From Marsupella aquatica (lineage: Eukaryota > Plantae > Marchantiophyta): a stretch of DNA of 64,000 nucleotides. The position numbers and the translations under genes are program-made. The notes beneath the pieces are model-generated. The model did no database searches. It worked only from the letters and a program-made list of their open reading frames with translations, and was not told where the DNA came from. Below, piece after piece: positions 1 to 64,000 of this stretch (position 1 is its first letter; every line of letters starts with the position of its first letter). The stretch is from assembly GCA_973895155.1 (NCBI GenBank), contig OZ316899.1, positions 7,133,241 to 7,197,240 on the forward strand. The letters run 5' to 3'.

Positions 1-496
1 CCAAGCAAGCTCCTATCATTCTCAAGCTGCTCTTTCCGACTCTTCCTCCTCATAGGTCCCAATGTACCCACTTGCCATTTGAATAGGCATCCCCAAAAAT
101 GTGCAACTTGATTGACATTGCTCATTCCCTCCTTATGTTGTTGCTGGGTGTCTACTTCCGCCTGCCGTGTTCACCTTTGCAACTGACAGTCGTTGGCTTC
201 TCCTTGCAATTTGTTTGATCAATGTGCGTGAATGAGCCGTCACTCTTGGTGAACCTCCCTTACCCCCCTCCGGCCTGCCCCTGCCTGACTTGGTCGCTGA
301 TTACCTGCAACCACCAATACTTAGCGTACCCAAACCCTAATCATGCCCCTTAGTGGTCCTTGCACCTATTACTCCCGGCCTTGGCTCGGGTTTCATGGAT
401 ATCCTTAATTGTTTACATTTTCTTGTAAGGGTTTTTGTGTATACCACCCAACTTTACTATTTTACAAGCCCTAGTGATTCCTGGCTAGGCATCACA
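1..496 (-). mobile_element. Terminal part of gene-bearing LTR-like element B1 (duplicate copy)
   Basis: Ends ...CTAGGCATCACA followed by GGTCT, same as 37768-37773. Confidence 0.9.
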
Positions 497-578
497 GGTC
501 TCCAGGAGCATATATGAGGGGAGTGGTGTCTCCATGGGGGCTAAGGACGAGCCAAAGTTGTGAGTTGCGGTGGTTGCA

Positions 579-2047
579 AGTCGCAGAACTCGACTACCTG
601 AACACTAAGCTCCGGCGTCACTGACTCCGATGCCAAGCTCCCTTATGGTCCAGGCCCGGATAGGCCAGCCGGGGAGGACTTAGCATGGGGAGACTTGTGG
701 GCAACGAGACGTGGCGCTAGCGAAGGCAAGGAGCCAAGTTGGTGACACACACTAAGGACTTGGACTAGCTGAGAGCTGGTCGGGTCAAGGGGAAATGGGC
801 CGGGCTCAAGGACGACCATCCAAATCTCCGGATGGACTTTGCGTTTTGAGGGCTTGAGTGTGAGCTCCTCTTGGGCCCAAGGCCAATGGAGTTGACGCCA
901 TGGGCAACAAACGTGTGGGGCGCAAGTTATGGCCCAATTCGGGTTGGGCCGATCGGGGGTCCCGAACGGCGATGAGACCTGAGGACCTAGGCATGAGCAT
1001 TGGGTCGGTCCGATCACAGCGAGCTAAGGCACTCCGCTTGCGGTGGCCTAATGAGAAAGTTATGGGCTTGCCAGTTGGTGGCGCGCCCATTATGCGCAAT
1101 AGGATTCGGGTTGGGGGGCAAAATGTTTAGGGACCAAAGCTGGTCCCGGGGGTGGGAGGTCTACAGAAGCATATATGAGGGGAGTGGTGTCTCCCTGGGG
1201 GCTAAGGGCGAGCCGAAGTCGTGAGCCGCGGTGATCGCGACACTAAGGGAAACCGCCAAACGAAAATGGCGATATCTTCCTAACGGGAAGTCTGTTGGAG
1301 GACTTCTTGGATGCATTGGAAAGCTCTTGCCAAGGGCTACGCCCTCCTGAACTTACCATGGGTTCTTGGGGTTTTCGGGTGTTAACTCGCTCACTTGCCA
1401 AATCCTGCCGAACAACAGCCAAGCCGCGTTCAGTCTCCCAAGGGAGCTTGCATTGGGGAGGCAAGGCCAAGTAGGTGTGGAAGTTGAGTTCCAAGAGTGT
1501 CCAGCCCCTAGACCATCAATGAGGCAAATTGGGAGTTGGTTGCTAAAGTCAGGGCCATTCTGGTCCCGACGTGTTGGGACAAGCTTTAGGACAAGCTACG
1601 TTATTTGGGCCATGAGCATGTCCTGGGGTCAGGGCGGTCAGTTGGTGATGGATAGGTACGAGGGGGAACCTAGGCCACGCCCAAGGATGGAGTTGTTCTG
1701 GACAAACATTGGGCGTGGGTTCTGGTTCCGGCTTATGGCACCGGGAGGACCTATTGCCGACCTATTTACCAATGTCTGTTGAGCTTGAGTTAGGATGCTA
1801 GACTTGGCGAGTTCTAGATCCTGAAGGGTTACTTACCGAGGTGCTTGGTTGCTTGTGCAGACAATGAAGACCGTTGAGTAGCGGTCGTGTTGGAGAGCAA
1901 GTGCGGCTTCGTATGGGAGGGGCCGTTGGCGGTGCAAGGGGCATTAGGGTGCTTGCTCAAGGTATTCCATGGAGGCATTTGGGCACTAGGGGCATTAGGC
2001 GTGAGTGCTAGGATTGGTGAGGGCGCTGGGTGGCTAGGTCCACCACT
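579..2047 (+). repeat. 5' LTR of gypsy family A (copy A1), AGT...ACT ends
   Basis: Homologous to 23138-24489, 37851-39319, 48921-50206, 52704-53479; followed by TG and the PBS. Confidence 0.9.
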
Positions 2048-2049
2048 TG

Positions 2050-2061
2050 TGGTATCAGAGC
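2050..2061 (+). promoter_or_regulatory. Primer binding site, tRNA-iMet
   Basis: TGGTATCAGAGC 2 nt after LTR end; also at 8761-8772 and 39322-39333. Confidence 0.95.
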
Positions 2062-2192
2062 GATTATCGGCATAGACATCGGGCCGAGGTTGTGTTAGGT
2101 CGGAAGCCAAAAATCTTAACGGATTTTTGCAGGGACTTAGTGCTTCAACGTGCCCAGCGGGTTGACTACGGGCAGATTCGGTCACTCGGAGC

Positions 2193-2898
2193 ATGGCTAA
2201 AGACACTCGATCAAAGAGTGGCAAATACGCTCCCCCTGCCAAGGGGAGAGCCCAAGTTCAAGATGAATAGAAGGAGGATGGGTCGACTTCCCTAGATGAA
2301 CGTTACAAGCAGGCTGACAAAGACCGTCGACCGCCGCGGTGAACACATCAAGTGCAGAGCGCCGTTGACTTAAAGGGAAGGAGGTGGCCAATCCTTCAGA
2401 GAATGGGTCGGACAATGACGGCTCCGACGCGGATGGAAGCGACGACAATGCAAAAGTTGAATTGGAGGAAGAGGGTCAAGACCTAGAGGAGGAACTGATC
2501 CTAGCCTTGAGAGGGTTGGATGCAGAACCAGAGGATGATGTCAAGCCGGACGTCATTGTGGATAATTTGACCAAGCAAAGCCAGGGCGACACGGGTGATG
2601 CCTCAGTCCCGGGAGGTCATGGTGCCCGCAAGAGGTGGGGGGTGTCACCAAAATCCACAAGAGAAATTAAGGACACGCAGCCCGCAAAGGAAAGACGGTT
2701 GGAGGACCGTCCTCATACAACCCGCAAGGGCCTAGGCGCTGATGACGGTTTGGGTCCATTGACTCAAGACCAATGACTCATTTATGAGCAGTTTGAACAC
2801 AACAAGGGGGCCCAAATTAAGTACTTACTTAGTCTGGGTAGTCAAAGTGCGACGTGTCCCAAGGGGGGAATGGTAGTTGGACGGATAATGTTCCAAGT
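2193..2898 (+). pseudogene. gag: gag N-terminal region of A1, interrupted by element C
   Basis: Homologous to 8904-9620; in-frame stops; ends at CAAGT target site. Confidence 0.8.
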
Positions 2899-4726
2899 TG
2901 TCACGTCGTCGGCTTTGGCCTTAACTCGGGCTTCAGCTTAGACGGGCACATCCTTTGTAAATATGAGGGTTCGGGCAGGGAGGGAAGCACGTAATGCACC
3001 TAATTCGTGTAAACTAGCGCTAAGTGCGCCTACTGTTAGATACGGACACCTCCTAGGTATGGTTTGTGTTCCGCCGCCGGAACATACCTTAGTCGATAGC
3101 AGGATTGACCCCGGCTTAAGGGCTTCTAAGCCTTCGTGTTGTCCGCCTTTGATCCGGATTTTATGATACAGGTCCTCAACCCGTGCTCGCAACCACTTAC
3201 CCGCAAGCTGCACCCCGTGCACGATTTGGGTAGTGCGTTCGGCCCGACATTGCCACCTATACACGAGATTCACCCATACATATACACGCACAAGCATACA
3301 ATCTCGATTTACACGAAGGAAATGGTGGGAAAGGATTTTACTACATAGGGGACATATGCGTACACTTGATTGACCCAACAGCTCTGGAGTGAACAGGTCC
3401 AAGACCGAGGGTGTACACTACAACGGAGCCTGGCTCCGCACTCGCCCAGCGAGCTTAGTCCTACCCCCCTCCCCTTGGTACTCTTCCACTCCCAGAGGTC
3501 GGGACTCCTCGCACATACCGCGGATGTCCAATTTGAGACTAAAAACCCCCCTGCCTCTACCGAGGGGTGCACTAAATACTAAGGGCCGAGGAACAGAGTG
3601 TCCTCCCGCCCGAAGATTCGCTGACTTAGGTCCTAACTAATCTGACTGTCAGGCCAAAAAACGGCTGTGTCTTATTAGAAGATCCTAAACTATGCAGGCT
3701 GGACAGCATGGCGGTGCTGTTTTAACTAGGGCAGGTTCCTGCCCCCATAGCCTGATTTAGCTATTCCTAACCCTATTCTATTCCTACTCCGCCGCTAATG
3801 CCTGGCATGCGTGCTAGAGCCGCTCGAGTGGGAGCGGCCATCCCGTTGCTTACGAAGTTTGTCGTTGTCCGCCTTGAGGAGCTGGACCTGGTCCAGTAGA
3901 GATTCGTTCTCTCGCTTCACCGCATCCGTCTCCTCCGCTGCCTCCTGGCATGCCTCCTCCAGTTGCTGGGCGTCGCTCGTCAGCTTGCCTGCCAGCTGGT
4001 CCTGCTTCTCGGCTTCGGTTTGGAGCCGTGCCACTTTGACCTGTAGCGTGGCTATCTTTGTAGTGTCCCGCTGGGCCCGTTCTTGGCCTCCTCCAGGTCT
4101 TTCTGCCAGATGACAATTTGATTATTCAAACTGTCAATCTGGTTCCGGAGTTGTGCAATCTCGGCCTCGTTCCCAGCTTTGGCCTGATCGGCTAGGGCGG
4201 TAAGGGCCTGCGCCTTTGCTAACAACTCATCGGCGGCTGCAACTTTGGGTCGTAGTTGCAGAAGCTCAGCCTCTTGAGCCGCAACTTTGTTCTTTAAGTA
4301 TACGGACTCCACCCGGTACCGCTCTATCCTCTGAAGGGCCTCTGACTGGGCCCTATGTGACGCCAATGACGTGGTCCTTATTTTGTAATCTGATTAAGTA
4401 GGTTGCTGTATGCAAGGAGTAGCTATTGATATTGCATAACAATTAGCAAGATGGCAAGAATAAGGGCAATCATGGCGTTAAGAGTAGGGAAATAAAAGCT
4501 ATGTCGCGGGTGGTCGACGACCATATCTCTTTCAATATGTCACCAAATCCGGATCTGTAAAGAGCATTGGAAAGATCTGGTCAAGGCGAGTAAAATCGAT
4601 ATAAAACACTCGAGAAACGGAGGTGTATTAAGAAAGATACGGCCTGATTAGTGTGACGGGTTAACTTGTGGCCGGAATTAACGGATTCGGCTTCAGTTTC
4701 GGGTTAACCACGGCTTAGCTTATGTG

Positions 4727-4935
4727 AGCACGGCTTCAGCTTAGCTCAGGTCAGCACGGCTTCAGCTTAGCTTAGGTAAGCACGGCTTCAGCTTAGCTCA
4801 GGTAAGAACGGCTTCAGCTTAGCTCAGGTCAGCACGGCTTCAGCTTAGCTCAGGTCAACACGGCTTCAGCTTAGCTCAGGTCAGCGCGGCCTCAGGTTAG
4901 CATAGGTAAGCTCGGATTCGGGCTCAGCTTAGGCT
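4727..4935 (+). repeat. 26-bp tandem minisatellite, ~7-8 units (AGCACGGCTTCAGCTTAGCTCAGGTC) in U3 of LTR D
   Basis: Directly visible head-to-tail units with no unique spacers. Confidence 0.93.
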
Positions 4936-5376
4936 AGGTTAGCGGATAGCGGGTAGCGGCCTAACCCGAGACCACGGGTTAGCTCTACTCGGGTTAGATA
5001 GGATAGCTAGGTTAGCCAAATTCGGGTTAGCTATGTAACTCGGGTTAGCGCAGCAATGAGTACCCCCTCTCGATTGCGGGGGCATAACTCTCTGTGTATT
5101 TGACCAAATCGGCTATAATTGACCTCGTTGGAAAGAGGAGCTCAAGCCGCTTCCAACGCTGCTATCCACGCAGAAAATGGTTAAATAGAGAAATCGGGAG
5201 AGGAGGCGCAAGCTCGCAAAAACTATGGAGGAGGGCCGAATCCGAAGTACATAGCCAATTCGAGATAGAAATAAAGTTGCGAGTTAGGGTTCAGTAGTTA
5301 GAGATAGTGGCGGCTCTGTTAGGGCTGGGATGGGGCTCCAGCAGCGTAGTATCCACCCATTTGGGCTCAGTATGAG

Positions 5377-5416
5377 AGTATATAGGGCAGCCCCCGGTAG
5401 AGGCAAGGGGGGGGGG
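5377..5416 (+). promoter_or_regulatory. Probable LTR core promoter of D (TATA box plus G-run)
   Basis: AGTATATAGGGCAGCCCCCGGTAGAGGCAAG10; near-identical motif on the minus strand of C at 3546-3580. Confidence 0.65.
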
Positions 5417-8400
5417 ACTTCAGTTGTGTGATCTCACTTAGACTGAGCAGCGGGGAGGAGCTCTGTGCAAGCAAGGCTGGACTTGGACGCTGCGTGTTGG
5501 GGAGAGCTTGGTTGTGCTATTACTCAGGGAGTAATCAGCCAAGCTTCACAGCAACGGGTTGCTAGGTTTGCGAGCTAGATTGTGGCTCTTTCTAGTGGGC
5601 AGCACAACTGGGTTCTTTTCCCCCGATACAGAGCCTTGGTGATAGGTGATGTATTGGTGATTGTAAACTGTGGGGAGGATTTCAATTCGATTTGCGGTGG
5701 GCACATTAGGGAGGCTGAGGTCCTGATTAAGGGGCAGCAAGAGGAGCATTTACAGTTCAGTCTGGCAAGGCTACGTGATCCATGGGGAGTCCCTGCCTTT
5801 GTCTGGTGGAGAGCACTAAGGGATCTATGGCCAGAGCTGAGCTTGCAGGGCAAGCATGAGGCCGGGCCTCATTGCAGTCTGGGGTAGATCGCCGTTAGGC
5901 CTGGTACCAGCCTTGAAGTCGAGTCAACTATGCATGCGTAACTTGACGTTCTGAATTGGAGGTGTGAGATCTGTATGTGCCCCCAAGAATGAAGTGCAGT
6001 GAAGGAGGTTGAGTTCAGGATTGAGTTTGCAAGGCAAGTACGGGATTGGTTTGAGTCCAATCTGCCGTCGCAATCTGGAGTGAGCCGGGCTCAGGTTCAG
6101 GATTGAGCTTGCATGGCAAGCACGGGGCTTGCAGGGCAAGCACGTCACAATCTGGAGGAGACAGCCTTCGGCCCTAGTATTCGGATCAAGTGTTCTCAGT
6201 GAACTATTGTGCACATCTTTGAATCTAATTGAGTTTTCCTCTCAGGCCTCATTTCTCTCATGGATGTGTGTGTGTGTGAGGAAATATGAGTGTATGATGG
6301 AACTAGCAGCGCCACTGAGAGGTGTACCGGGTGCATTGAAGCGGGCTGGGTGAGGACTGTCATAGCTCTGATTGTTGAGAGTGGAATGGCAGAGTGGTGG
6401 GGCAATGGCTTAGAAGTCCCTAAGCCGGGAATCAGTCAGGAGTCACTGGTTTATGGGTACATTCCGGCGGCGGAATAGAAACATACCTATGATAGTAAGC
6501 ATATGTATAGACCTATTGCGCACCGTAGTGCTAGGCCCTGTGTGTACGGGCCCGATATGAAGACCCCTTCTCACCAGAACTATCATGAGCGCAGATCTGA
6601 TCCCCAACCTTGGTTCCTTGGGATTGAGCTTGGGTGATGTGTGATAGAGTCTTGCTATGATAGTCTGGTGTTAAGGGCATAAACTGGTGTTTATCGGCAT
6701 TCACAACATCCCTTCGTGATCCTCAGGTACAAGGAGATGGTTTTGGCACCCATAGTGACGTTTTTGGTGTTAAGACCCATGTCAATCGCGTGACACCCGA
6801 CGTGCTTTTACTGCGGCAACCAACTCCTGATTGAAGAAACAGGCTACCTTCCGGGCCATGAACTCCCCGGTATCCCGGGAAATTTGATGAGAGAAATCTC
6901 CCAGAAGCCCGTTCAGAAATGTACCCGGTACGAAGAGTTCCGGGTGGTCCAGGTTGTGCCTGTCCGGAGTTGGGCACGGGAAGACGTCAACACGCGCGGG
7001 GGCCGGGGCAGTGACATCCAGCCCTGGGGACGTAGTGTTGGAAGGGGTTGGAGTGTCCTCCTGCAGCAATGTCCGGTTCTCCGGAATAGCCACCGGTGGG
7101 TCTTTGGGAGACCCGGGCTCGAGTAAGGCCTCCGCTGTACCGACTTTTGTACTTGGCCCGGCCTGTTGGATCGCATCTACGGTTGCAATAACCGACCCAT
7201 CCGGTACCTCCTCGGTTACAACTACAGCTACTTGTGGAGGTGGGGTGGGTGAAGCCTGCGTGTCCGCTGGACTTCGGGTCTCGGGTTGGGGCCGTCTCTC
7301 TAAGGCCGGGAAAACCCACCTAGCTGGGACCAGCTTTGTAATGTTGACACGGGGAAGGGTTCGTCGATCGAACCGAGTGTACCACTCAAGAATGATCTCA
7401 ATGTGGCTAGCAAAATACGCCTTCCCGCCAATGTATAGCGTCTTTCTTTGCCGCTCCATCTCTTCATGGAATTTCTTAGCGAAGTACGACGCCCACTTCC
7501 TAGGTCGATAGTTCTCGACCTGGATAACCTGGGCAGCGGAGATCTCCCCCCGGGATTTCATCATGTGGAGGGCGTACCTTTGGAACTCCAGTCGCTCAGC
7601 TATCTCGGGGATGAGGCAGGTCCTCATCACGAACCCGTTGTCCACTGCCCCCGAGCGGCGATCAGACCTGATGGCCTGGGCATGAGCACTGGCTTGGCCC
7701 GGTCACACGGGCTAAGGCACTCCGCTTGCGAATGCCTAACGAGAAAGTTATGGGCGTTGCCAGTTGGTGGCGCGCCCATTATGCGCGATAGGATCCGGGT
7801 TGGGTGCCAAATGTTTAGGGACCAAAGCTGGTCTGGGGGTGGCAGGTCTCCATAAGCATATATGAGGGGAGTGGTGTCTCCCTAGGGGCTAAGGGCGAGC
7901 CGAAGTCGTGAGCCGCGGAGGTCGCGATACTAAGAGAAACCACCAAACAAAAATGGCAATATCTTCCCAACGGGAAGTCCGTTGGAGGACTTCTTGGGTG
8001 CGTTGGAAAGCTCTTGAGGAAGGCTACGCCCTCCTGAGCTCAGCTGGGTCTGGGATACCTTGGGGTCTTGGGGTTTGCGGGTGTTAACTCGCCCACTTGC
8101 CAAATCCTGTCAAACAGCAGCCAAACTGTGTTCAGTCTCCCAAGGGAGCTTTCGTTGGGGAGGCAAGGTCAAGTAGGTGTGGAGGTTGAGGCCCAAGAGC
8201 ATTTGGCCCCTAGATCATCAGTGAGGACAACCGAGAGTGGATTCTAGCGTCGGGGCCATTATGGTCCCGGCGTGTTGGGACAAGCTTGGGACAAGCTTTA
8301 GAACAAGCTACGCTATTTGGGCCATGAGCATGTCCTGAGGTCAGGGCGGTCAGTTGGTGATAAATAGGTACAAGGGAGAACTCGGGCCGCGCCCAAGGAA

Positions 8401-8903
8401 GGAGCTGTTCTGGACGAACAGTGGGCATGGGTTTTGGTTCCGGCTTATGGCATTGGGAGGACCTATCGCTGACCTATTTACCAACGTCTGTTGAGCTTGA
8501 GTTAGGATGCTAGACTTGGCGAGTTCTAGATCCAGAAGGGTTACTTACCGAGATGCTTGGTTGCTTGTGTAGATAGTGAGGACCGTTGAGTAGCGATCGT
8601 GTAGGTGAGCAAGTGCGGCTTCGTATGGGAGGGGCCGCTGGTGGTGCAAGGGGCACTAGGGTGCTTGTTCGAGGTATTCTGTGGAGGCATTCGAGGAAAG
8701 GGCACTTAGGCATGAGTGCTAGGATTGGTGAGGGCGTTGGGTGGCAAGGTCCACCACTTGTGGTATCAGAGCAATTGCTGGCATAGACACCGGGTCGGGG
8801 TTGCGCTAAGTCAGAATCCAAAAATCTTAACGGATTTTTGCGGGGACTTAGTGCTTCAACGTGCCCGACCGGTCAACTGTAGGCAGATTCGGTCATTGGG
8901 AAC

Positions 8904-11826
8904 ATGGCTAAAAACACTCAATTAAAGAGTAGCAAACAGGCTCCCCCCACCAAGGGGAGAGCCCAGGTTCAAGATGAACAGAAGGATGACGGGTTGACTT
9001 CCCTAGATGAACGTTACGAGCAGGATGCAGAAGACGCAACGGCCGAACCGTCGACCTCTGCGGCGAACACGTCGAGTGCAGAGCGCCGTGGACTTAAAGG
9101 GAAGGAGGTAGCTGATCCTTCAGAGGACGGGTTGGATGACGATGACTCCGATGCGGAAGGAAGCGACAACGAGGCTGAAGCCAAATCAGAGGAAGAGGGT
9201 CAGGACCTGGAAGAGGAACTGATCCCAGCCTTGAGAGGATTGAACGCGGAACCAGAGGATGATGTCCAGCCGGATGTCATCATGGATAATTTGACCAAGG
9301 AAACCCAGGGCAATGCGGGTGATGCCTCAGCCCCAAGAGGTCATGGTGCTCGCAAGACGCGGGGGGTATTACCAAAATCCACAAGAGAACCTAAGGACAG
9401 ACGGCCCGCAAAGGAAAGACAATTGGAGGACCGTCCTCATACAACTCGCAAGGGCCCAGCCGCTGACGACGGTCAGGGTCCGTTGACTCAAGACCAACAA
9501 CTCATTTATGACCAGTTGGAACACAACAAGGGGGCCTATGAAGTACTTACTTAGTCTAGGTAGCCAGAGTGCGACGAGTCCCGAGGGGGGAATGGTAGTT
9601 GGACAAAGTATGTTCCAAGTGAACCAGCTACCAACTCCTCCAACTTACAATGGGGCCTATGAACAAAGTGGACAAAAATTCCTGAGTTGGCTCTCCACGA
9701 TGGAGATTCATCTCCAGGTGTGCGTTGAGCGATCCACTTGGGCTATCGCAGCCGCTCCTTACCTGAAGGACTATGCCTTGACTTGGTACAAGTCATGGAA
9801 GAAGTCGCAAGATGACTCCTCCTTGCCGTTAACTTGGGAAAACCTGGTTGAGGGACTCCGTGCTCATGTCACCACTAAGTACCCGGAGCAGCACGCTCAA
9901 AAATGTGTAACGGAGATGAGCTTCAGGGTGATATCAAAATGTTCATTACTTATTACCAGAATCAGTTGGCGTGTATCCCGGCGGGACAAGAGACCTACAT
10001 ACACAACTTCACAACTTTATAGTGAAGCTCCCGCCGTTGCTCAGGGAAAAGTTACAAGAAAAGCGTCATGAGTCCAAAACGCTTTCTGACGCCTTCGACA
10101 AGGCAACTACATTGGTGAATAACCGACCTGACTTGGCGAAGGTGGGTGGCAAGGGATCCGAGGGGGAAGCTGGGAAAGCAAAAGGTCCCGAAAATAAGCG
10201 TAAGCAGTCTGAGGGGGCGGGGGCCGGTGGTTTGGACCCCTAGCCCCAAAATGGAGAAGCTAAGCGAAACCGAAAGGCTGGCAACTTCAAGAAAGGAACC
10301 TCATCGGCACAGAAAGCAAAGAAGCAGGCAACCATGGAACAGAGGCGGGCTGAAGGTTTGTGCTTCACATGTGGTGCCATGGGCCATCAAAGTAAGGATT
10401 GTTCCACGAAAGGTGGCAAGCCAAGCGGAGAGGGAGGGCAGAAGAGCATTAAGGTAAGTATCGCTCTAACCGAACCCTTAGTAGCTGACAAGGTCCCTGT
10501 AGGGGATGTTCCTGCAGGAGAGAGGGTGTTGTTGCAAGAGAAGATACCTCAAGTTAAGACAATGGATCCTGAAAAACTGATTTTTGTGAATGTCACTTCT
10601 AATGGTAATCTGGGGGTTGCTTTGGTGGATACAGGCGCGACCGCCTGCTTCATAAGTGGGCAGGCGGCAGCACGTCTTGGGGTGGACGTGCAAGAGTTGC
10701 TACAACCGTTAGTGTGCAAGTTTGCCAACGACACAAAAGATAGTGTCGAGAGTAGTACATAGACTTTGGGTAGAGGTCATAGGCAAACAACAAAATTTTG
10801 TTAGTTAGGAGATGTTCTACATTCTAGACGGTCTAGCCGTAGACTTCATTTTGTCAATAGGTTATCTCAGAAAGCACAATGTTACCTTGAAACCGGGGGT
10901 TGAGTGCTCCATTTTCCCAATAAGGGCAGTGAGCCCATCATTGTACACAAAGTTACCAAAAATAAATAAAGATTTCTCAAATTAAGTAAAGTGTCGTGGT
11001 TGTCTCCATGTGTATCGGCGAAGCAATGGTGGAAAGACTTCAAGGGTGGACATGAATGTTTCTTCTTTCATCTCCACCCAACTAAGGAGGCTGCGCCGCA
11101 GCCAAAAGGCAAGTCAGCTAAGGTTGGGCCCGACTGCGGTTGAATTCCAGAAATTTTAGAGGAATTCAACAACGTGCTCTCGCAGAAGCTACCTAAAGGT
11201 TTACCCCCGCGGAGAGAAGTGGATCACCAAGTTGAGTTGGAGCCAGGTTTGGCTCCTCAGGCTAAAGCTCCTTATCGTTTGAACTTGAACAAACGAATGA
11301 TGTTGAAGAACGCCTTGGAAGAGTTGATCGACCAAGGGTTCATTCGCCCTAGTAAAAGTCCTTACGGGGTGCCCGTGCTATTTGTGTCCAAAAAGGATGG
11401 TACTTTGAGATTGTGTGCAGATTACCGGGCCCTCAATAAGCAGACAGTAAAGACCAAGTACTCATTACCTCATATGGATGACCTCTTTGATTGCCTCTCC
11501 GGGGCTAAGAAGTTTTCAAGGTGGACTTGCGGTCTGGGTATTACCAGATCCGCATGGCTAAAGGAGACAAGTATAAGACCGCGATGCGCACAAGGTTTGG
11601 ATCCTATGAGTTTTTGGTTATGCCGCTCGGGTTGTGTAACGCAACCGCAACATTCATGAAGATGATGAATACCATCTTCCATGACTTGTTGGACCAAGGA
11701 GTGGTCATCTTTAGTGACAACATCCTGATCTACTCAAAAACATTGGAGGAACATGAGCAGTTGCTCAGAGAAGTGTTCTCTCGCCTTGGTAAGGCTCGTC
11801 TCTTTGCTAAACCTAGCAAGTGCAAG
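8904..11826 (+). pseudogene. gag-pol: gag, protease and RT N-part of A2, frameshifted
   Basis: Zn knuckle CFTCGAMGHQSKDC; protease ALVDTGATACFIS; RT SPYGVPVLFVSKKDGTLRLCADYRALN, DLRSGYYQIR; catalytic motif decayed to FSDN. Confidence 0.93.
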
Positions 11827-12019
11827 TTTTTTTTTTTTTTTTTTGTTTTGGAAATAAAAATGAAACCCGCGAAAACCCACGGGAAGGGGGGCCCAACAGG
11901 GCAACATAAGCGTGGGCAGCATAGTGTGACCCAGGTGAGGCCATAATGAGCACCTATGTGCAAAGGCACAAAGAAGTGTTCCTAGCCAACTAAAGTAGAA
12001 TGCATAAACAAGTATTGCT

Positions 12020-15000
12020 TCAACTAAAAAGCCATGCGTCTGGATGAGTAACCCACCTAAGACGTTCCTGACGGACTAATTCTTTGACTCGCAGTAATCT
12101 AGTATGTTTTCTACTGGGACCCGAGGCTTCACAGAGGCCATGCAAGGAGTCTAACATATCTGAAAGGAGTAGATTCAGATTAAACCTTCTACTGTTGACA
12201 CGATTAAAAAGCTGCTCATTCCGTGCCAGCCAGAGAGTCCACAGCACGTGGTAAACCACAAAGACCCGAATGGTTCTCTCAATTTTGGTGCATCCAGTGA
12301 CTTCCAAGACAGAGAATAAATTCAAATGTCTCCAAGAAGTGGCTCCCGGAAAAATCCACCCAGCTAGCTGCCAGCACCTCTTAGCGAAGGGACATGTGAA
12401 GAAAAGATGAGGAATTGTTTCAAGAACATTGGTGCACAGTAGGCAGCTTCCATCTCCTTTACCAATCTTTCTAGCTCGTGTTCCAGTGAATAACCCTTGA
12501 GCAGCTAATCTCCAAAGGAATAAGCGGCCTTTTAACGGTAAATCAGATGACCATAGAGCATTCCAGAAATTGTTCCATTCGAGGTCAGAAAAAGAAATGC
12601 TCCAAATCCCGTTGAGCCTGAGAGAATTAGAGCCTTTGGGTCGAATCAGCTGATACATACGTGCATTGGACAGGGTGAAGCTCTTCAGCCATTCATGTTT
12701 GTCAGACCAACACCATTGGGCGGCACGAGCTTGGAGATCTCCAAAGCAATCCACAGTACCTTTGATTTTGTCCACGAATGCTAAACAAAGCTCTCTTGTT
12801 GCAGCGTCAGCACCACGTATTCTTGCAATTTTAGTAGAAAAGGTTCGAACAACTGAGTCATGAGAACCATTTAAATCCGACATCGTCCTTACTCCAATCC
12901 TCCCGCACATCTTGATAATGGAGAAAATCATGTCATCCTGTAGGTGCTGAAAACCTTCTAGGCATCTCACAACATCCTCCACGCTCCACCAGCATGCCAT
13001 GCCAGAAACGCCCGGTGAGAGTATACGGTGCAGCCGAAGAGACTCCCAAGCCTTCCACAAACTACCCGTGTAAAAGAGACAGCCAAAAGAACGAGGGTAA
13101 TAGAGCAATAGTCAATCAGAGAGAGAGTATCTATTTCTCCTGATGCGCTTAGCATTCCTCCATTTTGCCAATCTCAAATTTTCCCCAAAAAGCCTAGCCC
13201 ATTCAAAGACTTGCGAATCCAGAGCACGGGTGAACCATTGATAGAGTAAAGCATGAGAGTGACTACGAAAGTCCTTAAACCCAAGGCCACCGTCCACCAT
13301 AGGCCGTGCCATCGTCTTCCACGCTACCAGGGGAATTTTCCGTCCACCATTCTCATTATATCCCCAAAGGAAGTTACGGCAGAGAGTCACCAAAGTCTTA
13401 GCCAAAGAGTTGGAGCTTCTGAGGAACATCATATGATAGATAGGAATAGCTTGCAATACATGCTTAACAAGAATAGTGCGTCCTGTGAAAGAAAGAAAAC
13501 GGGTGGCCCAAGCAGAAAGTCGAGAACTAATCTTGTCAAGACAGAAGGTGTGGAGTTGCAAGGAAGAAAGGTCCCATCCCATAGGCGCACCAAGGTATCT
13601 TTGAATTTCCCCTTTCCCGCTGATCTTGCAACCAGTGTTAACCAGCCATTCCGGAATCTCCTCCAACGCAAGTGGAATGACAGTAGACTTACGTAAGTTG
13701 AGCCGAGCACCAGATGCAAGTTCGTAACAAGCAATTGCTTCCGTGACCTTATTGAAATCTTCTTCAGATGCAGGAATGAACAATCCAAGATCATCTGCAA
13801 ATAATCTGTAACAGATCATGAGGGCCTCAAAGATTTGAATACCTCTCAGTCGTCCATGCAGAATCTCCTGATCCAAATAGTCCATGAGAGGTTGAGTAGC
13901 AATCGCAAATAAAAGAGGAGATAACGGGCAACCTTGACGGACACCACGGAGCAACTGGATTTCCTTCGAGAACATGCCATTCAAATGAACCTTGGAGCCC
14001 GCGCCAGTGAGTAAGGATCTCACTAAACTAATGTAGTGACTACCGAGTCCAAGCAAATGCATAGCTTCCCAGATGTAGGAGTGGCAGACTCTGTCGAAGG
14101 CCTTCTCAAAGTCCAACATAAGAAAAAGAGAGCTTTTCTTGTTAACTCGTATCCAGTCGACAGTCAGCCAGGCAACCGAGATGTTTTCTAAAATGTGCCT
14201 GCTCGGAATGAATCCAGTTTGCTGAGGACTAATAAGCTTGTGTATAAGTGGTTTAAGGCGTAAAGCCAAGATCTTAGCCACAACCTTGTAGATGGTATTG
14301 AGCATAGTAAGAGGGCGCCAGTCCTTCAAACATCTTTTATTGGGTTTCTTCGGGATCAATTTGATCACACCTTCCTTCATGTTAGCCGAAAATTTTCCTG
14401 TTCTCAAGAAATCCAGAATCATCTCATAAATGTCTTCTTTCATAAAGTGCCAACAAGATCTGTACACTTTGGCAGTGATACCATCAGGTCCCGGTGCTTT
14501 GTCAGCCGGAAGTAACCAAAGAGTAGAACGAATCTCCTCCATCGATGGGGGGGATTCCAGTTGCCTAATTTCAGCTGCCGTAAGCGACTTACCAGTGTTA
14601 GCAAAGAGTTTGCGTCTAGCTTCTCTAACTTCAAACAAAGTACTAAAAGCCAAATCCTCCGGCGCCTCGTAAAGAGCACAATATTGTTTTTCTACTTCTT
14701 TCAGAATACTATCCTCTTGAGTTAATATGTCGCCATTATCAAGAAGTAGTATAGACATGTTTTCTCTGAGTCTTTTAGCCTTGACCGTAGCAAAGTAGAA
14801 CTTAGATGGTGCGTCTCCCTGCCCCAGCCATTTGATCCGTGAGAGTCTCCTGCCCATTTGTGCCTCTTCATGTTCAGCTATTCTTACCTGATCGTCCACA
14901 GTAGCAAAATCAGCGATGTCTGATTCAGATAGTGAACTAATAAGGGCTACCTTAAGTGTTCGCAGACGATTCCTCAAGAGAGAGATTTCCACCTCTCGGG

Positions 15001-15940
15001 CAAGTGGTGCGGATTGTAATTCCTTGTATTTTTCCCGCAGCCTTAAACTAGCCAGATAAAAACAAAGGTGAGGATCCACCACCCGATCTTCTTGCACCTC
15101 CCATGCACCACAAAGTTTTTCCAAACAACCTTCAACTCTGAGCAGCCCCACATTGGCCTTGAAATAGGAGGACTAGTGTGAGGTCGTTCCCAACTCCACA
15201 TTAGAAAGACGGAAGTGAAGAACGATAGGATCGTGATCCAAAAGTGCAGATCCTCCTTCGTGACAAAGTTCTACAACCGAATCTGTCCACCAGCTTTTTC
15301 CACTAAGGTAAAATCGGTCAAGTCTAGACTGCACCACAGACCCATTAATTTTCCGTCGCCAAGTGAAGTTTGCGCCACGAAAGCTCCGAGTAACACCAAT
15401 AGCGTCCTCCAAATCAAGTCTCATTTTAAAAAACCTCCAGAATTCTGCCTCCCTTCCTCTGATCAGTGGCGATGAACCAGACGAATCATTTCTGCTTTCA
15501 GTCATATTGAAATCCCCACAGATAATCCAGTTGTCGTGAGGAAGGGATATTTTGAGTTCATGCCACAGTAGAGCACGGTCTTGAGGGAGATTAGGTGCAT
15601 ACACACTTACTAGACCGAAGTTTCCCAAAGGGTGAGAAACACGCACCCACACAGCGCGGCCTTTGTCTACTACTCCAGATTGAGTGATAGAAATAGAGGG
15701 GTGAATAAGTAACAAAGTACCCCCGCATTTGTCATCTGGCTCAGCAGATAAATATTGATAGGAAGGTAGAATCAACCGAAGCGCTAGACCTAGTCTAAAA
15801 CTATCAGCTTTAACCTCTTGTAAAGCTAAGGCAGTCAATGTGGTCGTGAGCGAAATAATCCAAATTTTCACCACATGTTTCCTGTTCGATTCGCACAGAC
15901 CACAGACATTCCATGAAGCTATATACAATTCATTATCCAT
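12020..15940 (-). pseudogene. LINE ORF2: APE endonuclease, RT and zf-RVT
   Basis: SWNVCGL, SVYAPN, GDFN, SRLDRFY, DHDP; KAPGPDG, DFEKAFD, GVRQGCPLSP, LFADD; CLLC...ETIPHLFFTC; frameshift near 15170 and in-frame stop at 13112. Confidence 0.95.
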
Positions 15941-16068
15941 TTTAGTTTTCAAAATGTTCTTCCAACTCTCGTAAGAATCAGGAAACGAGAGAGGCCATCC
16001 CAACAGAAAATGCAGATCAGCAGATAAGCAGATCCTGAAGAAAGCCCAAAACAGATTCTCGAAGCACT

Positions 16069-19000
16069 TATTTGGCATGGCGCCCCGGGGAAGTCGGGAT
16101 GACCGAATTGGAGTTAGCAGCCGAGCGCGTCCGCATTAAAGAGTCCGAAGTAGGAGGTTCCCGAGCAGGGTAATGGAGAGAGCGTCCCTTCTTGTTGTCA
16201 TCCTTTTTGTCCTTCTTCTTCTGGTCGGTAGGTGGAGTTCAAAGTTCTAGTTTTCTTGCTTGCTCCTTCTTTGACTGGCTCTTAGAAATATATTCCTCAT
16301 ATTCTGACATCTCTATATCAGATCCACCCCGCAGAGAAGCCTCCTCAACATCAGTGGCAGGTTGAATATCCATGTAATCTGTGTTTGAAGTTGGCTCCAC
16401 TGCAAGAGAGGAAGGGCTCGGTACAACAACTAGGGAGTCCTGCTTGTCGATTTCTGCTGCTCCATGCTTCCTCAAAGCCTGCGAATCAGATATTCTCTCT
16501 ATAGCAGGCCAATCCACTGCGCCAGGGATAACATCCTATGAACTATGATCTTCAAAGAGAGCATTGTCTCTGAGAAGCGAAGCAAAATTTCCAGTGGAAC
16601 AATCAGCCAGGGGAGTCGGAAGGATGGTGGTAGAAGGAGAAGATTCTTCAATCCCCACCGGAGTGCCAATACTGGGAGAACGCACTTTATCAATCAAAAC
16701 AGCAGTCGGGGACAAAGTCTGATTTTGATTCAAAGGTGACCTGGGGCTAATAACACTATCCCCTCTAGAAAGGGCAATGATATTACCAATGTTAAGGGTA
16801 TTTTGTAATATAGTACATTAGTTAGAAATAATAATAAAATTATAAATTTTGAACTTTTTCTGAGTCAAAGGTGCAGTATAGCTACCTTTTGTAGCAATTT
16901 AGATCAACTGAACACTTTACCTAATGTCATGCTACACCGAAGACTACTTCCTGTTCTGGATCTTGAACGACAGCGGAAGTCTTTACCTTTCATCGGCATC
17001 ACACTCAAGACATGGATGTAATTCAAGAAGCTATGCAAGAGAATACCTACACAAGAGTTCAGCAACCAGACCAGACAGCACTACTCCAACAAGATTAGTT
17101 CTCCCACGACAATAGTTAAGATCAGTCGATCTCTGCAATTTTAGTTAAATAGTTAAAGTAGTTAGAAAAGTCTCATACTTTTCCAGGAGATAGCCCTTAT
17201 GTAGTAGAATCTCCCCTGAAAGTATCGACCAAAACCGACATATAGTTTAGAAGATATGACATTTTTAGTTTTGTAAAAAGCGTGAGTGCGCAAAGGTGCA
17301 ACGGCGCTAGTGCTCCAAAGCGCAAAGGCGCAACGGCGTCTCCAACACTTAGAAAAATTTCCGGAAAATGTATTTTTTTTATCCGACAGCACTTTTCACC
17401 GATTTTATTAAGGCACTTAGATACCTCAGAAAAGTCTAAAATTTTGTCAGCATGTAGCATGTATATAAATCTTCCACCTAGAAAAGTTTCACCCCATTTT
17501 GACTTCTATGTTAGAAATTAAAATTCCGATAAACTCATTATTTATTAGTTTTACCACAAAAGTACAAAAACACTTTTACTCCAGTTTACACTAGGGATAA
17601 CTTTTGGTTAGTTTTTCATTCCAGCAACATTCTAGTGAACCTTGAGTACTCCTGTAGCATATTTTCATATTTTTTACTTTAGTTTATGACCCTTAAGATA
17701 TGAAAGGGCATGTCCTTTCATTATCTCTTTTCCCCTTTAGTTTCTGCTAGCCTATATGTAGTAGAGTTTTTGCCACTTTTTGTGTGAAGAAATTTCATGA
17801 GCGCTCAGTTGCAAGATTGCAACTTTGTTACCTCCATTTGTAGCAAGCACTCCATTGCATATGAGTACTTAATACAAAGGAATTCTTCCCCCTTCAAGTC
17901 TAAATGAATGAGAAGTTTGGACCCTTGAAGTAAAATTATTGTGATTGTTAAATTTTTTGAGTATGTGGAAATAGATTCCTTGCTGGTAATGTTTCACATA
18001 TTCCTTAGTTCTTGATGCATAGTTTTTGGCGTGACATTGCTTGTGCACGGGATGCAAAGATTGTTACTTATCAATTACTTATGGCTTCAAATTTGATTAT
18101 GATGGTGTCTCTTATTTGTGACACAAAGTACCGATTGGATACAGAAGTGATTGATTACTAGTCTCCACTCAGTACCTTGGAAGGAAAAGTTGAGACATGT
18201 TGACGGCATTTTAGTAATCATCCTAGTATCGTAATCCTTTCCAGAAATGTTCTTGCGGATATACCACTTAAATCATATCAAATGAAGTTATGTTGAGGAG
18301 TCACCTTGGTTGTTTCCTAACTCCCTCACCATACCTCAGGATTTTTATTGTGTTTTATTAATTGTTTCCATTTTGTTAATTTTATTTTTAATGTCAAGCA
18401 GACATTTAAAACTATGCCTTGATGAGCAACCATAGTAAAAGGCTCAACCTTTGTGTTTTTGGTTACCTTATTCATTCATAAGTGCTAAATCATAGAAAAT
18501 CATTCCTTACATGTTCTTCCATGGGAACGAATACCGAGTTTTGGATCTTAAATGTTTATTTATGTCCCTAGTGTGATACTACATATTTCTCTCAACCGTA
18601 GGATCAAGAGGATCGACCCCTGGAGGGCTAGTAGCCGAAGATCCCCTAGGCGCGCCAGCACCAGCTGTCGCAAGGACCTCTTCCGGTGCCCGAGGAGAGG
18701 GACCCAAAGGGACCCCCCCAGACTCAACGTGAATAGAGTCAGAGGACCAAGGAACCACCCTGTCAGAAGCATACGTCTCGTCCGCCTCATTGTGTGTCCT
18801 ATCTGGTTCAGGTTCGTCGTTTTTAATCTCCTTTGTTTCAAAGGCTTTGCACTGTCTGGCTAAATGGCCCTGTTCATTGCATCTAAAACAATGGTAGGGA
18901 ATGTTCTTGAACGTGACTGGCTGCCAGATAGTGATATCATCGGTGATCTCGATTCCAACACTTTGAGGGATCTCGTGACACGTATCCCAAAGTATACATG

Positions 19001-20183
19001 CACGATCATGAGGAAACGAGCTTCGAACGTCTCCCTGGATATAATAAAGGAGTTTCCCAGGGGATTCCGCAATTCTTTTCCGACAACCTTCAAGAACCAG
19101 AGCACAGAAAGGGATCTCAATCCAGACAGGTAATTTGGTGTAAGTTTCACTTCGCACATCAAAAGAAGGCTCCCACGGGAAAGTGTGGACAAATTTCCGA
19201 TCCATGAAAAATGGGGCCAGCTCTAAAGTTGCATCTCTGTGTTCCGGGTGAACAAACAAAATCATGTAAAACTTCTTGCCCACAAATTTAATCTGCGAAA
19301 CCGGCCAACCCATGTCGTTGATGAAGATGCCTTCAACCCAATCACGAAAGACTGGAAGCAGAGGAGCGCGGTCAGTGAAGTAGCACATCATGGTGCAATT
19401 GTAGAGCTCCAAAACTGAAAGGGCCGCCTCATCGAATGACCACTTGAAAGTAGTGTGGAGCTTATTCGGCCAATCTTCCCTGGAATTGTTCGAGATTGTC
19501 TTCAGAATATCCAAACATGCTTCTGAATTTTCCCCCAAAAAGTCGTTGTGTTCATGGATGGGAGCAAACGTGTTCGAGTGAGCCTGTTGACGGCTGGAAG
19601 TAGGTTCAACATTGTTTTCCAATCCCCTGTAATTCCTCGATATTCCAAGATCAAGATCTCTACGTTCACCCCAGCGCTCACATGAAGATTCAGGCTGCAC
19701 AGGGTCATTCCGGCGATCTCCAGAGACAGGGTGAGGTCCCAAGTGAGGAGCAGCATCCGCACCCGGCGGGGAAGCAAGAGGTCTCTCCTCAACGACAACA
19801 ACTTCTTGAAAATCTGCATCCATTTGATCAGCCCACGAAGGACCATTTCTAGGAATGAATCGAGAAATCCTTGGAGGCTGTTCAGCTGGTGGTCTTCGGT
19901 CATGCTTTGCCGAGTTGTCAAAAAGGTCGTAGGGTGCATTCTTTGGTCCTCCGCGCGCATCCTGCATAGAGAATCTACTGGGCACATTTCCTCCTATACC
20001 CCTCCTGATTTCATCTCCATCACGTGTATTACCCCCCTCAGACAAGGGTGAGCCATCATTCCTCCAAGAAGTGCCATACCGATTCCTGCCAAATCCTCTT
20101 CCAGACGAAGCAGCACCGAGTCTACCAGGCCCTCGACCGGCATATGCACGAGTATCCATTCCAGTGCGCCAATTGTAATCCAT
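16069..20183 (-). pseudogene. LINE ORF1 (DUF4283-like plus CCHC knuckle), split by solo LTR E
   Basis: LPVWIEIP and CFRCNEQGHLARQC; frame rejoins across E (VERN|TLNIG); in-frame stops at 16536 and 16239. Confidence 0.88.
16804..18583. mobile_element. AT-rich solo LTR E (1780 bp)
   Basis: TGTAATAT...ATACTACA imperfect inverted ends; perfect TSD TATTT (16799-16803, 18584-18588); excision restores the LINE ORF1 frame. Confidence 0.88.
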
Positions 20184-20504
20184 AGTTCAATGTTGCTTCA
20201 GAATAGGGAGCGCAAAGGATCCAAGGACCGTAACGAATGTATGTGTTGAGACTACCAAGACCAGAGACTCCGCTACAGCATCATCCTACCTCAAATGCTC
20301 AGAAGTTAGTCTGAATGCAATCTATCACAGCGAAAAAGGTGTCGAGAAAAAGCTCTGACGCTACTGGATCCAATGAGACCGACAACGTATTTACCAAAAA
20401 TCTTAAACTTGTGTAAACCCGGAACGCAAATGTGAGATGCTCAAGCTCTCACCGCTCTCACCGCTCTTCTCCGCTCCTTCAGCTCTGTACTCAGCATCTT
20501 GTTC

Positions 20505-22700
20505 AGCAAGTGCAAGTTTGCGATGAACAAGATTAAGTTCCTCGGCCATACCTTTACCCCGAAGGGATTACGCCTAGTCAGGACAAACTTAAGGAGATCA
20601 AAGAATGGGAGCGCCCGTCCAATGTAAGGCAGGTTAGAGCCTTCTTAGGGTTTATGGGGTTCTATTGGAGATACATGAAAGACTATGCGAGGATCGCGAG
20701 GCCCCTAAACGAGCTAACGTTGAAAAACAAAGTGTTTGTGTGGACACAAGATTGTGAGTTAACATTCCTGGAACTTAAGCGGCTAATGATAACGCCGCTA
20801 GTTCTAAAGTTACCTGAGATGGGGAAGCCATTCGAGATTTGGATAGGCACAAGTGATTACACCATTGGCGCCTGTCTTCACCAAGATGGGCGTCCTGTGG
20901 CCTTTGAGTCATGTAAGTTGGAAAATCATTGGATCACACCGGAAAGGGAAATGTATGTTGTGATCTATGCGTTGAAGAAGTGGGAGATTTACCTTAAGAA
21001 CGGTCCCAAAGTGGTAATTCACACAGATAGCTCGCCGGCAGGGTATTTCAGTTCTAAGCCAAGACTGAACCCCAAGGAAATGCGCTGGCAGATGTTCTTG
21101 GCGGATTTTGATTTCAAAGTCCGCCATGTTCCAGGGAAGACAAATATGGCAGCGGACGCATTATTGCGTAAGGACCAACATTGTGTCAATGGGATCACGA
21201 TGCTCGAATCCGAGTGGCCAAAGGTTCTGGCCGCGGCTTATGGGGATGATAGGTTAGCTAAGGAATGGCAAAGCAATGGGGGTAGGCAAGGTAAGGCACG
21301 TATCGTTGGGGTTGGATACGACGCATAATGTTCAGTTATGGCGATACAGGCAGAGGCGTGTGGACGTACCAGAGTCTCTAAGGTTAGAGGTTATGCAAAA
21401 GTACCACAACTCGCCCTAGGGAGGGCATGGAGGACAAGCCGCTACGTATCACAGCATGTCACGAGATGTGTATTGGCCGGACATGAAGCAATCGGTCCTT
21501 CAACACGTGCAAAGTTGTTACTCGTGCCAAAAGAACCAAACGGTCTATAGGGCAAAAGGAGGACTGCTACAACCCTTACCAGTAGCTGCGGCTCCATGGG
21601 AGTCTATCTCCATGGACTTCATTGTTGGGTTACCTGAGTCCCATGGCAGTAACTCCATATTAAAAATCGTGGATCATTTTTCCAAGATGGGGTATTTCTT
21701 GCCTACTACGAAGATGGTTTCGGCCCGAGAGGTTGCCGGTCTAGTGTTTGACAATGTCTTCCGACAATGGGGATTGCCATTGCATATCTTGTCCGATAGC
21801 GATACCAAGTTCACGGGCCATTTCTGGAAGGCATTATTCTGGTTATTCAGAACGGACCTGACTAGGGGATCAGCATATCATCATGAGACAGATGGCCAAA
21901 CAGAACGGGTTAATGTTATCGTGGAGGATTACTTGCGTCACTTTGTGACGGCCAATCAAAAGGATTGGGCAAAGCATTTAACAATGGCCGAGTTTAGGTA
22001 TAACTCGACCAAGCATTCGCCGACGGGGTTTGCGCCGTTTGTGTTGGCCACAAGGAGGACGCCAAGGGCGCCCTCCTGGTTTATAGATCCGGAAGCTTGG
22101 CGGACAAAAAGCAAGGTTCCTTCTGCGGACAATTTTATTCAAGAGCGGCGCCTAGTTGTGGAAGCGGCCACCAAGGGTATGACCCTTGCCCAAAGTCGGT
22201 ATAAGGAGCAAGGGGATAAACATCGATGCCAAGTAAGCTTTGAAATTAGGGAGAGCGTCTGGTTGTAGTTGAGACTTGAGAAATACCACGGGAACATAAG
22301 TAGGAAGCTGGCTCCCAGATATGCAGGGCCCTATCGCATTATACGATGGGCCCACAAGGATAATCCGGTTTTGGTGGTGTTGGAGACACCCAAGGAAATG
22401 GGCGTGGGCAAAAGCTACCATGTTAGCTGGCTCAAGAAATTTATCAAAGACAATGATCCCAACCGGGATCAAGTCTTGCGTCCGGACACGATGCTAGTAG
22501 AGGACGGTGAGGAGTTTGAGGTGGAGGCAATTCTGGACCACCGTTACAAACACAAATTGGGAAGGCAAATCTTGGAATATTTGGTGAAGTGGGCTGGCTA
22601 TGACCAGGCCGAGAGTACTTGGGAACCGGAAGAAAATTTGGGTAATGCCTCAGAGATCCTTGGAAGCTATTGTAAGCAAAGCGGCCTACCGCCGTTGTGA
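20505..22700 (+). pseudogene. pol: pol C-part of A2: RT end, RNase H, integrase, chromodomain
   Basis: RPVAFES, NMAADAL; SCYSCQ, ISMDFIVGLP, ILSDSDTKF, TDGQTERVN, YAGPYRI; FEVEAILDHR...YLVKWAGYDQAESTWEPEENL. Confidence 0.95.
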
Positions 22701-23137
22701 ACTGGTACAGGCAGCTGTAGCTACCTTTGTGAGTTGTATCCTAGTTTCACTCCTCTCGGCCTCTTAAGGATAAAGTCGGATTGCGTTGGTCCTAGAGGTT
22801 GTTGGGTGGCCGATTTGCTTTTTGCGAGTGGAAGTTGATGGTGCCCACCCTACATCTGTGGGCGGGCTAGTTTGAACCAAAGGGGAGTGCCCCAAGGGGA
22901 GGACAATGGGTCCGACGAGTTTGGAGTTAGCTTACCCATTTGGACTGGCATCCTACTTTGATAAGTGGGATAGGTTGGAAATTCCTAAGTCTGGAATGTG
23001 CATATCAACCTGGTTTGCATCAGCCTTATGGGCAAACCATTTGTTACTTCATAAAAAATTTAAGGCCTAAAGTGGTCTAGGCGTGTTGGAACGTTTCCTG
23101 AGGTCACGCAGACGTGACCATTTTAAAGGGGGGTGCA

Positions 23138-24489
23138 AGTCGCGGAACTCGACTACCTTAACACTTAGCTCCGGCATCGCTGACTCCGACGCCGAGCTCC
23201 CTTATGGTCCAGGCCCGGATAGGCCAGCCGGGGAGGACTTAGCATGGGGAGGCTTGTGGGCAATGAGACGTGGCACTAGCGAGGCAAGGAGCCAAGCTGG
23301 GGACACACACTAAGGATTTGGACTAGCTGATAGCTGGTCGGGTCAAGGAGAAATGTGCCGAGCTCAAGGATGGCCATCCGAACCTCCGGATGGACTTTGA
23401 GTTTTGAGGGCTTGGGTGTGAGCTCCTCTTGGGCCCAAGGCCAATGGAGTTGACGCCATGGGCAACGGACGCTTGGGGCGCAAGATATGGCTCGATCCGG
23501 GTTGGGCCGGTCGGGGGCCCTGAGTGGCGATGAGACCTGAGGGCCTAGGCATGAGCACTGGGTTGGCCCGATCACAACAGGCTAAGGCACTCCACTTGCG
23601 GATGCCTAACGAGAAAGTTATGGGCGTTGCCAGTTGGTGGCGCGCCCATTATGCGCGATAGGATCCGGGTTGGGGGCCAAATGTTTAGGGACCAAAGCTG
23701 GTCCGGGGGTGGCAGGTCTCCATAAGCATATATGAGGGGAGTGGTGTCTCCCTGGGGCTATGGGCAAGCCGAAGTCGTGAGCCACGGTGATCGCGACACT
23801 AAGAGAAACCGTCAAACGGAAATGGCGATATCTTCCCAATGGGAAGTCCGTTGGAGGACTTCTTGGGTGTGTTGGAAAGATCTTCAGGAGGGCTATGCCC
23901 TCCTGAGATCAGCTGGGTCTGGGGGTACCTTGGGGTCTTGGGGTTTGCGGGTGTTAACTCGCCTACTTGCCAAATCCTGCCGAACAGCAGCCAAGCCACG
24001 TTCAGTCTCCCAAGGGAACTTGCGTTGGGGAGGAAAGGCCAAGTAGGTGTGGAGGTTGAGGCCCAAGAGCGTTTGGCCCCTAGACCATCAGTGAGGTGAA
24101 CCGGGAGTGGATTCTAGCGTCGGGGCCATTCTGGTCCCGGTGTGTTGGGACAAGCTTGGGACAAGCTTGGGACAAGCTTTAGGACAAGCTACGCTATTTG
24201 GGCCATGAGCATGTCCTGAGGTCAGGGCGGTTAGTTGGTGATGGATAGGTACAAGGGGGAACCCGGCCGCGCCCAAGGAAGGAGTTGTTCTGAAAGAACA
24301 ATGGGCGTGGGTTCTGGTTCCGGCTTATGGCATCGGGAGGACCTATTGCTGACCTATTTACCAACGTCTATTGAGCTTGAGTTAGGATGCTAGACTTGGT
24401 GAGGTGGTGGTGTCAACACATCAGGCGTTCGGGCACCAAGGCGTGAGTGTTGGGATTGGTGAGGGCGCTGGGTGGCAAGGTCCACCACT
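23138..24489 (+). repeat. 3' LTR of A2 (internal deletion/replacement near 24400-24430)
   Basis: Follows PPT AAAGGGGGG-TG-CA; ends GGTCCACCACT. Confidence 0.9.
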
Positions 24490-24674
24490 GATATGAGGGC
24501 CTAGGCATGAGCAGTGGGTCGGCCTAAGAACAATGGGCAAAGGCACTTCACTTGCAAACGCCTAACTAGGAAGTTATGGGCGTTGCTAGTTGGTGGCGCC
24601 CAGATATGCGGGATATGGTCCAGGTTGAGGACCAAAAGTTTGGGGACCAAAGGTGGCCCGGGGGTGGCAGGTCT
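24490..24674 (+). repeat. Old diverged family-A LTR fragment A0 (continues at 37769-37850 and 497-578)
   Basis: Degenerate match to LTR A; sequence is contiguous across the B1 insertion (GGCAGGTCT|CCAGGAGCATATATGAGG). Confidence 0.85.
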
Positions 24675-27600
24675 TGTGGTGCGTCCCATGGCTCTCAAAA
24701 CCCAAGAACCCGCCCTGAACAAGCCAATTCCCACCGGTTTTGCTCTTGCCAAGGCCATTTCCACGGCTTATCGGCATGGGACGCGGCTAAAACTCCTTTA
24801 CTAACTTTTTACCCACATGTATTGGACAGATCCTTCATCGGGTCATGAGATATGCAGTTGGTCTAATCTAGGCCTCTCCTTCCTCTCTTCCCTTGGTCTC
24901 CCCTTGGGTATGTTTGGATTCCGCCGCCGGAATGATGCCCAATCGACTTGGGTAGCCGCTAAGATTCCTCTAAGCTCAACACATCAGGCTCTGCCTGCTC
25001 CTGATGACTTCATTTCCTTCTTTTCTCTCCTATAGTTGATGTGGGCAATCTTTGCACAAGTTGATGTGACACACAACTAGAAAGATGACTCATACTAAGT
25101 TATACCGTGCAACTGTCATACAAAGAGTACTTCTCATACACAAGATCTGCAAACTAAGCCAGAAGGCCAACTCTATTAAGCTCTTAGGCATGAGAAAACA
25201 TGAATACACACAAGAGTCACTACATAACTAACCAAGAGCTTCTCTGACTAATTGATCCTAGCCTTGTTGGTGCACTAAAAACTTGCTTAAGAAGAAGGCC
25301 CCAAAGTCCCCGTTGCACAGGTATTTATCCTGGCAGTGCACCTACCTATTTCCTTGCCGCGTAAGCTAAATCTACCTCTAAGTGGAATCTACCTATGTAT
25401 AGTGGGGCAAGAGCACAAGTGGTGCCCTTACCAGTGGATCCGCAATCCCACTAATCTAAATGTTAGGGCCGCTTCTTGGCCCTAATCCTAATCCTAAATT
25501 TGGAGGTCAGCGCCCACTTTGCCCACTCACGTCTCCTACCTCCACGTCCGCCCTCCCTAACAGGGATGACGCTCCTCCACCGTCATGACGCTGGTGGCTG
25601 GCCCTCAATGGACGCCCCCAATCCTTCCTCGACAGCCAATGTAGGCCTCTTGTTCTCTGACAGGTTACCCGCTCTTGACTGGGTCAACTTATCCTCGGCG
25701 TGATCGGGCCCCACTCCTATCTTGGCTTCTGCTTCTCCGGCTTCTACTCCCCAAATTGTAACAGTGGTGAGTTTGCCCCTGCAGCTTCAACAGCAGTGGT
25801 CCTCCTCATAGGCAGTGGTCCTCCTCTTAGGCAGTGGTCCTCCTCATAGGCTCATCCGACGAGTCGGGTTGTCTCATCCTCCCAAGGTTGCGGGTGATGC
25901 CAATCAATGATTGGCAACCTTGAGTCAGTGCCCGCCATGGCCTCACCCAGCTGGTCTTCTTAGTCTACCTCTAAGACTGCCACTTTGACAGCCACTACCT
26001 CGCATAAGGCTGGTGCCATGCTTCTACCGAGGAGCCACGGTGGCCTAAGGAACCGTGTTGCTCCCTTACCCCAAAGGTTTTTGCTTCTTCTTGTCCTTCC
26101 CTTCCATGGTAGTCGGTGCCTTCCCCTTGCCACTTACTTTTGGCAAGGGTGAGGGTACCTTGGCTTGTCTCTTGGTCAGGACCACGCCCTACAACCTTGT
26201 TGCCACCATCGGGGGTCCACTTGTTGCTGCCTATCGATTTAATTAACTCCTCAGACAGTTTCTTCAGCCGCTTTGTTTGGTTGTCCGCTCGCCTCTGCAA
26301 GTTCTCTAATTTCTGTGTGGCATCCTCCAACTCCTCATGGGTCTCGTCTAAATCCCCGCGAGCTTCCTCCAACTCCTTTAGGTTGTTGTCCAACTCCTTC
26401 CGTAAGGCCGCCCTCTCCTCCTGGGTTGCTCTTAGCTCTGCGTTGAGCTCATGCACGACTTCAAACTCTATCTTATTCATCTTCTCGTAGGTTTGGTTGA
26501 GCATGTCATCCTTCTTATGCATGTTGGCTTGAAAGTTGGCCGACAGGGTTTTGCAGTCCTCCTTCAACTTATCGACGCTTTTGTAGGCCTCATCCAAGTC
26601 GTCCTTTTTATTATGGAAGGCCCTATGGAATTCTTTGATCTCCTCCTTCAGTGCCGCTCCTTCCTCAGCACCTTGGTCATGGCTTTGTTGACGACCGTTA
26701 GGTGAGCAGCCTCTGCATCTTTAAGCTCTTGCTTCCACTTCTCCTTCTCCTTGAGAGCCTCGGCCAAATGCCCTTGGGTCTAGGCAACTTTATTCTTGAT
26801 TAACTGGTTATCAGCCTTGGCCGTATCCAGTTGCCCCTGCATGATGTTTATCTCATGCATCCTAACCCGCAGCTTGTCTTGAGCCTGTTTGGCTGCTTTT
26901 GGATCTCCAGTCTTGGCTTCCTTCTCTCTAAGCCGCCAGATGACCTCCTCTTTCTTCATCCTCTCCAAGGCTAGTGCCTCCTCCCACCGGCTCTTCTCCA
27001 ACCTCTCCCTATGGAGGAAGGGCCCCATCTCTAACTCCTTGCCAAAGATGTTGAGGGCAAGTAACCCGCACATCCTCTCGTACTCCAGGGCTCTAGAACG
27101 TGCATAGATGGAGTGGTTAGGAGATGCCAACATCTCCCAACGCAGCCTTTGTTCCCAAGTCATCCTCCAAATCTTGTCAAACGTGGGCAAGGGCCCGACT
27201 TGGTCCTCTACAAGCCGCCAAATGTCCTTTGGCCATCCTTCGCCTGGCAAATCCTTCTCCTTGGCCAAGGTTGCCCTCTCCAGATCTTGGAGTTGCTCTT
27301 GCAACTCTTGGTCAGCCTGTTTTCTCCCATCGTAATTTGGAGGAGGGACGTCTGGTGGGGGAGACTCCGGGCTTCTCTGCTGTTTTGGGTCCCCACGCAC
27401 CACTCTTGGAAGTGTGGGAATGAAACGGCCATAGGTCCGCACCCCTGGTACCAAATGATCTGACCCGTAGCTAAAGCGTCCTTGTTATATTCCTCCATGC
27501 CCTCCCTTCCGGCCTAGAGTACTGGTGCTTGCGGATCCTCTCTTGGGCTAGCCGCAAAAGCGGCATCCTGTTGGGAACTGTGCATGTGTGCGGTTCTCTC

Positions 27601-29430
27601 CTCTGGCTCCCACACCTGCCTTCCTCTCTCCTCATCATGACTACAAACCCTGGGCCCTTGTCCCTCGGGTTCTGGTCTTGAGGCTCCCACGCACATCCGC
27701 ACCCCTGGCTCGTCTGCTGGCATCCTTCTCTTTGCGCCCTCGGCAAACGGATCTGCTGTGGTGGGTCTTCCGGTTCCTCCCTCCTCAACCATGCCCTATA
27801 CCGGTGCCCTTATTGTCATTGCCATCTTCTCCTTCTGGAACATCTGCAGCAGGCTCTACATGGTCGGTTGCTGCATTGGCATGGATTCCGGCATTGGACT
27901 AAAGATCTGTGATATTGTGGAGCTGCCGGGCGGTTTGGGCTTCCTTGTTGCCGGCCTTGGCTCTAGCTCCTCCTTTGGTGCCCTTGCCTGCAGGGGGAGT
28001 ATGGGCGCAAAGATCTGTCTCCGGGCATACCGGCACAACAACGGCATGTGATAACCAAGCCAAGCCACACTCCCCTGACCTGCCACTTGTTGTTCTTCCT
28101 TCAAGATCTTCTTTAGTTGGGCAAGGAGGTATCCATTGTAGTCCCAGCTTGGGGCTAGGTAAACCTGTGCCTTGCCGATCTCCAGTCTTGGCAGGTTACA
28201 ATGCATTGTCACTCGCAAGAAATCATTCATTTCTCCAATGTGCGGGTTGGTGCAGGTGCTTTGGAAGAAGCCATTCTTTGTTGATGGCTTGGGGAATGAT
28301 CTAAACTCCCTGTCCAACAAGTTCTTTTGGGTGTCTACCTTGGCCTTGTTGCCCATTGGCAAGCCAAACACTTTGGCAATCACCTTGGGGGTGAGATAGA
28401 AGTCCCTCCCATAGATCTTGGTTGAGTTGGACTCGTGGTCCCATGATCCCACGAATTCCAACAAGTCTGATTTTGGCACCTCCGGTTTCAGCCACGACAA
28501 TCTAACAATGGCCTCCAAGCCCAACCCGGCCATGAAGCCTTGGTATTTGTGGTACGTCCCATGGCTCCCTAAACCCAAGAAACCCCTTTGCACAAGCCGA
28601 TTCCCGCAAGTTTCGCTCTTGGCGAGGCCGATTTTGCGGCTTAGCGGCATGGGACGCTGCTAACTTCCTTCTACTACTATTTAACATTTAACTCACATAT
28701 ACTGGACAGATCCTTCATCGGGTCATGAGATACATAGCCGGCCTATTCTAGGCCTTCCCTTGTCCTCCTCTCTCGATTTCCCTTTAGGTATGTTTGGATT
28801 CCGCCGCCGGAATGATCCCCAACTGGCTTGGGTAAGCCGCTAAGACCTCTCTCAGCTCGACACATCCAACTCTTACTACCTTGCTTACTCCCTTCTTGGT
28901 TGATGTGGGCAATCTTCAAACAAGTTAATGCGACACACAAATAGCAAAATGACTCCTTCTGACTGAGTTATATCATGCACTTGCCATACAAACAGTACTT
29001 CTCATATACAAGATCTGCGAACTAAGCCGTGAGGCCAACTCTATTCATCTCTTAGGTATGAGGAAACATGAATATACACAAGGGTCATAGTATAACTAAC
29101 CGAGAGCTTCTTTAACTACTTGATCCCAGCCCTGCTGGTGCACTAAAAACTTGCTAAGGAAGAAGGCCCGCAACTCCCCGCTGCCCAGGTACTTATCCTG
29201 GTAGTGGATCCGCCTAATTCCTTGTAGCATAAGCCTAATCTACCTATGTACAGCGAGGTAGGAGCACAAGTGTTGCTCTTACCAGTGGATCCGCAATCCC
29301 ACTAAGCTAAGTGTCAGGGCCGCCTCTTGGTCCTGATCCTAATTCTAAACTTGGAGATCTGGGCCCGCCCTGCCCACTCACGCCTCCCTCCACGTCCGCC
29401 CTCCTTAAAAGGAGCGGCCCTCCACCACCG

Positions 29431-32400
29431 TCATGGCAACGGTGTCTGGTCCTCAATGGACGCCCCCAACACTTCCTCCGCAACCACTACCGTAGGTACG
29501 TCCTCTGACAGATTACCTGCTCCGGACCGAGTTAACTCTCCATCGGCCTAACTGGGTCCACCCTCGGCTTCGGCCTCAGCATCGGCCACGGCCTCCCCGA
29601 CATGTTCTAGTGGTGGATCCGGTACCCTGGCTTCATCACCGAGTATCCTGGCCTTGGCTTTGCCATCCCCGCCTTCTAGGGCAGTTGGATCCTCTGTCGT
29701 GACCCTGCCTGAGGTTGGTGTTGGGTTTACCTCCTTGGTCACAACGGCTTGAGGAGCCGTATTACTCCCTGACCCAGAAGGTTTCTGCTTCTTCTTCTTC
29801 TTTGGTTCGGCAGCTGGCCCCTTCCCCTTGCCACTTACCTTCGGCACCGGTGCGAGTGTCTCGGCTTGTCCTTTGGCCAGTACTACTCCTGGTAACTTGG
29901 TTGCCCCAATTGGAGTTGGACCTGAGGAAGCCAAGCACTTAAATATTGCGACCTGTTTCTTTAGCCGCTCCATTTGGTTGTCGGCTCGCCGCTGTAAGTT
30001 TTCCATCTTCCGCGTGCTTTTCTCCAACTCCTCCTGCAATTCATCCAGGTCCTTGCACGCCTCCTCCCGCTCCTTCTGGGCTTCCTCCAATTCCTCCTTT
30101 AAGGTAGCCCTCTCCTCCTGGGTTGCTCTCAGCTCCTTGTTGAGCTCCGTAACGACCTCAGACCCCATTTTATTCATCTTGGCATAAGTCTAGTAGAGTT
30201 GGTCGTCTTTCTCACGGAGGTCGGCCTTGAAGCTGGCCATCATGGATGCGAGCTCCTGCCGTAGCACGATAATCGCCTGATAGGATTTCCCTAACTCGGC
30301 CTCCTTCTGCTCAAGGGCTCCGCGGATATCCTCGAGTTCCCCCTTTAGCGCCCTTTCCCTTCTCTGAGTTTCCGCCATGGCCCGATTGTTGGCTGCTATG
30401 TGGGCCTCCTTTGCGTCTCTCAGCTCTCGCTTCCACTTCTCCTTTTCCTTGATCGAATCGGCCAGCTCACCTTGGGTCCGAGTAAGTTTATCCTTTTTTT
30501 TCTTTTTTCTTTTTTTGGATTTTTACATTTATTCCGCGTGAAACCCATGGATGGGGGAACCAGCAGGCCAAACGGCATCATAAAACCTCAAACGCCCAAA
30601 GGAGGCAATAACAAAGAGTTACTCAACCAGGGTCACCAGATCAGGCAAAGATTATGAAGCCGTTCTACTAGTGTTCCATGCAGCAAGTAATAGCTAGGGG
30701 ATAAGCACTAAAAGGCGCAGTAGGTCAGCAGAGTAAAAGTGTAAAGTGTCAAACCATTGTCTAGTACTGAATTAATCCACCTAATTAGTAAGAAGAGGGT
30801 GTATACTGTAGCGGGAGAAGGAAAAAAACCAACGGCATGAACTGTAAGGGCCACCAAGAGTGGTGCAGCCATAAGCTATAGGGATTGAAAACAGTGCGGG
30901 AGGTAGTGGCACTGTGTATGAGGAAATCACGGGAGTAACGGTGTCAAAAGAGAAGACAAAACTCCCAGATAGCCACATAGTATAAATCAATCTCTCACAA
31001 GGCCGCCATCAATAGAGGAAAAAATCCGACGCGACCCACGTCTGAGAGTGTGAATGCGCTCGATCTCCAACAGTTCTTTGGCACTCGATAGACACCGGTG
31101 CTTGCGGCTCAAAGATGAAGGAGAAAGCATGGAAGCAGCCGCAGCGACAGCAATTAGGTGGTCCAGGGTCTCCAAAATAATCAGCATCTGATCAAAAATC
31201 CTATGTCTAGTCCGGTCAAAAGTCTGAGCATTCCTAGCCAACCAAATGTTCCACAAAATCTGATAGGTAGTGTAGATCCGAAGGGAGTGAATAGGTAATT
31301 TTCCCACAGCAGACTTGATAAGGCCAATCAGGGATGGCGTTCCATTGCAGAGTGCACCATGCATCCACCCGTGAGCATCAGTCCAACACCTACTGGCGTG
31401 CCTGCATGAGAAGAAAATATGTGAGATAGACTCAAGGAGTCCCACACAAAGCACACAACAACCATCAGATTTTCCAATTCTTAGAGCCCTAGAGCCAGAA
31501 AACAGACCCTGTGCAAGAATACGCCATAGAAAGACTTTCGCTCGGGTAGAAAGATCAGATGTCCACACAGCCCTCCACACTTCATTCCATTCTCCATCTA
31601 TGAGGGCCTCCGCCCAGATCCGGTTCAGACGAGCAGAATCAGTGCCTTTTGGGCGCAAAAACTCATAGGCTCGAACATTTGTTAATCCAAAGCGATTAGT
31701 TCCAACCGCCTGGTCCAGGCAAAGCCATTGTCGTGCAAGAGGCAAGGTTCCAATGCCGCCAAAGGGAGTTCCACGAATTACTCCCGTCAAAGAGAGACAT
31801 AGAACCCTGCAAGGAGATGTAAGGCCTCTCAACCGTTGTAGTCGTGATTCAACATTCATCCATGTGCCATCAGTAGCAGACCAGAAATCCCCGATTTTCC
31901 TTATGCCAAGTTTACCAAACGTTCTGGTTAACTCCATAATCACAGAATCAGGTAGCTCATAGAATCCCTATAAGCAGCGGATAGCATCTTCAAATCCCCA
32001 ATGGCCAGGGATAGGGTCATAAGTATTAGGGTAGAAGATCAAGTGTTCTCTCAACTGTTCCCAGGCACTCCACAATTGGCTAGTATATGACAATCTCCCA
32101 AAGCTATGAGGGGTGCTAAGAAGCATCTTGTCAGTCAAGGAGTACACATTCCTGCGGACAATCTTGTAATTTTGCCATTTCGTCAATCGAAGATTTTCAG
32201 AGAGCATGCAAGCCCATTCAGAGTCGGGGCAATCCAAAGCCCCGGTGAACCATTTACTCAAAAGTGCGTCCAAGTGACTTTTGAGATCCTTCAATCCGAG
32301 ACCACCATCCAGCTTGGGCCGAGTCATCTTGTCCCAAGCCACAAGAGGGATTCGTTTCCCCCCCAACGGGTTGGAGCCCCACAGAAAAATCCTGTTTAAA

Positions 32401-35400
32401 GCAATCAACTTTTTAGTCAAGGTAATAGGTGAAAGTAGAAACATCATGTGATAAACCGGTATGGCCTGAAGCACGTGCTTGATTAACAACAGGCGGCCTG
32501 TGAAAGAAAGGAAGCGAGTAGACCAGGATGCAAGTCATGCACTGATCCGATCCAAGCAGAAGCAATGCAGTTGCTTCTCAGAAAGATTAGAACCAAAAGG
32601 GGCACCTATGTATTTTTGCACAGTGCCTGCAGCGCTAATTGTACACCCCGTTTCGTGTAGCCAGTCAGGGATCTCATCAATAGCCAAAGGTATAATGATA
32701 GATTTGCCCAGGTGGAGTTTAGCTCCAGTTGCACAATCATTCGTAGCAAGTGATAGTGTTTCTAGCCTGTGTAAAAGCAATCTTCGTGGCAGGAATGAAA
32801 AGGCCTAGATCATCGGCAAAAAGTCTAAAGCAAATAGTTAAAGAGGAAGAGATTTGTAGTCCTTGGAGTCGACCAGCTGCAATTTCCGCATGGCAAAAGT
32901 CCATCAATGGCTGGGTGGAGATAGCAAACAGAAGAGGAGAAAGGGGACAGCCTTGGCAAACTCCCCTGCACATCTTAATATCATCAGTCCAAAGTCCGTT
33001 GACCAGAACTTTAGAAAAGGAATTACTTAGCAGAGATCGAACTAAGAATATGTAATGTGAGCTCAGGCCCAAAAGATTCATAGTTTCCCAGATATAGAGA
33101 TGATCGACCCTGTCAAAAGCTTTCTCAAAGTCAAGCTGCAAAAAGAGAGACGGAGTCTGCGTGGATTCAATCCAGTCGTGTGTCAACCACGTTAGTGAGA
33201 TATTTTCCAGTATATGACGTCCAGGAATGAAGCCTGTTTGCTGCGGACTAATCATACGGGGCAGCAGCACCTTCAATCGCAGGGCAAGTAGCTTCGCCAA
33301 AATCTTGTATGTGGTTGTTAGCATAGTTAGCGGCCTCCAGTCGCACAAACGACGCTTGTCAGTCTTCTTGGGGATAAAACGGATCACGCCATCTTTGATC
33401 CCATAGGAAATGTGGCCAGTTCTCCAAAAGTCGTAGATCATATCATATAGGTCAACTTTCACAAAATCCCAGCAAGGACGTAGAACTTTAGCAGTCATAC
33501 CATCTATCCCTGGTGCTTTATCATTAGGTAGCAATAGTAGGGTATCATGTACCTCCTTAATAGTGGGTAAAGCTTCCAATTGGTGGTTCTCAGCGGCAGA
33601 GGGGCAAAAATGAGTGTGCTCACAGAGTTTTTGTCTAGCAGCACGCATCGCCAAAAGCTCCTCAACATTGAGTTCCTGCGGAGAATACAGCGCCTCACAG
33701 AAATTTTGAACCTCCTTGATGATCAGATTTTTGTCATGAATCTCTGAACCATCATCTCCAATTAGGTACTCCATAGTCTCTCTCAGACGTTTTGCTTTGA
33801 CCAAAGAGAAGTAGAACTTGGAAGGTTCTTCACCCTGGCCAAGCCAGTTGATCCGGGACAGCTGCCGGTAGTGATGTGCATTCTCAAGTTCCATTTTGCG
33901 AACACTGTTATCAGTATAGGCAAATTCCTGCAGATCATTTGGAGCATGCTCGTCCATGATAGAGATTTTGAGGAGGCAAAGTTTGTTCCTGAGGATTGCC
34001 AGCTCCTCCTCCCGGGGTACCGGCAAAGATTGCAGCTCCATAAAGCACTTCCAAAATCTTTGGAATGCGTTGGCAAAGCGTAAATGAGGATCCGCAGAGG
34101 GCACATCATCACCCCGCCAGGCAGCCTCTAAAAGATTCAGGTTCTCTGCCTTCCGAAGAACAGAGGGCTTTAAATAAGTAGCTCTCTTATCCTTGATAAT
34201 CTGATTATCAGACTGTGCGGTATCCAATTGCCCTTGCATGATGTTGAGCTCATGCCGCTTATTCCGCAGCTCATCTTGGGCTTTCTTGGCCGCCTTAAGG
34301 TCTTCTACCTTGGCTTCCCTTGCCCTAAGCCGACGGATGACCTCGTCCTTCTTGCTTCTCTCCAAAGCCACCGCTTCTTCTAATCGACGCTTCTCCAACA
34401 TTTCCCTCTGGAAAAAAGGTCCCTGCTCCAACTCCTCTCCAAAGATGCCAAGCGCAAGTTCCCCACACATCTCCCCGTACTCCATGGCTTGTTCTTTAGC
34501 ATAGGCGGAGTGAGTAGAAGTCATCGACATCATCCACCGCGGCCTTTGTTCCCAAGCCGCCTTGCCAATTTCTTCTATCGTGGCTGGTGGGCTGCTTTGT
34601 TTTTCTGCAAGCCGCCTGATGTCCTTTGGTCATTCTCCTCCTGGTAAATCCTTCTCCCTAGCCAGGGCTGCCTCTTCTTCCTCCCTGAGTCGTTCCTGAA
34701 ACTCCTATGCCGTCTGTTTTATGCCGTCAAAGCTCGGGGGAGCGACATCTGGTGGGGGAGACTCGGGGCTGCTCTGCTGGGTCGGGTCCCCTCGAACTAC
34801 TCTTGGAAGAGTGGGGATGAACCTGCCACAGGTCCTTATTCCTGGAACATGATGGTCCGACCCGTAGCCGGAGTCATCATTGTCGTAGCCTTCTACCGTC
34901 TCCTCCTCGGCTTGGACTACCGGTTCCCACCGCTGCTGTCCTGGTCTTGCCGTGAACACGGCCTCACAGATCACGGGTCCTAGTTCCTCCGGCTTCCACG
35001 TTGATCTCATCTTCTCCCTGTCGCGACTAGGAGCTTTGAGCTGCTTTTCCTCGGCTTCGGGACTTGAAGCTCCTACATACATTCGGACTCCCGGCTCGTG
35101 TTCCGGCCTCCTTCTCTCCTTGACCCCTGTAAAGGGGTTTTCCCTGGTAAGTTGGCTAAGGCCGACTTTGGGAGTAGTATTCTGTACCGGTCCCGTTGCC
35201 GTTGCCGTTCTCCTTTCCTTCTCCAGCAATTTCAGCAGAGTCTGCAAGCCTGGTTGCTGCATCAGCAAGTCCTCCTTCCTCGGCCTAAACACCTGCTCAA
35301 TTGTAGGATTGTCGGACTGGGTCGGTTTCTCTGTTGTCGGCCTCGGTTCCGGAACCTCCTCTGGTGCTCTTGCCTGCAGAGGCAGTACCGGGGCGAATAT

Positions 35401-36675
35401 CTGACTTCGGGCATACCGGCACAACAGCGGCATATGATAACCAAGCCGGGACACGCTTCCCATGTCGATCACCAGCTGTTCCTCCTTCAAGATCTTCTTT
35501 AGTTGGGTGAGGAGGTACCCGTTGTAGTCTCGGCTTGGGTCTGGCCTCTCCGCCAGATAGACCTGTGCCTTGCCGATCTCTGCCCTCGGCAAGTTACAAT
35601 GCATGGTTACCCGCAAGAAATCGATCATTTCTCCTATGTGCGGGTTGGTGTAGGTGTTTTGGAAGAAGCCATTCTTTGTTGATGGCCCTGGAAACGCCCG
35701 GAACTCCCTGTCTAGCAAGGTCTTCCTGGTATCTACTTTGGTCTTATTGCCCATCGGCAAGCCAAACACTTCGGCAATCACCCGGGGAGTGAGATAGAAA
35801 TCCTTCCCATACACCCTTGTGGAATTGGTCTCGGGCTCCCATGATCCCACGAATTCTAGTAAGTCTGAATCCGGCACCTCCGGCTTTAGCCATGGTAGCT
35901 TTACGAAGGCTTCCAAGCCGGATCCGGCCATGAAACCTTGGTATTTCCGAGTCTGCATAGCCGTAAAGCATGCATCCTCCTCCCGTGCAAAGTGTAATTG
36001 CACCTCCTTGAGGAGGGTCGCCGCCTAGCCTTTCCAGGTGTCATCTCTTGTTGGAACGGCATTGACGGGGTCGACCTCTTCCTCTTCGGCTTCCGCCTGC
36101 CTCCTACTTCCCTGCTCTGCTGGTTTTTTGGGTGCCACCGACCTCGTTCTTTTTGCAGGGGTGGCTTCTTCGTTGTTGTTCCCTTTCCTCTTCATAGCGA
36201 CTGCCGTGGATGTTTCTCCTAGCACGGTTGCCTTCATCCACCCCTCCGTGCTACCCTTCAACTCCCAGTGTATGTCGTTGCAGCGGTTGATGGCCTCCCG
36301 GATGCTGACTATTCTATTCTCACAAAATAGAAGATTGTCAAGTTCGTCGGCACTAGGCGTCCACAAGAATTCAGCCGTAATGAGTTCTCCTCCTAAGAAA
36401 GCAGACTTCTGCAGCTCCCACAACCGAGCGAGCTCCTGCCGTTCTCGAGCCGCTCTCTCCGATTCTTTGTCCTCGTAGGTCCCAATGTACTCAGTTGCCC
36501 GTTCTAACAGGCATCCCCAAGAATGAGCAGCTTGATTGACGTTGCTCATACCCTTCTTGAGTTGATTGTCGGTATCTGCTTCCACCCCGAGTTGATTGTC
36601 GGTATCTACGCACCCTAACCCTAATTGTGTTCCCTCCCCTGACGTCCTTACTTTTGGCCTCGGCTCGGGTTCCAT
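29431..36675 (-). pseudogene. B2 single long ORF, ~1180 codons (36675-34187 joined to 30487-29431)
   Basis: All ORF-track fragments lie in one frame once the LINE is removed; five in-frame stops (36025, 34705, 34630, 30190, 29548); LPW...EF...LTPRVIAEVFGLPMG domain followed by a long heptad-rich region. Confidence 0.85.
30496..34186 (-). mobile_element. 5'-truncated L1-clade LINE (LINE-2x) in the B2 ORF
   Basis: T-rich tail 30494-30516; TSD TTATCCTT (30488-30495, 34187-34194); RT motifs KAPGIDG, DFEKAFD, QGCPLSP, LFADD; CVLC...HIFFSC; no endonuclease or ORF1. Confidence 0.94.
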
Positions 36676-37272
36676 AGTCACCCTTAATTGTTTATATTTC
36701 CCTATTTTTGTTACTATACTAAGGTGTTTCCTAGGGTACACTCCTGATTTTACTATTTAAACTGGCCTAATGATTCATGGCTAGGCATCACAGTATTTTT
36801 GGTCTGCATGGCTATAAAACATGCATCTTCATCCCATGCAAAATATAACTGCACTGCCAGTGGTAGGACCGCCGCCCACCCCTTCCATGTATCAGCTCTA
36901 TTGGGGATGGCATTGACTAGGTTGACCTCTTGTTCTGCGGCTTCCTCCTACCTTTGTCTCCCTTGCTTGGCTGGCTTTCTTGATGCTTCCGACCTCGTTC
37001 TTTTGGTCGGTGTGATTTTTTTGTTGTTGGCCATCTTCCTTTTCCTTTCGGCCGCTCCTGACAACTCGGCCAGGATTGTTGCTTTTGTCCACGCCTCCGT
37101 GCAACCCTTCAGGTCCCAGATTGTTGTTGCAGTTGTTGATGGCCTACTGAATGCCAATGATTCTATTCTCTCAAAATAGAAGATTGTCAAGCTCATCGGC
37201 AATAGGCGTCCACAAGAATTCAGCCTTGATGATCTCTCCTCCTAGGAAGGCAAACTTTTGCAATTCCCACAG

Positions 37273-40200
37273 CCAAGCAAGCTCCTATCATTCTCAAGCT
37301 GCTCTTTCCGACTCTTCCTCCTCATAGGTCCCAATGTACCCACTTGCCATTTGAATAGGCATCCCCAAAAATGTGCAACTTGATTGACATTGCTCATTCC
37401 CTCCTTATGTTGTTGCTGGGTGTCTACTTCCGCCTGCCGTGTTCACCTTTGCAACTGACAGTCATTGGCTTCTCCTTGCAATTTGTTTGATCAATGTGCG
37501 TGAATGAGCCGTCACTCTTGGTGAACCTCCCTTACCCCCCTCCGGCCTGCCCCTGCCTGACTTGGTCGCTGATTACCTGCAACCACCAATACTTAGCGTA
37601 CCCAAACCCTAATCATGCCCCTTAGTGGTCCTTGCACCTATTACTCCCGGCCTTGGCTCGGGTTTCATGGATATCCTTAATTGTTTACATTTTCTTGTAA
37701 GGGTTTTTGTGTATACCACCCAACTTTACTATTTTACAAGCCCTAGTGATTCCTGGCTAGGCATCACAGGTCTCCAGGAGCATATATGAGGGGAGTGGTG
37801 TCTCCATGGGGGCTAAGGACGAGCCAAAGTTGTGAGTTGCGGTGGTTGCAAGTCGCAGAACTCGACTACCTGAACACTAAGCTCCGGCGTCACTGACTCC
37901 GATGCCAAGCTCCCTTATGGTCCAGGCCCGGATAGGCCAGCCGGGGAGGACTTAGCATGGGGAGACTTGTGGGCAACGAGACGTGGCGCTAGCGAAGGCA
38001 AGGAGCCAAGTTGGTGACACACACTAAGGACTTGGACTAGCTGAGAGCTGGTCGGGTCAAGGGGAAATGGGCCGGGCTCAAGGACGACCATCCAAATCTC
38101 CGGATGGACTTTGCGTTTTGAGGGCTTGAGTGTGAGCTCCTCTTGGGCCCAAGGCCAATGGAGTTGACGCCATGGGCAACAAACGTGTGGGGCGCAAGTT
38201 ATGGCCCAATTCGGGTTGGGCCGATCGGGGGTCCCGAACGGCGATGAGACCTGAGGACCTAGGCATGAGCATTGGGTCGGTCCGATCACAGCGAGCTAAG
38301 GCACTCCGCTTGCGGTGGCCTAATGAGAAAGTTATGGGCTTGCCAGTTGGTGGCGCGCCCATTATGCGCAATAGGATTCGGGTTGGGGGGCAAAATGTTT
38401 AGGGACCAAAGCTGGTCCCGGGGGTGGGAGGTCTACAGAAGCATATATGAGGGGAGTGGTGTCTCCCTGGGGGCTAAGGGCGAGCCGAAGTCGTGAGCCG
38501 CGGTGATCGCGACACTAAGGGAAACCGCCAAACGAAAATGGCGATATCTTCCTAACGGGAAGTCTGTTGGAGGACTTCTTGGATGCATTGGAAAGCTCTT
38601 GCCAAGGGCTACGCCCTCCTGAACTTACCATGGGTTCTTGGGGTTTTCGGGTGTTAACTCGCTCACTTGCCAAATCCTGCCGAACAACAGCCAAGCCGCG
38701 TTCAGTCTCCCAAGGGAGCTTGCATTGGGGAGGCAAGGCCAAGTAGGTGTGGAAGTTGAGTTCCAAGAGTGTCCAGCCCCTAGACCATCAATGAGGCAAA
38801 TTGGGAGTTGGTTGCTAAAGTCAGGGCCATTCTGGTCCCGACGTGTTGGGACAAGCTTTAGGACAAGCTACGTTATTTGGGCCATGAGCATGTCCTGGGG
38901 TCAGGGCGGTCAGTTGGTGATGGATAGGTACGAGGGGGAACCTGGGCCACGCCCAAGGATGGAGTTGTTCTGGACAAACATTGGGCGTGGGTTCTGGTTC
39001 CGGCTTATGGCACCGGGAGGACCTATTGCCGACCTATTTACCAATGTCTGTTGAGCTTGAGTTAGGATGCTAGACTTGGCGAGTTCTAGATCCTGAAGGG
39101 TTACTTACCGAGGTGCTTGGTTGCTTGTGCAGACAATGAAGACCGTTGAGTAGCGGTCGTGTTGGAGAGCAAGTGCGGCTTCGTATGGGAGGGGCCGTTG
39201 GCGGTGCAAGGGGCATTAGGGTGCTTGCTCAAGGTATTCCATGGAGGCATTTGGGCACTAGGGGCATTAGGCGTGAGTGCTAGGATTGGTGAGGGCGCTG
39301 GGTGGCTAGGTCCACCACTTGTGGTATCAGAGCGATTATCGGCATAGACATCGGGCCGAGGTTGTGTTAGGTCGGAAGCCAAAAATCTTAACGGATTTTT
39401 GCAGGGACTTAGTGCTTCAACGTGCCCAGCGGGTTGACTACGGGCAGATTCGGTCACTCGGAGCATGGCTAAAGACACTCGATCAAAGAGTGGCAAATAC
39501 GCTCCCCCTGCCAAGGGGAGAGCCCAAGTTCAAGATGAATAGAAGGAGGATGGGTCGACTTCCCTAGATGAACGTTACAAGCAGGCTGACAAAGACCGTC
39601 GACCGCCGCGGTGAACACATCAAGTGCAGAGCGCCGTTGACTTAAAGGGAAGGAGGTGGCCAATCCTTCAGAGAATGGGTCGGACAATGACGGCTCCGAC
39701 GCGGATGGAAGCGACGACAATGCAAAAGTTGAATTGGAGGAAGAGGGTCAAGACCTAGAGGAGGAACTGATCCTAGCCTTGAGAGGGTTGGATGCAGAAC
39801 CAGAGGATGATGTCAAGCCGGACGTCATTGTGGATAATTTGACCAAGCAAAGCCAGGGCGACACGGGTGATGCCTCAGTCCCGGGAGGTCATGGTGCCCG
39901 CAAGAGGTGGGGGGTGTCACCAAAATCCACAAGAGAAATTAAGGACACGCAGCCCGCAAAGGAAAGACGGTTGGAGGACCGTCCTCATACAACCCGCAAG
40001 GGCCTAGGCGCTGATGACGGTTTGGGTCCATTGACTCAAGACCAATGACTCATTTATGAGCAGTTTGAACACAACAAGGGGGCCCAAATTAAGTACTTAC
40101 TTAGTCTGGGTAGTCAAAGTGCGACGTGTCCCAAGGGGGGAATGGTAGTTGGACGGATAATGTTCCAAGTTGTCACGTCATCGGCTTTGGCCTTAACTCG

Positions 40201-43200
40201 GGCTTCAGCTTAGACGGGCACATCCTTTGTAAATATGAGGGTTCGGGCAGGGAGGGAAGCACGTAATGCACCTAATTCGTGTAAACTAGCGCTAAGTGCG
40301 CCTACTGTTAGATACGGACACCTCCTAGGTATGGTTTGTGTTCCGCCGCCGGAACATACCTTAGTCGATAGCAGGATTGACCCCGGCTTAAGGGCTTCTA
40401 AGCCTTCGTGTTGTCCGCCTTTGATCCGGATTTTATGATACAGGTCCTCAACCCGTGCTCGCAACCACTTACCCGCAAGCTGCACCCCGTGCACGATTTG
40501 GGTAGTGCGTTCGGCCCGACATTGCCACCTATACACGAGATTCACCCATACATATACACGCACAAGCATACAATCTCGATTTACACGAAGGAAATGGTGG
40601 GAAAGGATTTTACTACATAGGGGACATATGCGTACACTTGATTGACCCAACAGCTCTGGAGTGAACAGGTCCAAGACCGAGGGTGTACACTACAACGGAG
40701 CCTGGCTCCGCACTCGCCCAGCGAGCTTAGTCCTACCCCCCTCCCCTTGGTACTCTTCCACTCCCAGAGGTCGGGACTCCTCGCACATACCGCGGATGTC
40801 CAATTTGAGACTAAAAACCCCCCTGCCTCTACCGAGGGGTGCACTAAATACTAAGGGCCGAGGAACAGAGTGTCCTCCCGCCCGAAGATTCGCTGACTTA
40901 GGTCCTAACTAATCTGACTGTCAGGCCAAAAAACGGCTGTGTCTTATTAGAAGATCCTAAACTATGCAGGCTGGACAGCATGGCGGTGCTGTTTTAACTA
41001 GGGCAGGTTCCTGCCCCCATAGCCTGATTTAGCTATTCCTAACCCTATTCTATTCCTACTCCGCCGCTAATGCCTGGCATGCGTGCTAGAGCCGCTCGAG
41101 TGGGAGCGGCCATCCCGTTGCTTACGAAGTTTGTCGTTGTCCGCCTTGAGGAGCTGGACCTGGTCCAGTAGAGATTCGTTCTCTCGCTTCACCGCATCCG
41201 TCTCCTCCGCTGCCTCCTGGCATGCCTCCTCCAGTTGCTGGGCGTCGCTCGTCAGCTTGCCTGCCAGCTGGTCCTGCTTCTCGGCTTCGGTTTGGAGCCG
41301 TGCCACTTTGACCTGTAGCGTGGCTATCTTTGTAGTGTCCCGCTGGGCCCGTTCTTGGCCTCCTCCAGGTCTTTCTGCCAGATGACAATTTGATTATTCA
41401 AACTGTCAATCTGGTTCCGGAGTTGTGCAATCTCGGCCTCGTTCCCAGCTTTGGCCTGATCGGCTAGGGCGGTAAGGGCCTGCGCCTTTGCTAACAACTC
41501 ATCGGCGGCTGCAACTTTGGGTCGTAGTTGCAGAAGCTCAGCCTCTTGAGCCGCAACTTTGTTCTTTAAGTATACGGACTCCACCCGGTACCGCTCTATC
41601 CTCTGAAGGGCCTCTGACTGGGCCCTATGTGACGCCAATGACGTGGTCCTTATTTTGTAATCTGATTAAGTAGGTTGCTGTATGCAAGGAGTAGCTATTG
41701 ATATTGCATAACAATTAGCAAGATGGCAAGAATAAGGGCAATCATGGCGTTAAGAGTAGGGAAATAAAAGCTATGTCGCGGGTGGTCGACGACCATATCT
41801 CTTTCAATATGTCACCAAATCCGGATCTGTAAAGAGCATTGGAAAGATCTGGTCAAGGCGAGTAAAATCGATATAAAACACTCGAGAAACGGAGGTGTAT
41901 TAAGAAAGATACGGCCTGATTAGTGTGACGGGTTAACTTGTGGCCGGAATTAACGGATTCGGCTTCAGTTTCGGGTTAACCACGGCTTAGCTTATGTGAG
42001 CACGGCTTCAGCTTAGCTCAGGTCAGCACGGCTTCAGCTTAGCTTAGGTAAGCACGGCTTCAGCTTAGCTCAGGTAAGAACGGCTTCAGCTTAGCTCAGG
42101 TCAGCACGGCTTCAGCTTAGCTCAGGTCAACACGGCTTCAGCTTAGCTCAGGTCAGCGCGGCCTCAGGTTAGCATAGGTAAGCTCGGATTCGGGCTCAGC
42201 TTAGGCTAGGTTAGCGGATAGCGGGTAGCGGCCTAACCCGAGACCACGGGTTAGCTCTACTCGGGTTAGATAGGATAGCTAGGTTAGCCAAATTCGGGTT
42301 AGCTATGTAACTCGGGTTAGCGCAGCAATGAGTACCCCCTCTCGATTGCGGGGGCATAACTCTCTGTGTATTTGACCAAATCGGCTATAATTGACCTCGT
42401 TGGAAAGAGGAGCTCAAGCCGCTTCCAACGCTGCTATCCACGCAGAAAATGGTTAAATAGAGAAATCGGGAGAGGAGGCGCAAGCTCGCAAAAACTATGG
42501 AGGAGGGCCGAATCCGAAGTACATAGCCAATTCGAGATAGAAATAAAGTTGCGAGTTAGGGTTCAGTAGTTAGAGATAGTGGCGGCTCTGTTAGGGCTGG
42601 GATGGGGCTCCAGCAGCGTAGTATCCACCCATTTGGGCTCAGTATGAGAGTATATAGGGCAGCCCCCGGTAGAGGCAAGGGGGGGGGACTTCAGTTGTGT
42701 GATCTCACTTAGACTGAGCAGCGGGGAGGAGCTCTGTGCAAGCAAGGCTGGACTTGGACGCTGCGTGTTGGGGAGAGCTTGGTTGTGCTATTACTCAGGG
42801 AGTAATCAGCCAAGCTTCACAGCAACGGGTTGCTAGGTTTGCGAGCTAGATTGTGGCTCTTTCTAGTGGGCAGCACAACTGGGTTCTTTTCCCCCGATAC
42901 AGAGCCTTGGTGATAGGTGATGTATTGGTGATTGTAAACTGTGGGGAGGATTTCAATTCGATTTGCGGTGGGCACATTAGGGAGGCTGAGGTCCTGATTA
43001 AGGGGCAGCAGGAGGAGCATTTACAGTTCAGTCTGGCAAGGCTACGTGATCCATGGGGAGTCCCTGCCTTTGTCTGGTGGAGAGCACTAAGGGATCTATG
43101 GCCAGAGCTGAGCTTGCAGGGCAAGCATGAGGCCGGGCCTCATTGCAGTCTGGGGTAGATCGCCGTTAGGCCTGGTACCAGCCTTGAAGTCGAGTCAACT

Positions 43201-44919
43201 ATGCATGCGTAACTTGACGTTCTGAATTGGAGGTGTGAGATCTGTATGTGCCCCCAAGAATGAAGTGCAGTGAAGGAGGTTGAGTTCAGGATTGAGTTTG
43301 CAAGGCAAGTACGGGATTGGTTCGAGTCCAATCTGCCGTCGCAATCTGGAGTGAGCCGGGCTCAGGTTCAGGATTGAGCTTGCATGGCAAGCACGGGGCT
43401 TGCAGGGCAAGCACGTCACAATCTGGAGGAGACAGCCTTCGGCCCTAGTATTCGGATCAAGTGTTCTCAGTGAACTATTGTGCACATCTTTGAATCTAAT
43501 TGAGTTTTCCTCTCAGGCCTCATTTCTCTCATGGATGTGTGTGTGTGTGAGGAAATATGAGTGTATGATGGAACTAGCAGCGCCACTGAGAGGTGTACCG
43601 GGTGCATTGAAGCGGGCTGGGTGAGGACTGTCATAGCTCTGATTGTTGAGAGTGGAATGGCAGAGTGGTGGGGCAATGGCTTAGAAGTCCCTAAGCCGGG
43701 AATCAGTCAGGAGTCACTGGTTTATGGGTACATTCCGGCGGCGGAATAGAAACATACCTATGATAGTAAGCATATGTATAGACCTATTGCGCACCGTAGT
43801 GCTAGGCCCTGTGTGTACGGGCCCGATATGAAGACCCCTTCTCACCAGAACTATCATGAGCGCAGATCTGATCCCCAACCTTGGTTCCTTGGGATTGAGC
43901 TTGGGTGATGTGTGATAGAGTCTTGCTATGATAGTCTGGTGTTAAGGGCATAAACTGGTGTTTATCGGCATTCACAACATCCCTTCGTGATCCTCAGGTA
44001 CAAGGAGATGGTTTTGGCACCCATAGTGACGTTTTTGGTGTTAAGACCCATGTCAATCGCGTGACACCCGACGTGCTTTTACTGCGGCAACCAACTCCTG
44101 ATTGAAGAAACAGGCTACCTTCCGGGCCATGAACTCCCCGGTATCCCGGGAAATTTGATGAGAGAAATCTCCCAGAAGCCCGTTCAGAAATGTACCCGGT
44201 ACGAAGAGTTCCGGGTGGTCCAGGTTGTGCCTGTCCGGAGTTGGGCACGGGAAGACGTCAACACGCGCGGGGGCCGGGGCAGTGACATCCAGCCCTGGGG
44301 ACGTAGTGTTGGAAGGGGTTGGAGTGTCCTCCTGCAGCAATGTCCGGTTCTCCGGAATAGCCACCGGTGGGTCTTTGGGAGACCCGGGCTCGAGTAAGGC
44401 CTCCGCTGTACCGACTTTTGTACTTGGCCCGGCCTGTTGGATCGCATCTACGGTTGCAATAACCGACCCATCCGGTACCTCCTCGGTTACAACTACAGCT
44501 ACTTGTGGAGGTGGGGTGGGTGAAGCCTGCGTGTCCGCTGGACTTCGGGTCTCGGGTTGGGGCCGTCTCTCTAAGGCCGGGAAAACCCACCTAGCTGGGA
44601 CCAGCTTTGTAATGTTGACACGGGGAAGGGTTCGTCGATCGAACCGAGTGTACCACTCAAGAATGATCTCAATGTGGCTAGCAAAATACGCCTTCCCGCC
44701 AATGTATAGCGTCTTTCTTTGCCGCTCCATCTCTTCATGGAATTTCTTAGCGAAGTACGACGCCCACTTCCTAGGTCGATAGTTCTCGACCTGGATAACC
44801 TGGGCAGCGGAGATCTCCCCCCGGGATTTCATCATGTGGAGGGCGTACCTTTGGAACTCCAGTCGCTCAGCTATCTCGGGGATGAGGCAGGTCCTCATCA
44901 CGAACCCGTTGTCCACTGC
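37273..44919. repeat. Segmental duplicate, copy 2
   Basis: Near-identical to 1-7648. Confidence 0.97.
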
Positions 44920-46158
44920 TCCCTCTGAGGGAAAACTCGAGGATTGGTACTTGGCTCCCTTGCCCCCAGGAGCCCGTGATTTGACTTGATGGTCACCTTT
45001 GGGTAACCCGAAGATCATCTTGAGCCGTTCTTCCGTGAGGGACATATTCCTTCCTCGCAGCCAAGTATGTTGACGTGCTTCATCATAATTCTTGATGAAT
45101 TCCGTCATGTCCTCCCCGTAGAACCTGCAAGTGTTCCAGGGGAGAGAGGCAAGGTGCTCAAATCCCTGAGTCTTCAGGTACACCGCATGCTTGGGATGGA
45201 GGATGTTTTTATGCACGTTTTCCCCCATGCGGTGCATTGTCACCTTGGCCACGGCTACCATGGTCAATGGTAACCCGGATGCAGCGGCGGGTTCCTTCCT
45301 CTTCTTCCCCCGTGACTGGCTCGGGGAGGGTGACACCTCCCCATCCTCTCGATCAGGCATAGGTAGTGCTACCGCCCTTAGTATTGGGCCCGGGGCGGCC
45401 ACGGTCACCGTGTTGTCTGCTGGAGCCGCTCCTTGGGTCCGAGCATGGGGAGGGGACGATGTAGTGTCATCCCCCTGAGTGTTTGCTCCTCTGGGCCGCC
45501 TGAGCAAGGGTGGGGTAGCCTCGTTGTCGTCGCTAAGGTCCACAGCATTGATAACGGAGCGTACTTGTACTGGCGGGGTGATCGGCGGTGGGGGTTGGCT
45601 AGGCTGTGGCTGAGACTGAGATTGAAGCTGAGCCTGAGCCTGAGTCTGCGTTGGTGCGAGTACGGGTATGGGGTCGACTGGGCTGGCGCCGGCGGTTGAG
45701 GGTCTAGTTCCCATGAAGCTCTGCAGGTGCTGGTAGAAGTTCTCCCAAGCAAGTGCAGACAACCTTGTCGAACGGGTAGTGCTGGACTCGCTGTTGATGA
45801 TAGCCCGAACCTGAGCAGGGATGTGGTTGAAGTGATGTCGTTGCAAGTCGATCGTACCCGGGATATTGAAGACCTCGTTCGGAAGCCAAAGCAATGCTTC
45901 CCAAAAACCGATATATTTGTCTCCGTTGAAGAAGTACCCAGATACCTCTGCTGGTTGGTAAAGCTCGCTCTGAGATGGGTAGTCAAAGTTAAGGATATAG
46001 TGGTGTCGTCCTGCTAGGCGGATGGCTCTCTCATACTCGCGTTCAATTTCGTATCGGCGGGGGTTGGCGTGTTTCAATGAGTCGGCCAAGTGTCTTCCAA
46101 TAGATAGGAACTGCGTCCAGAATCGAATGGCCGAACTGGAGAGGATCGTGTGCAACAT
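41067..46158 (-). pseudogene. C long ORF, ~880 codons (46158-44067 joined to 41622-41067): TE accessory domain plus coiled coil
   Basis: 701-aa open stretch; upstream TATAAAA at ~46260-46266 (minus); in-frame continuation after D; one frameshift near 41352. Confidence 0.85.
41628..44066 (+). mobile_element. Solo LTR D, copy 2 (26-bp array at ~41999-42207)
   Basis: Same ends and CCCTA/CCCGA TSD as 4356-6795. Confidence 0.85.
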
Positions 46159-46630
46159 TCAGAGGAGATAGCAGCGGCGACTAAGAGCAAACGAGAGAGC
46201 TGGGGTCGAAGCTGGCGCGTGGACTGATGGAGTGGTGCACTACAAAGGGTCGGCTCCCTTTTTATACCTTGAGGGCTTGTCGATCCCCCGATGTCTCCTC
46301 ATTGCCTATAGGCTGAACCGTTCACGCTTGTAGTGTACCGGCCACTCCACCAGTCTGAGTTAGCGCGTGTCAGTGGCCGCTTCCCTAAGTTTGTTATACG
46401 GACCCGAGGGAGGTGCCCCTCCACGCTCGCAACCCGGGCGTGCGAATGGCGACACGCCGCCAGTCCGAACATGAATTCCCCTTATTGACTAATGATTTCC
46501 TACTCATAATGGTTACCTAAATACTGTTGTTATGCTAATAATAGCGGCCTAAGATACCCCTAACGCGCGTGCTAAGCGCGGTCCAGACTGAATTACTCAT
46601 TACTCGCCATACCGGCGGCGTCACACAAGT

Positions 46631-49600
46631 GAACCAACTACCGACTCCTCCAACTTACGACAGGGCCTACCAACAAAGTGGACAAAAGTTCCTAAGTTGG
46701 CTCTCCACAATGGAGATTCATCTCCAAGCGTGCGTTGAGCGTTCCACTTGGGCTACCACAGCCGCTCCTTACCTGAAGGACTATGCCTTGACTTGGTACA
46801 AGTCATGGAAGAAGTTGCGAGAGGACTCCTCCTTGCCATTAACTTGGGAAAACGTGGTTGAGGGACTCCGTGCTCATGTCACCACTAAGTACCCGGGGCG
46901 GCACGCTCAAAAATGTGTAACAAAGATGAGCTTCAAGGGTGATATCCAAAAGTTCATCACTTATTACCAGAACCAGTTGGCGTGTATCCTGGCGGGGCAA
47001 GAGACCCTACATACACAGCTTCACAACTTTATAGTGAAGCTCCAGCCGTTGCTCAGGGAAAAGTTACAGGAAAAGTGTCACGAGTTCAAAACGCTTTCTG
47101 ACGCCTTTGACAAGGCCACTACGTTGGTGAATAACTTGGCAAAGGTGGGTGCCAAGGGATCTGAGGGGTAAGCTGGGAAAGCAAAAAGTCTCAAGAATAA
47201 GCGTAAGCAACCTGAGGGGGTGGGGGCCGGTGGTTTGGATCCCCAGCCCCAGAATGGAGAAGCTAAGCAAAACCGGAAGGCCGACAACTTCAAGAAAGGA
47301 ACCTCATCGCCGCAGAAAGCAAAGAAGTAGGCACTCATGGAGCAAAGGCGGGCTGAAGGTTTGTGCTTCATGTGTGGTGCCATGGGCCATCAAAGTAAGG
47401 ATTGTTCCACGAAAGGCGTCAAGCCAAGCGGAGATAGAGGGCAGAAGAGCATTAAGGTAAGTATTGCTCTAACCAAACCCTTAGTAGCTGACAAGGTCCT
47501 CGTAGGGGATGTTCCTGATGCAAGAGAAGATACCTAAAGTTTAAGACAATGGATCCTGAAAAACTGATTTTTATGAATGTCACTTCTAATGGTAATCTGG
47601 GTGTTTCTTTGGTGGATACAGGTGCGATCGCCTGCTTCATAAGTGGGCAGGCAGCGGCACGTCTTGGGGTGGACGTGCAAGAGTTGCTACAACCGTTAGT
47701 GTGCAAGTTTGCCAACAACACAAAGGGGTTAGTGTCAAGAGTGGTACATAGACTTTGAGTAGAGGTCATAGGCAAACAACAAAATTTTGTTAATCAGGAG
47801 ATGTTCTACGTTCTAGACGGTCTAGCCATAGACTTCATTTTGTTGGTAGGTTATCTCAGAAAGCATAATGTTACCTTGAAACCGGGAGATGAAGTGCTCC
47901 ATTTTCCCAATAAGGGCGGTGAGCCCATCGTTGTACACGAAGTTACCAAAAATAAATTAAAATTTCTCAAAGTAAGTAAAGTGTCGTGGTTGTCTCCGTG
48001 TGTATTGGCAAAGCAATGGTGGAAAGACTTCAAGGGTGGACATGAATGTTTCTTCTTTCATCTCCACCCAATTAAGGAGGCTGCTTCGCAGCCGAAGGTC
48101 AAGTCAGCTAAGGTTGGGCCCGATTGAATTCCTGAAATTTTAGAGGAATTCAATGACGTGCTCTCGCAGAAGCTACCTAAAGGTTTACCCCCGCGGAGAG
48201 AAGAGGATCACCAAGTTGAGTTGGAGCTAGGTTTGGCTCCTCACGCTAAAGCTCCTTATCGTTTGAACCTGAACAAACAAATGATGTTGAAGAACGCCTT
48301 GGAAGAGTTGATCGACCAAGGGTTCATTCGCCCTAGTAAAAGTCCTTATGGGGCGACTGCGCTGTTTGTGTCTAAAAAGGATGGTACTTTGAGATTGTGC
48401 ACAGATTATCGGGCCCTCAATAAGCAGACAGTAAAGAACAAGTACCCGTTACCTCATATGGATGACCTCTTTGATTGCCTCTCCGGGGCTAGGAAGTTTT
48501 CAAAGGTGGACTTGCGGTCTGGGTATTACAAGATCCGCATAGCTAAGGGAGACAAGTATAAGATTGCGATGTGCACAAGGTTCGAATCCTATGAGTTTTT
48601 GGTTATGCCGTTTGGGTTGTGTAATGCAACTACAACCTTCATGACGATGATGAATATCATCGTTCATGACTTGTTGGACCAAGGAGTGGTCGTCTTTATT
48701 GATGACATCCTAATCTACTCAAAAGCATTGGAGGAACATGAGCAATTGCTCAGAGAAGTGTTCTCTCGCCTTCATAAGGCTTGTCTCTTTGCTAAACCTA
48801 GCAAGTACAAGTTTGCAATGAACAAGATTCAGTTCCTGGGCCATACCTTTACCCCGAAAGGGATTACGCCTAGTCAGGACAAGCTTAAGGAGATCAAAGA
48901 ATGGGAGCACCCATCCAATGAGTTGCAGAACTCGACTACCTTAACACTTAGCTTCGGCGTCACTGACTCCGACGCCGAGCTCCCTTATGGTCCAGGCCCG
49001 GATAGGCCATCCGGGGAGGACTTAACATGGGGAGACTTGTGGGCAATGAGACGTGGCACTGGCGAGGCAAGGGGCCAAGCTGGGGACACAAACTAAGGAC
49101 TTGGACTAGCCTATGGCTGGTCGGGTCAAGGGGAAATGGGCTGGGCTCAAGGATGGTCATCTGGACTGTCGGATGGGCTTTGAGTTCTGAGGGCTTGGGA
49201 GTGAGATCCTCTTGGGCCCAAGGCCAATGGAGTTGACGCCATTGGCAACGGACGCTTGGGGCGCAAGTTGTGGCCCGATCCGGGTTGGGCCAATCGGGGG
49301 CCCCGAGCGGCAATCAGACCTGAGGGCCTAGGCATGAGCACTGGGTCGGCCCGGTCACAACGGGCTAAGGCACTCCGCTTGCGGATGCCTATCAAGAAAG
49401 TTATGGGCGTTGCCAGTTGGTGGCACGCCCATTATGCGCGATGGGATCCGGGTTGGGGGCCAAATGTTAGGGACCAAAGCTGGTCCGAGGGTGGCAGGTC
49501 TCCAGAAGCATATATGAGGGGAGTGGTGTCTCCCTGGGGGCTAAGGGCGAGTCGAAGTCGTGAGCCGCGGCGGTCGCGACACTAAGGGAAACCGCCAAAC

Positions 49601-52265
49601 GGAAATGGCGATATCTTTCTAACGGGAAGTTTGTTGGAGGACTTCTTAGGTGTGTTGGAAAGCTCTTGAAGAGGGGTACGCCCTTCTGAGCTCATATGGG
49701 TCTGGGGGTGCCATGGGTTCTCGTGGTTTGTGGGTGTTAGCTCGCTTGCTTGCCAAATCCTGCCAAACAACAGCCAAGCCGCGTTCAGCCTCCCAAGGGA
49801 GCTTGCGTTGGGGAGGCAAGGCCAAGTAGGTATGGAGGCAGAGTCCCAAGGGCGCTCGGTCCCTAGACCATCGGTGGGGCCTACCGGGAGCGGTTGTTAG
49901 AGTCGGGGCCATTCTGGTCCCGGCGTGTTGGGACAAGCTTTAGGACAAGCTACGCTATTCGGGCCATGAGCATGTCCTGAGGTCAGGGCGGTCAATTGGT
50001 GATGGATAGGTACGAGGGGGAACCCGGGCCGCGCCCAAGGAAGGAGCTGTCCTGGACGGACAGTGGGCGTGGGTTCTGATTCCGGCTTATGGCATCGGGA
50101 GGACCTATCGCTGACCTATTTCCCAACGTCTGTTGAGCTTGAGTTAGGATGCTAGACTTGGCGAGTTCTAGATCCGGTGGGGTTACTTACCGAGTTGCTT
50201 AGTTGCCTTCTTAGGATTTACGGGGTTCTATCGGATATACATGAAAGACTATGCAAGGGTCGTGCGGCCCCTGAACGCGCTAACATTGAAATACAAAGTG
50301 TTTGTGTGGACACAAGATTGCAAGTTAGCATTCCTAGAACTTAAGCGCCTAATGATAACATCGTCGGTTCTAAAGTTACCTGAGATGGGGAAGCCGTTTG
50401 AGATTTGGACAGACGCAAGTGATTACGCCATTGGCGCCTGTCCTCATCAAGATGGGCATCTTGTGGCCTTTGAGTCATGCAAGTTGGAAAATCATTAGAT
50501 CACACCAAAAAGGGAAATGTATGTTGTGATCTATGCGTTGAAGAAGTGGGAGATTTAAGAACGGTCCCAAAGTGGTAATCCACACAGATAGCTTGTCGGC
50601 CGGGTACTTCAGTTCTAAGCCAAGGCTGAACCCCAAGGAAATGCGTTGGCAGATGTTCTTGGCGGATTTTGATTTTGACGTCCGTCACATTCCTCGGAAG
50701 ACAAACATGGCAGCTGACGCATTATCGCGTAAGGACCATCATCGTGTCAATGGGATCACGATGCTCAAATCCAAGTGGCCAAAGGTTCTGGCCACGGCGT
50801 ATGGGGATGACAGGTTAGCTAAGGAATGGCAAAGCAATGGGGGTAGCCAAGGCAAGGTAAGGCATGTGTCATTGGGGTTGGATACGATGCATAATGTTCA
50901 GTTATGGTGATACAAGCAAAGGCGTGTGTACATACCAGAGTCTCCAAGGTTAGAGGTTCTGCAAAAGTACCACGACTTGCCCTGGGGAGGGCATGGAGGA
51001 CAAGCCGCTACGTATCGCAGCATGTCGCAAGATGTGTATTGGCCGGACATGAAGCAATTGGTCCTTTGCCATGTGCAAAGTTGTTACTCGTGCCAAAAGA
51101 ACCAAACGGTCTATAGGGCAAAAGGAGGAATTCTGCAACCCTTACCGGTAGCTGCGGCTCTATGGGAGTCTATCTCCCATGGACTTCATTGTTGGGTTAC
51201 CTGAGTCCCATGGCAATAACTCCATCTTAACAATTGTGGATCATTTTTCCAAGATGGCGTATTTCTTGCCTACTACAAAAATGGTTTTGGCCCAAGAGGT
51301 TGCCAGTCTAGTATTTGACAATGTCTTCCGATAATTGGGATTGCCATTGCATATCTTGTCCGATCGCAATACCAAGTTCACAGACCATTTTTGGAAGGCG
51401 TTGTTCAGGTTATCCGGAATTGACCTGACTAGAGGATCAACGTATCATCATGAGACAGATGGCCAAACAGAATGGGTGAATGATATCGTGGAGGCCTACT
51501 TGTGTCACTTTGTGATGGCCAATCAAAATTAATTGGTCAAAGCACTTAACAATGGCCAAGTTTAGGTATAACTCGACCAAGCATTCGACAAAGGGGTTTG
51601 TGCCATTTGTGTTGGCCACAGGGAGGACGCCAAGAGCGCCCTCCTGGTTTATAAATCCGGAAGCTTGGCGGACGGAAAGCAAGGTTCCTTCTATAGACGA
51701 TTTTATTTGAGAGCGGCGCCTAGTTGTGGAAGCGGCTACCAAGGGTATGACCCTTGCCCAAAGTTGGTACAAGGAGCAAGGGGATAAAAATTGACGCGAG
51801 GTAAGCTTTGAAATTGGGGAGAGCGTCTGGTTGCAGTTGAGACTTGAACAATACCACGAGAACATAAGTAGGAAGCTGGCTCCCAGATACGGGGCCCTAT
51901 CGTTACATACCATGGGCCCACAAGGATAATCCGGTTTTGGTGGTGTTAGAGACACCCAAGGAAATGGGCGTGGGAAAAAGCTACCATGTTAGCCGGCTCA
52001 AGAAGGATGTCAAAGACAATGATCCCAACCTGGATCAGGTCTTGCGTCCGGACGCCATGCTGGTGGAGGACGCTGAGGAGTTTGAGGTGGAGGCAATTCT
52101 GGACACCGTTACAAACGCAAGTTGGGAAGGCAAATCTTAGAGTATTTGGTGAAGTGGGCTGGCTATGATCAGGCCGAGAGTACTTGGGAACCGGAAGAAA
52201 ATTTGGGTAATGCCTCAGAGATCCTTGGAAGCTATCGTAAACGAAGCGGCCTATCGCTGTTGTGA
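46631..52265 (+). pseudogene. gag-pol: gag-pol of A3, fragmented
   Basis: CFMCGAMGHQSKDC, SLVDTGAIACFIS, VVFIDDILIYS, EIWTDASDYAIGA, HHETDGQTE, EEFEVEAILD. Confidence 0.93.
48921..50206 (+). repeat. Family-A LTR inserted into A3 RT, 3' end deleted
   Basis: pol ...CCATCCAATG|AGTTGCAGAACTCGACTACC; pol resumes at CTTCTTAGG with ~15 bp of pol lost. Confidence 0.9.
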
Positions 52266-53479
52266 ACTGGTACAGGCAATTGTAGCTACCTTTGTGAGTT
52301 GTATCCTGGTTTCACTCCTCTCGGCCTCTTAAGGTTAAAGTTGGATTGCGTTGGTGCTAGAGATTGTTGGGCGGCCAATTTGTTTTTTGCGAGTGGAAGT
52401 AGATGGTGCCCGCCTTACATCTGTGGGCGGGCTGGTTCAAACCAAAGGGGAGTACCCCAAGGGGAGAACAGTGGGTCCGACGAGTTTGGAGTTAGCTTAC
52501 CCAATTGGACTGGCATCCTACTTGGATAAGTGGGATAGGTTGGAAATTCCTAAGTCTGGAATGCGCATACCAACCTGGTTTGCATCAGCCTTATGGGCAA
52601 ACCATCTGTTACCTCATAAAAAGTTTAAGGCCCAAAGTGGTCTAGGCGTGTTGGAACGTTTACTGAGGTCACACGGACGTGACCATTTTTAAGGGGGGGT
52701 GCAAGTCGCGGAACTCGACTACCTTAACACTTAGCTCCGACGTCGCTGACTCCGACGCCGAGCTCCCTTATGGTCCAGGCCTGGATAGGCCATCCGGGGA
52801 GGACTTAGCATGGGGAGACTGGTGGGCAACGAGACGTGGCGCTAGCGAAGGCAAGGAGCCAAGTTGGTGACACACACTAAGGACTTGGACTAGCTGAGAG
52901 CTTGTCGAGCCAAGGGGAAATGGGTTGGGCTCAAGGACAACCGTCTGGACCTTCGGATGGACTTTGAGTTTTGAGGGCTTGAGTGTGAGCTCCTCTTGGG
53001 CCCAAGGCCCATGGAGTTGACGCCATGGGCAACGAACGCTTGGGGCGCAAGTTATGGCCGGATCCGGGTTGGGCCAATCGGGGGTCCTGAGTGGCGATGA
53101 GACCTGAGGACCTAGGCATGAGCACTGGGTCGGCCCGATCACAACGGGCTAAGGCACTTCGCTTGCGGTGGCCTAACAAGAAAGTTATGTGCTTGCCAGG
53201 GGGTGGCGCGCCCATTATGCGCGATAGGATCCGGGTTGGGGGCCAAATGTTTAGGGACCAAAGCTGGTCCGGGGGTGGCAGGTCTCCAGAAGCATACATG
53301 AGGGGAGTGGTGTCTCCCTGGGGGCTATGGGCGACCCAAAGTCGTGAGCCGCGGCGGTTGCCACACTAATGGAAACCGCCAAACCGAAACGGCAATATCT
53401 TCCCTATGGGAAGTCCATTGGAGGACTTCTTGGGTGCATTGGAAAGCTCTCCACAATGGGCTACGCCCTTGTGAGCTCA

Positions 53480-53755
53480 AGGGTGGGCCGGTTATATGTG
53501 AAGGGTGTGGGGGGTCACTACTAAAGGGTTTAGGGGGGTTTATATGTCAAGGGTGGGCCGGTTAGGTCTCAAGGGGTTGGGGGTCAGTAAAAGGGATTTA
53601 TATGTCAAGGGTGTGCCGGTTATATGTCAATGGTGTGGGGGTCACTAAATGGGGTTTAGGGGGGTTGATATGTCAAGGGTGGGGGGGGGTTACATCTTCA
53701 CGGGGTGAGGTTACATCTTCACGGGGTGAGGTTACATCTTCACGGGGTGAGGTTT
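53480..53755. repeat. G-rich degenerate tandem repeats, including 3x 21-bp GTTACATCTTCACGGGGTGAG
   Basis: Repeated TTATATGTCAAGGGTG units and a perfect 21-mer triplet at ~53689-53752. Confidence 0.85.
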
Positions 53756-54329
53756 CCCCTTGGTCCAAAAGGACCTTTTATATCAATCACATGTGAATGG
53801 GAGTATGCCTGCATTCTGTTACTTGTAACAAAGCTATGGGGAGGACACAGAATTAGCCAACCTTGGTCTACTCCATTTCTACCAAGAAATGTTGTGCAGT
53901 AGGGCAATGTGGAGCGCAACGGCAATGTCCAGGGTAGTCTTGAGTGCTTAGGTCATTCCATTCCTTATGAGAAATGTCGTGCAAAAGGGCAGTGTGCAGT
54001 GCAATGGCAACATTGTCGAGGGCACTCCTGAGTGCTTAGGTTTTCAGTGAGTTGCAGTCCGGGAGGAGCTATGATCTAGGGACTGAGGCGCTGAGGGTTT
54101 AGCTGATTGGAGGAGCTGTGATCTGGGAAGGTGTTGCGGTGCCGAGGTCTATCGTAAGCTGAGGGGAGGAGCTTTGCGCCATTGCGGTTGCGGAGGTTGC
54201 TTTGCGCCATTGCTTTTTCACCAACCAAAGCTTGTGTGGTCGGATAGTGGTGGGAGTTTGGTGGGAGGAGAGCTAAGGTTCCAAGTTTGACTAATCCACA
54301 AGTGACCAACCTGCTGCTGTGGAAGGTGG

Positions 54330-54650
54330 ACCTACATGCTCCTGCGGAAGGTGGACTACGGAAGGAAATTGTTGAGGAAGGCAATCCCTGCGGAAGGCGA
54401 TTGCTGCGGAAGGTGGACTGTAGTGGGTCCTTAAGGTCGCAAAGGCATTCAAAGGAGGCGTGAGCAGGGCGACAATCGTTTGCTGCTGCGGAAGGTGGAC
54501 ATTGGAGTTGTGAAGGCAATCCTTGTGGAAGGCAACCACTGCGGAAGGTGGACTACAGTGGGTCCTTAAGCTCGCGGAGGCATTGAAAAGAGGCTGAGCA
54601 GGGAGGCAATTGTTGCTGCTGTGGAAGGTGGACATTGGAGTTGTGAAGGA
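54330..54650. repeat. Degenerate ~135-bp tandem duplication built on GCGGAAGGTGGAC
   Basis: 54406-54516 resembles 54541-54649; gives repeated LHNSNVHLPQQQ on the minus strand. Confidence 0.75.
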
Positions 54651-55729
54651 GGTCGTGGAGCTTAAAGAGCAAGTGCAGAATTGGGGCCGATTGTTTGTTA
54701 GGAGGAAGCAGTTGACAGTCGTGCCATTGGTTATCAGTGTCATCAGCCAAAGGTTAGTCATCCTTCTTTGTATTCTTTGCGCTTGTTTGACATCCCGGCC
54801 ATGCAGCTGAAAGTGCGCTTCTTTCATCCCTTTTCCAGCAACTTTAGTTCCACATTGTTTTGTTGGGTTGTCTGTTGAATACTTTCATTGCCTCTACAGG
54901 CTGAAGGTTACTAAAGGCCCTGGCTTGCGCACCCACTCCTTACACTCATGCACAAAAATCAAACAACAAGTAGTAGAGCTCAAGCAGATCCGCTCCACTC
55001 TGTTCTCAACTGGCTGCGTAGTAGCCACATCTCCTCTAGTCCATCCTATTTTGAGCAATGTCATACCTCCGTAGCATACAGCTTGCCCGATTGAATGGTA
55101 GATTAGGTTCAGCACATTCTCCCTATGGCTGAAGAGTTATGGAAAACCCCAACACAATGAAATTCATTAAGATTTGTCTTGGCAGTCAAAGCTATTGAAA
55201 TTGCTGATGTGATACCATGGCTATGATTAAAGAAATTAAAAAGTGCAAAAATTTTAAAATTTTCAACTTTTAGTGGTTAACGGAGTATAATTTGACCGGA
55301 GAGGACCATAAAAGGAAAATTGCAGTATGAAATCCAGAAATATCCGGATAGCACCCTTTTTTTGAACTCTTAAGTAATGGCACCGTCGAGCCATGAGAGA
55401 AGGCATGGGAGAATGAATATTAAAACCATAAGTCTGACATTCGACCGGAGACCGGAAGTTGGCAACCGAGTTCTTAAGACCACGCCAAACCGAGCATTCC
55501 TCACACCACCGAACTGCTGCAAAAATCTTTTGCAAGGAATCACAGGAGAGATTAGAGCTGGACGAGGCTGCCGTTTTGAGGCATTAGTTGAAAGGAAGTT
55601 GGTTACGGGGGAAGTGGGTGATTGTCCGATTGAGAGGGGAAGTTTGCAACTTGATTGAGATTTCCGGATTTGATAATTCCGGATTTTGAAGGGATTTTAA
55701 TTTGGATCCTTTCTCTCCATCTCCTCATC

Positions 55730-56648
55730 ATGGTGAAGAGAAAGGACCCAGATTTTGCCCCGAACAAATCCAAAATCCGGATGCTACCAAAGTGGACGAC
55801 CAAGGAGCGGGCAGTCATTGTGAATGAAAAGCCACTGCGACCGGAGATTCCCACGGATTCGGCACGGAAGGACCGCTTACAAAATAACCTTGAGACCATG
55901 GGTTGTGAGAAGTTGATGGAGTTGCCATGGGGATACCAAAGTGCAGTATTCGTGAAGGAGGTTCAAAATCGCACGACCCTTGCTTTGGAATTTCCGGATT
56001 CAATTAGAGCCAAACCGGAAAGGTGGACCGCGACAGTTATCTTGTCGCTTTTGGATGTGCCTTTGAAGGGAGAAGGCTTTCTGACCTCTAAGAATGACTT
56101 TGCAGATAACTATTTTGATGGAGAAGTCGATCCAAAAGATGGCTGGAAGGTGTCCCAGTGCTGTAATGAGGAGTTTTTTGACGTTTTTGATCCCACTTCT
56201 TTCCCCTGCCAAGCCTCGACGAGTTACAATCCGGATTGGGAATACGATTGCTGCTTCTTACATAGGAGAGAAGAAGATTTCCTGGGCCAAAGTTTTGGAA
56301 GAAGTTATAGCCAACCAGGTCTGGAATATTCATTTGAAGACCCCCACATCCCTTTCTTGCTATCTAGCCAATCTTTACGCGATAGACCAAATTCTTACAG
56401 ATGAAGAAGCGGAGGAGTATGAGAATCAAGCCATGTTGGCTCAACTTGGAGATCCGGATTGACAGCCATCTGAGGGGACTGAATCAGAAGAAGAACCGGT
56501 TGTGGAAGTGCAACCTCCCAGGACACAGAAGAGATTAGTACAGAGTCCGAAACCGGATCCTATTGAAGATCTAGAACCTGTTCGGAGATCGGAAAGTAGA
56601 GGAAGTCTTCCGGGTGTGACCCCTGTGGCGCGTTTCCAAGACCTCTAA
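55730..56648 (+). pseudogene. Truncated TE accessory gene, same LPW domain family as B and C (element F)
   Basis: GCEKLMELPWG...WTATVILSLLDVPLKGEG...PKDGWKVSQC...FLIPLLSP...ISWAKVL...YLANLY; frameshift near 56185; TGTGATACC at 55208 resembles the B/C/D termini. Confidence 0.65.
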
Positions 56649-56887
56649 CCCCAAGAACTACCCTCTACTACACGAGGTCAAAATATCATATTCAAAAAGG
56701 GGATCACCCCAATATGTACAAAATGGATTAGGCCTACCGGGTAGACCCCTCTTGGTCGTGATGGCACGATAGAAGATGTAAAGAGAGCTTTGACTAGAGA
56801 CTACACTAGCTATATACAAGGTACCTCCTAGTGAGTGTCTAATCAAAGCTGTCTAGCACTAGATACCCACCTAAATGCAACTAACCT

Positions 56888-59237
56888 CTAAAAAGGTGTG
56901 TTGCGTCCCTTCTTCTTTGGGCGAGAATGAAGGGTGGGTACAGGTCTAGCATCATGAGAGCCCTCCTCCCTCTGGCTGCCCACAACCGTGGCAGCCACCT
57001 GCTCACCAGATGGCATGGGTTGGCCTGATGCAGGCCTAGACCCTGACCCACTAGATGCACCGCTAGGGTGGTCAGGCAAGGTAGATGTCCCACCAACCCC
57101 CGACACGGTAGAGTGAAAGGAGGCCTCGATCAGCTCCTCCCGCCAACCTGCTAGAGTGATGGGATGGTGCGCTGACAGATCCTGTGGGTGGCCCATGTCG
57201 TGTTGTACTCCCACCAGACTCACGAGATGGTGCGCGCCCTCTAGATCCACCATCCGGCACGTCGCCACTACCTCGTCGGGAAGGGCCACCTGCACCAGAT
57301 ACTCCTGCGCAATGGCCTCGTCCCATGCCATCACCTCTACTACCCCCTGAGTGCCTAGGCCCCGCACCCCGTGATGCTCCAGAGCAATGGGAGCCCACAC
57401 CATCAGCAGCATGTGACCCACCCCTCCCTGCTAATGGGGCAACGGCACCAGATGGGGCAACAACACCTCGGACCTGAGGAGTAGGGGTGACTATGGGCAC
57501 CCTCCCCAACCCTGCCTCAGCATCCTGCTCAGAATCTGAGTCCAACTCCTCCAACCCAGACCCCTCCTCATCCTGCGCAATAGGGTTTAATTGCGGTTAG
57601 AATGAATGGTCCCGACCATAACTCTAACAAATTCATGACAACCTTAAACATTATGTCACCCTAGGGTGAACACTTACCTCTCCCAACTCATCCTCAAGGT
57701 GGCGCTTTAGAGTGCGGGGTCCATCCATCTTTGCCAAATTCCTCTCCAACGGCGCAATAGGGCGACCATACTCCCGCTCCTGAAATTTAAAGATCCAAAC
57801 CATAGAGGCTAGGTTAATATCAAATCTAGTATTAGCGTGCCCTACCCTAACCAAGCCACCCTACATAGCCCTAATGTAACCTTAAACCATAGTTCACCCT
57901 AACTTATACTTTACCCTAGTAAAAAATTAACGTTAAGTACGTTCATTCAAAAATTTAAATGTTTGCCGAGGGGTCCGATGCAGAGTCCAATACAGCTTGC
58001 ATCGGACGTATATTGGATGCGTAATAGGCAAAATGGCATGACACAGTGTCCGATGCTGCTTCCAATGCAAAACCTATCGGATGAGTATCGAAAAGAACAG
58101 GCCCGAGAGCAAACACGAGTTTTGCAAAGGGTTTAAACAAAAAACATAAGGCACAAACAACTCATTCTTCATGCGAGGAGTCAGGTGATCAGGGAGGAGA
58201 GGTGGGGAGGAGAGGGAGGGCACTTACAAACTCAGCCTTCAATCGATTGGAGCCGCCTTGCCCCATCCGGTGAGTGATGGTTGGCCTCCCCTGCACTCTC
58301 TCCAATGCTGCTATGATGTGCCTTGGTGGTTTGGGGAGTCTTGCTGCCTGAGCTGCCCATTGTTGCAGGTTCTGTTGAAGGGGGAGGATATCAACATTCT
58401 CCCTAGCCTTTTGCTTCTCCTCTACCAGCCTAATTTCGTTGTCCCAATGTCTTCTTTTCAGCCAGGCACGGACTGAGAGTTCCTCCTCAAGCCAAGCCAC
58501 CCACTCATCGGGGGAAACATCGTCTGGACAACCCTCCTCCCTGATCACCTCTGCATCCACTGCCAAATCTCCAAGGTACTTTCTGAATTTCTCTCGCTGA
58601 TGATTGCGCATGTCTGAGAGTGATGCTGAAATTTGTTTGTTTAGGAACCTGTCATCAATGTAGACCCCGTTCCTGAACCGTTCCTTCACCTGCTCTCTGA
58701 TTCTCAATCTCTCTTCCTCCTTCTTCTTGCCCCAATAATCCAATGGCCCCAAATTGGCCCTCAGCACCTGCTTGAATTGGCTTCGGAATAGATGGTAGCT
58801 CTTAGGCAATGGACCACCACCCGAATTGAGAGCTAGCTCAGGCCTGAGAGCTCTCTCTGCCTCCTTTCGCCTCTGCTCCTCCAATCACACCTTCTCAATT
58901 GCCCTAGCTTCTTTTTGAAGCTTTTTCTCTTGTTTTCTTGGAGACTGTGTCTCCTCTGCATCCCCTTGCCTCTCTTTGCCTCTTTCTTCCTCTTCTTTGC
59001 CTCCTTCTCACTTGCAATGCTTGCAGCAGCAGTCTTCTCTGCCTCACGCCAAGAGGCATCAATCAGCGTTTGGAGGAGTGGGACTACTCTCTCCGCGTCC
59101 TCCACACTCAGCCCTGCCTTGGCCACGAAAATGTCCCTCATAACTTCATTGTATGGCTGGGACGGTCCCCCTTGCTCTCCACCACCACCTGATCCCCCTT
59201 GGTCTCCCCCACCACCTGATCCCCCGGCCCCCTCCAT
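56888..59237 (-). pseudogene. TnpA/Ptta-like (Transposase_24-like) spliced gene
   Basis: CPDDVSPDEWVAW and THRMGQGG motifs; exons 59237-58228, 57779-57678, 57572-; GTAAGT donors and CAG acceptors in phase 0; frameshift near 58900-58960. Confidence 0.7.
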
Positions 59238-59880
59238 CTCTCCTCCTCCTTGATCCAGCTTCAAAAAATTTGAAAAACACCAAGTGCGAAACTGGGCCCG
59301 ACGCGCGGGTCTTCGCACCTGCATCGGTTCATTTTTCCAAAACAAAACCTTCTGCTTCCGATTCTTTTTGTTTCGGACTTTGCAAAACCAAAGGTATCAG
59401 ACACGCAATCGGACTTTCCAAAACTATCTGCTTTGGACCCCTCGTCCTTTTCTTGTGGCCGTGTATTTACAAAGTGTGGCCCGTTTCCTATTGCATCAAG
59501 CCCCTCATGAAGTTATATCGGATACCTCTTGGCTTTCCCAAAGGGGGTCCAATATAATGTTTTGAATTTGGGTTGGGTATGGTATTGGAGGGTTTAGAGT
59601 ATAATTTAGGATATTTAGGTTTTGTATGGGGTAAGGGCACATGGTTTGAGTTATTATTTGCTTTCATATTTGAATCCGCGTTTTGTAGGGCTCTACATAT
59701 GTGAACGGGACAGTGAACGTGTCATGCATGTAGAGGGACCTCTTGCAAGTTTCTTTGTTGCGAAGAACAAATTTTGGGGTTTGTACCGGACTATGTAATT
59801 TTTTTGATAAGCTATGGTCTTGCATGCTTAAGATATTGGGCTCTAATTAATGATGCAATTGTGTATAGAGTCTTGGTGTT

Positions 59881-60585
59881 TTAGGGGTGGTTGTGGTGAT
59901 GGGAACTCAATACTATGATATGTGATATAGGATCAAGAAAATACTACAAGAAGTTTTTGTATGAATCATTTTCGGGTGAAAGCCTTTTGTTTCATTTCTT
60001 TATAGGGGATTATGGGTGTACGTAGAGGTTTTATTAGTATAACATTATACCTTTTGTTAGGATAATATTAAACCCCTTCATTAGGCTAATCTTTGTGTTT
60101 GGATTTGATGTGTAGTACCTTGCTTTTGGAGGGGTGGTTAACTTTTTTTGAGGGGGTAGGGAGGTTTCGATTTTGGACAATGCACTATGCATGAAACCGT
60201 GCATCCAGGAGGTATGATGTCCTCTTGCAAGTTCCTTGCAAGTTTAGGGATGGTTGTGGTGATGGGAACTCAATACTATGATATATGATAGACAAAATAC
60301 TACAAGAAGTTTTTGTACAAACCATTTCTGGGTGAAAGCTATTTGGATCATTTCTTTGGAGGGGTTTATGGGCTTAGGGTTATGGGGTTTTACTAGGATA
60401 AGGTTACACCTTTTCTTAGGATAAGGTTCAACCTCCATATATTAGGCTAATGGTTGTGTTGGATTTGATGCACAGTACCTTGCATTTGGAGGGGTGGTTC
60501 AATGTTTGTGAGGGGTAGGTAGGTTTTGTTTTGGACAATGCACTATGCATAGTGTGAGACCGCGCATCCAGGAGGTATGATGTCC
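59881..60585. repeat. ~363-bp tandem duplication between the divergent CACTA genes
   Basis: 59881-60243 resembles 60244-60585 (GGTTGTGGTGATGGGAACTCAATACTATGATA ... CATCCAGGAGGTATGATGTCC). Confidence 0.9.
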
Positions 60586-60899
60586 CCGCTTCACGAGCCG
60601 CATATTTACACTTAATTTGTATGTTGGAATTTTTTTATATGTGGTGTGTTCTTCCTACACTCTTTCGCACTTACAGATTATGTATGCTCATTAGCAAAAT
60701 GCTCACCCATATATGCAGAGATTTTGGATGTCCCACACCTTGTGTGTAGAAAATACGACACAGTAGGTGGCAAAGCGCGGGTATCATTGAGGTACAACAG
60801 GACTTTTGTATGTCATGCATTAATTAATTCTATTTTGATACTCCAACACTTGTCTTCTTTTATGCAGCTTACATGAATGAGTGTACTTCATGCATGCAG

Positions 60900-62222
60900 A
60901 TGTCTACTTCTGATAGTTCCACGTCAGATTCAGACTCAGACACAAGCTCGTCTGAGGGGGAGGTTCCTCCACCCCCTCCTCCAGATCGTCCTTGTGCTCC
61001 ACTAGGACCCATACCTTGCTGGTGTGTGAGATGTAAGGGACTTGTGGTTCGACATGCGTGGGAGACTTGTGAGCACATCGAGAACTATGGCCGCCACGAG
61101 GGTGATATGCCAGGGTATTTGCCTAGCCAGGTACAGATATGTTTATGTCCCCTATTCATTCCATATATGCATTCCAATTTAGGGTATTGCTTAATTATCT
61201 TGCATTTACATCCCACTACTTAATTTATTGATTTGTGTAAAACCATTGTACGTGTGTTGAAATAGGTGCCTCGTAGGCCCCCACCTCCTTTGGTTCCTCA
61301 AGCTGTGTGGTTGGAAGGGTTTCTAGCAAGGGCCAGGGAGTTGCTTGCAGTTTCTCCTACCCAGATGCCTCTTAGCCCACCTGCTCCTATCCCCACTCCT
61401 GTGCCCACACATGAGCATGTAGAGGGGGGACCGGTCTCTCGGCCCGAGGTTGTGACTACTAGGGTCCTACGTACACGACCACAATCTGGTAGATGTAGAC
61501 GGCAATATGGACCACTGGACCAGGTAGACAGCCGAGAGGAGGTGTTAGGTACTAGTGATCGACCAGCCGGTAACGTAGATTATATTTGCGTTGAGGGCAG
61601 GTTTGGACTATCCTATCTCACTGGTAGGGCTGCCAAAGTTTTGAAGGACTTTTCTCCAAGTCTCTTCAAATTTCCAGATTTTATTCCTACAGATGAACCA
61701 GTTCAGATATGGGGTCGCCCTTGGATAGTGAAGGCATCCTCTATTGGTCCTGATATAGGATATGGTCTTTTTGCTTTGGAGGATATTGTGGTCCCTCCAA
61801 AGCCATGGAGCCGTGGTTATGATGGAGAGCACCTTTTTCCTTACATTGGGACTGTATATAACTCCAAGAGTTGGAATATTTTGTTGCGTCAACACCCAAG
61901 TTGGGGTGTGTATGCATTGAGGATGGACTCAGACCCGGATGAGGTCTTCACTAGGCCGTGGCATTTCCGGATGATTGATGGTGACCCTATTCGGAATGGT
62001 AATTTAGCAGGGTACATCAATAGTACCACAGGTAGAGATAGAGGTTTGGAGGCTAATGTAGAGTGGATTCAAATGTTTGGTCCACCTAGACATCCATATT
62101 TTGTGAAACATATGGACGATCATACCATGACAGTAGCTGTTAGGACCATTAGAGCTGGTGAGGAGTTATTATGTGAGTATGAGTGGGATGCACCAAAATT
62201 GTCCTTGCATTGTCGTCCATGA
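60900..62222 (+). CDS. Transposase-associated Cys/His domain plus SET-domain protein, ~395 aa (exons 60900-61130, 61266-62222)
   Basis: Exon 1 CWCVRCKG...EHIENYG; phase-0 intron GTACAG...AAATAG; SET motifs VKASSIGPDIGYGLFA, PYIGTV, GNLAGYINS, AVRTIRAGEELLCEY; no stops. Confidence 0.85.
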
Positions 62223-62345
62223 TAGTTTCTTGGACTTACATACATGTATATATATATGTCAGTTTATTTTACATGTTTACATGAGAATGATGTTGTTCAG
62301 CAGTGCATGTGTTGATGAGATTAATTAATTGATGTTGTATGATAG

Positions 62346-64000
62346 AATCAATATGTAACGCCTGATATTGGGGTAATATCACGAGCTATGCGACAACACC
62401 TTGTTGAGGCCATGGTGGCCAACCGTGGGCATGAACCGCAAAGGCAAGAGGATGGGGTACGACATGATGGTGATGATCCTATCCAAGACCATCTTGATGA
62501 GGAGAGGGCCATGGATGAGCTCATGGACCAATTCTATGATGATCACGATGATATTGGTTTGGAGGACATTGGTTCAACCCATGAAAGGACTAGTCATCCA
62601 CATCCTTCTAGGGGGTCCCAAGACAAGCAATGGGAGGAGGTGCAACGTCATGCCCGTACTCGCATATTTGAGGGGAGTAGGTTATCTCGGCTCTCATCAA
62701 TAATGTTGTTGCTCAACTTGCAGCAAAGACATAGGGCAAGCAATCTACTTTTGGATGATGTTTTTCGTACCTTGCATGGTCGTATTTTGCTAGTAGGCAA
62801 CGCATTGCCAGCCTCTTGGAAAGAGGCTAAACAGGTGTTGAGGTCCATTGGCCTGAAGTATGAGGTGATACATGCATGTGTGGATGATTGCATTCTTTTT
62901 AGGGGTGAGCATGAAAATGCCACTACATGTCCTAAATGTCAGAAGCCATGGTACCGTGATGACATGTTGACGGGGAAGGTACCGCAAAAGGTTATGAGGT
63001 ACTTTCCTCTTATCCCTTGATTGCGACATCAATTCTGATGTGCAGAGTTGGCTGAGATGATGGTATGGCACTCACAAAATCGTTCTGATATGGTTGTACC
63101 CTCTAGTGCCATGCGGATGATGGTTGACTCTCCTGCCAATCGATTTGTAGAGGATAGATGGGGAGAGTTCAAAATTGACCCACGACATGTTCGACTAGGC
63201 TTGGCAGCAGACGGTATCAGCCCTTTTGCATTGACAGGAAAAGCCAAACCATATTCGGTGTGGCCAGTAGTGTTGACAAACTATAACATCCCTCCTTGGA
63301 TGGCCATGAAGAAAGGTCACCTACTACTCTCCATGATTATTCCGGGTCCTAAGCAAGTTAAAAAGATTGATGTGTACTTGCAGCCATTGATTGATGAGTT
63401 GATACAACTGTGGAGAGGAGTGGATTGTTATGATGGACGTCACAACACAGGAGGTTTATCCCGCATATTTACTCTAAAGGCCATCCTTATGTGGACCATG
63501 CATGATTTACTAGGTATGGTAAACCCTTATTTCCTCTAGTACCTAAACCTTGTATTTAATTGCAATTATGCAGATTTTTGCCTTGATGAACCTTATTTTA
63601 TGAATGTGTTTAATTTTCTATGCACTGGGCAGGGTTTGGATATGTTTCTGGATTGCAAACATCAGGCTATCGAGCTTGCTCTACATGTGGACCCGATTTG
63701 GAGGGGGTGGCCAGGCCCAAGTCAAGTACTCTGCAAAAAATTGTTTACATTGGTCATACTAAATATCTTCCACCAAACCATCCTTGGAGGAGTGATCCAT
63801 TCCTTTATGATACTGATGAGGGCCAACCTGACATTTGTCCTCAACCTCAGCAAAAGGATCCAGCATATTGGAGAGAGGTATGGGGGAGAGTTCAGGATCC
63901 GGGTGATCCATTACCATTATTCAGATGTGGCATGACCCGTTTGTCTGCATTGTCACAATTGCCATATTGGTCAGATATGCCCATTAATCACTTGTTAGAC
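62346..64000 (+). pseudogene. Tnp2/TnpD (Transposase_21) transposase, runs off window
   Basis: IHACVDDCILFR, CPKC, VMRYFPLIP, RHVRLGLAADGISPF, YSVWPV, YNIPPW, IIPGPK, IDVYLQPLIDEL; intron 63514-63632; then ACSTC, GHTKYLP, LPYW...HLLD; TGA stops at 63018 and 63036. Confidence 0.95.

Follow-up and report, generated by a model that had tools for sequence, protein, structure and literature searches.

A SET domain in the transposase gene of a liverwort CACTA family: a probable element-encoded modifier of chromatin or protein

We found that a high-copy CACTA/En-Spm family of liverworts holds a genuine SET domain within its transposase gene, after the zinc-finger first exon and ahead of the transposase body. 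The window, that is the whole stretch of 64,000 nucleotides of Marsupella aquatica DNA analysed here, contains a dead copy of this family, represented by its 5' part. We propose, with somewhat more confidence than doubt, that the transcription unit of the family would splice one donor to either of two acceptors, giving a zinc finger-SET protein and a zinc finger-transposase, and that the SET protein would act as a methyltransferase for the benefit of the element. The family thus probably makes its own modifier of chromatin or protein. The copy in the window is a pseudogene, and the value of the finding rests with the family and not with that copy.

The SET exon and its fold

The SET exon lies on the plus strand at 61266..62222. 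Its 318-codon open reading frame (ORF) begins at a phase-0 acceptor, AATAG|GTG (61265/61266), and contains a Pro-rich linker (61266-61574) and the SET domain (61575-62219), followed by a TGA stop codon at 62220-62222. The ORF has no pre-SET or post-SET module. The initial annotation of this DNA had read SET motifs here, and each of them is present in the sequence: GYG at 61758-61766, GYINS at 62010-62024 (with YINS from 62013) and GEELLCEY at 62157-62180. Its assignment to the Pfam SET family (PF00856) was also borne out. The domain alone scores 23.6 bits (E 7e-5), above the cut-off of 22.4, the whole ORF scores 22.1 bits, just below it, and 34 of the 41 SET relatives match the family (best E 6.5e-9).

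Structural comparisons agree with this assignment. Searches of the PDB with the single SET ORF or with a five-sequence profile gave zero matches; only a profile of 41 sequences reached SET structures, with LegAS4 as the best match (E 1.5e-5) and EZH2, MLL and SET8 also found. Structure prediction from five sequences reached a pLDDT of only 30. The AlphaFold2 model of the SET domain has a pLDDT of 90.2 and a pTM of 0.87, and is confident across the whole SET core. In the searches as in the folding, each exon was treated by itself. Foldseek matched the SET model to SET8, LegAS4, MLL1 and NSD1 with probability 1.0, and VIA-align superimposed it on SET domains with Z scores of 10.7-12.7 over 119-141 residues at an rmsd of 2.2-3.1 Angstrom; Z was 11-12.7 for EZH2, Set1, ASH1L and SET8. 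These results show that the ORF at 61266-62222 is a genuine SET domain. We rejected an assignment to a SET subfamily or substrate class because the structural neighbours in VIA-align (EZH2, Set1, ASH1L, SET8, SET7/9, LegAS4 and PRDM) were tied. The nearest SET context that may lie outside a transposon is a solitary gene of Calypogeia fissa (P0064).

It is possible, though we consider it unlikely, that the SET exon is conserved but catalytically dead, and that it serves as a scaffold, reader or decoy binding histone tails or host methyltransferase partners. Throughout the family, the canonical NH of the SAM pocket is replaced by NS, and this serine is itself at least 90% conserved among the 41 sequences. 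The missing pre-SET and post-SET modules and the Pfam scores near the cut-off would also fit a dead module, as would the profile searches, which found only 120 clusters in 1.84 billion proteins and reached no canonical cellular SET proteins. However, the GxG motif, the tyrosine of YxG, the asparagine of NS, and the glutamate and tyrosine of ELxxxY are conserved or near-invariant; for domain residues G62, G64, G92, E197 and Y202, conservation in the 41 sequences is complete or at least 90%. Moreover, LegAS4, the top PDB match of the family profile, likewise has no histidine here; a phenylalanine occupies the site aligned to the serine of NS (YINFS). The confidence of the structural model over the entire core also speaks against a dead module. 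In its fold, as modelled, and in most SAM-binding and catalytic motifs, the SET domain resembles an active lysine methyltransferase; its activity is putative.

One first exon and two acceptors

Exon 1 (60900..61130, plus strand) is 77 codons long. It starts with an ATG at 60900, remains open up to a phase-0 donor, CAG|GTACAG, at 61130/61131, and encodes an acidic/Ser-rich tail, a Pro run and a CxCxxC...H...H zinc-finger motif. Between exon 1 and the SET exon lies the proximal intron (61131..61265, plus strand; 135 nt, GT...AG). Compared with L009, the closest relative, exon 1 is 97% identical with a dN/dS of 0.05, and the proximal intron is 78% identical with indels; related copies in the genomic runs also differ in length at this intron, with joints from 61133. 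Downstream of the SET stop codon, an AT-rich spacer of 123 nt (62223..62345, plus strand), in which we identified no poly(A) site, extends to the distal phase-0 acceptor, TGATAG|AAT, at 62345/62346. This acceptor is in frame with the transposase ORF, whose first ATG (62388) lies 14 codons downstream. The spacer is unalignable between loci, and conservation resumes directly after the acceptor. In all three loci compared (the window, L001 from C. fissa, and L002), the transposase ORF starts exactly at the TAG of the acceptor, and in L002 it has no Met. Among the first 14 transposase codons, which are conserved, most changes fall at third positions.

The donor and both acceptors have the same position and phase in these three loci, although the introns of L001 and L002 can no longer be aligned with that of the window while the flanking exons are conserved. 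Because all three splice sites are identical in loci with unalignable introns, this layout is more than chance. The boundaries of exon 1, its donor and the two in-frame acceptors had been proposed in the initial annotation and are confirmed by the sequence and the ORF list. It had further proposed a second donor at 61524 (CAG|GTAGAC) that would allow only the SET part to be skipped. Such a donor is present in the window, but L009, in which it falls on conserved Q-V-D codons, is the only relative to retain it, and L001 and L002 lack it; we rejected this route since the donor is not conserved.

The order zinc finger-SET-Transposase_21 on one strand is found in L001, in L002-L004, in L005 and L011 (both Riccia), and in L006 and L007, with SET identities of 39-77%. 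These relatives include C. fissa and Riccia sorocarpa. A C. fissa gene model (P0001) joins the zinc-finger exon to the SET exon exactly as we propose. One uninterrupted ORF encodes both zinc finger and SET in L010 and on the Riccia chromosome L005 (10371-11840), and the junction of the two (...G|VP...) falls at the site of the proximal intron of the window. By contrast, the zinc finger is fused straight to the transposase in the SET-less relatives P0166/L012 and P0164, and P0166, from just past its own zinc finger, aligns to the window at 62364 onward. These arrangements support the earlier suggestion that the SET exon shares the zinc-finger first exon of the transposase. The proximal intron is absent in the Riccia and L010 lineage; therefore, a switch in that lineage cannot be a choice between two acceptors.

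The family membership of exon 1 itself is less clear. The initial annotation had linked it to PF13963, but Pfam gave zero matches to this family at E<=10 for the exon 1 of the window, L009, L005, L006 and L007, and L002 reached an E of only 0.057 (14 bits, against a cut-off of 27.7). With a home-made profile of 27 transposase N-termini, many of them annotated as PF13963, the exon 1 of the window scored 18.8 bits and eight exon-1 peptides scored 14.5-23.7 bits, compared with a maximum of 10.0 in 1600 shuffles; this comparison is partly circular, since the training set was picked by a pattern that exon 1 also fits. These scores weakly suggest that exon 1 may be a PF13963 member.

Could the zinc finger, SET domain and transposase instead be translated as one protein of the SETMAR kind, by use of a donor close to where the SET exon ends? 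Three gene models of R. sorocarpa (P0048, P0082 and P0093) unite a partial SET with Transposase_21 in one predicted protein, and L001 has a phase-0 AAG|GTTGTG just ahead of its SET stop codon. We nevertheless regard such a fusion as improbable. In the window, L001 and L002, a stop codon ends the SET ORF at roughly corresponding positions, and no donor before it is conserved: the window has none and the candidate of L002 is in the wrong phase. The Riccia gene models are mutually inconsistent, some of them fusing SET parts to the transposase, and each retains a different SET fragment, as would be expected if neighbouring ORFs had been joined automatically; that annotation was built partly on cDNA and partly on ab initio calls (PMC11735767).

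We give very little weight to the possibility that a promoter within the first intron of the transposase drives SET as an independent gene, which would involve neither sharing of exon 1 nor a splicing switch. It is true that a search of sequencing runs for this stretch yielded no RNA run that would tie exon 1 to SET in the lineage of the window; the four runs with related copies are genomic contigs, which contain no splice joints. However, the SET ORF begins at AG|GTG and lacks a conserved Met, and its conservation starts at the acceptor. The continuous ORF of L005 and L010 also argues against a separate gene, as does the recurrence of the zinc finger-intron-SET layout, with matching donor and acceptor, in L006 and L007.

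A dead copy in an abundant family

The transposase exon (62346..63513, plus strand) encodes an acidic N-terminal region and the start of Transposase_21 (PF02992), which among the window ORFs matches at 63048-63536 with an E of 7e-40. The window copy is dead because two stop codons (TGA at 63018-63020 and TGA at 63036-63038, both CGA>TGA) break its transposase. Nearly all related copies in the sequencing runs have CGA at both sites, with C in place of T. An intron between 63020 and 63048, which would account for the ORF break at 63018-63047, was ruled out, as the break consists of two point nonsense mutations. Further downstream we read from the sequence a phase-1 GT...AG intron at 63514..63632 on the plus strand. 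Its removal would restore ...MHDLLG/FGYVSGLQT..., matching the uninterrupted Riccia protein P0048. The next transposase exon (63633..64000, plus strand) runs off the end of the window, and residues 435-539 of P0164 match 63617-64000 by tblastn. In the relatives L002, L005, L006 and L007, PF13960 (DUF4218) follows downstream of Transposase_21.

Upstream of exon 1, the minus strand carries a divergent conserved gene without assigned function (58189..59345), split here into a 231-aa and a 170-aa ORF piece that overlap. It has no Pfam family at E<=0.01. Homologues in matching relative place and orientation were found by tblastn in L001 (47-63% identity), L002 (62%) and L006 (27% over 214 aa). Between this gene and exon 1 lies a tandem repeat of about two copies of about 360 bp (59860..60590), in which the repeat search distinguished families D1-D8 with spacings of 356-363 and identities of 76-96%. 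This repeat is possibly a promoter or subterminal region, and it is the sole repeat that we saw upstream of exon 1; the 5' element end, terminal inverted repeats and target site duplication were not located, and the 3' end of the element lies beyond the window.

Each of the four genomic runs contained 133-1078 related contig pieces at 90-100% identity. Word depth is high over SET and transposase alike, so that SET is as repeated as the transposase, and the depth of related contigs within the unit is lowest at the spacer (62223-62345). The dN/dS is 0.21-0.32 for the SET domain and about 0.5 for the Pro-rich linker, which indicates that the SET domain is under purifying selection. The initial annotation had named multiple copies with SET between exon 1 and the transposase, and dN/dS across copies, as checks; multiple copies and non-neutral evolution of SET were both found. 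Taken over the loci compared, SET is an integral, conserved, multi-copy part of this CACTA family and not a one-off insertion. The SET of the window copy itself appears to be decaying near neutrally; it has many private changes, mostly non-synonymous (17 non-synonymous and 7 synonymous among the listed sites).

CACTA elements capture host fragments, and this, with the near-neutral decay in the window, is what could be said for SET as a passively carried piece of a host gene (in the style of Pack-CACTA) of no use to the element; but its place and frame are kept in lineages where SET identity is only about 40%, its dN/dS (0.2-0.3) and its depth, equal to that of the transposase, are not those of a passenger, and no cellular parent was found among 1.84 billion proteins, so that this already disfavoured reading is highly improbable.

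A model for the family and its known counterparts

Since both acceptors are conserved, the locus is best read as giving a zinc finger-SET product and a zinc finger-transposase product. In our model, the plus-strand unit would begin with the exon for the short Cys/His zinc finger that forms the transposase N-terminus in SET-less relatives. Splicing of the donor at 61130/61131 to the proximal acceptor at 61265/61266 would give a protein of about 395 aa, consisting of the zinc finger, the Pro-rich linker and SET, and ending at 62222. Splicing of the same donor to the distal acceptor at 62345/62346 would give the zinc finger-TnpD transposase. SET may methylate a histone or another protein to the benefit of the element, and through the common zinc finger SET and transposase may be directed to one and the same DNA, chromatin or partner. 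What the data show is the anatomy, conservation, fold, selection and copy number; that both acceptors are used, that SET is catalytic, what it methylates and how the element gains are points that we infer. Several observations weigh against this model: the window copy has two transposase stops and many private SET changes, NS stands in place of NH and a post-SET module is missing, only 123 nt lie between the SET stop codon and the distal acceptor, the Riccia gene models conflict, and the Riccia and L010 lineage has no proximal intron. A bolder version, which we offer tentatively and with more doubt than belief, is that this liverwort CACTA clade encodes an active histone lysine methyltransferase that the zinc finger aims at the element or its integration sites. 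The choice of acceptor could then switch between transposition and marking of the element's own chromatin, for anti-silencing or self-limitation; if so, a land plant would harbour a chromatin writer that belongs to the element and targets it.

Maize En/Spm, the CACTA prototype, produces TnpA and TnpD from one precursor transcript by alternative splicing. The liverwort unit would resemble it in that transcripts from a single promoter and first exon would be spliced alternatively to different downstream ORFs of the element, one of which gives a Tnp2/TnpD protein. It differs in that the alternative product would be a SET enzyme encoded upstream of the transposase body, and in that the shared first exon is coding (the zinc finger). 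SETMAR/Metnase, a single-copy host gene of primates, joins a SET gene to a domesticated Hsmar1 mariner transposase. There too a SET domain is combined by splicing, as we propose for the liverwort unit, with a DNA-targeting module of transposase origin. However, SETMAR has both modules in one polypeptide, whereas in the liverwort family the SET domain belongs to a mobile, multi-copy element and the SET ORF stops before the transposase.

A SET gene in a transposon is not as unprecedented as the initial annotation had supposed. SET accessory genes have been published for Harbinger, MuDR, Helitron and Plavaka elements: PMC12730594 and bioRxiv 10.1101/2025.02.11.637652 cite SET in HarbingerS and MuDR families of oomycetes, a Helitron-captured SET, and PAG2, which combines a DNA methylase with SET, from the Plavaka/EnSpm elements of the red alga Bostrychia. 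The liverwort family shares with these a SET lysine-methyltransferase domain kept across the copies of a DNA transposon, and with Plavaka the EnSpm/CACTA superfamily. On the published descriptions, it is set apart by its land-plant host and its classical Tnp2/TnpD transposase. Unlike PAG2, the liverwort SET has no DNA-methylase partner, and unlike the published accessory genes it lies inside the transposase transcription unit and would borrow its zinc-finger exon.

Other elements encode factors that act on their own epigenetic state, as we propose for the liverwort SET. Such factors include the VANC anti-silencing proteins of VANDAL (MuDR) elements in Arabidopsis, as cited in PMC12730594, and the TET/JBP genes of fungal KDZ and Plavaka elements. 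Those systems involve loss or oxidation of DNA methylation, whereas the liverwort SET would act through putative lysine methylation.

Hosts silence transposons through histone and DNA methylation, and few transposons are known to have their own tools for altering such marks: VANC, TET/JBP and a few SET genes (oomycete, Helitron and red-algal). A SET enzyme built into the transposase gene of an abundant CACTA family of land plants would be one more case, and one that can be tested. This SET shares the zinc finger of the transposase and has been maintained under selection in each of the two sampled liverwort classes (Riccia and Calypogeia). A SET-bearing family would also fit this lineage, in which transposons are reportedly marked by H3K27me3. 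Finally, the family may show in nature how splicing can recombine a targeting module with an enzyme, in the opposite sense to SETMAR.

Gene order in the window and its relatives

The initial annotation had proposed a SET exon inside a CACTA transposase gene with two spliced products, and the sequence of 60600-64000 and the ORF list agree with its layout. On the forward strand, exon 1 runs from an ATG at 60900 to a donor (CAG/GTACAG) at 61130/61131, followed by a proximal intron of 135 nt. The intron ends at the acceptor AATAG/GTG, which opens the SET ORF (61266-62222, 318 codons). An AT-rich spacer of 123 bases then leads from the end of this ORF to the distal acceptor (TGATAG/AAT, 62345/62346), which opens the future transposase frame; Pfam places Transposase_21 (Tnp2) at 63048-63536 (E 7e-40). 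One element did not hold up: the extra donor at 61524 is common only to the window and its closest relative, where it coincides with conserved Q-V-D codons, and is absent from the related loci L001 (Calypogeia fissa) and L002 (a Logan contig).

Upstream of exon 1, on the minus strand, lies a gene (58189-59345) that matched no Pfam family. Homologues in L001, L002 and L006 are placed alike relative to the other parts, which makes it a probable third gene of the CACTA family. Between this divergent gene and exon 1, about two tandem copies of a ~360-bp unit (59860-60590) might represent subterminal repeats or a promoter region.

The nearest named protein, C. fissa gene model P0001 (59% identity), has an N-terminus in which the end of exon 1 runs directly into the beginning of the SET ORF, matching the proposed splice exactly. 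In tblastn searches, exon 1, SET, the N-terminal part of the transposase and Transposase_21 lay in the same order on one strand in L001-L007 and L011 (L001, C. fissa; L002-L004, Logan contigs; L005 and L011, Riccia sorocarpa; L006 and L007, ENA assemblies); L009 had only exon 1 and SET. SET identity to the window ranged from 77% down to 39%, and all named family members come from C. fissa and R. sorocarpa. When the window, L001 and L002 were aligned as DNA, the donor and both acceptors were invariant in place and phase, and alignment was lost in the proximal intron and the spacer. On this sequence evidence, the zinc finger-SET-transposase arrangement is a family trait.

A gene of the same SET subfamily, P0064 (L008 10001-11512, C. 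fissa), is intronless, encodes 503 aa and has a different Cys-rich N-terminus. Its neighbours are an FtsH gene on one side and one for a mitochondrial ribosomal protein on the other; no transposase lies close by, and a 97% identical twin is present on another chromosome. P0064 may represent a domesticated copy, may itself be the source gene, or may belong to another repeat.

The SET domain and its conservation

The SET domain that the initial annotation had read in ORF 61266-62222 is real, as Pfam, a family profile, AlphaFold2, Foldseek and VIA-align all indicate. Pfam SET scored 22.1 bits on the whole ORF, just under the cut-off of 22.4, and 23.6 bits on the domain alone; PF00856 was matched by 34 of the 41 near-full-length family members. 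Among 1.84 billion representative proteins, 120 clusters matched a small family profile, and the 41-member profile matched solved SET domains domain-wide (LegAS4, E 1.5e-5, then EZH2, MLL and SET8). An AlphaFold2 model of the domain from the 41-member alignment (pLDDT 90.2, pTM 0.87) retrieved SET domains exclusively at probability 1.0 in Foldseek, and its ESM Atlas neighbours were likewise SET clusters. VIA-align gave Z scores of 10.7-12.7 against EZH2, Set1, ASH1L, SET8, SET7/9, LegAS4 and PRDM domains; these scores are tied, and the substrate class therefore cannot be read from structural neighbours.

We predict lysine methyltransferase activity for the SET protein; the main rival explanation is that the module is catalytically inert. 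The family alignment shows 90% or higher conservation, up to invariance, at GxG, the glycine of YxG, and both the Glu and the Tyr of ELxxxY. The canonical NH is NS family-wide, with the Ser conserved too, and the aligned site of LegAS4 is NF. Neither a pre-SET nor a post-SET module is present in the family's SET protein. Between the window and L001, L002 and L009, dN/dS was 0.21-0.32 for the SET domain and ~0.5 for the linker; exon 1 gave 0.05-0.15 and the transposase parts 0.04-0.17, with dS close to saturation in distant pairs.

Four runs, drawn from two organisms, each contained 133-1078 contig pieces related at 90-100% identity. These runs are genomic, as their contigs pass straight through intron and spacer; word depth over SET matches that over the transposase, with minima in the intron, spacer and upstream region. 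A search for RNA runs returned none. The window copy itself is dead, because CGA to TGA nonsense changes at 63018 and 63036, where nearly all related contigs have CGA, break its transposase. Its best-supported SET differences from other copies (17 non-synonymous, 7 synonymous) are roughly neutral. The window has A/T for G/C of related copies at 46 sites and the reverse at 22, a deamination-like bias as expected from methylated cytosines.

The two predicted products

The SET ORF lacks a conserved Met; sequence conservation begins at its acceptor. In L006 and L007, the zinc-finger exon is followed by a GT...AG intron and then AG/GTG, as in the window. In L005 (10371-11840, a Riccia chromosome) and the related locus L010 (433-1704), zinc finger and SET form a single unbroken ORF without the proximal intron, joined at the site of the window's intron. 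Because of this, a zinc finger-SET protein is encoded as such in relatives, regardless of splicing. The L010 junction codons, GTA CCA (Val-Pro), resemble a 5' splice site, and the switch in such relatives might be between splicing and not splicing.

In three loci (the window, L001 and L002), the TAG of the distal acceptor marks the exact start of the transposase frame, whose first 14 codons are conserved, with changes mostly at third positions. In L002, ATA replaces the first ATG found in the other two, and therefore translation of the transposase must start from an upstream exon. Canonical TnpD proteins start with a CPCxxC...H...G zinc finger (PF13963). The assignment of exon 1 to this type is tentative: with exons searched and folded one by one, each apart from the others, Pfam did not recognise exon 1 of the window and gave only E 0.057 for L002; a profile of 27 transposase N-termini scored exon-1 peptides at 14.5-23.7 bits against at most 10.0 in 1600 shuffles, a partly circular test. 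More tellingly, in the SET-less relatives P0166 (genomic contig L012) and P0164 the zinc finger is fused directly to the transposase, and the alignment of P0166 with the window begins at 62364, just past the distal acceptor. Thus, joining exon 1 to 62346 would restore, uninterrupted, the layout of SET-less relatives, which we take to be ancestral. Upstream of the ORF in L012, positions 1-640 hold dense short direct repeats (units ~GTCCCACGGTCGTC) that look like a typical CACTA subterminal region.

A model for the family

Transposon-borne SET genes are already known: they are described in HarbingerS and MuDR families of oomycetes, in Helitrons and, within the EnSpm superfamily, as PAG2 (DNA methylase plus SET) of red-algal Plavaka elements (PMC12730594; bioRxiv 10.1101/2025.02.11.637652). 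Our literature search found no account of land-plant CACTA elements with a SET exon, nor of a SET exon that shares the first exon of the transposase. The liverwort family differs from a SETMAR-type fusion, because its SET frame ends before the transposase. In maize En/Spm, TnpA and TnpD arise from alternative splicing, and the liverwort family would follow a similar logic.

We propose that a single promoter and a single coding first exon lead into a choice of two routes. A zinc finger-linker-SET protein would result from use of the proximal acceptor or, in the Riccia-type lineage, from read-through; use of the distal acceptor would yield a zinc finger-transposase. The SET protein may counter silencing, limit the element itself or modify the transposase. 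The shared zinc finger would bring it to the transposase's own target.
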